Part shown: positions 1 through 64,000 of the stretch, piece by piece
Position numbering within the stretch: the stretch's first letter is position 1
How the letters are laid out: each line of letters starts with the position of its first letter
Assembly (NCBI GenBank): GCA_958009085.1
Contig: OY253671.1
Span: 1,054,001 to 1,118,000, forward strand
Reading direction: 5' to 3'
DNA length: 64,000 nucleotides
Source: Protoeuglena noctilucae
Lineage: Eukaryota
Made by a program: the position numbers and the translations under genes
The notes under the pieces: generated by a model
What the model was told of the DNA's origin: nothing
The model's input: only the letters and a program-made list of their open reading frames with translations
Databases searched by the model: none

Positions 1-628
1 ACGGCTATGCACCCTTTTGCAAGGTAAGCGGGGTGCTGCTCCACAGCGGCTGTCCCCCTGTGGGGTGGGCAACGACGCGACGGCACTGTGCGACGCTTGC
101 CCGCAGCACATCTTCGTCCCCAACTTCGTGGGCGCCAAAGTCGGGGCTCTGCGAATTACGGCGTCCAACCGCAGCCTGCTGCGTAGCGGCTATCGGCGCC
201 GGCGGCCGGAGGAGCTCGCCGTCCTGAGCCGGTGGTTTGACCGAGCGGATGTGGAGCCTCCACTGGCCAAAATGCTCGACGTCATCCTCTACTCGCGAGA
301 GCAAATCCTCAAGGAGTACGAGGCGCTCCCCGCCGCCGACAAGTCGGGTCCCGCGGTGCCGGACGCCCCCTGGGGCATCATCTCCATCAAGGCCCAGGAC
401 GAGGACTACGAGACGCCGGTGACTGGCTGCGCTATCGAAGACGGCATGTATTAGGAATGCGCCGCGGCTCTCCAGGGTCCCTTGCGCGTCTCTCGCATGC
501 AGATGCAGCCCATCACGATCATGAGGAACTCGCTCGGCCGAGAGGAGGGCGGCAGCGGGGTGCCTCTGGACCGCGAGGCGTACGAAGCGTCCTGCGCGTT
601 TTGGGAAGAGCATGCCATCATTTCCTGA
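1..628 (+). CDS. DUF3228-family protein (flagellar-associated FAP151-like), 5'-partial
   Basis: Exons 1-23, 107-418 and 503-628 joined by GT-AG introns give GYAPFCK|HIFVPNF...LRSGYRRRRPEELAVLSRWF...LDVILYSREQI...WGIISIKAQDEDYETP|MQPITIMRNSLGREEGGSGVPLDREAYEASCAFW. These motifs are typical of DUF3228. Confidence 0.85.
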
Positions 629-1184
629 GCCTATCGCGTCACTGCGTCGCCAGGCTTTCGCGAGCTTGCGAAAGTCTTGTGACATTTAAGGGATTTATGC
701 GGAAGGCGACCAGGGATGACCTGGGCGGCCCGCTGTGGCCCGCTGTCGGGGATTCCGAGCAAGCCATCCCTCGAAATCGCTCGCAACGCGGTCCCGCACA
801 CGACCGCGCCCGACATTTCGCGCCGCGTGCCGATAAAAGGGCGAGATCCGCTTTTGTTTTCTGACACCCGGGAGATCCCGCGCCTCGGGGTGTCGTGGAG
901 CCATCGGGGCACGCGAATCGACTGTCGTTGCACCGATCGACGTCGGCAGTGACGCTCGCCTGCCGTGCGTCCCTCTCGCGAGCAGACGGCGGGCAACAAG
1001 ATCCACAGACCTTGGGCACTCGCCTGGCGCTACCTGCGCTGCATCAGAAGTGCGCAGCCGCCTGCGTGAGCGAGCGGGACGGCGCGGGGGGCCGGTGATG
1101 CGAAGGAGCGGGGAGTGGGCCTGAGGGCAGCGGCGTGAGCTGGCAGGTCCCAGGCCTGTGCCCGACCGCCCCAGCCCAGGCGAC

Positions 1185-4100
1185 ATGGAGGCGGGGGTCC
1201 CGCAGGTCCCAGAAGTCGACATCCCAGATGTCTACACCCTCAAGGTGCCATGGCCCAGCCGCGGAGGGCGCTGGCCCCGGTCTAGGAGGGGCACGGGCAT
1301 GGCTAGTCCAGCAGCACTGCCAGCCTGAGCCCCGCCATGGGTGCCGTCGCCTTCACCGCCAGCGCCGCCCGTGCGCAGAGGCAGCGAGCGCGCTGTTCAC
1401 GCGCTCCCGCGTGCCGCCTACCGCCGCAGGCCGACACCGAGCTCCCGCTTCGTCAGATTGACAACCTGGCCATCTTCCGTTCTCGGGAGGACGGCAGCAG
1501 GGAGATGTGCACGCTCGATGAGGCCCTGGAACTCGAGCCGCTTCGACTGGGGGGAGCGCGGCCGGGCGGTCGTGGGCGTGCCGCACAGCGCGAGGCCCCC
1601 CGGGTCTCCATGACCGGCGTGCTGCACTGCCTGGGAGAGGAGGAGGCGGGCCACCCACCCCTGAGAGTCGAGCTGGGGCCGCCGAGAGACTGGTGCATTG
1701 AGCACGACCAGCTGCCCTGCATTTGGATCGTTACCGACCACGGTGAGGGCGCGGCAGGGCCAGGGGGAGGGAAGCAGGGTGCCACAGGGTGCCGTGCGTG
1801 CATGAAACGCGCACGGCTCCGGCGTCCACGCAGGCTGGTACCGCGTTGCCAGGACGGACAGCGCCTTCTCGCGCAGCTGGTGGGCGACACAGCGCAAGTT
1901 TGACCTGGCGACCCGTGCGGCGCGAGGTGGGAGCCGTGCCCTTGCATGTTCGCGCTCGCCCCATGCAACCTGTGGCCGCTTGCTTCCCTGACCGGTTTCC
2001 ACTTAAATGCTTCCCTTGCTTGCAGCTGCCGAGGACTGCGCTCAATGGTCATGGGAGGACGCGGTACAGGCGAGCCTCGTGCCTGACCAAGTGGTGCCCG
2101 AGCTGGGGTCTGCGGAGAACACGTCCTTCGACAGCCAAGGCACCTACAGCCGGGTACGGCTGTGACCGCTCGCATCGCCTGGTGCACCTTTTCGGCAGCA
2201 CCTCTCCACCATGTGTCACACCTGTGCTGCCGTCGCCCTCACTCGCTTCTCAGCGTTGCCTTCCACGCCCGCAGACGGAGGTCCAAGAGGAGCTGTCGTT
2301 CATCTACTGGCAGCTCAAGGCACTCGCCGGCGCAGGCCGGTTTTGCCAAACCGTGTCCCAGGGCATCGCTGCCATGGACTCCCTGCCGGTGAGCTCGACT
2401 GCCAGGATTCAGTGTGGCTGCTGAGCATGGAATGGCCAATCTCGCTCACAGCGTCGACTGCGACCCAATCGCTCGAGGCTCATGCCACACGAACCCCAGC
2501 ACAAGAGGGACTGAGACCTATCCGCCGAAGGCCATAACACCGGTGCTGCTTTGCGTCCCCAGGCTCCCCCGGAGTCGCGCCTCGGGACCCAGGCAGAGCT
2601 GTACAGGGCCCCGACGGGCAGAGACACAGGGGCGCATCGGGCCCGCGAGTCGCCTCCTCGGGCGCGACCCTTCTCAGCAGACCTGAATGACGCACAGAGC
2701 CGGGGCCCGCCGCCACCGCTTCACCGGGCGTTCAAGAGCCCTCCCGAGCTCCGCGGAGACATTCTGGCCATCTGGGACCTGACGCAGTCGTTCGGGGCCT
2801 TGCTGGGCATCCCGCCCATGCCTCTGTGGCGCCTCGAGGCAGCGCTGTGCCAGGAGACGTCGTGGCTGTCGCCGCCGGAACGCAGCACGGGGTGAGTTGA
2901 GCCGCAGCAGCCCCCACAACAACACCGGCGAGAGAGTCGCCAGCCCCGGCGTGTGACTGCGTTGGGCCGACACGCTCCCTGCCCTTTGCTGTCGCCCGCA
3001 GTGGCCCGGCCCCAGAGCGGCCTGGGCATGACGAGCACTCAACGTGGGAGATGGAAATGGAGAGGGCCAATCTCCTGCAGATGGCGCCCTTGGACCTCTT
3101 GCAGAAGCGCCTGCGCCAGGAAGCGGGGGGCGCGGACGCGACTGTCACCCTGGCGCACAACAGGTGAGTCAGAGAGCGGAGACCGCCTGTGGCGTGGCAG
3201 CGGTCGCTGGGTGTGACTATAGGAGGAGACGTGTACGTCATATTGTGGTGCTTGCGGCCTTGTACGCAATCCCGCATTTAACTCCCCGCAGACCCGACTG
3301 GGACGCCGGGGGTGACCCTGCCTCCGCCGACCCGCCCGGCGCATCGACGTTCGCCCTGGGGGCCTGGGGCCACGACGCCATGGCCAACGCGGCCGTGCTC
3401 AGCGACGTCCATGCGGGCCTCCTCCGCGTGATGGACCTTCCCGAGGACGCCATCTCAGCCATGCCGCCACGGGTGCGTGCTCACGCGCAATCGGCACACC
3501 CGGCAGCGGAGCCCGCAACTGCCCGCTAGCTCCGGTGACTTGCCGCAACCGAGGTCGCGATGCTGGCACTGCTGACTCGCTGCCGCCCGGCCCCTCTCGC
3601 AGCCCAATTGCCACCGTGCCGTGGGCCCACCCCAGTCGCTGTGGGTGACGGGAGTCATTGCTGCGGTTGGGAGCGCGCCCACGGAGCTCGTCAGCAAAGA
3701 GGCGTACGAAGCCCTGCGCGAGCTCCAAACCAAGGTGGGCGGGTTGCAACATGCTCGTCGCCTCCAGCACTGCCCCCTTCGCTATCCAGCTGGCGGGGTC
3801 GACGTATGGGCTCTTGCCATTCCATGGCTGAGCCTGTTGCTCCTCTCGCAGGACTACTTCTTCCTGTCGAGCGCGGCGCGCGTGGCATTACTCAAAGCAC
3901 TGGCCGACGTGGCCGTCATGTCTCCAGCCTTCCGGCGAGCGCTGCAGGCGCGGACTGAGGATAAGAGCGCCATGCCAACCACCCCCGACCTGCAGGCGAG
4001 CGATCGTCGATGCTGCGACGGTGGTGGCGCGACGTGCATGGCGTCATCATCTGGCCTCAACCCATGTCTTTGAACCAGCTGACCCACCATGCTCGCGCGT

Positions 4101-7100
4101 GCCCCCCGCAGCCCCCGGCACGCGCCCAGGAGGCCTCCTCCCACGTCATCGGCGCACCTGCGCCCTCCCCCGTCATCGAGGGCCTCCCTGCAACGTGGAG
4201 ACAGGGCCACGCAGCTGGCTCCTCCGTGAGCCCGACCCTCCCCGTGCTTCCCGAGCACGCCCCTGCGCTCGTGCTCGCGACGCCAAAGGACCCAGAGCAC
4301 GTCCCGGTCGGCGCAGTCCACGCTCCGCTCGACGCCTGGGCCGTCCGGGCCCTGGAGCTGGGGGCGGGTGCCAACCGGCCCCTGGGGTCGGATTTCTTTG
4401 GCAGGCGCTTCTGGGCCCTCGGCGCGACCACGGGCGTTACGCGCGTGTACGTGGAGAACCCCAGCATGGGGTCCTGGGGCTGGTACGAGGCACATGAGTT
4501 GGCGGAGGTGGCGCTGTGGGTTCGACGGGGTGGCATCGCTGGGGAGGCGAGGCTGGCCGAGGCCCTGGACGCCCTGGCCTCGGCGGCGCGCGAGGCGAGC
4601 GTGCTGCGGGGCCCCGCGGGTGGCAGCGCCTCCGAGAGTGCCTGGGAGGCCGAGCGCGGTGGCGGGTCGGCGCACGGCGCACCGTCGCACGGCCCTGGGG
4701 TCGCCCTGGGTCTCATGCCTGCTGCGCATGTGGCTACGGACAGCGAGACGGGAGCCGTCGCGGGGTATCGGACGTCGGAAGAGGATGCGGACCGTTTCAA
4801 GCGCCCTGGGCGAGCGTCGCTGGAGATGTCTGGGCGCGACGGCTATGAGGGAGTGGTCTGCCCCTTCCTCTGGGGCTGCTGGGAGTCTGACGTCTGCGAC
4901 CTGACCCAGGTGAGCTGGCTACCGAGGGTTGGGTGTCAACCCCAGGGACCGTAGCCGGCCACGGCACGTGCCTGTGCTGCGCCCGTGAGCAACAAAGATC
5001 CTGTATCGCGCAGGCCTATCGTGCAGATGACGGCCGGCTTCCCCCGTGCCCGCAGCCGCCCCTGCGTACGCTCCAGTCGGCGCTGGGTGCCACACTCGCG
5101 GCGCTGCCGTTCTGGGAGCAGGACGCGGCCCTCGGCTCGCGCGTCGTGGAGATCGCAAACCAGTGCGCAGCCATGCTGCGAGAGCTGGGCGAGAGGGGGA
5201 TGCTGGAGGTGACTGCTGGAGTTGTGGAGCTTGGCCTGATTGTCGGCATGTGCGCCAAACAGACCCATCTATGTATGTTACCCGTGCACCCGCAGGCGCC
5301 CCCCGCCGCCCTCACCGCCCTGGCAGAGTCCCTCGCCTCCACCCACCACCTGTCGCCCTCCTTTGCGGCAATTCACCGCGCCTGGTCCGCCCACGCCTCG
5401 GCGGTTCGGACGACCGAGGACGCCCTCCGCTCGCTCCTGGTCCTCCAGCACTACGTCTCGGTCCCCGAGCTCATCCGAAGGGACGTGTTCCTGGCGCTGG
5501 GCGCGGAGAGCCAGGGGGCCCGCTACTGCCCCGGCCCGGGCGACCAGGTCGCCGTCGCCATCACCGGGGCCGCGGCGCACGTGGCGCACTTCCTGGACAA
5601 CATCCCCGCGGGGCATGCCCTGCTGCGGCGCCTGCAGGACATGCTCCAAGCGGGGGAGTACGCCGGCATCTACCGTGTGGCCTTGGTCGCCTTCTACGGT
5701 GGCCTCAAGAGCGGGAACATCCTCACGGACAGGCGAGCTGCAAAAGGCATTTGGAAAAGCTGCCCTCGGTTCCGATGCCGCGCTATGACGTCCTCTTACA
5801 CGATGCTGGGTTAGGCACCGTGCTTTGCGTGCGCTAACCATGCTCGTGTCCTTGTGGTTTCTCCTGACCGAGCGGCTCCTGTCAACTACTGCTGCGCAGA
5901 CCCCCAGGCCGGCCCCAGCGCCTCGACAACTGCGACGGCCTCGGCCCTTTGGCCCTCCTGGGCGGTGGCTTGTATGGCTTCCCTGCGTGCTGGGTTTTGC
6001 TGCAGCCCTTGGAGCACATCCAAGCGCCGCCCCTGGCGCTGCCCATCCACATCGGCGGGCCTGGTCCGGACTTCCTCGTGCGCAAGGGCATCTTCTCCGC
6101 GTCGATGCGGGTGCCCTACGCGCCGGGGGACGCCGTCCGCCTGAGGGTGCTGCCCGTGCCCGGGAAGGGCCTCACGTGGATTGCGGGCAGGGTGGTATCC
6201 GCCCGGCCGGGCATCCGCAGGCAGAGCTCGGGGACGCCCCGGGGGGCGTCGGAGGCAGCGGGTGCGGCGGGGAGAGGAGAGGGAGAGGACCGGGGGCATG
6301 CGGTGGAGGGAGGCGCTGGGAAGGATTCATCCTACGTAGAGCGGGGGGTGCGAAAGCGGGTGGCGGAGGGCGAGGGAGTTGGCCGCGGTGCGGGTGTGGG
6401 TTTGCGTGCGGAGGCAGACGCCAAGCGGTCACGGGGCGGGGCAGAACGGACGACGAGCGTGGCCGAGTCGCCGTCATGGGCGGGGGATCCGCTGCGGGCA
6501 GTGCTGGGTTCGGGAGTGGGAGTGGGGCCGAGTTATGCGTCCGCCGTGGCGCTGCGGGGCATAGACGCCGCGTCGCATGAGCCCGCGGGGGCAGGGGCAG
6601 TTGCGGCAGCGCCCGTGCCGATGGCGGGTCTCACTCCCACCTCTGGGAGCCTCGGGGAGCTGGGGGAGGCGAGGGGCGTGGAAGGGTCTCCTGGGGCATC
6701 GAGCGGGTCGACGGAGGGTGCAGGACCGAGCGAGAGGAGGGCTGCGGTGGCCGCCGACCCGTGGCTCAGTCTGGGTGAGAGGCGAGATTGGTAGAGATAT
6801 TGCTTGGGCTAAGGGAGATGCTGGGCTTACCCGTAGCCAGACATGGTGCCAATGCCCCTCTGCGCAGAGGTGGAGTGGGAGGCGGGTGACAGCCGGTCGC
6901 GATCGGCCCCGACTCAGGTGTGCCCCTGGGACGTCGAGCCAGGGCACGACGCAGCCGGGACGGGCACGACCGCACGGGGCCACGCGCAGGCCATGAACCG
7001 GGGCCTCTCGGCGCTGCTGGCGGCGAAGCGGGCCGCCGCGGAGGGCCCGGACACCCCAGGCCCTTACCCAGGCCACGCGCCCACGAGGGTCGTGCCACGC

Positions 7101-8666
7101 CCGGTGGCCCCGGCGGCCGTGGCCCAGATCGGGGCGCTGTTCGGGGCCCAGGGTCCCGGCACGGCGGCCCCGTCCCTGCCCGCCGCGTTCGCCAACGCCA
7201 TCGCCGAGCACCCCTGCGCGCGTGTGAGCGACGCGGTGCTGGCCACGATCGGCAGCCGCGACCGCTTCCTCGACCTCCTGTCGTCCTACCACCGGTGGCA
7301 CGGCCTGCGCCTCAAGGTCCCCACATTTGCGTACGCCGAGCTCGACCTGTGGACCGTATTTGTGGAGGTGGCGCGTAGGGGTGGCTACGCGGCCGTCACC
7401 AACAGCAAGGCGAGCGACGTGGCATGCCAGTGCCTGCATGCGTGGTGGGCCTATCTTGAGCTGATTTCGAAACTAATGGTGCTTGGCCAACGTCGCAGAT
7501 GTGGAAGGCGGTGTGCGACAAGCTCCGCCTCGATTTGCGCGGCCAGACGAGCGCCAGCTACTCGATGCGCAACAACTACGAGCGGTGCCTGCTGCCCTTC
7601 GAGAACCACCTCATCCGCAATGACCTCGAGGGCCTAACCAACTTCCCACACACCCCCAGGCGAGCAAGGGCCAGCCCTCCAATGTGCTCACCCTCGCCAC
7701 TCCACTGTGGCTCACCTGCGGCTCACAATCGATAGTCATACGTATCGTCTAGCTCTCGGCGTGCCTCGCAGTTTCCATGCCCAGACCCCCGCGGCGATCT
7801 TGGACCCCCACACGTCCGAGGGAGATGCGGTGATCGCTGCCAGGGAGGCACGCAAGGGACCCCCCAAAGAGGACGCACCCGGCCTCGCGAGGCGGTACCC
7901 GAAGCTCGCGCAGTTCGGCACGACATTCCTCGCGATGAAGGTACGAGCGCCAGCATAACGCACTTTGCCACCACTGCTGCAACCGGCACCTGCCACCGAC
8001 CCATTCCCTTGCGCCAGCTGCGCTGCAATCGCACCCCCCGCGCACCTTTGCTCGGCCTGCGTCGCATGCTGACCAGCCTGCGCCCCGACTGCCCCCGCAG
8101 GACTTCCACGAGTCGCCGACCATTGGGGCCGACCTGGTCTCCATGGGCCGGCACCTGGTGGGGTACCTTCTGTGGCGGTTCTGGGAAGACTTCGAGCAGT
8201 GGTTTCCTGCCGTCATCGCCGACTTCAACTACGAGACCGGGGAGCATCTGCTCGTGTACGACGTCGGGTCAGAGGTGCGTTTGGTACTGTGACGTCAACA
8301 TCAGGGTAGCTTCTCGATGCTCGTGGGGTTAGGTGCCGTGAGCTGGCGGGCCAGACGATGAGGGTTGGCATGTCGCGCTCAGAGACCGTGCACTGCGCAT
8401 GCCTTCGCTCGGCATGACTGTGCGTTCATGCCGCCCTGCCGCAGGAGGAGTCGATGGAGTGGGCCGACCTGCGGGAGTTCAAACTGGACGAGCTGCGGTG
8501 CCTGAAACCGCGCAGCGCCTCGTCCCCGATGCCGCCCCGGGTGTCGGTGGTGGCGGGGCCGGTGCCGCCGGCGGACGAGGACGCGCCACGGCCGCAGGGC
8601 CGAGCGACGCGCATGCAGCTCCGGCGCCGGCAGGGCGACGGGGACGGGGAGGACGAGCTGGAGTGA
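1185..8666 (+). CDS. Large multi-exon chromatin protein: RFTS(DNMT1-RFD)-DDT-WHIM1-WSD-BRWD/PHIP-like Tudor-ARID-Agenet/Tudor
   Basis: RFTS-like ~1440-1925 (LPLRQIDNLAIF...RVELGPPRDWCIE...IWIVTDH|GWYRV...KFDLA). DDT ~2750-3435 (GDILAIWDLTQSFGALLGIPPMPLWRLEAAL...LSDVHAGLLR). WHIM1 ~3852-3945 (YFFLSSAARVALLKALAD). WSD ~4370-4540 (RPLGSDFFGRRFWALG...VYVE...WGWY). BRWD-type Tudor ~5520-6950. ARID ~7255-7615 (LDLWTVFVEVARRGGYAAVTNSK|MWKAVCDKL...ASYSMRNNYERCLLPFE). Agenet-like ~8120-8500 (LVGYLLWRFWEDFEQWFPAVIADFNYETGEHLLVYD). Start codon uncertain. Confidence 0.75.
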
Positions 8667-9066
8667 GGGCCGTCAGAACCCGAAGGGGCTTTCTTTCCAC
8701 CACACCCCAGACGTTTTCCAAGAGTTTTGGGTAGTTAGTTCCCACTGCGTTCGTGCCACGGCCACCGCTGGCCTGCCCTTCCCTGCTTTCCCTTTCCTGT
8801 TCCATCTCAGCAGCGCAGTGGCGGCGGCATGGCGACGGCATGCGGCGTGAGATTTCACTCAAGCAACACACTTGCCACCACACGCGACACGTTGCACACC
8901 CTCGCCTCATCACAACTCCAGCGGCATTTGAAGAGCAGCGTGCGTGCACTGCACAGGTGTCCCTGTGCAGGGCGCTGAGGCAGCAATCACGTCGCCAGCT
9001 GTTCTATCACGCATGCCACAAGGTTCAGGTCGCACGCAGCGTTGCGCCGCCATACACAGCGGCACG

Positions 9067-10497
9067 TCACAGCTGCATGAGCTTCAGCGTGTCCTGGACC
9101 TGCTCTGCGTTCACCTCCATGGCCTGCACGATGGCCTCGTCCTCCATCACACGCGCGGCCCTGCAGCCGCACGCAGAGAGCTTTCTTCGAGACGCTTTCG
9201 ACGCTCTCCGCGAAGGCGATCCCATCGCGCGCCCCTCACCGCTCGGCCTCCAGCTCGACCCGGATGGCCCGCAGCTCGTCCATCACCGCCTGCTCAAATG
9301 CCTCGGCGTCCTGTGCCCGGGCCGCAATGGCGTCCTTCAGCTCCTGCTCCACCCTGCGCACCGCCCCGTCCCTGGCCGACTTGTCCGCCTCCCATGCGTC
9401 GAACACGCGGCGCATGTCGCCGGACACCTGGAAGGACGGGCAGCCTGCTGGCACTTGGCACACGGAGCTGAGGCTGCCGCAAAGGGCCTTCCTGTGGCAC
9501 TCGCGTGTCACAGAAAGCGTCGACATCGCCGCATCCATCCGCCATGCTGCTCCCCACTCGCCTTCTCTGCGACGCGGTTCTCGCTCTCCAGCCTCTGCAC
9601 CCGCTCCTCCTCCACCCGCCTCCCCAGCGCCTCGACACGCTCCAGCACGGCGCGTGCAAGGACCTGGCCCTCTGCGCGTCTCGTTTCTCCCTCGCGTTTG
9701 ACGGACGCCGAGACGGTGGCCAGCTCCCGGTGCAGCGAATCTAGCGCCTCCTTCACGTTGGCCTGGAGGTCCATCAGGCGCGCCTCCAAACGCTCCGCCA
9801 CTTGCCCAGTCCGCTTCTCCACCAAAGCACGCAGCTTCTGGTCCTCGTTCTCTCGGCGCTGCGCGGCGGGGGGCGGGGGGCGGGCGATGCATCAGGACCC
9901 TCTCACGTGGCCCGGACGAGGTCCGGAGGTGCCGGCGGCCACGAGCGGGCCTCTTTGCCCCTGGTGACCGCGTCCCCGCCGAGGTGTTCGCACGGACCTT
10001 GCTCTCAGACAGTATCTCCGCCTCCAATTTCAGCACCATCTCCTGGAGATGCTGCTGCTTCTCGGCCTCGTGTTGGCGCCTGTGGCGGACGTCCTCGTGC
10101 AGGGCTTTGTTGAAAGCCTCGAGCCTGTCGGCCATCGCTGCGAGCTGAGCGGAGGACTTCCTGCGCGGGGAGGCGGACGGGGTTTGCTGGGAGGGGCGCG
10201 CGGAGCCAGGGCATCGTGTGGATGGAGCTGCATCGCAAAGGCCAGTGTGGGGCCCGACGATCCCGTCCGGGCGTCCCCGGGCAGCGATCGACAATTGGTG
10301 ACCGCATATGCAGGGCACACGTGGTCCGGCAGGAAAAGCGGCCACCGATGCGAGCGTCCGCACCTCCGGTGTTGAGACGTCAGGGGATTGACGTGGGAAG
10401 CCGATGCTGGCCTGTTGCTGCTCGAGGGCGCCAGCTCCCCATACCGGTATCCCTCCTGGTCCCCGACGGGAGGGGCGAACGGCCGGACCGAGTCCAT
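9067..10497 (-). CDS. SF-assemblin/beta-giardin-like coiled-coil protein
   Basis: Ser/Pro-rich head followed by coiled coil (MADRLEAFNKALHEDVRHRRQHE...LEAEILSESK). C-terminus DELRAIRVELEAER|AARVMEDEAIVQAMEVNAEQVQDTLKLMQL* resembles the SF-assemblin tail. 5' end uncertain. Confidence 0.7.
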
Positions 10498-10869
10498 CGG
10501 GCTCAGTGTTGGCGACAGCTCGCGTTTGAAAAGTTTGAGCTTCGTTCAGGAGCCACGGCCTTTGGAACACCATGCAGGCGTCAGTTTCGCGCAGACAGAC
10601 CCGCAGACCCGCGTGGCGCGTGATAGAAGGCAGGTAGAACCCATGGCATGACAGCTGCCGTGCGTGTCTGGCGTCGACCCAGGTTGAAACGCGGCCGATG
10701 GAGCATTTGTCACAATCACGACGTTCTCTCACATGACTACGACTTCCCAGACGATCCTGTGCTTGCGGCAGCCGTGACAAGCTCTGTTTTGGCCGTCCAA
10801 ACCGCGGCGCCGTAGCCCACTCGCGCCTCGTCGCCTCGCGTGGGCCCGGGCGGCCGGGACCACTCTGCC

Positions 10870-12010
10870 ATGTCAGTTACGTGCTCCGCGTCCTGGTGGG
10901 CCGCGCTCCCCACGTGTCGCTGTTCAACGCGGCGCTGGACTGCATCGAGGCCGCAGCCGAGGCCCTTGCGCGCAATGTCGGGCAGGGAAGTGCCCGGTGA
11001 CGAAATTCCCGTGTACTTTGGAAGGAAGAGCAAGACGTGGCTGAAAATGCGCGCCGACTTCTGCAAGGACCTCGCGACGGCGATGGGGTGACGGCAGGCA
11101 GCGGGTGCTGCCGCGTGTATGCCGGCCGTCCTGCCTGTTGAGGCGTAGCTTCGCATCGCATTAAGCCACTCGCGATCGATGCACGGCTCCCCGGCGCGTG
11201 TTCCGCAGGAAGCTGCCGGAGACGCAGGTGGACGCGGTGGTGCCGCTGCTGCGCGAGGACATGCAGGCGTCTCTGAGGACGATTCGGTCCCTGGATGCAC
11301 GCAACAGAGGGCGTTTCCGAGAAGAGAATAACCTGGCCGGGATGCTGAGGCGCGTGAGCCGCTCCAGCCTTGCATGCATGGGTCCCGAGCGCTTGCAGCA
11401 CTGCGCGCTCGCGAGCACCGCATGCCGCGCTGCTCTCCTCAGGACCCTGAAGGCCGAGGAGCTCGAGGAGATCCACGCGGTGGTCGCGAAGGGGTCCGTG
11501 GGGTCGGCGAACGCGGCGGACGAGCGGGTGGAGGCCCTGGCGCTCGAATGGCGAGAGGCGCTCATCCGCGGCGACTCGGAGGCGACCACGCGGGTGATGG
11601 GCCTGGCGGTGGAGATGGTGCAGGCGCCGGGGGAGCTGCAGCAGCTGGTGCGCACCGCGCAGGCGGACCGATCCCAGGCCGCGTTCTTCGCTGGGGCGGC
11701 GGAGGATGCGGACAGGGAGACCTCCCCAGCGGAGAGCACCTCCTCCGAGGACGATCGGGACACGCAAGTGCTCGACGAGTTCACGGGCATCTTGTCCCGC
11801 ATCAAGGAAGTGCGGCTGCACAAGGCTCGCCGGGTGAGGAGCGCCCCTGCATTGCGCGCCGTGCTTTGTTTCAGCGCACCACGTGGACGCCGGCAGCTTC
11901 AGTGGTGGCTTTGACGCCCGCAGGTGAAGGGCAAGGGTGGGCGCAAACTCCTCCAGGCGCTAAGACCGATTGCCGAGCACTGGCTGGCACGCAAGGACCC
12001 CGTGGAGTGA
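10870..12010 (+). CDS. YjgA/DarP (DUF615) ribosome-biogenesis-factor-like protein with probable organellar transit peptide
   Basis: R/S-rich N-terminus, then RKSKTWLKMRADFCKDLATAMG|KLP...RGRFREENNLAGMLR...ALEWREALIRGD...ELQQLVRTAQ...|GGRKLLQALRP. This parallels YjgA SKSQRKR...RRRQ.YIGKLMR...EQWRDRL...LRQLIR...RELF. Introns 11088-11208, 11350-11442 and 11834-11923. Confidence 0.65.
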
Positions 12011-12148
12011 CTGTTCATGGGTCGGGGCATATCGGGATCGAAATAGCTTCATTGAACGGATTAGACTAGCTCCCGACAGTGATCGCCATCGTGGCTTGTG
12101 CGCATCCCAGACACAGCGGACGCAAACGCCCACGCCGCCCGTGGCTGG

Positions 12149-14138
12149 TCAGCGGTTGGTCTTGGCACGCGACGTGTGCGCAGCACGCTTCTGGGCCTTG
12201 GCCGGCTGCACCTGGTCTGCGACGATCTGAGTGTCGGGCACTGCGATACCAGGAGCAACTGGGGACCGATTCGTGTCCCAGTGTGTGCGCATCCCCGCCA
12301 TCGCGCAGCAGCCAGGGCCATGGCAGGGCGGTCACGCCAGCTATCAACCCTGCTACGGCACTCACGCGAATCGTCATCTTCGGCCCCACCCTCCGCCGGG
12401 TTCTCCGGCTGGCGTTCCCGGAGCCGCTTGGACTTGCGCACCCGGCCTCCGTCCGTGTCCTGCGAACGCTCCTCCCCGGCCTCCGCGGCCCCCGCAGCCT
12501 TCCTCTTGGACGGGAGGTGGGCGCTGTCCTTGTTCGGCGACAACACCGGGGTCGCCCGGTCGTGCCGCGGCACGCGACCTACCGCCTCCTCGGCGCCGCC
12601 CGCCTTGGCGCCCTTCGCCTTCCCCTTGCCGCTGCCGCCCTTCTTGCCCGAGCGCCCGTCGGCCGGCGGCTCCTCAGGCGCGCCTCCCTCCGTCGCAGCG
12701 ACGACCGCCCCCCCAGCCGCGGCACCGCCGGCAGCCCCACCCGGAGCCTCCTCGCCCTCCTGGCGCGCCTGCCCGGCCTCCGGCGCCCCCAACGCGGGCT
12801 GCGAGCGCAAGCGGCGAGGGTGGCTGGGAATGTGTAACCTCAGGTGTCACGGATGTGGGCCACCCCCACCCTCTCTTTCCGCACCTTCTTGTCATTGACG
12901 TCGCTGGGGCTCGGGACCAGAAAGTGCGCTCCGTCCCCCATGAGTTTGTCGACGCGCCGGAACAGGGACTGCGAGCAACGGAAGCAACTCACCGACATGA
13001 CACCCACCAGCACGCGCCTCTCCTCAGTCCCTGCCACCTCACAGCCGACGGCCCGCGACTCACCACATCGCAGAAGCACTGGGTCAAAAGCCTGCTCGGC
13101 ACGGTGGGGTCGTCCGTGCTGGCCTGCCAGGCGAGCTTCAGCGCCTTCCACTTGTCTCGGATGAACGTGGGGGACGACTGCGTCCATCCGAGGTCAGGGT
13201 GCTGGCGCTGGCATCCCTTCCAATTGAACAACACGTACTCCGATCTCCCGCCCTGCCTTCCCTGCTCCTCAGCATCCTGCGGGTGGGTCAGCTGGGTCGG
13301 CGACTCCCGGCCGGCACCGCAGCACCCTGCGGAAACCGCGCCCATCCAGAGCCGCACTGCCGCGCTCTCTCACGGCCCTTCCGCCCTTGTACTTAGGGTA
13401 CTGCGTCTCCATGAACGACACGAGCGCCTCCAGCTGCGGCTGGGTCCATGGGGTCTTGGTCTTCGTCCTCCCTCTCTCGCCCACGGGCCGCGGCTCTTGC
13501 CTCCGCGGCGTGCACTGTGGGTCGAGTGACGGGACACGCAACATCCGCGCCCGTCCACGCCGCGCATCAGGGCTCGGAGGGCCATCGGTTTTCAAAACTC
13601 ACCAGCGTCGGGAGGCCCTCAAACTCGTTCTCGCTGTCCACCCTGCGCACCGCCAGGAAGACGACCTCCTCATCCCCAATCACGCTACCGACGTACTCGT
13701 CGTCCTGCAGCTCCCCCTGGCGGTTTGGGTCCTGCGAGTGCGTGAACAGGCATATCTTGTGCGTCCAAGGACAAGCTGGCCCGCATCTCTGGACATCCCG
13801 GCCACATGACAACGAGACAGGGCACGTGACACCGGCCAGGCCGCCTTCGTGCCTGGGGAACGACCTCCTTGTTGAGGAACTGTCGCTTCCACCGCCCGGC
13901 GCCGACCAGGACCGTTTTGTTGGGAGCGAACATGTTGACGCCATGATACTTCCTGGAAATGAGCGCCTTGAGGCCTCCCACGGTCTCGTCACGGCTGACC
14001 TCCACCGCAAACATGCCTGCAGCAACTCAAGCCGGCCCGTTTGGAGCAAATCGAGCCTTGAAGCGCCCGATGGGTTCGTGATCATGTCCCACCTGTGCCG
14101 GGTATCAGGCACGACACGACGTAGACGGTCAAGTCCAT
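12149..14138 (-). CDS. Ubiquitin-like domain plus Myb/SANT (telobox-like) protein with basic low-complexity tail
   Basis: MDLTVYVV...|GMFAVEVSRDETVGGLKALISRKY...|...GELQDDEYVGSVIGDEEVVFLAV forms the UBL fold pattern. KTPWTQPQLEALVSFME...NWKGCQRQHPDLGWTQSSPTFIRDKWKAL is Myb-like. 3' exon inferred. Confidence 0.6.
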
Positions 14139-14522
14139 TGTCGCCGGGCGCTGTCCCGCCGCGCCGCGGCTGATGTGATGGCCCGCCGTCGAGGCGCCGA
14201 GCCAAGACACAGCTCTGTCGAGTTGTGCAAGCCCAGTCGGCGTCCGTGCACCCTAGGGGAGCCGAAGCGAGCGGACCGAGCGTGGCAGCACAGGCAATGC
14301 TCGTGACCCATCTGACCCTTCTTAGCATCATGCAATGTTGGCAGAAGGGGGTCGTGGGCGCCCATGTCTGCGGCCGGTCCCACGGGCACGGAAGCGCTGG
14401 TACACGCCGTGTCAAGCGCACGCCTAAGGCCAAATCTCTCTCCCAGACGCCTGGAGGTTCCGCATCGCATGCGTGTGAAACTGACTCGCGGCGCCTGTAA
14501 CCGCCATCCGCACCACCAAGGA

Positions 14523-14557
14523 GCTCATGGAAGAGTAACTGCTCATGGAAGAGTAAC
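14523..14557. repeat. 18-bp-period tandem duplication GCTCATGGAAGAGTAAC(T) x2
   Basis: Exact 17-nt copies at 14523-14539 and 14541-14557, in the divergent promoter between the UBL-Myb gene and VFL1. Confidence 0.95.
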
Positions 14558-14644
14558 GTCCGTGCATTTGAAAGCACCGCAACGACAGTTTGCGCGGACA
14601 TGACCGCGTGATCCTGGGTCTTGTGTCTCCCTACAGCGGCGAGG

Positions 14645-17600
14645 ATGGAGGACAGGGAGGCCCTCTCGGACGAGGCCTCCGAGGGTGAAGTCCTGTCCTT
14701 CGTGGGGGCCGGCGTCACCTCCGTGAGGTGAGTCGATGCGGCCGGCGCATCGCCTGTGCCCTATTCTTGATACTTGTATCTCCAGCCAGGGCCTGCGCAC
14801 GGGCCCATCGGGCCTGCGGATGGCCCTCGCCATCGCACGTCACCGCATGCTTCGGGTCTCCGCGTCCGCAGGTCCATCCGGGTCTCGAGCCCGCAGCTCG
14901 TCAGAAGGCTCAACCTTCACAGCAATCGGCTGCAGCGCATAGAGGGCCTGGAGGCCTTCTCTGCGCTGCGGAGCCTGGACCTTTCTTCCAACGCCCTGGC
15001 GTCCCTGACCGGTCTGCCCCACCTTCCGAACCTCTCCGACCTGAACGTGTCGGCGAACAGGTTCGCGACGCGAGCAGTTATGTACAGACGCCCTCGCAGT
15101 GCCACTCCCTGCGAATGCTGGTTCCAAACCCATCTCCCATCGCCCCATGCACATCGCAGGATCACGAGCCTCGCGGACATCCCGCCGCTGCCAGCCCTGA
15201 CTGCTCTCTACGCCGCGCACAATCGGCTGGCCGCGGCGCCGTCGACCCTGCCGGCCCACTGTCCCGCCCTGGCCAAGCTCGACTTGCGGTGCGGCAGCCA
15301 GGCCGGCTGTGCATGCTGCCAAGCGTCACCTGCTGGGCTCAGCTGTCGCGTCACTGGCCAACCTCCTCCATCGCGCCGCAGGGGCAACGCGATTGCCACG
15401 CTTGCCGACCTCTCGCCCCTGTTTGCACACCCGGGTCTGCGGGAGCTCGCACTGGCGGGTGGGCCCCGCCCCAACCCCGTCTGCTCCCAGCGGGGCCTCC
15501 GGGATGTCGTCATCGCCAGCATGCCGTCCCTGACTGTGCTGGACGCCCTGCCCGTCCCACCACGGCGGGTCGCACCACCGCAACCAGCCGCAGCTGTGCG
15601 TGCCCCGCCGTCTAGCACGACAGGCGATGGTCCCCGAGGCGCATTGGGGGACCCACAGGGACAGGATGCTTGGAGGAGCGCGCACGTCGGCCCGACCGAC
15701 GCCGCTGTACCCGACGGACAGGTCTCAGCGAGCGGCATCCCCAGAGGGCCGCTGCCGATGCCGGCGCTCAGGGCGGTGGCCCACAGCGACGCACTGGCGG
15801 GCCCGGCTCTTATCGTCGAGAACCGGCTCCTGGACCTGGAGAACCGCCTCCTGGGGCTCATCCAGCTCCAGGCCGCGCGAGGGGCACCGGAGGAAGGGCG
15901 GCGGCGAAGGGAGGGCGGCAGGGCCGAGCGTCCTCGGGATCGGGGGGACGGCGAGGCCGAGGGATCTTCTTCCAAGAGCGGAGAAGAGGGCAGTGAGGGC
16001 GAGGGGGCGTCCAGGGCTCGCAAGTACCCCAGGAGGCGCAGGGGCCCGGACGTGGGAGAGGGCCCGGGGCGGGCGGCGGACGCCGAGGCGCAGTGCGCGC
16101 TGCCGACGGCGGCGGAGCTGGCTTTGCAGGAGCGGGTGCGCGAGGAGCGGGCGGCGGCGCGGGCGGCGGGGGAGGCGGCGGAGGTGGCGCTGTCGAGGGC
16201 AGCGGCCGAGGCGGGGGACCTGCGTGCTGAGGTGGACCGCCTGGGCCGGGAGCTGCGTCGGCGCACGGAGGCGCTCGAGGCGATCGGCGCCGACGCGGAC
16301 GCGGCGGTGCAGGGGGCGTTCGAGCAGGCGGAGGCGCGGGTCGCGGAGGCGGAGGAGCGGGGGCAGCGGGCGAGGGAGGAGGGGACCCGGGCGGCGGAGG
16401 GGGCGCGTGCGGAGCGCGACAGGGCGGCGACGGAGCTGGCCGAGTGCAGGGTGGAGCTGGCCGGGTCCCGGGCTCGGCTGGAGGCGGCTGTGGTGACCAC
16501 GGCCGCACTCCAGGAGCAGATTCAGGCGCTGAGGGTGAGCGGCCGGGAGTGACCGTGGTCGGGGAACAGGCGTGCGCATCAGCGGGTGCCGTTGTGGTCA
16601 GCAAGCTGGCGTTCCCCTGCCTCGCTCCCGCAGGCCCAGATGGCGCGGACGGAGGGGGAGCTGAGGCAGAGCGCCGAGCGCGTTGCGGCGCGCAACGGAG
16701 AGCTGGAGGAGGCGTGCGTGGCGCTCCGCGAGCGCTGCGGTCGCGCCGAGTGCGCGGTGGAACGGCAGGGGGACGCGCTGGAGCGCGCGACGGCGCAGGT
16801 GGCGGAGCTGCGGGAGCAACTGGCACAGGCGAGGCAAGAGGCGGCACGCGCGGGCGAGGAGCGCCAGAAGACCGCGGTTGAGGCGGAGGAGATGCGGAGG
16901 GCTGCGGAGGCGCGGGAGAGGCAGCTGCGGGCGGCACTGGCTGCCAGCCAGCAGGCGGAGCGAGACGCGTCGGCCCAGGCGCGCCAGGCGGGCGCTTCCC
17001 TGCAGGTGCGCTGGCCGGTCTGCATAGGCCAGTCCTGCCGATAGGGCCAGCACTGGCCCGGTCGTCGCACCCGCACCTTAGCCAGCGTCAGCTACCACCG
17101 CGTTTGTGAGCCCTCGCCTCCGCATGGCACGCAGGCGGCTCAGGAGGAGCACGCACGGTCCTTGGAGATGATGCAGCGGGTGCACCAGCGGGAGCTGCGG
17201 GCGCAGGCGGACGGCGAGGCGGCGAGAGTGGCGCCCCTCGAGGCCCGGGCGGCGTCGCTGGAGGCCGAGAAACGCGACCTGGCAGAGCGGCTCAGGTGCG
17301 GGGCGGCACCCGCGGCGCTATGGCTGCCCGATGCAGAAGAATTGACTGCAGCAGAGAGCGGCGTTGTAAGGCCAGCAGAAGCGCTGGGAGCGCTGGGCCA
17401 CACCACTCCCTCCCCATGTGTCACGTGCTCCCCCACACGAACGCGTGCGGTGCAGGTCGGTGGAGGCGGAGCTGCGCGACGCATTGAGCGAGAGGGAGCG
17501 GGACGTGGCGCTCGTGCGCACGGAGCTCGAGAGGGTCTCCGGGGAGAACCGCGCTCTTAAGGATACGGCGCGGGACGAGGCGGAGCGTCGGCGGCAGGGG

Positions 17601-19040
17601 CAGGCGGCGATGGCGGAGCTGACGGCGGCCACGGAGCAGCTGCGGGCCAAGTGCCGGCAGCTGCAGGACCGCAACGCCACGCTGGCGAGGCAGGTCGAGC
17701 AGGTGGGGAGGCAGAGACTCCACATCCCTGCTGGGCAGGTTGCAGACAAGAAGTCGTCGTGTGCTACCGGCCGGCCTCAACACTATGGCAACCGCACGCG
17801 GCTCGCGGTCCACGCAGGGTCGTCCGGAGGAGGTGGAGCGGCTGCGTGAGGAGCTGGGGCGGTGGCGCACGGCGGCCTCGTCTCTGCAGGACATTCAAGA
17901 GGAGGTGGCGCAGCTGGGGCTGGCCAAGGAGCGCGCGGAGGAGCGGGCCGCGCACGCCGAGGAGCGCGGGGCCGCGAGGGAGCGGGAGCTGCTGCGGGAG
18001 GTGGCCGAGTGCAAGGAAGCTCAGCTGCGGGCGCAGGTGAGTAGCAATCGCATATATGCTTTCCTCTGCAATGTCGGGCAGCCCCGTGTGCCCTCTCCGT
18101 CCGCGACCTCTCTGGCGTCTTCGCCCGCAGGCCGAGTGCGAGCAGCTGCGGCAGCAGGTGGAGCAGATGCGCGACGCGGTCAAGGTGAAGGAGGCGATGG
18201 TGGACAGCGCAAACCGGTCCCTGGCGCAGCTGAAGGAGAGCCTGGCGCGGGAGCGGGAGGAGCGCGCGCGGGACATGCGGGCACACGAGAGCGAGCTGGC
18301 CGAGGCGCGGGCGCGAGAGGCAGAGGACGGCGAGCGCGTGTCGGCGCTCCAGGCGGAGGTGGAGGCGCAGGAGGCGCTGCTGGAGGAGGCGGAGGGGGCG
18401 CGGGCGGCGGCGGAGGAGGAGGCGCGGCGGGCACGCGAGGAGGCGCGTGCGGCGCAGGCGGCGGCGCGGGACAAGGACGAGATGCTTCGGTTTGTGGAGG
18501 AGGAGGTGGAGCGGGTGAAGCGGCTGTTCGAGGACAAGACGAAACGGGTGCGGGCGGAGAAGGAGGCGGCGGAGCGGGACGCCGAGGCGGCGCGCGCGGC
18601 GCTGGCGGACGCCGAGGGCCGTGCCGCGAGGGGCGAGTCCGACGCAAGCCGCCTGCGCGACGACGTGGCTCGGCTGGAGGGCGATGCGGCGCAGGCGAAG
18701 CGCAGGGCCGAGCTGGCCGAGGTGCGCCGCGTGGGGATGGGCACTTACACTTGCTGCTGGGCACATGAATCCTCACCACCCGCGGCAATGGCGGGCTCTG
18801 CCGCGCCGCGCCGCGCCGCCCGTGCCGAAGGCTTCGGGCCGAACCCAAACGCATATTGCGTCACCGTTCGCGCAGGCGGAGGCCGAGGAGTGCCGCAAGA
18901 GGGTCCTGGCTAGCGAGGCGGAGATGCGCGACTTGCTGCGGCAGGTGGAGAAGGAGCGGGAGACGGCGAACCGGAGGCTGCGGCAGCTGGGGAGCGTGCT
19001 CGGGGAGCTTCAAAGCGGGCTGCTCGGGTCCGCGAGCTAG
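14645..19040 (+). CDS. VFL1: VFL1/LRRCC1-like basal-body protein (N-terminal LRRs plus long coiled coil)
   Basis: SDS22-type LRRs (LRSLDLSSNALASLTGL, LSDLNVSANR|ITSL, LAKLDLR|GNAI), LRR cap (NPVCSQRGLRDVVIASMPSLTVLD), long coiled coil with VKVKEAMVDSANRSLAQLK, and end ...RLRQLGSVLGELQ. Confidence 0.8.
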
Positions 19041-19207
19041 CAGCTAGCAGGAGCAGGAGGACGGTGGCAGGCCATGGCATGTCATGCGTGCGCTCCCACC
19101 ACGTGATCTCTCGAGACCTAGGCAGGCGCTGGATAGCGACACTCTACTAGCAATGGTGCGGCCGCACCATGGGGCTATCAGCCCATGGTTCGGGGCGACG
19201 CTGCGGC

Positions 19208-20038
19208 TCACGATTGGATGTGCACGGTGAAGACGCACGCGGGGCAGCGGGACACCTCGGCGGAGACCTCCGCGACGATGCCGAGCCCCGCGAGCGCCCC
19301 GCGGATGATGGCGCATGGCAGAATCGTGCTGTGCTGCAGGTAGGCCTGTAACGGGGCCGGGTCGCCGGACGGGCCCGACACAAACGCCAGCCAACGGAAC
19401 GCGTTGTCGTGCAGCATGTATACACCCTGCGGCCGCGGAGGTCGCGCAGGGATTGGCGCTCGCCGCCAACAGACCCCAGCACCCAGCTCGCTGCAACGAG
19501 CCCGCGCTGACGCACCCGATGATTTGTCTTGAGCGAGTCCACCTGCTTCCCAAACAGCTCCCCCCACAACTCCCTGCACACCCACTTGATCGCATCCAGT
19601 TGTTCTAGGAACCGAGGTCGCGCAATCGTCAGTCGCTCCACAAGCTGCCTCCCTGCGGGTGCGGCTCGGTGTGCATGAGGTGCAGGGGCCTGCGCTCAAC
19701 GAAACTATGCGCCTCGAGGCACTAACGCTTTCTCAGTACGCACAAAAGCGTCGTGCGCGTCCCAGCGGCCGCGAGAACGCCCCCGCTCGCGCAGAATCCC
19801 TCACCGATGCGGAAACCCATGGGATCTAACGAAGCGCGCACCGGCGGCCCTCCTTCCGCCAACCCTTTCATGCTCTCAATAGCTGCGTGCAGAGGGGGTA
19901 GACAAGGGCATGCGGCGCTGCTGGAATAGGCCACGGCTCACATTTTCCTGTGCAAAGCTCACCTTCCAAGCACAGGAGGTCCCAGCAGACTAGAGCGACC
20001 TGACCCGCTGATGGGGGCGATGTAAGCTTCGATGCCAT
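19208..20038 (-). CDS. TRAPPC6: TRAPP complex subunit TRAPPC6/Trs33 (Bet3 family)
   Basis: MGFRIG...ERLTIARPRFLEQLDAIKWVCRELWGELFGKQVDSLKTNHR|GVYMLHDNAFRWL...CAIIRGALAGLGIVAEVSAE...CVFTV. Confidence 0.9.
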
Positions 20039-20402
20039 CGCCCCGGCCCCTCTCCCATCGCCCGTCGAGGCCCCAGCCCAATGGCAGTCGCTGGCGGAGA
20101 CCAACGGCACAACGTCTTCAGCCTCACTCGCTTCCGGGAGTACGAATGGGAACACAGATTGATCTGGAAGCCTCTCCGCGGCCATCCGTGTGACGAGGGG
20201 CCGCCGCGTCAGGTGCCTGAGTCTGGCGCCCCAGCCACGCTCCTTTCCGCGACCCTCAGGTCCGTCTGTCGGCATGATGGAAGCGTTTGAAAGGCAGATT
20301 GGACAGGCTGCGGGCTCAGCTACGCCGACGGGGCATGTGCGTCGCCGTTTTGTGAGCAGCCCGGCGTGCTGATTGGGGGGGGCGGGACCCGGCAAAGGGG
20401 AC

Positions 20403-23400
20403 ATGGCGACCGCGGCGGAAAGAAATGGGGGCAAGGTGTCCACGGCAGGGGCCATGGACGACCTCATGCCGACAGGGGAGGAGGTGAGGCCGCTTCCGCC
20501 GCCGCTCCCCAGACATGCTCCCATCCCGTGCCCTTCGGCCGATGAGAGCCACTTGCATGACCCGCGTTAACATCACATCCATACCATGTTCTGCCTACTG
20601 CAATCGCGGTGCGTCCGGGCTCCCACGCGCGTTGCACACGGACCCCTCGCAGTTGCTTTACGAGGAGGAGATGTTGCGCAACCCCTACTCCCTGAAGCAC
20701 TGGTGGCGGTACCTGACAGAGAAGCGGGACATGAAGCAGGTGCGCGTGCGGCGGGGAGGCTCGGCGACGCACTTGGCAGGAGGAAGCAAACGCGAATCAG
20801 CGACTGTGGGCCCTGAAAGCCCCGCATCCCGCCGCTCCGGCCCCACCGCGACGCGCTCGCCCCCTGTTCGCAGTCAAAGCGATATGTGGTGTACGAGCGG
20901 GCCCTGCGCGCGCTGCCCGGGTCGTACAAGCTGTGGAAGGCGTATTTGGACGAGCGGCGGGCGGCGTTGCGCAACCTGTCGCCGACGCATCCGCTGTACG
21001 AGTCCCTCAACAACACGTACGAGCGCGCGCTCGTCTCCATGCACAAGATGCCGCGGATCTGGCTAGACTACCTGGCCCTGCTGGTGGAGCAGCGGCTGGT
21101 GACGCGCACCCGGCGCGCGTTCGACCGGGCCCTGTCGGCGCTTCCCATCACGCAGCACGACCGCGTGTGGCAGCTGTACCTGTCCTTCGTGACCACGGAC
21201 GGCGTGCCCGAGGACACGGCGCGCCGCGTGTACCGCCGCTACCTCAAGCTGGAGCCCGAGCACGCGGAGGAGTACCTGGCCTTCCTCATAGGCAAGGGCC
21301 GGTGGGCCGAGGCGGCGCAGAAGCTGGCGGAGCTCGTGAACGACGACACGTTCCGGTCGCTGCACGGCAAGAGCAAGCACCAGATGTGGCTGGAGCTGTG
21401 CGATATGGTGACCAAGCACCCCAACGACGTGCGGGGCCTGCACGTCGAGTCCATCCTGCGCGGGGGCATCCGGCGGTACCGCGACGAGGTCGGGCGCCTG
21501 TGGACGTCCCTCGCCGACTACTTCATCCAGAAGGGGATGTTCGACAAGGCGCGGGACGTGTACGAGGAGGGCCTGCAGTCGGTGGCGACGGTGAGGGACT
21601 TCTCCCTCATCTTCGACGCCCTCGTGCAGTTCGAGGAGTCGCTCATCTCGGCCAAGATGGAGCGCGAGGGCGAGAGCGAGCCGGTGGCGCCCGAGGGCGA
21701 CGGGGAGGATTTCGTGCTCCGGGACCGCGGCGACGATCTCGACCTGCGGCTGGCGCGCCTGGAGCGGCTCATGGAGCGCCGCCCGGAGCTGCTGAGCTCC
21801 GTGGTGCTCCGTCAGAACCCGCACAACGTGCATGAGTGGCACAAGCGCGTCAAGCTCTTCCCTGGAGACCTGGCCCGGCAGATCCAGACGTACACGGAGG
21901 CGGTGCGGACGGTGGACATCGACAAGGCCGAGGGCAAGCCGCACACGCTGTGGTGCGCGTTCGCGCGCTTCTACGAGACCCACGGTGACCTGCCCAACGC
22001 CCGGGTCATCTTCGGGAAGGCCACGCAGGTGCCGTTCAAGTACGTGGATGACCTGGCGCAAGTGTGGTGCGAGTGGGTCGAGATGGAGCTCAGGTGAGGC
22101 CGCGCTCTTGGACTGTCATGCTGTTGTGTCGACACGACAGTGCCCATGGCCCACATGGGGTCGTCAAAGGCACTGGTCCGCAGCTGAGCAACACTCGCCG
22201 CGCTTTTGTCTCAGGCACGACAACTTCACGGGGGCGCTGGACGTGCTGCGGCAGGGCACCACGGAGCCAGCCGGGTACCGGGAGATGCAGCGGCAGTGGC
22301 AGGCTAACCCGGGGTCGGAGCGGCCGCCCCCCACGATGCGCGTGCACCGCAACCTGCGCCTCTGGAACCTCATGGTGGACCTGGAGGAGACTCTCGGCAC
22401 CATCGACAGCACCAAGGCCGTCTACTACCGCATGATGGACGGCAAGATCGCGTCGCCGCAGACGGTGCTCAACTTCGCGCTCTACCTCCTCGAGCACAAG
22501 TACTTCGAGGAGGCCTTCAGGTGGGCGATGAGTCGGCGTGGTTGTGACCAGCTAGGGTACGCATGGGATGGGATGACCAGCAAGCGAGGGGCAATTCGTG
22601 TGTGCGCAAAGGTGTAGGCCATATCACAGCAGGGGAGGCTGGCTGACCGGCATCCTTTGTTTCGCGCGCAGGGTGTACGAGCGGGGGACGCAGATGTTCA
22701 AGTTCCCGTACTCGCGCGACCTGTGGGTGGCGTACCTGCAGCAATTCGTGGCCAGGTACGGCGGCTCCAAGCTCGAGCGCGCCCGGGACGCTTTCGAGTC
22801 AGTGCTCGCCACGGCTCCGGCGGAGGAGCGCAAGCGGTTCTTCTTCATGTACGCGGACCTGGAGGAGAAGCACGGCCTGGCGCGTCGGGCGATGGACGTC
22901 TACAACCGCGCCGTGCGCGCTGTGCCCCGGAAGGAGAAGCTCGAGGTGCTGGACGTGTACATCAGCAAGAGCTCGAGCATGTTCGGCATCGGGAAAGTGC
23001 GGGAGGTCATGGAGATGGCCATCGAGGCGCAGGCGAGGGATCACAGCAGCGGCGCGGCTGCTGCTACCAGTGCCAAAGGCTGCGAGTATTGTCCTTGCCG
23101 CAGGCGCTGTCCCCTGCATGGCGCTGTTCCTGCAAGTGACCGCACTGACCGCGTCGGTCCCGCACCGCACCGCAGGGCGAGGAGGCTCTTTTGGACGACG
23201 ACTGCCGGGAGGTGTGCCGGCGTTACGCGGCGCTGGAGCAGAAGCTCGGGGAGGTGGACCGCGCGCGTGCCATCTGGATCCACGGCGCGGCCATGGCGGA
23301 CCCCTCCAAGCACAAGGCCTACTGGGACGAGTGGAACGACTTCGAGGTGCGGCACGGGAACGAGGACACCTTCCGCGAGATGCTCCGGATCAAGCGGTCG

Positions 23401-23887
23401 GTGGCGGCCAGCTTCTCCTCCGTCCATTTCAACACCACAAGCATCGAGTCCATGGCGCAGCAGCTCATCGAGCAGGCCACGCGCAGGTGAGTGGCGGGGC
23501 CGGGGTGGGGGCAACGGGTGTGGTCGCCCGCGCGGACCCTCACCGATCGCCTTCGTGAAGAGGTGGTGGCTGACCAGTTGCTGGTGGCTCGTCTCTCGCA
23601 GGGACGACCCGATGGCCGCGCTCGAGGCCCAGCAGGTGCCGGGGGCGACCGGCACGGCCGTCTCTGGGTTCCGGTCCGCCGGCGTCGTCAACGCGGGCAA
23701 GCCGGTGCAGGCGGGGCTGTCGGTGCCTGCCACGGCCAACACAGAGGAGATCGACATCGACGGGGACGGCGAGGGGGGCGAGGGCCCGGGGGAGGGCGCC
23801 AAGCGGGGCCGCGGGGTGGACATTGAGCAGCGCGCGGTGCCTGACGCTGTGCTGGGGTCGCTGGCGAAGAAGCAGCGGACGGAGTAG
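20403..23887 (+). CDS. SYF1: Pre-mRNA splicing factor SYF1/XAB2 (HAT repeats)
   Basis: LLYEEEMLRNPYSLKHWWRYL, YERALRALPGSYKLWKAYL, MHKMPRIWLDY, VVLRQNPHNVHEWHKR, FEVRHGNEDTFREMLRIKRSV, NTEEIDID. Confidence 0.97.
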
Positions 23888-24090
23888 TGCGTGTTTGGGC
23901 ACTGCTTGGTGGGTTAGGTGCCAAAGGGGTGGGCAGGGCGGCGCGCGGCCCAGTGTGAATGGGGGATCTTTGACCGTGCGAACGTTTCTCTTCGATCGGA
24001 GCGCTGCCAGAGCCAATAAGATGGCCAGAAAGCAGCTTTGGCGCCGTGCAGCAATCGCAAACCCATCCACAGGGCCGAATGCCATAACGA

Positions 24091-25619
24091 CTATCGTGGA
24101 GAGGGGCTCCTGGAGCTGGGCCTCGATCTGGATCGGGGCGGGGAGCGCCTCGGGGGCGACCGCGAACGGGAGGCAGGGCCCCTCGGGCTTCGGGACAGAC
24201 TCCTGCAAATGGAGAGCGGCGAACAGCGTGTGGAACAGCCGGTGTCTTATACAAGCGTGCGCATACGCCATAGTGTCGGGCAAGCATTGCGCCGGGGAGG
24301 CAGCGCCAGAGCGGCCGCGCGGCAGCCTCGCCTGGGATAGGAACGGGTCGGGGAGCGGGGGTAGGAGCGGGTGCGGGAGCGGGAGCGGGACCGGCTGTAG
24401 CTGCGTCGGCGCAGGGGGCTCCGGCCCCGAGGGGAGCGGGAAGGCGACCGGCTGTAGCTCCGCCGGCGCGGGGGGCTGCGGCCCCGCGGGGAGTAGGGCC
24501 GGCGAGGCGGGCTGCGGCCTCGCATGGGCGGACCCGGGTACCGCCCCCGAGGTGGGCCGCGGGGAGGCGACCGTCCCCGCGGGGGGTAGCCGTGTCGCGG
24601 CGGAGAGGGGAAGCGACGCGGCGGAGAGGGGTAGCGACGCGGCGGGGACGGGTAGCGTGGGCCGCCGTAGCCGCCCCGCCCCCCGTAGGGTCCCCGGCGC
24701 ATGGGCGGGCCCCTCAGGGGCGAGCGCGGGCGCGGCTGGCGGCGAGGGAGGAGCACGAACTGCACGGTGACTCTGGCGCCGTCGATCTCCGCCTCGTGCA
24801 TGAAGTCGATGGCCTTCTCCGCCTCCGAGCGAGTCTTGAACTCCACGAAGGCGTGGCCCTTCGGCAGGCCCGACCTCGGCTCCGTGGGGAAGTCCACGGC
24901 GAAGATCTCGCCGAAGTGCGAGAAGATCTGCGGCGGATCGCGAGCCAGGTCACGATGCGACGGCGGGAGAGACAGGTTCCGCGCGCAGCGGCGCGCTCTG
25001 CTGCCCCGCACCTCCTTGATGTGCTCGCTCGTCACGTTGCGTGTCAAGTTCCCCACGTGGAGCTTGGGCGGGCGCTCGGGCTCCTTCTCCCGGGGTGGCT
25101 CGGCACTCCGCGACCGCCTCCGTCCCCTGCAGCTGGCGCCGGGTGTCAGCGATCCCCCCCTCGTCATCAGCACCGGCATCATTACATCTGCGCCATCGCG
25201 GGGACGCACCTGGATGGGCTGCGCGAGTCGGCGCGCGGGGGGCTTCGCGAGTCGCGGCGCCGCGGCGGGCTGCGCGTCGTGGACCGGCTGCGTGCCGGGC
25301 GGGCCCCCGGGGACCTGCTCCGAGACACGTCTCGAGGAGAGCGTGACCGGGAGGCGCTTCGCGTGCGGCTCCGGGTCCTCCCCCGGCTGGGGGACCGCGA
25401 CGCCCGTGGCTCGGAGCTCCCGCTACGGGCGCGCCTGTCGTCCCCATCTTGTCTGTCAGATGGAAGGAATGGATTGCTATGAGCCCATCGCAGCGCTCCT
25501 GACGGGCTGGAGCTCCGCATGCGCCTCGAAAGAGGCCGCCGGCGCCTGCGTGTCCCGTCGCACCTCTTCCCGCTCTTTGGCGAGCCCGAATCCCGCGATC
25601 GAGACCGCGACCGCGACAT
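24091..25619 (-). CDS. SR45: SR45/RNPS1-like RS-RRM-RS splicing factor
   Basis: N-terminal RS region, RRM KLHVGNLTRNVTSEHIKE|IFSHFGEI...LPKGHAFVEF...AEKAIDFMHEAEIDG, then a long RS/RP tail ending ...SRSPSPR* after a GC-AG intron (24331-24203). Confidence 0.9.
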
Positions 25620-26103
25620 GGGTTCCCCACGCCCCCTCCGTGGACTGCGAGATCCCCCTCTGTCACCCATCCCGCACCCCACTCCCTGCGGAAGCTCTCC
25701 GCAGCCCCTCCACGACGCCAGCCCCGAAAGCCCAACCACCGATGGATGCCCACGCTGCTTGTAGGTGCCCAACTGGCGCTTGCGATCCCAGTTTGTGGCT
25801 CAGCGGTGACCCCCCCAGAGTGAAGCTCTTGCAGGACGTATGCGGGTGGGGAGATAGCAAATCGGAGGCACCGCCGGCAAAGATATCGATGGCAGAGGCG
25901 CTGCGCCAAGCTGATGCGCTTTCCGCGCTGTTCTGGTGACCTGATGTCAGCGCACGGCGGGACGGTTTCTCCGCCGATAAGCAAGCTCAGCCCCCCATGA
26001 GGACGCTGACCGTGTCCTTCGCATAACTTGTTGTTTCGTGGCACACCCTCGCGGCTGCCCGCTCGTCCTCGGCACTCCTACGCGTTCCCAGCAGTTGAAC
26101 ACA

Positions 26104-26680
26104 ATGAGCCTACCGTACAGGCAGCGCAAGCCGAGCGTACGGCGGGTAGAGAAGAAGAAGGAGGCGCCGCTGAGCGGATTTACCGATTCGGGGCTCAAGC
26201 TCGCGGGTGCGGAAAGCATGTGATGCAAAACGACGCGCGGCAGCTCCCCCGGAAGGCGCACGGCGTGCGCAAGCGGTTGACAGTCAAAGTGTTGGTCATT
26301 GAACGCGACGCCGACTTCGCTGAGGCTCGTCGGCCCACGTGTGGAGCGTCGCAGCTAGCCCAACTGTGGACCGGCGCGCCGCGCCCGCAGAAGGCCTCGA
26401 CGAGGTGGAGGTGCTGCTGAGGGAGTTCGATCTGTCGTCTAAGTATGGGCCGTGCGTGGGGATGACGCGCCTTGAGCGGTGAGGGCGCGGCAAGCGCAAT
26501 TGCAAGTGAAAGAAGTGGGACCCGTGCCACTCCCGCAAACCAACGGGCCCTAACTGCTCGCGCAGGTGGGAGAGGGCGCACAAGCTGGGCCTCGATCCAC
26601 CTGAGAGGGTCCGGGAGGTCTTGGCGCAAGCAGGCCCGAGCTCGCCCGCGAACCAGTGCATTTGGGCGGGGCGAGTGTGA
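26104..26680 (+). CDS. POLD4: DNA polymerase delta subunit 4 (p12/Cdm1)
   Basis: Spliced exons give LLREFDLSSKYGPCVGMTRLER|WERAHKLGLDPPERVREVL...QCIWAGRV*. Confidence 0.93.
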
Positions 26681-26731
26681 CGCCCGCCTCGTTTTCAAGT
26701 TGTTGCAGCACCCGTCCTTTCGTCAGGTAGA

Positions 26732-29648
26732 TCACGATCGGTGCGCCATGTATTGGTCCTGCCGGCCCCGCAGCGCCCGAATCTTCTCGCGGATTTCCGC
26801 AATGCGCTGGTCCGCTGCGGCCAGGGGAACGAGGGGCGCGCTCCGCCAGGCAGCGGGCCTCCCTCGCGGCCCTCGTTGAACAGCGGCAACGCACCCGTCG
26901 CTTCGATGTCCTCGCCGTGCATTAACGTCGCGGCTCGCCACTCCGAGGTGGCCCCCATGGTCTGCAACTCCCGCAACCGGCCCTCCAGCTCGGCGACTCG
27001 GTCCGTCTGCGCGCACGAGACAGGCGCAGGGACGTGTCACGGAAAAGACACCTCCACGGCTGCGGCGGGGCGGTGCACGGGCGTCCCGCCCCCGCCCCGC
27101 ACCAGCGCCTGCTTCTCCGATGACGCTTCCATCATCATGTCCTTGGTCGCGGCCAGGCGGCTCTTGAGACTCTGGACCTTAGCCCTGTGGGCAAGGGCGG
27201 GTGCATGGCGGGACTTGCACCCACCAGTGTTGGGGTCACCAGCGAGGGTCCGCGGCATGACCCAGCTCCTCTCGGCACGCACCGGTAGGAGCTCACGACT
27301 CTCTCCACGCTCGACTGGAAGCGCTTGGTGATCGCGGCCTTCTCGATCTCGAAGCTCCTCTGCAGCGACTCGGTCTGCTGCGCGTGACGCTGCTGCTCCT
27401 GCATGGGAATTGGCAGGCGCAGCACAGAGGGTGAGACTCGAGAAGCATGGGCGTCGAGAGCGGGCCCGGAACGCATCGCGGCACCCAGAGCTGCGCAGGG
27501 ACCCGCACTGACCTTCTGAAGCGTCTCGCGGAGGTCGTCGTTGTCGGCACCCATCGCCGCCAGCCGGGTCGTGTGCTCCGCGACCTCGACCCTCAGGTGC
27601 TTCACCTGCGCGCACAGTCACACACGTGGCGTCTCTCAGGAGTTACACCGCACGCCTCGGTGCACGTGCGTCCCCACGACCCCAGGTGAGCCGAGCCACG
27701 CACCTGGGACGAGAGGTCCGCGTTGAGCCGCATCTCTCTGTCCAGCTCCGCCCGCGCCTCCTGCAGCTGCTCGTCCACGTTCGCCAGCCGGTGCCTCAGG
27801 TGCTCGACGTCGCGTGCCGCGTCGGCCGCGCGGCGCTGCTCGGACTCGAGGGACGCGCTCCGGTCCGCCAGCTGGGCCTGCAGCTCGGTGATCTGGTCCG
27901 TGAGCGCCGACTCCCGCGCCCGGTGCGCGGCCGTCGCCTCGTCGACCCTCTTGAGCGCCGCGGCGGCCCGCGCCCCCAGGTCCTCCCGGTCGACCTCCAG
28001 CTCACGCACGCGGCGGAGGAGCTCACCGCGCGCCGCGGTCACGGCCGCCTCGGTGCGGCGCTCCGAGTCCGCGGCGACCTCGCGCCGCATCCGCTCGGCG
28101 TCTGCGTGTGATGACGAGCGAGAGTGAGAGGGTCCGGGGCGCCCCATGCGGTATGAGCGAGCGCTGGGGGCGCGGCAAGAAACCGCACCATCCAGTCTCC
28201 TCTGCATCTCGAGGACCTTGTCCGAGCTCTGGCTCAGCTCCCGTTGCATCCGGCTCTGCAGCTCTGCCATCTGTCGCTCCTTCACCAACAGCCGCTGCTC
28301 CAGCTGCGCCTTCGCCGCCGCCGCCTGCGGCACAAGAAGCGGCGAGGCGGTCGCGGGACTTGCAGTTCGGCTTGTCGCCGCTCTAGTGGCTGACATGCTG
28401 ACCGCCCACCTTGGACACGGCAGCGTCCGCCTCCCGTCGCGCCTCCTGCAGTTGGTCCTGCGCCACCTCGCCCGCGCGCACCGCCTCCGCCAGCTCGGTC
28501 TGCGTCGCGGCCAGCCTCTCGCCCCGCTCCCGCAGCTGCTTGGTCAGATCCGCCTCCCGGCGCTCGGCCGCCCGCCCCGCCTGCCGCAGCCGCATGACCA
28601 CGTCCTCCAGCTCCCCCACGCTGCGCGCCCGCTCCGCCCGCGCGGCCCCCGCCTCTCGCCGGGCCTCGGCTGCCACCTTGCGCAGCTCGTCCAGCTCAGC
28701 CGCCACCGCCGCCGCCTGCCCCGCCGTCGCCCGAAGCTCCCGGCTCTCCTCCTGCAGGCGCTCCAGCTCCAGGTCCCGCCGCGAGGCCTCCGCCGCCTCC
28801 TGCGCGTCCCGCCGCCGCAGCTCCTCCGCGTGCCTCAGGGCCATGGCCTCCATGCGTGTCTTCACGCTCTCGTAGTCCCGCCGCAGAGCGCGCAGCGCCT
28901 CGTGGTGCTGCTCCGACAGCTGCTGCGCGGCCTCCATGCGGCCCTGCGGATGGCTGGCCGCGGCAGGGTGGCTGCGGCGTCTCGAGGACAGGCAACAGGT
29001 GCTTGTCGCCCCGGCATGCCGTTGACCGTCCCGCACCTTCCATTTCCCCTCTGCTTCCTCGAGGACCTTGGCCCGCAGCACCTCCAGGTCCGAAGGGTGC
29101 ACGGCCGTGCCCCGCAGCCGATCGAAGGCCCCCTTTTGCTCCCGCAATTGCTTCCACAGCGCATCCATGGCCCCCTGCACCGAGACTTGAGGGCTGGGAC
29201 CCTCAGGCCTGAGAGCTACCCTGGGCTTCCTGGCACAGCTGCACTCAGAGGAACTAAGGCACCTGATGCTCCGCAATGATAGCCGCGTTGTCTCGCCGCA
29301 GGGCCTCCACTTCTGCTGCTGATGACGCCCATGAGGACTCTGCCTTCCGTCGCTCGGCCTGCGACTCCGCTAGTCGCCGCTCCAGCGCCGCATTGTCCCT
29401 CCGCAACGTCTCCAGCGTCCTGACTGCTGTCTGCGACCATTGGGATCCGAGCGGGATTGGCGCGGGGGGTGGGCGACAAGCGTTGCATCCCCCGCCTGCC
29501 TGGCCGCTCTGGAGATCCAGCGCAGCGATGCAGTGGCCGCATTCACCTGAAGTTCGATCACGGTGCTGTCCGTGGTACTGGTGGCGTGGCTCTGGTCCCG
29601 CACGCTGGCCTGTGAGGGGCTTGCGGGAAGGTCCTCCTCATCCGACAT
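26732..29648 (-). CDS. CEP83/CCDC41-like centriolar distal-appendage coiled-coil protein
   Basis: All coiled coil. VHPSDLEVLRAKVLEEAEGKWK|GRMEAAQQ...ALRALRRDYESVKTRME parallels CEP83 TPQKLELLRAQIQQELE...YNKLRYEHTFLKSEFE. Ends IREKIRALRGRQDQYMAHRS*. Confidence 0.65.
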
Positions 29649-30116
29649 CCCTCACAACGACGCCCCGGAACCGCACCAGCCGGCGACAACCGGAAAAGAG
29701 CAGCCTAAGTGATCTTCCCAAGATGTGAGCAGGGCCAGGAGCACGCCCGGCGAGCGGGAGCAACGTTCAAAATGTTTAAATGCGACGTAGGACGGGGCGC
29801 GAGAGTCTGCAGGGGGTCCACGCTGCCGGGTTTCAGCGAATGTTATGCAGCGACTCGCACCGTTTCTCGGCCAGCGGCGCGGCACCTGTGGCTGCCTGGC
29901 ATCCGGGTCTGGCGCGCCGCCACACCACGGCCGCACATTGGCGCCCGCATCGACGATTTGCTACCTTTGTGACCCCGACTGTAACTGATTAACATTCTCT
30001 CCGCTCCTGTGTCTCCTACGCCCACGCCTCTGCTCCTTCTTCGACAGCGGCCCTAGCAACGCGATATACTCGAGTGGTGGGGGCCTCATCAACAACGGCA
30101 TTAACGTGCGGGCTCT

Positions 30117-33100
30117 ATGGTGTCTTTGAGCGGGCGGTGCGGTGCGCTCGGCGCTCGGCAGCCATGCTGCCGCCCCCCGCACACATCCCCCACACCCCAC
30201 GGCGATGTAGCGCGCCTCTGCTACGTCTGCGTCCACGATCGCGTCGCAAGCTTGCGAAGGGCACAGTGTCTCGCTCCGACACAAAGCCACGCGACGAGGG
30301 ACGGCATTCGCTGCTTCGCGCGCAATGCCCTTAACCGGGCGGACCCCGACGAGGACATCGCGGAGGGCTGGGAGACAGACGAGAAGGTGAAGCGCGCGTC
30401 CGACCTCGCGTCCGCCCCAGATTGTCCCATGAGCGCCGGCAGAGTTTCCGCGTGCCTTCATCTCGCAGCTGGCTGCGCTCGGGGCCGCGCATATCGTTCC
30501 TGCACGGCCCTCCATTGTCCTTAATCAATGTGCCTTTCATTAGTGCCTCTGGGTTTCGGGGAGTGTGTCGCGCCGACGAGAAATATTCGCCGCCCTCTTC
30601 TCCCCTAGGCGTCGGAGGACGAGCTGTCGCGGCTGCTGTCCTGGCTCGTGGCCAACGGCGTGCGCGGCATCGGGATGATGGACTCCAAGATTGGGTTGTA
30701 TCGCGGCGCAAGGGGCAACCGCGGGGTGTTTTGCACGGACGACTTTGGGCAGGGCGAGACGCTCTTGATCGTGCCTCTGCGTCTGGCCATCGCGGACCAC
30801 GCCGACGACGAGGAGAGTAACCGACTCGTGTACCCGGGCGCCCCCTGGAGCGTCCGCCTGGCCTGCAAGCTGCTGCGCGAGAAGGCGAAGGCGAGAGGCG
30901 GCCAATAGTCACGGCTCCTGGGCGGCCCTTGTGCCACCCCTGCACCCAGGCGCACCAGGCTGCGTTATGCGGACTTCCTACCCCGCATCCCGCTTTACTT
31001 TCGCAGGGATCTGCAAGCCCATGGAAGCCGTATCTGGACTCGTTGCCGACGTCGGTGCCGACGCCGGTGGAGGAGTTCGACTGGGACGACATCACAGCCA
31101 TCGACTACCAGCCGATGCGCGAGGCCATCGACCAGGTGACGCGCATGAGTGACTCGGGATTGCATGCCACCTGCATCTGGTGTGCTGCATACTACGGGGG
31201 TGGGGGCGGTCTTGCAAAGGGGGGAGAGGCTTGCTCGGACATGACAGTACAGTGACTGTGCCCTATACTACTGGCGCAGGCGTCCTGGCTGGCTGCGGAC
31301 GCCTTCACCCGCCTCAGTCCCGAGGCCACGGGGGGCGCCACGCGAGAGGACCTGGCCTGGGCGTTGTCGGTATGCCACTCGCGCTCGTTCGGGTCGCCAG
31401 CCAAGGATGGCCAGGGCGTCGGGGTGAGCGCGGCGTGCGGCAGAGTTGTACATAGGCGCTGGCAGAGGCCTGGGACTGGCGCGTTGGAGTCTGTCACATG
31501 CACGGTTGCTGCTGCAGGTGCACATGCTGGTGCCTCTGGTCGACTTGCTCGACCACGGCGGGGACCTGGCGCGCCTGCGACCCTGCGACCCCGCGGACCC
31601 GACGGATCACGTGGAGTGGAACCTCGTGGGCCCCGACTCCGCAGCCAGGTGATGTGAAGACCACAAGGCATAGAGGGTCGTAACGCTTGTGCTGGTCGCT
31701 GCCCGTTGCCGCTCACGACACGTGTTCGGTGCCGCCGCAGTGGTGCCTGGGAGCTACACCTGGTGTCGCTGCGGCCGTGCGAGGCCGGGGACGAGGTCCT
31801 GATGTCGTACGGCGAGCGCGCGAACGACGACTTCTTCCTGCACTACGGGTTCGTGCCGGATTCGAACCCCCACGACGCCGTGCCCGTGTTCGACTCCCTC
31901 GCTGAGCTCAAGATCTACGCGCTGGCCGCGCTGTCGACCGCGCACCTCGCCACGCCCGCCGTGGCGCCCGGAGCTCCGCCCCCGACGGATGCGGCCGGGG
32001 CGGTGCGCGACAGCGTGCTCCTGCTGTCCGTCTCCTCGGACGAAGAGGAGAGCGCAGCTGCGGAGGCGGAGGGGGAGGTGCCGGCGTGGCTGGAGGAGGC
32101 GGCGAGGCGGTTCGATGCGGCTGTGGCGGCGGTGGAGTCGGATGTGCGAGACGGCGGGGAGGGAGCGCTGCTGCGGCCCGTGCGCAAGGACGACCCGCTG
32201 AGCAGGGGGCTGAAGCTGGTCGCAGGCGAGTGGCCGAGCTGGCGCTGAGCACGAGGGGATGCCTTGGTGCCGATGACGAGCGTGCTGGCCATTCCATATG
32301 GTCGGGGTTGAGGTACTCACAACCCAGTCGCTTCTGCAAATCCTGCTCCCAGCTCTGCGCTTTGCAGGGAACGGCGTGGACCGCCGCATCTCGGCGGGGC
32401 TGGCCGCGGCCCTCGACCCGAGCTGGGACGTGTCGTCGTCCGCCCCGCCCCCGCGGGCCCTGGAGATCGCGGAGGCGTTTCTGGCGCGGAGGTGCCTCGA
32501 GGTGCTGGGGGGGTTCAAGGAGAGCCTCGCGAACGACCTCGAGTGCCTGTCGCTGACGCCGAGGGAGGACGTCAACGATGCGGGGTTCAGCGCCAGCAGG
32601 TGAGTGTTGCGTTGCGCACGCAGCGAGTTCAGTGCCAGCAGGTGAGTGTTGCGCACGCCGCGCTATGCATCGTTGCTGCTTGCGTCGCCCATTTCGAGCG
32701 GCGTCGGGTGCCGGAGCGCCGGGGCGCGTGCGGATGCCTGGAGCGGTTTGCCCTCGCCCGCAGCCCCGACGGGGACGACGACGATCCGGTGGAGGGGTGG
32801 CGCAGGGACCGGTGGCGTGCCATGCTGGCGACCTACTCCGCGGCAATCGAGGCGATCCGTGAGAAGGGCGGCCTCTTGCCATTAGAGGCGGCGGAGATGT
32901 CGCCACCGGCCCTGCTGTCGGTGCGGCCGCACTCTGCGGGGGTGGGGCTCGGGTCAGCTGGGGCGGCAGCGGATGCGGGTGTGTCCGGCGGCGACGGCGT
33001 CGACGGCGCACAGGCGCCCGCGGTGCTGCCGGACCCGAAAGAGCTGGCGGCGCAGCTGGGGATCGAACTGGGGACCCTTGCCGGGGTCGGGCCGGGGAGC

Positions 33101-33307
33101 AGCGGGGCGGATGATCGAGAGGGTGACGCTGGCGCCGTGGATGGCATGGCGCTGTGGGACGAGTCGTCGGGGTGGAGCGAGGAGGCGGAGGAGCGCAGGC
33201 AGCGTGCCCGGGCGTACGTGGCGTGGAAGAAGGCGATCCTTTGGGATTTCGTGTTGTCGGTGGGGCCTGACAGGGTAGCAGAGTGCACCGAGATGCTGTT
33301 AGCGTGA
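30117..33307 (+). CDS. Rubisco-LSMT-type SET-domain protein-lysine methyltransferase, probable plastid transit peptide
   Basis: LSWLVANGVRG...GNRGVF...LLIVPLRLAI...LACKLLREKAK|GSASPWKPYLDSLP...WALSVCHSRSF...MLVPLVDLLDH...GDEVLMSYGERANDDFFLHYGFVPDSNPHD. Confidence 0.88.
32585..32658 (+). repeat. 42-bp-period tandem duplication spanning an exon/intron junction
   Basis: GTTCAGCGCCAGCAG|GTGAGTGTTGCG at 32585 and GTTCAGTGCCAGCAG|GTGAGTGTTGCG at 32627. Donor GT at 32600 and 32642. Confidence 0.95.
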
Positions 33308-33347
33308 TAGGCATGCGCTTGCCAGGCAGCGCTGTTCAAAAGACGCC

Positions 33348-34608
33348 TCATGTTGGGAGGATGCCCCGCCGCCGCAACCGCTCCGCCAGGGCGGTGGGTA
33401 TGCCCCCCTCTCTCGCAGCGATGGCGCCAGGCTCGCCAATCGCGCTCCCTGCTCCCCGCTGGCCCTCCGTGGCCCCCTGGCCGGGCCCTCGGTCGACACC
33501 ACCCTCGGGCTCTCTCTGATGGGGACCCAACCCTGCAGGCACTCCGGCGCCGCCCCTCGGCACATCCCCGCGCATCCCGCTGCCGCTCTCGGCGACGCCA
33601 CTTCCCTGCCCTAACCCCCGGTTCCCTGCCTCGCCCCCGCCCACGGCCACTGGCCCCTGACCCTGCGCACCCCACCCAGGGGGGCGTTGTGGCCCAAACC
33701 GAGCTCGTGAGACCCCTGCCCCTGAGTTCTGATCGACTCCTGACATCTCTGCTTTCCAATTCCTCCCTCGACCTTCGCATGCGTCGGGCTCCTCGCCCTC
33801 TCCCTCGCCCTCTGCACCACGCGTGGTCGTATCCCGCTCTCGTTTCCGACGCCGGCGCTCCATCCGCTCCCGCATGCTCGCCGCGACGCTCGCTGCCATC
33901 TCGGCCGCCTCCCGGGCCTGCATGCGGGGCAGGCGGCAAGTGTCCATGCCAGCTAGAGGCACTGGAGTGGACCAAGGGAACGACGTAGGGTTTGGCCTGC
34001 ATTACCTGGGCGTTCCTCTCTCGCTCAACACGGTTCCGAATCTCGACAGCCTGGAGAACACGACAAAGCACGGGGGACGTTTGGACGTCCCGACCCTGCG
34101 TCGCGCCAGCTGCGCATACGCGTTGATGGCGGCACTGCCACTCACCATTGACCCAGATGCAGATATGTCTGCGTCCCCAGGCCGCACGGCGTGCTCCCGG
34201 ACCGCGGCAGCGCGCGTAACGTCGTCCCGCAGCTGGATGTGAGCCTTGTTCAGCGCATCGAAAGCCTGACGGGCGCCCGGCAGGCTACACCGATCCGGAT
34301 GTATGGAAAGCGCCACGATGCGGAAGTTACGCGAGACATCGGACGCCGTGATGGCCTGCATTTGCAGACGGGACACAACTGTCCACGCTTTTATAGCCTT
34401 CGCGCAACGAGCGATAAAACAGCGGTGATGCCCTCATCATATTGTTAGACCCGGTGTCCCTTACCGACGCCGGACGGCCCAAGTCGTCGAGGGTTGGCAA
34501 GGGCAGGCATAGCATGGTGAAAGGGTCGGGAGCGGCAAGCACGGCCGAGATAGTCTCCTCCGCGTTCCGACGGGGTGCCTTTGGGATGCACCCGTCGCTG
34601 GAGTTCAT
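33348..34608 (-). CDS. J-domain (DnaJ, DNAJC8-like) protein with charged C-terminal tail
   Basis: VLAAPDPFTML...|...DVSRNFRIVALSIHPDRCSLPGARQAFDALNKAHIQLRD with the HPD motif. Tail ends RRRRGILPT*. Start uncertain. Confidence 0.8.
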
Positions 34609-34805
34609 GGGCTCCCCGGTTCGCAGCGGCTGTTCCGCGCAGGCTCCGTTCATGTGCAGCGGTGGTTTAGCTGCGCTCTTGCCGGCATCACAGGGACTTC
34701 GTATGCGCACACGGCACCCAGCGATTCAACGCACGTTCATCTATCGCATGCTGCCCCGGGATCGTCGCCATTCACGCGGACCACGGCCAGACTGACACCC
34801 CCTCG

Positions 34806-37800
34806 TCAGTCTGACGTTCCGCCCGTCCCCTCCGGTCCCCGCGCCGCGTCCTCGCGGGCCCCTCTCCCGCCGCGTCCCCCGCCCCGACCGGACCCCGCGC
34901 GCGGCGCCTCTAGGTACGACGCCAGCTGCGGCACGCTCCCCTCCAGGCTGTGGCCCTCGTCCTTGAGCCTCTGTGCCAGCATGGCGTAGATGGTCCTGAC
35001 GCCATCCACACCCCCGCCGCGCCGAACACCGGGTCGCGCGGGTGCCGGGGCGTCCAGGTCCATGTCGTCCTGCAAGGCGGTTGACCGAGAGGTGCGCGTC
35101 CCAACAGCGTCGACGCCCCTTCCCATGTCACGCAGGCGAGCGCTTGCAGCAACATGCCGTGTTAACCACGCCCCCTGTGCCCACAACGCGCCTCTCACCT
35201 CGCGGGCGTCCGTCCCGGCCGCAGGTGGCCTGGGCCGGTACGCGCTGGTGGGCCCGTCCTCCGCCTCACTCGAACCGGACTCGGAGCTCGCCCCGACCAC
35301 GGCCCCGGCGCCACGCATGCCCGCGCCGGGGTAGCCCCCCGTGGCCCGGACGGACGGCCGCAGCGACGTCTCCGCCGCCCCGGCCTCGGACGGGCGCGGG
35401 TGGCGCGCGGTGGCCATGACCAGCCCCACGCACCTGGCGAGGTCCTGTGGGTCCGCGCGACCTACAAGCTGCAGGAGGACGCGCAGGGCCTCCTCGTGCA
35501 CCTGCGGGCGGTGGGAGTGGCATGGTGTTGCGCCGAGCACTGCGAGTGCGGCACTGCAAGTGCGACACTGCGTGAAACACAGGATCTGTCAGGGATGCAC
35601 TGGAGGGACTGGCAACAGCCTGGGTTGGGATGAATGGCTCGCCTGGGGGTCTAAGTGCGTGCATGGGACTAGGACGCGCTCGAAGGCGAGTCGCCAGAGC
35701 GGGTCCTCTGGCATGAGGTATCCTGAGCCGACCAGTTGGTGTAGTCGCTTGGCCAGCGTGGCTGCAAAGGGCGCCCAGTCTGACTGAGGCCCACGGGACG
35801 TCAAGCCGAGGATGCCCGCCACCTCCTCTGCAGGCGAGCAGCATGCGTACTATCACATCCGCGTCAGCGGCATGCGTGGCGATAGCAACATTGCAGCAGA
35901 AACATGGGCGGCGTGCGCGAATAGCAGCACGGCGCTCACCCAGGCATGACAGGAGGCACAGGGAGGACTGCCGGTCCAGGCTGGCCAGCCGCTCGAGGCA
36001 AGCCACGAAGGTCGTGTGCAGCACTACCGAATGACGCACGCACAGGGACGCAAGGAGAGCCGCCAGCTCCGGACCGGTCATGGCGTCCAGCGTCGCCCCG
36101 GACGCCTCGCCCGCCCCGCTGGGGGGGCTGTCGCCCGCCGCCCCCGCCGCCGCGCGCGTGCTGCCGTTGTCGGTGCTCGTCCGTCCCCGTTCTGTCCCCG
36201 GAACTCCGCTGTGCGGGTGGCCCCTCGTGTCGCTCTGAGGCAGCTGCGGCCCCGTGCCGCCGCCCGTGCTCGCCCCGCCCCCGTCCCCGTCGCTTTGTTG
36301 GCTGTAGCTGTTGTCCATTCCCCTCCTTCCCGATACCGCCGAGTCCCTGCAGGAAGGATCACCCGCATCGCAGCATGACTGACGCAACCACTCGTGGACG
36401 GCGCTACATGAGATGCAGCACAGGTCATTCCAGTCCTTAAGATGCAACGTGAGCCCTGCCACACTCCTGCCACACTCCCAACATCGCATCCAGCCGGTCG
36501 ACAGGCAACGGTGCCGAGCACGGTCGCCAGGCCTGGCCGTGATGCGACCCCGTGTCCCCATCCCGCTCACCCAGCCACGTCCACGAACCCCGCGCTCTCT
36601 CCCACGCTGTCGCTGCTGGCTGCGTCCCCGGTGGCGCCGAGGCCCCCCGCCATGTCCAGCAGGCCCGCCATGGACCGCACCACCACCTGCACGATGGCCG
36701 CCAGACCCTGCGTCACCACCACCGGGTCCGGGTTGAGGTATGCAGGCCGCCCCTCCCGGAGCATCTCGCGCGCTCCGAGCCCCAGCTGCGCGAGCTGAGT
36801 TAGGAAGAGGGTCCGCGTAGACTCCCAGGGATCCCACAGCTCCGACACGCGGCAGGGGCCGTGGGGGCCCTCAGATGAACCCACGTGGGCACCCGCATTG
36901 AAGCCCCCGAACTCGGCGCCGCCGGCGTCCGTCGCAGGGCCCAGGGCACTCTCGGGCGCCGCGCTCCCGGGAACGGAGTGCGACGCGCCCGCTGCGCTGT
37001 CCGGCACGGCCACCGACCCTCCGCGGCTCATGGCGAGCCCAGCCCAGGCCTCTGCGGGCGCGTCCCACGGCGCAGCCTCGAGCGCGCGTGCGTCCCCACC
37101 CCCGGGCGTCTCCAACGGCGCGGGCGGCGCGATGGCTGCAGCCACGCCCGCCGCCGTCGACATGACCCCACGCACCAATTCGTGCAGCACCAGGTGCAGC
37201 GCGGAGGGGTCCCGCAGGGCCTGCGAACAGCAAACGCGAGGATTCGACCTTGCTGCATCAGCCACGCCACGGTCCGTCAGCCATGCAAATGGTATCTCTG
37301 GTCGAACCCCGGACAGCCTCGCAAGATCGCGCCAGGTGCGCTCACCATGGCCGCGTCAAACAGGACCTGCCCGTTGCCTGCGGGGCCCGACAGGTCGTCC
37401 GGCCCCGCGAGGACTTTGCCGTTGCGCCCCCGCTTCACCCCCGCCCCGAACTTGACCCGCAGGCGGACCCCCGCGCTCGCAGGCGCGTCGGTGTCCGACG
37501 GGGGCGCGCCCGCGGTGGCGGGGCGTAGGGGCGATCGCTGGAATGGCCGGAAGAACGCCTGCATGGCTGCCATGTTTCGTGGGGAGATGTGCCGGGACTG
37601 CAGAGACGCGTCAAGGGCGACGGCGAGCGGGAGCAAAGGGTCCGTCGACGTGACGGACGAGACACCGCGATCGTTCAGGGCAAGCAACAGCTGCGGGGGC
37701 GGATGGAAGCCGAGGGGGGCGTGCGGAGGCGTCGGGCAGGGCAGGCACGCAAGGGCGCGAGACGCAAGCAGCGGCGACTGTGGATTTGGGCGCACTGTGC

Positions 37801-39046
37801 TGGCACCCGCGGGCGGTTTCTATCCTTCCACCCACCTGCACGCGGAGGGTGCACACGGCGGCCTCGGTCACCCCCACCGCCTCGCTCTCGGAGTTTCGGA
37901 ACAGTGCCGCGCAAAAGCGGACCAATGCCTGGTACACGGTCGGTGAGGCACCGACGACTTCGAGGAGGCGCCGGAGGCACGAGGATCCCTTGCGCAGCAT
38001 GTGGCGAGCCTGCGGGGCGTGGCAACGGCCGACGGCGCGTCGTCACTTGGTGCCCTCGCTCTCATGGTTGACAGGGGTGGCTCCAGAAATCGAGGCGCTC
38101 GCCGGGGTCACGCAGTGGACCACAGCCTTGAAGCAAGCTCGTCGCGCAGAGCCTCACCAGGGACGGCATCTTGCGAGGGCCTGCGGCACCGGCCCATGCG
38201 CCCATGCCAGCAGTAATGTCCAGGCACTCGTCCATGTCCAGAGCGCGAATGCGCGTGGCCGTCTCGTCCTGGTACCCCTCGATCGTCGCCATGACCTGGC
38301 GCTCCAGCAGCCCCTCGTCCACCTCCCACACCTGCGGAGGCACGCACACCGCACCAGCGAGCATGACTGTGGCGCAAGGCGGGAGCTGGGCGCGACGAGG
38401 GAAGCCGCCACCCGTGCCTCTTGCCTGCCGCTGCACGCTGATGGGGAGCTCGCTCAGCAGGTCCTGGTCCTGGGAGAGCTCCAGGAGGAACTGCCGGGGC
38501 ACGGGGCGCAGATATGAAAGGACGCGGACGGGGACGGCCTTGAGCTCCGGGATGCCGATGAAGGGAAACGAAGCCTCTAGCTGCGGCCGATGAGAGGCCG
38601 GCGGTCGCTCCAAAGGAGGCGCGGGCTCGGCTGGGGCACTACGACATCACTGCAGCTCACCAGCAGCTCGAGGCGGTCCTGCGGAAGCGTCGGGATCATC
38701 TGCAGGAGACGCTCCCGGGCCGTCTCCAACACCTTCCGGAAGGTCTCCGTCTGGGACTGCCCCAGCGCCCGGACGAGGCCCAGGCGAGGGGCCACCCTGC
38801 AGGTCACAGTGCTGCTCCTCGCCGGCCGCGCTTGCTGCCTCCCCGGACTTCGCGCGTGCGAAAGCAGAAGATAACGCACCTCGGATCGCGGACGCTGCCC
38901 CTCTCCTGAATCTCGCGGATCGCCGATTGGGGGTCGCCCACGCCCAGCTGGAGCGCGACGAAGTCCGAGCCCGGGGGCCCCACGAGCGGCCCGGAGGGCA
39001 CGACCAGGTGGTCGGCCTCCCCTCGTTCGCTGACGATCCAGTCCAT
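34806..39046 (-). CDS. NELFB: Negative elongation factor B (NELF-B/COBRA1) homolog
   Basis: DPQSAIREIQE, RLELL|LEASFPFIGIPELKAVPVRVL, LPISVQRQ|VWEVD, VGASPTVYQALVRFC, VCTLRVQ|LLLALNDRG...TDP...LAVALDASL all match NELF-B blocks (CTLRAELLMSLHD...DPCHKFTWCLDAC). Confidence 0.85.
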
Positions 39047-39377
39047 TTTCGCACACCTCCGGGTCGCTTCCGCGCGCGCCGCGCTGTCGCAGTCACGGAA
39101 GGCAGGAGGCACGCCGATTCATGAAAGACATCCGCGAGTCAAATTCGTGAGAGACGTCTGACGCTGTCCTTGTGTCGGCTTTGATGATGCACTCTCAGCA
39201 AACAGCGAGAAGCGAGCCGGCATGCATCATCGGGGATGCAGCACACACCAGCGACTTGTGTGCCTGAAGCGCACGAATGCCTCAGAACTTGTGGCACCTC
39301 GGGCCATCACAGCAGTCGGACCGGCTTCCTACAAGTGTGTACATTCGTGCTGCAACAGGTGAGCGGCTGCGCACAGC

Positions 39378-41295
39378 TCAAGCAGATTGACGGAGGCCCG
39401 ATGATACGATATTGATCGCCATGGCCAGCTTGTCCAGTCCCTGCACGGGCAACGAGTTGGTGGCTTGCAGAGTCCCTGCACGAGCAAACGTGATGTATGG
39501 CAGCCCTGTGTGCATCGCCATTCTATCTACAAGCGAGTCCCACCTCACGCGTCGCGCTCGACACCGGGAAGACAGGCAGCGCGCCGGCGCGTTCCTTGAG
39601 GGCCGCAATTGTCCGCGCCGGTCGCCGGAGCAGGTCAACCTTGGTGGCGCACACGAGGGCGACTTTTCTCCCCAGCTCCGACTCGTACCGCTCCAGCTCT
39701 CGCATGACTGCGATGCAGGCACAGCCGCCGCTCGCGATGTGCAATCTCACGTAGTCGTGGCGCCCATGCAGCACCACCACCGCCTCACCCTGTTGGAGCT
39801 GCGTCCAGGGCCGGGCACCCTTGCTGCCGAGTCCCCCGGACGCGTCCACGACGAGCACGAGAGCCCGGCAGCGCTCGACGTGGCGGAGGAACTGGTGTCC
39901 CAGGCCTCGGCCCAGGTGGGCCCCGGGGACCAAGCCAGGGACGTCCACCACCGTCGTGCTGGCCCCATCGGCGCTCTGCGGCCGGGACGCCCTACCCCAT
40001 GCTGGTAACTCAAGCACGCCCTGCCTAGGGGACCACCTGGCAGCGTGCGTGCCGCTCACCTCCAGGACGCCCACGTTGGGGGTCAGCGTCGTGAATGGGT
40101 AGTCCGCGACGACGGGGTCCGCGCGCGACAGCTCTCGCAATAGAGACGACTTCCCCACTGAAAGCGGAAAAGGTGGCCAGGGTGAGGAGGCCCAGGCCCC
40201 GTCCATGACTGCAACGCAGCCGCGCCTCCCATGCCTGCCCACCGTTCGGGAGTCCCACCAGCCCCACATCACCCAGCAGCTTCAGCAACAAGCGCAACTT
40301 GCGCTCCTCTCCCGGTCGGCCTGCGTGTGGGGCAGGCATCACCCTTACAGACAGCGGGGTCCTGCCCAAGCACTCTCCCACTCTTGCTGCCCACGTTGAC
40401 GTCCATGTCTCACCCAGCCGCTCCTCCGTGTCTATCTCTGACAGCGAGACTCCCGGCCGCTTGAGCAGCAAACTCCCCTTGCCGCCCGCTCCGCCCCGCG
40501 CCACCACCACCCGGTCGCAAGGCGCGCTCAGGTCCGCCAGCACCGGCAGGTCCTCGTCTTCCACCTCCGTTCCTGGCGCGAGCAACTCCTCGCGCACCTC
40601 GCCCGTGTCCCACCCAAAGTGCTGCACCACCTCGTCCCACTCCTGCCCTGTTTCAAACCCCTCCTCCGCTTCTCCCATCCCCAGCTCCGCAGATGACTGG
40701 TACCGTGCCCCGTCTCCACGCTCCGCCTCGAACTCCGCCCAGGCCGCGTCCAGCGGGTCGGTTGCGGCCGGCACCTCGTGCACAACCGTGCCCACGGGGA
40801 CCCGCAGGACCTCCGGGCTCGCACGGCCGCCTGGAGCACGACAGGAGGAGATCTGGCGCTTGCGGCGGGAGACGGTCAGGGCGGAGGTCTGCAAGGTCCC
40901 TTCGCCACCCACCTTGCAACCCCTGGCGGCCCCCGTCGCCGCCCCTCTGCCCACGGACATTGGTGCGGAGCCCCCACAGGTGCCGGATGGACGGGTCCGC
41001 CACGAGCACGACATCTCCTCCGGGGCCTCCATTCCCGCCGTCCGCCACCAGGATCCCCTTGCTGCGCCCCGTGCAGGTGCTCAAGCTGCCGTTGCCCCCC
41101 TCGCCCCCACGCACCGTGACAGTCGTCCGGTCGATGAAGGGGCGCCGAAACTGCACCGGCGTCGAACCATCGTATGATGAGCAGGCGGAAGTCGTTGCGG
41201 AGGCGCTGCGCTGTGTCCAGCGACGGCACGCGCCTTTTGGGGAAGAGGGCGAACATCTCCGGGAGCGTCCTCCCGTTCCACCGCGGCATACGCAT
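39378..41295 (-). CDS. Obg/CgtA-family GTPase (organellar, MTG2-like)
   Basis: [105 protein letters not shown]. Confidence 0.93.
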
Positions 41296-41704
41296 ACGAC
41301 CTACTCCGCCAAGTAGGCTGGTCAGCGCATCGAGGCGCGCAACAGTGCCCCACGCACACGGCAGCTAAGGCCGCGTCCCACGCTCCCTGATGTGCCCTGA
41401 GCAGCACGCGCACACATCCGCGCGACCCCATGGGTTCATCCACATGCCGAGTTTGCTCCTGTCGAGGCCTGCCCCGGTCAAATGGCCCAGAGCGGGTAGG
41501 GCTCAGGGTCCCTACCCAAAGCGCCTTCCATCCTTAACGGCGAGCAGAGAGCACCTGGCCCCCTCAAAAGCATTCGTACGCCTGGGAGATCGGTCGGGCC
41601 TGCGCTTCCCCTCCCGTCCCGCAGCGATCCCGCGCTCGTGGCGCAGCGAGGCTTAGCCCCCGGTTGCCCTTCCGTTCCATTCAGCACAGCTCACACTCGG
41701 GACC

Positions 41705-43196
41705 ATGCTCGGAGCGGTGGCTCGCGCGGCCTGCCCCACGGCGGGGCCGAGCTCGCGGTGCGCACCCGTCCCCGGCTTCCGGGCGCATTATCCGTGTGGT
41801 CATCGTGGGGTCCATGCGCATCGCGACAGCGTCGCGCGACGGGCGGCGGTGGTGTCCAGCAGCCAGGCAACGGGGGCGGACGGTGCAATCCTTTTGTCCG
41901 AGACGACCGCGGCGTCGACGATTCCGAAGTCCAGCGTGTGGGAGCTGGACTTTTGTTCCAGGTGACGGAGCACCTGCGCGCCGCCCCATCCATGCGCGCC
42001 GCCGCGAGCGGGAGGGACCCCCAACGCGGCATGGGAGCGTGGCACCCCGGCGGTCGTCTGCAGGCCGATCCTCGATGACCGGAAGAAGAAGGTGTGGGAG
42101 CTCCTCATCTGTGACGCCGACCGATCGTTTGAATACGCGCTCTTCCTCCCCAACAGCCGGATCAACTCGACGTCCCTCAAGGTACCATCCATCTGGCCTG
42201 CGCCCGCCTCCGCGCGCTGTCCGCGTCTCTCTCCACCTATGCGGCTCGCGGCAGACGACATGACGCCATCTGCTGCTCCCCGCGGCCCGCAGGAGGCGAT
42301 CGAGGCGGTGCTGGCGCAGCCGGGGGCCGTGAGGCCAGAGAAGATCAAGTACTTCCGCGGGCAGATGCAGACAATCATCAGCCGGGCGCTCGGGGACCTG
42401 GGGATCAAGGCCGTTCCGTCGCGGCGGTGCCTGAGCATCATGGGTGCGGCCACGCAGCGCGGTGTGCAGGGCCTCTTGCTCGGCAGGAGAGTGGAGAATT
42501 TGGCGCGAAGGAACGCGCTCGTCGTCCCGGCTCGCAGGGATGGTCGAGGAGCGGGCGCGGACGATCTACTGCAACATGGAGGGGTACGACCCGACGGCGG
42601 CGACGCTCTTCACGCTCGACCCTGGGGCCCCCAAGGACCTCCCGGACGCCCTGAGGGGCGAGCAGTGGGCGTTCGTGCAGCTGCCGCTGTCCGCGGTGCT
42701 GAAGGAGCTCGAGGTGCGGGCCTGGGGGTTGCGGGCCGTGGGGCTTGGAAGGGGTCGCGCCGGTGGCTGACGCGGCGCGTCGCGCCCTCCCCGCGCGCAG
42801 GCGGCGGGACGCGCGGACATCTTCGGCTCGTCGCTGGACCTGGTCGCGTCGGGGGTGCGGGCGACCCTGGACCGGGGGGAGGACCCCGTCCTCCCGGGGG
42901 TGTGCGTCTTCAGCCGGCGGGCGGCCCCGCTGGCCGGGTGGACCAACGGGCTAGAGGTCGCGCGGCTGCAGGCGGACTGCGACCGCGCGTGCCTCATCCT
43001 CGAGACGGGCGTCGCCGACCAGTGGCGGTACGGGCAGTTCCCCCGCACGCCCCAGGCCCGCGAGGAGGCGGAGGCGTGGAACCAGGCCAAGGCGCAGCTG
43101 GGCGGCCTGCATTTCCTGGCCATCCAGCGCGACCCCGAGGACGAGGAGATCGCGGGCATCTGGCTGCTCCTAGACCGGCCCGCGCCAGTCGTTTAG
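41705..43196 (+). CDS. TAB2: Tab2 chloroplast RNA-binding protein (psaB translation factor family)
   Basis: Transit peptide, then VWELDFCSR|PIL...KKVWELLICD, KIKYFRGQMQTIISRAL, VPSRRC, DLPDALRGEQWAFVQLP, SRRAAPLAGWTNGLE, LILETGVADQW, GGLHFLAIQ. Confidence 0.95.
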
Positions 43197-43910
43197 TGCG
43201 TCTGACTGGCTGGGGCTCTCCTTGCGATTCCCGCGTCCCTCGGGGCCCCCACATCAAGCAGACGTAACCGCAACCTCTAGTCGCCGGAAAGACTCCTGAC
43301 ATCCGCGTACCGAGCCAACTGAGAGCCAGCATGACGACCCCGACAGGCGCGTGGCGGCGGTGGCCATCGATCGATCCAATGTGACGTTTTGTTGACCGCG
43401 CGCTCGCCCGCCCCTCGTTTCGAGCGCGGGATCTCGCGGCCGCGCGGACCGGCACCCCGGGCTCGCGCCTCGCCCCTCCCGGCGGCGCCCCAGGCCCCTC
43501 CGCGCGGTAATGAGGTTGCTGGTTGAGGAACTGAGTCGTGGGCCGGTCCCCGTCGTCGGGATCCCGTGATCTCCGCGCGGCCAAGCGGTCGCTAACCGAC
43601 TCGCCATGCCGCGGCCCTCGGCGCCGCTTGCGCTTTCTAGGGATGCGCCTGGACCATAATCTCGTCATTCATATCCCGCCTCGCCCGCGGCCGGGCCTTC
43701 GATCGCGTTGGCTTCAGGGGCCACAGCCTGGCCCCGGCCGGTCCGTCGCCCTCCGGCCTTTTCCTGGTCTTGCTATCACACAAGACGCTTTTGGTCGCGT
43801 ATGGGAGGGAGGAGCGCGCTGTATATCGGCCTTAACCCGGCCAGGCGACGCTCTCGGGCCCCTGGCGTGCCGCAACCCATGTACGCGCCTCCCCGCTCCC
43901 AGGACCCACG

Positions 43911-46686
43911 ATGACGGACGGCGTAGCGGGACCGGCTTTCCTCGAGACTAGCAGGTGCGTTGGCGGCCACGTTCACCCGATCGCAGCCCCCGCACGTCGC
44001 GCCCGGCTAGCCCCGCGATGCAGGTTCGTGCTCCCCCTCCTGACACGCAGGGTCCCAGAGCTAGAGAGTGCCGCCCTTTTCGGAGCGTCGGGTGCTATCG
44101 GGCACGGCTCCACTGCTGGAGGTGCGGCGGCCCGGCGGCGCGGCCGGCCTAGGTGCATGCTGTTCCGGCGCTTTGGCATGCTCTCACGCCGAGTTTCTTG
44201 GGTTTGCCACGCAGCCTCAGTAGATAATCATTCGCCTCAGGAGGGCGAGGACCCCAACAACAAGAAGAAGCGCAGCTCGGTCTACAAGGGCGTCACGCGC
44301 CACCGCCGGACAGGTGGGCTTCGGCGCGCGGCGTCCGCCCCTTTCCTCCCCGTATGGCGATGCAGATTGGGAAGGGGTAATCAGATGATGCCTCTGCGGT
44401 GGCTGTCGCAGGCCGCTGGGAGGCGCATGTGCGCGTGCGCGTCGCCGATGCGCCCTGCGGCAAGCAAGTGTACCTGGGCGGCTTCGAGCACGAGGACTTG
44501 GCGGCGGAAGCATGTGAGAGCGCGGATATAGTCACGATGCATCTGCTTGGGGGCCGCGGCGGGCTCCAGAGACGGGATCGCAACCGCGGCTCCCCCGGCT
44601 GCAGACGATATCGCGGTGCTGCACAGCAAGGGCTGGATGACGGAGACCAACTTCGAGCGGAGCCGCTACCGGGAGCTGTACGATGCGATCAAGCACATGG
44701 ACTTCCAAGACGTCGTCCAGCTCATCCGCAAGTGAGCGTGACGCCGCTGCTGCGGCTAGAGTGTCGTGCCGTTTGATTCCCGCAGATGACAGGGGCTCGC
44801 GCCGTCTGGCTGAGCGCGAGGCGCTTTGTCCGCAGGTGCGGCGACATCCGCGGCCGTGCTGGCGTCTCGGACCACCAGGGCGTCACGCGGCAGGACGTGG
44901 GCGGGGGCGTGCAGTGGCTCTGCCACGTTAAGATGCCGGTCACGGGCGAAGAGGCTTTCGTCGGAGCCTTCGTCGACGAGTGCGAGGTGAGCATGGCGGC
45001 CTAGACCAGCTTGGGACTATGGGGGAGAGGCGACGAGCATCGGCGCCACATGCGTGGTTGAGACTGGGCCAGCTTGACTTGCCCAACTTGGGCTTCCTCG
45101 ACGCAGGCGGCGCTCACGTACTTTCACGAGATGATCAAGCTCTGGGCGCCGCACTGGGGTGCTCCCCGCGGCAACATGTGCGCCGCCCCTGCGGCACCCA
45201 CCGCACAGCTCCCAGCCTTCGTCGACAGCCCGCATCACGAGCCCAGCACGTACCAGGTGAGCACCGACGCTCAGCTCTGGCTCAGTTTCATGGATGCACC
45301 TCATGTGCTTTTGGTGACGTGGCTCTTGGCGCTCAGCCTGCCCGCCAGCGCGTAGGACAGCAGCATACTCCGGCCTGGTCAGCGCGCGCTGGATGTGGCC
45401 TGAAGCTCTCCCCTGCAGCTGGACGTCTCGCCGACCTCGGAGCATGGAACGCGGCTGCGCAAGCGCCCCCGCCCCACCCCAGGCTCGGTCGAGTCGAGCG
45501 CAGGCGGGGCGTACCCGGCCGTGAGCTACCAGATCGACGACACGGGCGCGTATGCCGCCGGGACCGACGCGACGCTGCAGTTCCGCGCCGCCAAGTCCCC
45601 CAGGCACAGCACCAGCGCGGCCGGCGTGTCGCCCGTTCAGGCGCGGCGGGGGCTGGCGGGCGTCGACGTCAGCGACGTCCTCAGCGGCCTCCTCCCCGGG
45701 CTCGACGGCGCCAGCGGGCGCGCGGTCTCCGCGCCGCACTACCCGCCCGTGAGCGTCGCGGCGGGCGCGGCCCCGCAGGCCCAGGCCCCGCACTACCCGC
45801 ACGTCGCCGTCGCGCCGCCCCTGCCCGAGATTGGCAGCGCCACGGGCAGCCCCGCCGTGCAGTCGCCGCGCTTGCCGCCCGGCGCCGGCGCCAACCTGTG
45901 GGGCGCCTCGCCCCGCCTGGCCCTGCCAAGGGCCGACGTGGACCTGAGGCCCCAAGCGCACCCTTCGCTCACCTCGCCAGCGGACGTCCCCGCCGAGTGG
46001 GACCTGCGCGGCTGCGATGTCCCGCGGGACTCCAAGTTCCCCGCGGCGGACGACGCGAGCCTGCTCTTCGAGCCCTGGCGCTCTCCCCCGCCCTCCCTCG
46101 TGACCGACCATTCGCTGCCCGAGCTCTTCCCGGGCCTCGACGAGGGCATGTTCTCGGACCAGACTGTCCTGGACCAGGTGGGCGCGCGCTTTCGATGGCG
46201 GCTCACCCCAGATGTTTGGTGCGGTCACGGTTCCTTGGCGCGGGGCGTGTTTAGGGCATGGTGCGCCGGGTCATGAGTGCGTCGCGGGGCTCTTCGATAA
46301 GCTGAACAGTGGCCCGTCTCCGCAGTTTTCGGAAACCGTTCCGTCTGCCGCTGATGCGTTTAACATGCTCAGCAGCGATCCCTTTGCGTACGTGGATAGC
46401 GCGGACCCCCTGCTCATCTCCGGGGGTGAGCCTAGGGGCGGACGGGTAGTAGTAGGAGGTCGCGCACTAGGCTTCATGCAGGTGAGGTGGGATGGCCAAG
46501 TTGGTGAGCTCGGCGCTGAGGCTGTGGCAGGTCAGCAAGACGCGCCTGGGTTGGGATGATGCGTGCACCATGCGCTGACGAGGGCAGAGTGTCAGGCTTG
46601 GATGTTGATGTGGGATTCAATGGAGCCCGTTTCCTAGCATGCTCATCTCATGCCGGCTAGCAGCACTCGCCCCTGCAGGTGATTAG
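43911..46686 (+). CDS. AP2-domain transcription factor copy 1 (one canonical plus one degenerate AP2 repeat)
   Basis: RSSVYKGVTRHRRT|GRWEAHV...KQVYLGGFEHEDLAAEA|YDIAVLHSKG...TNF. Second repeat SDHQGVTRQ...QWLCHVK...AFVGAFVDECE|AALTY. Both ends approximate. Confidence 0.85.
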
Positions 46687-48045
46687 AAGGGGACCACCGC
46701 CCGGCTGACGTGGCCCTGATGCTCTTAGCTGCTCCAGCGCTCCCCTGCCCCCTCCTTCGCTAGAGCTGGGCCACTACCACCGGGTTAGACCTTCCTTGCG
46801 TCCCTCGCGCTAAGACGGCATTAGCAGCTTCGTTTGGCCGGGGTGCACCACCCCACAGCGCCTTTTCCCCGCCCCAGCATGAGGCGTTGTCTTACCTGGC
46901 CGCACAGGCCTCCCAGCGTTTGCTCACAAGCCCTAGTATTGTGCTGCGGCGCGGCTCCTTTCCGCGAGCTGCGGGACTACGCAGCCGCGCCCTCCCTTCT
47001 TCCCAGTTGCCTCTCGCCCGCGCCGTCGCGGCGGGAGGCGTGTCATGGGCCTAGCGCCCAATCCCCGTAGTGTCGCATCGCCGTCCAGGGCAGCCCTGCC
47101 CTTGACGACGCGTAGCGTGCTTGCCTTGGCGGCACGTAGCGCACGCATCTGGCGTGCGCCAGGGGCCCGTCGCCTGGCTGGTGGGCCAGGCCCGCGGAGG
47201 CGCCCTGCTTTATGGCGCCCATTTCACTCGCCCGTTTCCTCTTCCGAGCGCACAGTGCGCTTTCGACTAGACGCGGGCAGCCTCACGCGGGCGCCCACCC
47301 TGCTGCGAGCCCCCTTTCAGCTGCACTCCCTACCTTAGGGGGCCTCCGTCTCCGCCCCGCGCCATGCGGCGCTCTGCCCATCGCGCGGCGGCTCCTTTCG
47401 CCGCGGCTGCTTTGTTCAGTTCCGATCTTAGCCGGACGCAGCCGTTGGCGCGGGGGCGATTCCTCGGCCCAATCGTTCCGTCCCGTAGTCTGTTCCGGCT
47501 TCGAGCTGCCGAGCCGAGGAGTGAGCTCGCCGTTCTGTTCCAGATCTTCCCAGCTGCTCGCCCAGCTGCTGCGGATGTAGCCCAGGCTTGTCTGCTGTGC
47601 CGCGCGCGGCAACGTGCGGCGTTGTTGCCTGTTGAATCACAGTTCTTGTGGCTAGAGAAAGGCGTGGAGGGGACAAGAGGTCCCCTGGACACTCGTCCAT
47701 GAGCAGCCTGGGAAGAGTTGAGGAACGCTGGCGGCAACGTGTTTCTGTCATGGAGTCAGGGGCTCTACGGGCCGCCTGAAGGGGACAGCGATAATTGCCC
47801 ATTAAGGGAGTCGTCCTCCAGCTACGCACATCCGAGGTCTCGGCTTAGATGGTGTGCTTCCCCGGCCTCTAGGGCAAGTTTGGCAGCCGCGCACCTGCTG
47901 CGCCGATGGGTGAACGAAATTGGTAATCGACACACAAAAGTGCGCGTAGGTGTTGCGATCCGCTGCGAAGACGTCCTCCTTCGCAGGTCAGCAGTGCCGG
48001 TCCTTGCGGCTCGCCACCGCGGAGCCCGGGATTATCTTACGCACC

Positions 48046-49553
48046 ATGACGAAAGCAAAGGGCCAAGCGATTTCGGGTGAGGCGGCTGTGCGGCAGCGAG
48101 GTCGCCCGCGGCCCGCCAAGGCCAGTCGAACTCGTCGCATCCCCACCCCCGCCCCCAGAGCCCCCAGAGCGACAGCCCAGCGGGGGCATCGTCAGGGAGT
48201 CCAGGGCAGCGACGCGTCGGCCCCGGCTAACGCAGAACGCCAGGTCTCTCAGTGGTGCGACGGTGGTGCAAAGCGGCAGGGCCGTGCCCGGCATGCAGCC
48301 GCCGCAACATCACATTTGGAAGCCCCCACCCGCCCACAGACGCACTGGCATTTGTGGCATTCGAGGGCATCGACAAGGAGTCCCAGCGTCGGCGCCCGAG
48401 TTCCGTCTATCGAGGCGTGACGCGCCACCGCCGGACGGGCCGCTGGGAGGCCCACATCCGCGTCAAGATGCCAGAGGCTCCCCGCGGCCGCCAGATATAC
48501 CTGGGCGGGTTCGAGAAGGAGGACCTCGCAGCCGAGGCATGTGAGCGGCTGCTGTGCTGGGACAGCTTTGCGATAGCCTCGCTGCGTGCGGCAGGCTGCA
48601 TGACCGGAATGCTGCTCATTCCGTTCAGATGACGCTGCGATGCTGTGCTATCGCGGCCCCTCGGCGGAAATCAACTTCAACCGCAAGCTCTACAGCGACC
48701 TCGTCCCGCACCTCCACGCGCTCGGGGACTTCCAGGACGTCGTCCGCTGCATCCGGGGGTGAGAACGTGCTGCCGTGAGACGAGCATGCCCATGTCGTCC
48801 ACGGGGCACCCACATAGTTGCAAGGCCCCAGGTACATTCCCGAGCACTTTGTATCTGTGACGGCGTGCGAGACGCCTCTCGCAGGGCCGCACCCAAGGGG
48901 AGCCCAGCCGCCAAGCTCGCCACCGCCGCACAGCTCGCCGCCGCCGCGCATGCGACCGCGCGTCACCGCGTCGAGGACGGCGAGGCGTCCCTGAACTACC
49001 CCGGCCAGGACGCCCTCGGTGTCATCTCGCCAATCACCGTGCCCGCCACCGGGGCCGCGCCTGGCGTTTCGGGACCCCAGGCGACCCACAACCCGCAAGT
49101 GCGACCATGGGAAGCCCCGGCGTCCGCGCCGCTGCGTGGGGACGCCATCGACAGCGCGGGCCTCGGCAGCGGCGCGCTGGGGTGCTTGGGATTGGTTGCT
49201 GCCAGTCCCGACGACCCCACCCCTGCGGGCGCCGCGCCACCCGCTGTAGACAGGCCGCACGACGCCACGCCATGCGGCGTGATCTCCGCCGAGGGCATCA
49301 GGCTGCTGGCGGAGGCGGGGGGCTTTGGCGTTTTTGCCGTCCCGCACGACGACGACGCCGGGGGCCTGGCGCGCGCGGAGCCTTGCCTCCCGGATGCGCC
49401 GCAGGCAAGTGCAGGCCGCACTGCACGCGGTGATGGCACGGGAAGGGAGCACTCGTCCATCTTTGATGAAGCTTCCCTTCGCACCCGTTGCAGGCCGGCG
49501 CTGGGCCCTGCACGCTCGCATCGCTCATGGGGATGGAGTTCTCCGGCCACTAG
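48046..49553 (+). CDS. AP2-domain transcription factor copy 2
   Basis: PSSVYRGVTRHRRTGRWEAHIRVK...RQIYLGGFEKEDLAAEA|YDAAMLCYRGPSAEINF. Last intron is GC-AG (49405-49493). Confidence 0.85.
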
Positions 49554-50276
49554 ACGTTGCACTTGCTGCGCAGCCACCCCGTAGGTGCGCGCGCGTCCAT
49601 GGTAGTCGCTGACGGCTTGAGCTGCATGCATTGTGCCATGCCCCGTACCAGCGTTGCGATGTCGCGCGCGAGCGAGCCGCGGTCCACGCGCCGCACAGCG
49701 CAGACATGCAGTGCAAGCGCTAGAATGCTCGGAGTAGATGGCATCGCGGAGCCTTTGGTTGTTGAGCCGTCGCGCATATGCCGCTGGCGCTGAAGTCTAG
49801 TCTGCCTCGCGGGGCGGGGAGATCCGGAGGGATCCGACGCTGCCAGAAGCACCCTTTCTTTTTTCACAAACCCGTCGCGGCTCCCGGCGTCCCCACTTCC
49901 CTCCCGACAGGCCCGCGTCCCCGTCCCCTCATGGCCGCGACAAGCCCGCGACAAGCCCTTCGAGGTGACGACATTTCCGTCAACGTAGCCACCACGGCAC
50001 GTCGGCTCCCCGATGGTCGGCTGGCGGCCCAGTGCGCCGTCCTCGCGGGGGCAGCTGCAGCTCGGCAGCTCTGGCCGCTCCTGCACCATCTGCCTCGCTG
50101 GAGGGCGTTCGATCGTTTCTTTGAGAGAGTCGTCGCTGAGATGCCCGGCGAAACAGGCCGGTGTCCACTGCGTGCGCTGCAAGTCCGGTCCGGATTTCTG
50201 CTCGTCAACCGCGCGCCCCACGCCCAGGATCGTGCCCCTATTTGGCGGCCGTCCACCGCTCGCGCCATCGTTTTAG

Positions 50277-53200
50277 ATGACCACGTCGCGCGTCGAAGGA
50301 GGGGCGGATCGCGGCTGGCAGCCGCCTGCCGCATGCCATTGCTGTCCCTGGCCAGCCCGCGCGGGGCGCTGCGCCGCTGGGATCGGGGTCCTGTTGCCTC
50401 ATCGAGGTCAAGATCATGCCATCAACAGCTCAGCAGGAAAGGGATCGTCCTCGCATCCTCCGGGCGATGGAGGGACCTTCGCCACCGCGCCCGCAGGGGA
50501 TGACAGCGCGGAGAGCTCGTCGGAGAAGCTCAACCTGAGGCCTCTGAGGTGACATAATCAGGACCACTCTGTCACGCGTCCCTCGCGCTTCGAGGACGCG
50601 GGGCGTGCGGGCACGGGCAAAGGGCGCCTGCGCATCACGCCCGTGCCCTCTCCGCCGCAACAGGAACTCGGAAGCGGTCGCGGATTCAACGGACCTCGAC
50701 GATGGCGGTCCGGGAATCGATGAGCAAGGCGAGGCGGCTGGATCGCGGCTCTCCGAGTGCGGCCGGGTCCCAACCGCCCCCTGTGACACCTGTCGCGCCT
50801 CCCTCGCTGCAGGCTCTGCCGCGCGCGGGGCGCAGTGGCCAAACGGACACGCGCCGGTGGAGCTGCAGGACGCCACAAGAGGCCCCGCCGCTTCCCAGCG
50901 CCGATGCAAGGCCAAAGGGGCGGGGGGCGGGACGTGCTCTGAGAAGCGAGGTGATGACGGGCGGGAGTGGGAGCCAGCATCGGCGCGCGCGGTGTGCATG
51001 TGGAGCACGAACCCCGAGACGGCGTTCGGACATGGATTCTCGGGCATGAGTCTTGGCGTGGCTTGTGCCGAGGATGCACCCCGTCGCTCATCTGCACTTG
51101 CACAGGCCAGTCACGGGGCGGCGCGAAGGCAGACCTCGCGGACAAGAACGCGGGGAGGAAGAAGCCGAGCTCCGGATTCAAGGGGGTCACGAGGCACCGG
51201 CGGTCGGGTGCGGAGCTGCGATGCGAATGCAAGGCTCCAGAACGTGGCATGCGTGAACGCCTGAGCAGTAAGGGCTGGGAGTGCAGGGACGCTTGCGTTG
51301 CGCTTCTTTGCAGGTCGCTGGGAGGCTCACATCTGGATCAAGGCCCTCGGGCGCCAGGTGTACCTGGGGGGCTTTGAGAACGAGGAGCTGGCGGCCGAGG
51401 CATACGACGTTGCTGTCCTGCATTCCAAGGGCTGGTGCGCGGACACGAACTTCGACAAGGCGCGCTATCGGGACCTCTTCCCCGTGGTCGAAGACATGGA
51501 CTTCCAGGAGGTGGTGCATCTCATCCGCAAGTGAGCCGTGCCAGTCGCGTGTGAAGCGTGCCGGGCGAGGAGTGAGACCTGGCCTGCCGCACTGCGCGCC
51601 GTGACTGCAATAGTCTGATCACTGTCGTCGTCGCGGCGCAGGTCGGGGGACACCAAGAACAAGACCCTGACGAGCGAGGTGCGGGGGGCATGTCAGCGCT
51701 CCACGACTGACGGTGGCTACGGGTGGGAGTGGGGTCCCAGGGGGCCGGGAGCTGCCAATACGGCCCTGCCAAACGCCTACGCCCCCAGCTACGAGGTAAC
51801 TCGCAGCTCTGTTCCCGCGCCTGTCTGAGCACCTCGCACCGCACACCTGTCGTCCGCTCAGCTTGTGCGTGGGGGTGCGGACGTGTTTCAGGACTCGATG
51901 GGTCTGTGTTTCACAGGTGGCGAAGGTCCAGGGCTACGGAATGCCTGCCCTCGGCCCGGGCCCTGCAAGCGCCCCCATCGCAGGCGCTCCCATGCTGGAC
52001 GGTCGGCAGGCGGCGCACGTGGACGCCGACGCGTACCAGTGGTCCAGGAACGCGGATGCGATGGTGAGAAGACGAGGTGCTGCCTCACTCGCCCGTCATG
52101 ATCGCCGGCACAGTCGGCCTGCGTGCGTGCAGCACAGGCAATGGGGCGAGAGCTTTAGAGCAGCGAGCCAGCGATCATGTCAGATGACGTGAATGTAACG
52201 CAGCGACGAAGCGATGGCCATCTCTCTCTCCCTCCCCAGTCGCTCCCGCCCGACCGCATGCCAGGCCAGGCGATGTGGGCAGCTGCCCCGTCGGAGCCGC
52301 CCCTGGCACGCCGCGCGCCCCGTCACATGTCCTTCGACAGCGTCGCGACGAATGCGCAAGACTCCCCGGTGTCGTACCAGGCGAGAGCCGTGTGACGAGG
52401 CACAGCAGCGTTTGCCAGGCGCGGCACCGGAGGCGCGGCGGTGCGCATGCGTGCGTGCAGCCCAGTGCCCGACCTGCCCCGTCGCACGCAGAAGATGCAG
52501 GACTGGGCGGGCGGTGGACTGCGCCCCGTTTGGCCTGTCCGGCGGCACTCGGGCCCCGTAAGGGACGCCTCGGCATATGCCACCCTGGGCGGTGCTGGTC
52601 AGGTGATGCCTGATTGGCAGGAGGAGATGAGAGGGACTGTTAGGTTTACATATGTGATTCAGTGTGATCTTAGGATGACGGGGTGCGCTTTTCGTGGCGT
52701 CCGTTCGGTCAGAGGTGCACCGCCTCGCCTTTCTGGTTGTGACTTGCAGGACGCATGGCGCATGGCCGACGGGGTGGCGGCGCGGGAAACGCGGCACCCG
52801 ATGGCGTACACCGTCGACTGCGCTGCGATTGAGGCCGACGGCGCCGCCAACGCCGACGGGCCTGTCGCGGCGAGCTTTGGGCGGAGGGGGCTGTGGTGCC
52901 AGGGCCGGCCGGGGTCAGAGTACTGCCCGCTCCCCGAGGGGCGCCCGTTCGCGAGCGGGTGCTGGGACGCGCGCATGGACGGCTGCCGAGCGCGGGCGCC
53001 CGACCACCGGGGCTGGAAGAGCGACGGGGCGACGGCCGGGGTCGGGTCGATGGACGGCGCGTCGACGTGCGTACTGACGCCGCCCGCCACCTCGCGGCCC
53101 TGTCCGACGCTGTCCGTCAGCATCACTCCGGAGACCCTGCTGTCCCCCATCCTGGACGCCCCGAGCCTCTGGAGCCCGCATGGCGCCCACCCGGGCTGCG

Positions 53201-53763
53201 AGCTGCTGCAGGACGCCAGGGTGTACGGCACTGAGGTGCGCCTGCCGCGCGCGTGCACGCGATCTCCGACAACCTGGACGCTCGATCGATGCTGCGAGCG
53301 CCGGGGGCCTTGCATTGCACACTGCGGCCCAATCGTGCTGCATGGCCGGCGTGCAAGGCCCGGCGTTCCTCTTGCAGTTCCCTTCGCCTTGTTCCGTGAT
53401 AAGAGATCTTCGTGAACGACCACACTCGATGCTGTTCCATAGATACGCCTTCGTCGCCGCAGGGCATGGACCCGTTCGCTGCAGCCACCTGCTCGCCCCT
53501 GACCAAGGACGCGGGTATGCCCCATGCGCCGTCCTGGAGCACGCTGGACGCAGCGCGCGGTGAGTCTGCCGCCTCAGGTCTTCAGCTGTCGCCTGTGTGT
53601 GTCGGCTGCCTTCATGTGAGGATGGCAATGACACGTGTTGACCTGCGCCTGCGTGTTGCTCGCAGCGCCAGGGTCGGGTGGGGATGCCAGTGCCGCCCCC
53701 GGCGGGGACGACGTTTCGCTGATGGTTGACGCCGCCATGGAGGGCGGCAGACAGGGGCTGTGA
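50277..53763 (+). CDS. AP2-domain transcription factor copy 3
   Basis: PSSGFKGVTRHRRS|GRWEAHIWIKALGRQVYLGGFENEELAAEAYDVAVLHSKGWCADTNF, followed by a long disordered multi-exon tail. Both ends approximate. Confidence 0.8.
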
Positions 53764-54487
53764 GGGCGCAGCTGACGCCGAGCAGCGCTGGGACATCGAT
53801 GAGAGGAGACGCGGAGTGCGGTCGGGTGGTGGACCGCATTGGTGGGCTGCATTGGACCGCAGGCATCTTCACATGAGCCATGGAGGCTTTGCATTCCTGC
53901 CTCGCTTCCATTCACAAGCTATCCCGCACAAGCTATTTCACCAATTCGTTCCCGCACCCTTCACAACAACCACGCTACCTTGTGTCGACAGCACACGGAC
54001 GGGCCGACCCGCAAGCAGCGTGCTGCGGTGAGAGCAGAGTTCGCCTGCCCCAGCCCTTTGCAACTTGGATGCCGCTCGCATCGATTCTTTTGCCCTCGAG
54101 CATTCCTGGGCCCTTGCCTGCCCCATTCCACCCTCGCGGCTGCCTTGCTGCATGAATAGTCCCCATGCTTGCCACGGGTGGGGACGCTAGCGGCGCAAGA
54201 TTTATCCACGTTCGCCATTCCTATCTCACGAAGCTATTTCGTCCACTTTCCTCCCAACTGTCCCCGTATGTTCCGGCCTATGTCTAGCCTTGCGCCTTTC
54301 CTTGCGCACCAGCACTCCAGCTGACGGAGCCGAGTCCGTCAGCACCACTTCTGTTCCGCATTTCACTTGAAGCAACAAGCGCTACCCTCACCGCTACCCT
54401 CGGCAAATGCTGGTCTGCATTGCGCTCGAAACCGAGCCGCCCAACACCGCCCGACACACATGTGGCTCATAGCGTGGGTGCATCGCA

Positions 54488-56168
54488 TCAGCCCCGGGGC
54501 ACAAGGTAGTCCGCGAGGGCCTCCGCGTGCCGCGCTGCGACGCTCGGGCAGAACCGCGCCAGTTCGTCAATGAGGGACGCGCAGCTTTTCAGCAGCTGCC
54601 GCAACGGCGCCCGGCCCCCGCCCATCGGCACGCCCCGCGCGACGTCGTTGCCACGCCGCCGCGGCGCGTACTTGACCACGTCCGCCAGCAGCGTCTGCCG
54701 CGCCGCCTCCAGCACCTTGCCGTGGTGGTCCACCCACGCCCGGGTGGAGCACGAGGCGGCCATGAGCGTCACCGAGCGGCCCAGCAACGTCACGTTGCCG
54801 CCGACGTAGAAGTCCCACGGGTCCCGCGGGCCCGCCGCTTCCCCCAAGGGCAGCTCGAACGATCGCCCCGCCACATCTGCGGCAGGCGCAGTTGGGCAGC
54901 CGTCAGCACAGGCAGTTTTGGCAGCAACGCGAGGCCAGCGCGTCATCCGCTGCGGCCTCAAAGCGCAGTGCAGGTTCACTGCAGACCCGGTGCCCTCACC
55001 GGTGAATGCCCCGACTCTCCCTGACCCCATGTCATACGCAACCCGCAGCTTGCGCCGCCTCAGGCCGGCGTTCACGTGCTCCCCGTTGTCGAGAAACACC
55101 CCCAGGGAATCCTGGTTCTCCTCTGCAGGTGCCGATCCAGGGAAGGCGCGAGTTGCACGTGGACGGTGCTCAGTTACGCAGGCTCACACCGGCCTCAGGC
55201 GCGGTGACGAGACAAGGCTGCCTACGCACGCACCGTCCCACCACGACTCGAAGTCCAGACCTGTCGTGGACGCGACCGCGCGCGTCCGCGTCGCCGTCTC
55301 CCCGAACAAGTCGACCGCCGTGAGACGGGGCACCTGCGGCGGGGCGAGGGCGCAGCGCGTCTCACAGTTGCGCTCCGAGCGAGCCGAAGACGCTTCCGAC
55401 GCACCCTGATGCACACACCTGGGCTGAGGGAAGAAGCTGAATCATTCGGTCCTTCCCCGCAAACTCCTCGGCAATCCACCGGTTGAGCGCGAAGTCGTAG
55501 ATGGGCGTCGCCGGGGCAGGGTACCCCGCCAGGCGCATGCATGTCCGCGGCGGGGCGTCCCGAGGCGGCGGGGGCTTGGAGGCGTTTTGGTCGCGGAGTC
55601 TGGAGACAGGGTCGGACTCGGCGGGCCCGTCAGGCCCCACGGGAACAAAGGCTCGCCTGTATTGTATTGTCACACAGGTATAGAATCACGCGCAGCAGCG
55701 TCGGGCCGCACCTTTGCACGAGGGCCAAGAAACGGTCGTCGAGCGGGTGCCGGTCCAAAATCTCCTTGGTCACGCGGTTCACGTAGCGCGCGGCGCCAGT
55801 CTCGTCACGCGTCGCTTCCCAGGGGTACTCCACTTTGACCAACGCCGCCTCTCGTGCGACTGCGCGCGGGAGGGTGCCAGCGCTGAAGGCATGCATGTGC
55901 GCTCCCCGAAGTGGCCGCCGGTTACCGCCCAGGAATGCACGACGAGACGGTATGCAAGATGACCATGTGTCTCACCTGCCAAGAGGTAGAACTCCTGTCC
56001 CCGCTCAATATCGACGCCCAAATACCTCGCCATCTGAAGCACTGCTACAGGCGTCAGCGAGGCGCTGGAGATGGGCGCTGCGGCATCTGACATGCTCATC
56101 TCCGTCCTTGCAAGACTCCCTTCCCGCGGTGTCGCTGTGCCGCTCATCCGAAGCTCCGGCGCGACCAT
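54488..56168 (-). CDS. Protein with CEP164-type N-terminal WW module and DM10-like C-terminal region
   Basis: VLQMARYLGVDIERGQEFYLL|.VAREAALVKVEYPWEATRDETGAARYVNRVTKEILDRHPLD resembles the CEP164 N-terminus. DPWDFYVGGNVTLLGRSVTLMAASCSTRAW resembles DM10. Confidence 0.55.
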
Positions 56169-56408
56169 CGTGTCGCTTGCGTACTTTTACGGAGAGAAAA
56201 TCCCACCGACCAGGGTCTCACGATACCAGGAGCATGCCAGACATGCAAGTGAAAAAAAGCTTTCTCTCTTGCCACTCAGGGACAGCTTTCCAGTGAGGAT
56301 TCAAGCAGCTAAAGATGGGTAGGTTACGTGTGCTAGTAAGGAGGGCAATGGTCGCCAACTGCGGGCCAACTCATGCAAGATATGCCGGTGTCCAGCAGGC
56401 ACGCGGTT

Positions 56409-59400
56409 CTACAGCGCTGGCAGCTTGGCCATGAACCCCTCCTCCCTGCTGTGCATTGCCGGCTCTACCTGCTGGTCGGCAGCGACCGCCTCGGTAGCCC
56501 AGAGCGCGTAGTTCTGGGCCACCGAGCCCAGCACTGGCGCCGTGCATGGCAACACGTCGGCAACCCGAGCGAAGAGCGGCGCGACGACGTGCTCGAGGAA
56601 GTTGAGCTGTGACACCGGGACGACGGCGGCCTCGCGGTCCATCCACGGCGTCACGGGTAGCCCGAGGTGACGCTCGAGGTCTCCCTGCGCGCCACGGCGG
56701 GTTGATTTGTGGCTACAGCATGCTCGCGTGATGCTCAGCCGCCACTGGTCCCGTTCTGCCCCGTGTCGCACCTGGTCAAAAAACTCATCCATCACGCGGC
56801 CCGCCCATTGTTGAGCATGCTCCCAGGGCTTGGCAGCACTTCCCAGGTCCGCGAAATGCAGCACGGTGGCGTGTATGAGCAGCCGCTCCTCCGTCACGTC
56901 AAACGCCGGGTCCGCCGCCCCCGACTCCGACGCGTGGTGCGCCCTCGCCCTCATGTCCTGCGCCAGCTCCTCCAGCGACGATATCATGCTGAAGTGACGC
57001 GCCATGTCCGTGTGCAGGATGCTGTGCGTGATGAACCGACGCATACGCTGGTACACCTTGCCCGGGAACCGCCCAAACACGTTGCATCCGGGCTGCTTGA
57101 ACGCCACCTGCGGGCGCGGGCCGGTGCGGAGCGCAGATCGTATCGCCACCGCTGCGCCACCCACGCACCCTCCCTCACCGCCGCCGCACATGCCTCGCCC
57201 CCGCTCGCGCTCCCGCCCCCGCCCCTGCCGCCACCACACCCGCCCCCGCCTACCTGGAACAGCGTCGACGCATGCATCGCCTCCTGCACCGACTCGTCGT
57301 TGTACAGCAGCGCCAAGTCGTCCCGGACCTGCACCAGAAACTGGTTGCTCACGCCCCGGTGCGCCACGTCGTGCGCCACCGCCGCCACCATCAGCGCGAA
57401 CCGCTCCCACGCCGCCAGCCCCTCCAGCTCCGCGCACGTCCTCAGCATCACGAACACTGCGGCGCACGCACAACCCCACGACCCAGTTCGCTTTGCGCCG
57501 ACGCAGCAGGGTGCCACCCCAGCGTGCTAGCCCCACCCCTGGGTGGTGGCTGCACAAAGCACGAAGGCACTGCCGTGCTGCTACCCCGCTCCCCGCCCTC
57601 GCCCCGCCCCTCGCCTGTGTGCGTCACGTCCACCGCGTGGAAGAAGTTGTGGTACGGGTTCGGCTCGTACCGGTCCCGGATCGCCAGCACAAAGTTGTAC
57701 AGCACCACCGGGTCCACCACCGCCTCCGCCGCCTCCTCGCCCGCCAGCCCCAGCCGCCGGAACATCTCCACCACCAGCACCGGCAGCCGCTCCTCCGGCT
57801 GACTCAGCGACTCCCACTCCAGCTCCTCCAGCCGCGCGTGCCCGCCCCGCGCGGTGGGGTCCCCGCCCTCCTGCGCCGCCACCCACGCCAGGCCCTCCTC
57901 CAGCTCGTCACGCCGAGCTTGCCACTCGCCCTCTCCCTCGCCCTCGTCCTCGCTCATGTGCGCCTCCTCCGATGCGAGCGCGTCCGGCCTGAGCGGCCCC
58001 TCCGCACGCATGCCGCCTAAGCCCGCGCTCTCGGCCGCCATGCGCACCTTGAAGATCTGACTCGCAGATAACCCGGCTTCCGAGCTGCGCAAGGAGCACC
58101 CCTCAAACTCCCGGGAGCCCTGGGGCGTGGGGCCATCCCGCGCCGACGTGCCCTGGGTGGGCGCCCCCTGTGCCGACAGGAAGAGCACCCAGTCCCGCAA
58201 CCGCCGCCGGTCCGCAGGCTCCACGTCGCCCGCCTGCATCATCTGCCGCACAACCTCCCAGCCGCCCATGGCCGTGGCATGGACCAGGCGCCCCACCAGC
58301 CGCTGCATCCGCTCCATGGCCGCCCCCGGCGTGAGCTCGTCCAAGCCCAGCTTGTCGCCCGCTGAGTGCGACCCCTCGGCGCCGCGACGGCCGCCCTGGG
58401 ATAGCTCCCCCGCGAGCTCCATCAGCCCACTGCGGGCGCTGCCCCCCCGGGCCGCCATGCGCACGACCTTGCGCGTCACCAGGCCCATGTCAGAGACGAA
58501 CCGGGAGCACGCGACCAGCCTCCGCAGGATGTCCTCGAGCGGAGCAAGCTTCTTGCGGACGCATCCGTAGAACCTCGCGACGCATGCCCCGCAGAGCACC
58601 ACTAGGAGCGTGCGGGCCCCAGCAGCCAGCAGCGCCTGCCGTCCCAGATGCGAGGCGAGGGCGCGCGCGAGCTCCGGGGCCGCACCCGGGGCGCCCGTGG
58701 CGACGACCCACCACTCCACGACGGCGTCGCGGGGTTGCGGGAGCGCCGCAGCGGCCACTGCCGCCCCTGCCACTTGGGACAGACTGGACGCGGCACTGAC
58801 GCCGGCCTGCCAGACGGACACGGCGCCCATGCTCACGATGAGGTAGACGCCGACGGTCGCCGCGGTACTCTCGGCCACCATCGCAGACTCGTCTGGGGCG
58901 GTCGCAGGGGCCCCCGTGCGCGCGGCCAAGTGGGGCTGGGCGACGAGGAGCAGGATCACGCGCTTGTAAATGGTGCTGACGATGCGCAGAGCCGAGGCCG
59001 CCGTGAGACCCGCCATGAGCATGGACAGGCAGGAGAGGGCCAGCGGGCCCGGCAGGGCGGGGTCGCCGGGGTGGGCGGTGCGGTCCCGGCGGGCGATGAG
59101 TGGCAGGAGCAGGCAGAGGTGGAGCGCGCACGTGGCCAGGAAGCTCACGGTGTCGAAGATGGCCGCCCGGGACCGCAGGCAAGCGACCCAGCACTGCGGC
59201 CCCGCCTCGACCTTGCGGGTACTCGACAGAAATGCCCACGAGTCCAGCAGTTGGACGGTCCCTGGAGGCACGGATAGCATCGATGGTCCAAGGCGCGCGG
59301 GCTCCGGGGCGAAGCGTGCAGAGAGGCGCCGCGGCTGCGCCACCCAGGGCTCACCGCACGCGGAGAGGAGCACTGCCGCCACGATGGCCCAGGGGACGCC

Positions 59401-59853
59401 CCAGGCGGCCACGAACCACGACAAAGGCTGAAGCAAGAGAGAAGTGTGCGCGCACAGCGCCATGGTGCACGCCCAGGTGTCGGAGCTCTGAAATGCCAGA
59501 AAACCCTCGCTTTTGAGCGTCAGCGCGGGCTTCGCCGCATCGCCGCCCGTGTGGAGAATGGGAATGTGCGTAGACGGACTGTCTTGCATCCTGCGGCCAC
59601 CGGGCACGCGGGAGGGGCTCTCGCGCGCCGGGCTCCCGCCGCCGACCGCAACCGCCGTCGGATGCGGGGGCATTGAGTTGCGAGATGTCGGGGAACGCGT
59701 TGCCACGGCATTTCCAGCCCCAGGTAGCATACAAAGCGTGTCCGTCACCGGTCGCGCACCTCTCCAGCAGGGAGGAAGGCGTCCCCAGCGTCCCCGCCAG
59801 TGGATGAGCCTCCGCAGGCCTGGGCCCGCCGGCCCGGCCTCCCATCGCGCCAC
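56409..59853 (-). CDS. Class I 3',5'-cyclic-nucleotide phosphodiesterase with multi-pass hydrophobic N-terminal region
   Basis: NPYHNFFHAVDVTHT, AVAHDVAHRGVSNQFL, LYNDESVQEAMH, ILHTDMARHF, HFADLGSAAKPW, EFFDQ|GDLE, SQLNFLEHVVAPLF. Several hydrophobic segments upstream. Start not resolved. Confidence 0.9.
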
Positions 59854-60337
59854 TTCGTCGTCCCCTTCACCCCCCGCTCAAGGCAGGCCCGGGGACGCCT
59901 GTGAGGCCGCGTTCCGCTGGCGCAGGGCGGGCACCTGCCGGCGAAAGCGCCCGATGGCTGCGGGGGCACGCAGCGAGCTTGAACCGCCCAATATCGTTAC
60001 TAATACAACGCTGGCGTGGTGCTTTGACGAGACAGGTGTTTCATGTGTTCGCCGCCACGCAAAGTTGAGGGCCGAACGCAAAACTATATGCGGACAGCCC
60101 CTTCCGCACGGTGAAGGTCGAGGAGTCACTGTCACGAGGGTGCGGGGGCCTCGGATGGAGGTCTGGGCACCGTCTGACCGAGTTTCTGGCGGAAGGAGTC
60201 GGATCCGAACGCCCGCCTCGGAAGCGCGCCAGGCTAACTTTCCTTCTCGAGTGAAACGAGCGCTTTCTTTGGTGTTTCCCCTTGTCATCATCCGTTTGTT
60301 TGCCAAAAGATCTCCAGCCAGCCTCCGCCCGATCTCC

Positions 60338-61353
60338 ATGGCCATGAACGTGGCCTCGTCAGCCGTGCGGGGTCTCGGCCGGCTCCCGGAGCCGCGCCGC
60401 GCGCGAGTGAGGCGCGCAGCGAACGGTGAGGGGCTCCGGCGCCGTCGGAAGGGGCGGCTGCGGCTGGAGAGCGTACATCCTTCGTGAGCATCCAATTGCA
60501 GCGGTTGGGGGGTCCGGCCTCGCCATCTCTGCCCCGGCGCAGCGCGGCCCTGCAGACGCGCGCGATCTTTTCCCAGCTGCCGCTGCGCCGAACCGAGCTG
60601 CCTATCGGGGCCATCTCCTGTCGTGACTGTCGCAGGAGGTGCCTGGGATGAGGGGGCAGCGCAAGTGCAGCGTCTCCTGAAGCGGGACCGGGCTGCCATA
60701 CCCTCCCTGGAGGCCGATGAGGAATTCCGGGCGGACGAGGGCAGGTGCGCACCGCGCGTCGCTTGCTGTGATAGCATCTCGATAGCTTGACAAACCTGGC
60801 GTCCCCATTCCGACGAGGAGCCCTGGATTTCTCCACGCAGGGACAACACGTCCGCGGCGTCCCCCAGCATGAGCGCCGACGCGCCGACTGCGGCCCCCGC
60901 CAAGCTCAAGCCTTTCAGCGAGAGCAACGGTGCGAGCTTGCTGGCCAAGTCCGGCTCCGGGGCCAAGGTCGTATCGCCCTTCAGCAGCTCGGTCGGGGGC
61001 ACCAAGGCGTCGCCATTTGGGGGCGACTTCTCGCAGGCGAGAGACATGCGTGCCCTATCCTGCTGCGAATGCGTCACAGGCGAAACGTCCGCCGGCAGGC
61101 TGCGCCGCTGCGGAACATGACTGGAACACGCTTGTGGCGTTCGCAGACCCGCAAGCCAGTCGCCGCACCGACGTCCTTTGACCCGGAGGACATGTCCGTG
61201 GACGAGGCGCCGTGGTGGAGTTTCCTGCAAAACGTCACCATGTCCCAGGTGGTGATCGTCCTGTCCTTCACCACCATCATCGCCCTCATGATCGGCACCT
61301 TCAACGTCGTCTTCAGCGTGGGCGCCGTGCACTTCAACGACATCGACCTCTAG
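60338..61353 (+). CDS. Small uncharacterised protein with transit-peptide-like N-terminus, SPF repeats and C-terminal transmembrane helix
   Basis: MAMNVASSAVRGLGRL..., KPF/SPF/SPF repeats, PWWSFLQNVTMSQVVIVLSFTTIIALMIGTFNVVFSVGAVHFNDIDL*. GC-AG intron 61037-61146. 5' exons inferred. Confidence 0.65.
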
Positions 61354-61470
61354 AGCGAGATAGCCGCAGATTCAGTGGCTGGTCGACGGTGCTCTGCTGC
61401 CGCACTGCCGCACATGAACATCCCTACCAACGAACTGCGGTTCGAATGCCCAGCGAGCCACGCGCTCCCG

Positions 61471-64000
61471 TCACGTCCCGACGTCCTGCCAGTTCATGGC
61501 GGCCCCGACGCTCGTGCCCAATGGCATGGACCCCATCATGCTGGACTCGGAAGGCGTCGCGCCGTCCGGGACCATCGCCCGCACCTCCAACGCCTTGCGC
61601 CGCGCCGCCAGCGCCACGGGCCTGTGGGCGTAGCGCAGGAGCCCCCCGTCCTGGCCCCCCGGCGTGGCGCCCATGTCCATCGGGCTCTGCATGCTCTCGA
61701 TGCCCATGGAGCTCGAAGAAGAGGCGTCCACCGATTGGGAGAAGGACGACGATGTGTCGTCCTCACCGTCCTCCTCCTCTCCGGCGCCTTCGGACTCCTC
61801 GGAGCTCTGCGCGAGGGGCCAGCAGAGGCATCCCCGCTTCAGCAATGGCGCAGACGCCGGTTCGGCACCACCACCGCAGGTCTTAAGTCTGCGCCTTCCC
61901 CGATCCAGCCTGCGGCAGCGCCCAGCGCGTGTGCTGGCCCTGCAAGCAGCCCTCACCTCCGTGTCCACCCCACGCGCGCCCCTGGGGTGGCTGCGCCGCC
62001 AGGAGACGTACGTGTCGTCCAGCTGCAGGGGAACTGCGGACCGCTTCAGGAGGTACGGGTCGAAGGGGAAAAAGGTCTCCAGAGGGCGGCCGGCGGAGGG
62101 CCGCGCCACGATCGCCACGGCCGCGTGACGCGAGAGGTCCAAGAGACGGTGGACGGCGGCCACGCGGGCGAACTCCCGGGCCACCGTGGGGAGGCAATGC
62201 GTCAGGGGGTCGAGCGGGGACGCCAGGACCCCGGCCAAGGGCCCTTGGACGAGGCGCGACGCAGCGGCGGCGGCGGCGCCTCGATCCGCATCCGGCGAGC
62301 TTGCGACGTGGCCGGCGGCCGACAGCAGCGGCTCGAGGTGGTAACACTGCGTTGCATGGAGGAGGCTGGCGGTGTCACGCTCGGCTCGAGACGCCGTATG
62401 ACACGGCCCTGAGCAACGAGGCATCCGCTCACCAAGACGTATAGCACGGCCTGCACTGCGGCGTGGAGGACCCCGTGCGCGGTGCTCTCGGCCACGCCGG
62501 CGTCGCTGGGGTGGTCGCCATAGACGGCGGCGTGGGGCCTCAGCTGCGCGTGCCTAGCGACGGGCGCAGCAGCCGCAACCTGGTCTGTGTACGCCTGGCA
62601 CCACTGCGGGAGACGACCGGGGTGAGGCGTGTGACTGACGCAGGCACAACTCTCCCTCCCCATCGAGCCTGCCGGGCCTGGCCTGCCGTGCCGTATGCCA
62701 GCCCTGCCCCACCTGCACCACGGCCTCCAGGGCGCGCACGGCCACCGTCTCCGTGACGAACGCTGCGCGTGCCAGGAAGGACGCAAGGTACGCGGCGCAC
62801 GCGCACCGCATGACCTGGGGCCGCGCGCTGTCAGCAATCCCCTGCACCAGGGCTTCCACGAAGCGCGACGTCCACGACGCCGGGCCCCGGGCCAGCGCGT
62901 GGAACAGCAGGAACTGCGTGAACTTGCTCCGGTGCGTGGGCAGCAGGGCCTCGCAGAAGCACAGCCAGACGTCCGCGTACACCTGCTCCGCCTCTCGCGT
63001 CTCTTTCCTACCCGACGTGGACGCCGCGGCCGTCGCCATCCTCCGATCCAGGTGGGACTGCGCAGCGCACGCGACAGCGAGGCAATCTACAGCCGCGCCA
63101 AGGGCACCTGCGGCATTTGTGCGGTCCACCCTTTAGCTCTAGGATGCTCAGGTTCGATCCTCACCAGGGCCTGCTCCATCAGCGAGTCCATCTTCTCCGC
63201 CGTCTCGTCCACCACGGCCTCCCGGGGTCGCTCCTGCGCCGGGCCCCGCAGCGCGGATGCCGCGCCCTCCCAGCCCCCCTTGGCCGCCTCTGCCGCCCGC
63301 TGCTGCTCCCCAGCGATCTGGAGCTCCGTCATCCCCTCCAGCTCGAAGATGTCCGCCTCCTCGCGTTCCCCTGCGCGATGGAACGGCGCGGCGGCAGTCG
63401 AACAGCAGTTGAGTCACACTCACACGTCGCCCTGCTCGCACCCCGCCATGCGCCTGCACCTGCCACCTCCTCCCGCACCCCCACGTTCGCGCTGTCGACG
63501 ATGTCCTCCCACTTGAGCTCGACGTCCACCGCCAGCAAGTGGTCCACCACGCCCTGAGGGTCAGCGACGGCCGCGGCACCGTCCGGCTCAGGTCGGTCCT
63601 CGCGCGCAGCGGCCCGGCACAGCCCCGCCCGCCCGCACCTTCAGAATGACCCCCGCGCAGGACTTCCCCGCAGGGTCCTCGGCGAAGGCGAGCGCCGCGC
63701 GCAGGTGGAGGCACTGGGCGTCCCGGTCCGACAGACGCCCTGGGGTGGCGTCCACGAGCAGACGTGCGACGTGCTCGGCGGACGACGGGGCCCGCGCGAC
63801 CACGTGGTGCAGGCACGCGAGGACCTGGTCCTGGATCTCGAGCGCCTCCGGGGGCGGAGACCAGGGCCCGGAGTGGTCCGAGAGATTGAGGGGCGCGTCG
63901 CGTGCCGGGAGGACCCACTCGACCAACTTGGCGAGGCAGTGGGGCAGAATCTGGCCGCTGGCGAGGGCCATGTGCGCGACGAGGGAGAGGAGCGCGGCGC
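61471..64000 (-). CDS. RRN3: RNA polymerase I transcription initiation factor RRN3/TIF-IA, 5'-partial
   Basis: VDHLLAVDVELKWEDI, AEKMDSLM, LLPTHRSKFTQFLLF, ACAAYLASFLARA, HAAVQAVLYVL, PLDPLTHCLPTVAREF, LETFFPFDPYLLKRS. Confidence 0.95.

Follow-up and report, generated by a model that had tools for sequence, protein, structure and literature searches.

A 19-exon gene of Protoeuglena noctilucae encodes a large non-enzymatic chromatin protein of an unnamed green algal family, probably an ISWI accessory subunit with reader domains

We analyzed a stretch of 64,000 nucleotides of the Protoeuglena noctilucae genome (contig OY253671.1 of assembly GCA_958009085.1, positions 1,054,001 to 1,118,000 of the forward strand; hereafter the window) and found that the locus near its start is a genuine single gene, which is expressed and encodes a large chromatin protein without enzymatic domains. 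This single 19-exon gene lies on the + strand, its coding region running from the ATG at 1185 to the stop codon at 8664-8666, and its product is ~1,728 aa long, counting four predicted 5' exons. The preliminary description, made from the sequence alone, had placed the gene at 1185..8666; these bounds were correct, and the peptide strings quoted in it were all found in the spliced product. The features of the locus are the following.

939..1244, + strand: exon 1, with the 5' UTR and the ATG at 1185 (predicted; alternative donor at 1190)
1430-1742, 1834-1926 and 2026-2153, + strand: exons 2-4 (RFTS, aa 21-193; introns predicted)
Within 1430..2153, + strand: RFTS (DNMT1-RFD-like), aa 21-193 (family HMM segment, 33 bits)
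2275..2388, + strand: exon 5, linker (X1 record 1 piece 2274-2387, joint 2387>2562)
2563-2891, 3002-3163, 3292-3472, 3603-3734 and 3852-3995, + strand: exons 6-10 (RNA joints)
4112-4909, 5056-5208, 5296-5732, 5900-6774 and 6868-7409, + strand: exons 11-15 (RNA joints)
7499-7659, 7772-7940, 8101-8274 and 8445-8666, + strand: exons 16-19 (RNA joints; stop 8664-8666)
8667..8965, + strand: 3' UTR (RNA contigs end at 8923-8965)
2740..2853, + strand: DDT, aa 296-333 (PF02791 and family HMM)
3852..3956, + strand: WHIM1, aa 505-539 (homology only)
4379..4582, + strand: WSD, aa 642-709 (PF15613)
5518-5703, 5976-6212 and 6756-6774 + 6868-6941, + strand: double Tudor resembling ARF DD-AD and PHIP cTudor (family alignment)
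6213..6755, + strand: 181-aa Gly/Ala/Ser/Arg-rich low-complexity insertion in the second Tudor barrel (open frame, RNA)
7227..7624, + strand: ARID, aa 1427-1529 (PF01388; split by the GC-AG intron 7410-7498)
8137..8498, + strand: C-terminal single Tudor, aa 1610-1673 (split by the intron 8275-8444)

Four marine metatranscriptome runs (X1-X4), all of one study, supplied the RNA contigs that back fourteen introns. All 14 joints, which come from X1, X3 and X4 contigs, resolve (GT-AG, n=10; GC-AG, n=4), and each of the 13 introns separating exons 6-19 is an RNA-contig joint with GT/GC..AG ends. Spliced in this way, 2563-8666 forms one frame that is open for 1492 codons. A database protein of 431 aa (P0121) equals the C-terminal end of the spliced model residue for residue and confirms the last five joints a second way. 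Introns 1-4 and the precise sequence of the first ~20 residues are predicted from RNA depth bins and splice consensus: exons 2-4 agree with the X1 depth bins to within 1-3 nt, the exon 1 region is covered by an unspliced X3 contig (949-1234) and by X1 depth bins that fit a contig start near 939, and the sequence offers an exon 1 donor, AAG/GTGCCA, at 1244/1245 and an in-frame stop at 1122-1124, upstream of the ATG. RNA 3' ends lie at 8923 (X3 record 15), 8943 (X2 record 9) and 8965 (X4 record 18). The gene is flanked by a DUF3228 gene, which ends at 628, and by a minus-strand SF-assemblin gene. The E2F-like site TTTCGCGC, which had been put forward as fitting S-phase expression, is present at 816-823 as claimed, but such sites are no commoner in the window than chance would have it (7 observed versus 5.5 expected, with at least 7 in 29 of 100 shuffles).

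The listed RNA pieces leave 14 nt (6273-6286) uncovered, and no single listed contig bridges 6273-6326, X1 record 1 ending near 6272 and X1 record 2 beginning at 6327. An adjacent RFTS-DDT-WHIM gene and ARID-Tudor gene might thus have been wrongly joined, an explanation that we regard as extremely improbable: no stop codon interrupts the frame 5868-6794, which spans the gap, X2 record 6 gives unspliced cover of 6287-6650, the second Tudor barrel straddles the gap, starting before it and ending after it, all modules are in one protein in full-length relatives, and the gap is a G+C-rich low-complexity sequence, a typical break point of short-read assemblies. The insertion in the second barrel lies inside this same open frame, with a further unspliced RNA piece over 6327-6773, and the relative P0002 has an even longer insertion in this position. 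One RNA-supported frame and a collinear family match bear out one gene with the module order originally described.

That family match was obtained with a profile made from 16 relatives, the window's protein being left out of it; the product aligns to this profile with 526 bits in five collinear segments (aa 21-193, 263-332, 426-1115, 1295-1341 and 1425-1673). The best relative, P0002, aligns to aa 86-1095 of the model at 30% identity (E 8e-87) and to its C-terminus at 42%. The modules follow one another as RFTS, DDT, WHIM1, WSD, double Tudor, ARID and PDS5C-type Tudor, and the same architecture is present in two further members, P0125 and P0126. Among 20 relatives searched with Pfam, RFD was found in 11, DDT in 14, WSD in 19, ARID in 10 and ARF_AD and/or BRWD_AD in 10, and six carry RFD, DDT, WSD and ARID all together. 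Judged by these alignments, the protein is a member of an uncharacterized, unnamed family whose named members, all of them so far from green algae, are entered as "hypothetical proteins". The RFTS, WHIM1, double Tudor and C-terminal Tudor were established through the family because none of them gave a Pfam match in the 11 single-exon pieces at E<=10. An N-terminal bromodomain is found in 5 of the 20 relatives, in P0125 and in P0114 (the last from a precomputed Pfam list); P0126 is without it, its RFD beginning at aa 21. Neither tblastn with the N-termini of seven relatives (best E 0.03-0.07) nor Pfam searches of seven upstream ORFs found a bromodomain in the window, and its copy is apparently without the one that some relatives have. 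Since the bromodomain varies within the family, the membership of the window's protein stands.

To our knowledge, the RFTS has until now been regarded as a tool with which DNMT1/MET1 copy DNA methylation after replication. In DNMT1 its ligands are the ubiquitinated H3 tail or PAF15-like proteins, and it auto-inhibits the enzyme. The family profile matches DNMT1 residues ~371-523 in the PDB (E 8e-14), Pfam RFD (PF12047) reaches up to 50.8 bits in relatives, and two pieces of P0002, whose Pfam RFD covers aa 279-360, align by tblastn to the window (aa 282-315 to 1634-1735, aa 319-348 to 1836-1925). The window's own RFTS exon taken alone has no Pfam or PDB match, and the W..T..(A/G)WY motif is kept in it. 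The domain is homologous to the RFTS of DNMT1/MET1 (PF12047; PDB 9m5x, 9v4o, 9pec), in which BAH and C5-methyltransferase domains follow, whereas both are absent here: neither gave a Pfam match in 15 ORF pieces, 11 exon pieces or 20+3+3 relatives, other modules take up the entire coding length, and no catalytic domain was found in the gene. The RFTS call of the preliminary description was thus right, given the DNMT1 match and the DNMT1-RFD in 11/20 relatives, as was its statement that no methyltransferase motifs are seen in the gene.

The DDT of the window scores 21.8 bits with PF02791 (E 2e-4), 0.2 bits under the cut-off of 22, and 65 bits with the family HMM, and the DDT of relatives scores above the cut-off (e.g. 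39.2 bits). The WHIM1 exon has no Pfam match; P0002 aa 717-763, which include its Pfam WHIM1 (aa 720-751), align to 3831-3971 at 38% identity (E 3e-5). WSD reaches 32.0 bits with PF15613, above the cut-off of 25.4. DDT-WHIM proteins determine the sites and the manner of nucleosome spacing by ISWI motors, and every characterized one that we know of attaches to linker DNA and to an ATPase of the ISWI type. Accessory subunits of this kind include the ACF1/BAZ, WSTF, Itc1, RLT and DDR types. Partnership with an ISWI-type ATPase can reasonably be inferred from the DDT, WHIM1 and WSD of the window's protein. In Arabidopsis, the SLIDE domain of ISWI is bound by DDT proteins, and the CRA complex includes RLT1/2 and ARID5 (PMC10396365). 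This ISWI complex (CHR11/17, RLT1/2, ARID5, FHA2; PMC10396365, PMC13361950) and the window's protein both combine DDT-WHIM, an ARID and a methyl-H3K4-type reader; however, the complex distributes them over separate subunits and has a PHD-finger reader and the RLT homeodomain, whereas the algal protein is one chain with Tudor-type readers and an added RFTS, in which ISWI binding would hold by analogy. By having DDT/WHIM, ARID and H3K4me-type readers in one chain, it would unite what Arabidopsis splits between RLT1/2 and ARID5.

The region between WSD and ARID, described at first as a BRWD/PHIP-type cryptic Tudor, folds like the DD-AD double Tudor in the DNA-binding domain (DBD) of ARFs. The double-Tudor profile matches ARF DBD structures in the PDB (E 9.5e-9), and when the corresponding region in a relative was modeled with AF2 (pLDDT 72.8), the best 12 Foldseek matches were all ARF DBDs (E 1.6e-6 to 3e-5). 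Structural alignment of this model to 4ldx_A (VIA-align) gives Z 11.4 over 167 residues with an rmsd of 3.7, the ARF1 DBD alone standing above a fold-search background of about 7; model residues 1-234 align to ARF1 21-356, spanning both DD and AD. Pfam ARF_AD scores 14.4 bits on P0121 aa 5-34. BRWD_AD stays under its cut-off in 20/20 relatives (11.7-18.7 bits versus 40), and no PHIP chain is among the matches listed from the profile, Foldseek and structural alignment. In PHIP, the cTudor is a double Tudor that reads histones and shares homology with ARF DD-AD, and a 2024 paper derives the latter from the PHIP/BRWD cryptic Tudor (PMC11685440). The first label was thus essentially correct, although Pfam BRWD_AD reached its cut-off in 0/20 relatives. 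The double Tudor is common to PHIP/BRWD proteins and this one, but their WD40 propeller and tandem bromodomains are absent here, with no WD40 or bromodomain match in the ORF, exon and upstream pieces of the window. ARFs share the fold across DD and AD, but their B3 insertion and PB1 are absent here as well: neither has a Pfam match in the window pieces or the 20 relatives, and the structural alignment skips the ARF1 B3 (167/332 residues aligned).

In the second barrel, the family's conserved GDRF[RK]MF[FIV] is GDAVRLRV in the window and the preceding W is Y, which suggests that the methyl-lysine cage of this barrel may be degenerate in Protoeuglena noctilucae. The ARF version of the fold is described as a scaffold, with the AD cage blocked and the DD serving as a dimerization surface (PMC11685440). 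The algal protein could by the same token be a sequence-guided transcriptional regulator and not a remodeler subunit, its double Tudor a structural or dimerization scaffold presenting a DNA-binding domain (the ARID here, B3 in ARFs) and its DDT/WHIM a general platform for DNA or nucleosome binding without ISWI. The match across both DD and AD of ARF1, the divergent cage-region residues, the ARF precedent itself and the position of the ARID, ~100 aa downstream of the AD, speak for this reading, which we nonetheless find unlikely, as the ARF-specific dimerization helix is described as absent from PHIP-type cTudors (PMC11685440) and as DDT, WHIM1 and WSD co-occur across the family, a trio that marks ISWI partners in characterized proteins (PMC10396365 in part, in part general background).

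The ARID is recognized by PF01388 in both of its exon halves (32.1 and 24.6 bits) and in spliced P0121 (67 bits), and its best PDB match is ARID5B/MRF2 (E 1.6e-10). The C-terminal Tudor had been described as an EML-type Agenet, an assignment that the searches did not bear out: ENT/Agenet gave no match at E<=1 to 10, the Pfam Agenet and Tudor models have no C-terminal match in the window exons, P0121 or relatives, and among solved structures its nearest relative is the Arabidopsis PDS5C/RDM15 Tudor (7DE9), which the family's C-terminal Tudor profile matches at E 1.9e-7 and P0121 alone at E 0.27, the AF2 model of the domain being poor (pLDDT 64.5). The aromatics are kept (FW / QWF / VYD in the window versus WW / AYY / IYD), although the host protein of the Arabidopsis domain is a cohesin regulator, unlike the window's protein. 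The RDM15/PDS5C Tudor reads H3K4me1 (PMC13361950; bioRxiv 10.1101/2022.05.28.493846), and ARID5 reads H3K4me3 and AT-rich DNA (PMC13361950).

Our preferred reading is that this ~1,728-aa non-enzymatic family member is probably an ISWI accessory subunit with reader domains. The DDT/WHIM/WSD core would bind an ISWI-type ATPase and linker DNA, making the protein the accessory subunit, or "ruler", of a remodeler that spaces nucleosomes; the ARID would hold DNA; methylated H3K4 would be the docking site of the C-terminal Tudor and perhaps of the double Tudor as well; and the RFTS, freed from a methyltransferase, might recruit the complex to chromatin that has just been replicated by binding the same class of ligands as the DNMT1 RFTS, PAF15-like proteins or the ubiquitinated H3 tail. 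As the two Tudor modules both look like readers of H3K4 methylation, which marks active chromatin (PMC13361950), the RFTS is the one module pointing to DNA-methylation maintenance, and the earlier proposal that the protein reads marks linked to that process looks weak. It is possible, if rather doubtful, that the ISWI accessory subunit has an RFTS that does not target replication-coupled marks at all; as an intramolecular regulatory plug, as in DNMT1 auto-inhibition, or as a further H3-tail binder, the domain would have no link to DNA-methylation maintenance. The gene's lack of a methyltransferase or BAH domain and the kind of its Tudor modules agree with this, whereas the conservation of the RFTS in position (11/20 relatives) and in its motif argues for a conserved ligand.

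The combination of modules had been thought undescribed, which needs a qualification, since AD with ARID was noted in 2018 and databases already contain full-length relatives, entered as hypothetical proteins. Mutte et al. (2018; eLife, PMC5873896) reported from transcriptomes a chlorophyte "AD flanked by ARID", from which ARF sub-domains might in their view have come. Being chlorophyte and having an ARF-type ancillary domain beside an ARID, that protein almost certainly belongs to the same family. In its passages on the protein, their paper describes AD and ARID only, without RFTS, DDT/WHIM/WSD or the DD-like first Tudor, and likewise does not mention the C-terminal Tudor and the optional bromodomain (PMC5873896).

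The family gives a fuller context to the "AD+ARID" protein cited on the origin of auxin response factors, whose DNA-binding scaffold is thought to derive from a PHIP-type double Tudor (PMC11685440). As a natural fusion, it predicts functional coupling, and the Arabidopsis RLT-ARID5 ISWI complex would have in it a Rosetta-stone counterpart. Members are present in culturable Picochlorum, Haematococcus and Micractinium, so the predictions are testable at the bench. A bolder proposition, which we consider improbable on present evidence, is that the RFTS is active outside DNA methyltransferases and steers an ISWI-type spacing complex to freshly replicated chromatin in green algae. The Ostreococcus lucimarinus lineage is reported to have lost DNMT1 and kept DNMT5 (PMC10538959). 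Should the family have a member there, it would be a candidate spacing factor underlying the linker-restricted DNA methylation and tight nucleosome phasing that Huff and Zilberman reportedly found in such algae in 2014. If the proposition were true, the replication signal that recruits DNMT1 (ubiquitinated H3 or PAF15-type ligands) would have been reused to re-space nucleosomes. The family offers a test case for what the RFTS binds when no methyltransferase is attached to it.

Over its first 12 kb the window has a G+C content of 63–73% and holds long stop-free stretches in all frames, so that the length of an open reading frame is by itself weak evidence here. By aligning metatranscriptome RNA contigs (sets X1–X4) to the window, we found 14 plus-strand exon junctions between 2387 and 8443, each in contigs of one to three runs. 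All of them are GT-AG (10) or GC-AG (4), with the consensus G/G[TC]GAG...CGCAG/ (slashes marking the splice sites) once junction ambiguity is allowed for. Joined from 2563, the exons keep a single frame open for 1492 codons to a stop at 8664–8666; the remaining two frames have 12 and 15 stops. An X1 contig of 3664 nt starts upstream of 2274 and reaches about 6272, a second X1 contig, 2338 nt long, extends over 6327–9159, and an X2 contig spans 6287–6650 without splicing. None of the RNA pieces listed covers 6273–6286, a G/A-rich low-complexity coding sequence in a frame that is open over 5868–6794. P0121, a database protein of 431 aa from a 1652-nt JGI contig, is identical letter for letter to the last 431 residues of the spliced model; the final five introns and the stop codon are thereby confirmed independently. 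P0121 was retrieved by a word-indexed search with the ARID exon; with only 12 candidates scored, that search cannot serve as a count of family members. The stretch 600–9600 is partly present (0.23–0.61 of sampled words) in four marine metatranscriptome runs, all from one study with at most three samples, and complete in four further runs labelled with one organism.

The four GC-AG introns (3996–4111, 5733–5899, 7410–7498 and 7660–7771) share the donor AG/GCGAGC. The GC-AG class usually makes up roughly 1% of eukaryotic introns; its share here, 4 of the 14 with RNA support, is far above that level and may be characteristic of this G+C-rich genome.

At the 5' end, about four to five junctions lie outside those listed for the RNA contigs, and we infer the structure from read depth and conservation. 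Of one X1 contig, 840 nt lie upstream of 2275, and since its depth is flat at 25, bin means can be read as covered length. The means for 1503–1803, 1804–2104 and 2105–2405 (19.8, 14.3 and 13.4) fit an exon end at 1742 and exons at 1834–1926 and 2026–2153 within 1–3 nt; the splice sites of these exons are all consensus, and relatives match 1634–1735 and 1836–1925 by tblastn. Two solutions for the first intron, 1244>1430 and 1190>1379/1385, agree with the depth bins and share the ATG at 1185, which has an in-frame stop upstream. They differ by about 20 N-terminal residues, with a family match of 525.5–526.2 bits either way; an X3 contig that is unspliced from 949 to 1234 favours 1244>1430. The predicted product has about 1,728 aa, encoded in 19 exons.

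The gene is bounded on either side by a neighbour:

2–628, plus strand: 3' part of a DUF3228-family gene (Pfam 133.7 and 68.7 bits on two ORF pieces; the profile ends at the stop, 626–628)
1185–8666, plus strand: the gene studied, encoding RFTS, DDT, WHIM1, WSD, double Tudor, ARID and C-terminal Tudor
8914–10876, minus strand: downstream SF-assemblin (striated-fibre) gene (Pfam; CT..AC junction 9159>9239; poly-T loose end at 8914)

The RNA contigs of the gene begin near 939–949 and end at 8923–8965. The poly-T loose end at 8914 marks the poly(A) site of the SF-assemblin gene, so the 3' ends of the two genes overlap by some 10–50 nt, and a single X1 contig reads through both. Another X1 contig (depth 21.2) links 9435 to 1426 via 31 foreign letters and diverges after 1444; a transcript of SF-assemblin type, matching over 19 nt by chance, is the most likely explanation. 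The preliminary description had noted that a canonical E2F-type site upstream would fit S-phase expression. An E2F-like site, TTTCGCGC, is present at 816–823, and the RNA contigs start about 120 nt downstream of it, but the motif TTTSGCGC occurs in the window at chance level (7 observed vs 5.5 expected; 29 of 100 shuffles reach 7), which leaves E2F-driven expression without support. At 833–839, beside this octamer, lies a TATA-like ATAAAAG, with about 100 nt between it and the RNA contig starts.

Pfam was run on 15 raw ORF pieces and 11 codon-aligned exons from the window. WSD scored 32.0 bits (cut-off 25.4), the two ARID halves 32.1–33.8 and 24.6 bits (cut-off 24.1), and DDT 21.4–21.8 bits, 0.2 bits short of its cut-off of 22. 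On the spliced P0121 the complete ARID reaches 67 bits, and the start of this protein carries the tail of an ARF_AD match (14.4 bits). On single exons, the RFTS, WHIM1, Tudor and Agenet regions had no Pfam match at E≤10, and comparison with PDB sequences gave chance-level matches only (SH3RF1 E 0.29, haemoglobin E 0.1, SGF29 E 0.72). A word-indexed search of longer proteins with the raw ORF 4891–5814 found nothing. The sole metagenome locus returned, L001, lies on a 70% G+C contig crowded with bacterial-type ORFs (TrkA-like, sigma-factor-like) and shares a peptide in an unrelated frame, a chance match. For a bromodomain in the window the best tblastn E was 0.03–0.07, with no Pfam bromodomain in the upstream ORFs; these matches, one of them at 532–780 around and just past the DUF3228 gene end, were judged spurious. 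ARID4/RBBP1 (Tudor-ARID-chromobarrel) was set aside as a model, its ARID match being weak (E ~1e-4 vs 1.6e-10 for ARID5B).

With the WSD exon as query, an exhaustive HMMER search returned 74 proteins at E≤1e-3, including one fragment of the same organism that is identical. Named sources are Pedinophyceae sp. YPF-701, [Myrmecia] bisecta, Haematococcus lacustris, Picochlorum spp., Nannochloris sp. 'desiccata' and Micractinium tetrahymenae, all of which we take to be green algae. The proteins are titled 'hypothetical', 'unnamed' or 'uncharacterized', except for one 'ARID domain-containing protein, partial'. In a Pfam scan (E≤0.01) of 20 longer proteins out of the 74, DNMT1-RFD (the RFTS domain) was found in 11, DDT in 14, WSD in 19 and ARID in 10; six combine all four domains, as do the further family members P0125 and P0126. 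ARF_AD and/or BRWD_AD occurred in 10 of the 20, ARF_AD exceeding its cut-off in four and BRWD_AD in none. Five of the 20 have a bromodomain; the full-length P0126 has none, and a search of the ESM Atlas with P0126 gave no usable match. The closest relative, P0002 from Pedinophyceae sp. YPF-701, is 30% identical over model residues 86–1095 (E 8e-87) and 42% identical over the C-terminal Tudor. P0002 has a bromodomain, RFD, DDT, WHIM1 and WSD as well as the double and the C-terminal Tudor, and no ARID was detected in it; the ARID was either lost or its exons were skipped by the gene model. Against a profile of 16 relatives, with the window protein left out, the spliced model scores 526 bits, spread over five collinear segments (RFTS; DDT; WHIM-WSD-Tudor; Tudor end; ARID and C-terminal Tudor). 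The observation of one spliced gene with this order of modules is confirmed.

Against the PDB, the family profile matches four DNMT1 chains (E 8–9e-14) at DNMT1 residues about 340–558, and the W..T..(G)WY..(A)R motif of the RFTS segment is kept in the window. Because the full-length profile was swamped by bromodomains, domain-limited alignments were made. The double-Tudor alignment (seven relatives and three window pieces) matches ARF DNA-binding-domain structures over the ancillary domain (E 9.5e-9 to 6e-3). With an AF2 model of the Haematococcus double-Tudor region (pLDDT 72.8), the top 12 Foldseek matches listed (ranks 1–14) are ARF DNA-binding domains (E 1.6e-6 to 3e-5), followed by tandem Agenet and Tudor folds at E>0.01. 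VIA-align places ARF1 (4ldx_A) alone at Z 11.4 (167 residues, rmsd 3.7; model 1–234 against ARF1 21–356), the next match having Z 7.1. No PHIP/BRWD chain is among the PDB-profile, Foldseek and VIA-align matches listed, which is uninformative on relatedness. A 2024 paper argues for an origin of the ARF double Tudor (DD-AD) in the cryptic Tudor of PHIP/BRWD proteins (PMC11685440), and the earlier label of a BRWD/PHIP-type Tudor is thus right in substance. In the second barrel, the family motif GDRF[RK]MF[FIV] appears as GDAVRLRV in the window, and a 181-aa Gly/Ala/Ser/Arg-rich insertion lies at 6213–6755. In P0002 the insertion at this loop is longer still, and the loop seems to tolerate large disordered inserts.

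The small profile of the C-terminal Tudor matches 7de9 (E 1.9e-7), which is the PDS5C/RDM15 Tudor of Arabidopsis with H3K4me1 bound (bioRxiv 10.1101/2022.05.28.493846; PMC13361950); next in rank come SMN-type Tudors at E>0.1. The AF2 model of this domain was poor (pLDDT 64.5, first strands built as helices) and was therefore left out of the fold search.

In the mostly open-access literature, we found no paper on a fusion of RFTS/RFD with DDT/WHIM/ARID. Mutte et al. noted a chlorophyte protein with AD and ARID (PMC5873896), and the 2024 paper terms such occurrences scattered (PMC11685440). Anatomy, expression and family membership are observed here; for mechanism we draw on established families. 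The SLIDE domain of ISWI is where DDT proteins bind, and in Arabidopsis RLT1/2 are joined with ARID5 in a CRA-type complex (PMC10396365); ARID5 reads H3K4me3 and AT-rich DNA (PMC13361950). Given the SLIDE binding and the CRA-type complex, the protein probably serves an ISWI-type spacing remodeller as its accessory subunit. Its ARID would be its own DNA anchor, its Tudors putative H3K4-methyl readers and its RFTS a replication-linked targeting device. Against a simple reading stand GDAVRLRV, the 181-aa insertion, the DDT score below cut-off, the absence of a bromodomain from the window and of an ARID from P0002. The interpretation first offered is partly supported and holds for module order and RFTS; for its stress on DNA-methylation maintenance, RFTS is the one point of support. 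The Ostreococcus lucimarinus lineage is listed as without DNMT1 (PMC10538959). The protein of P. noctilucae adds one more member to a green-algal variant of the DDT-WHIM family that is so far uncharacterised.
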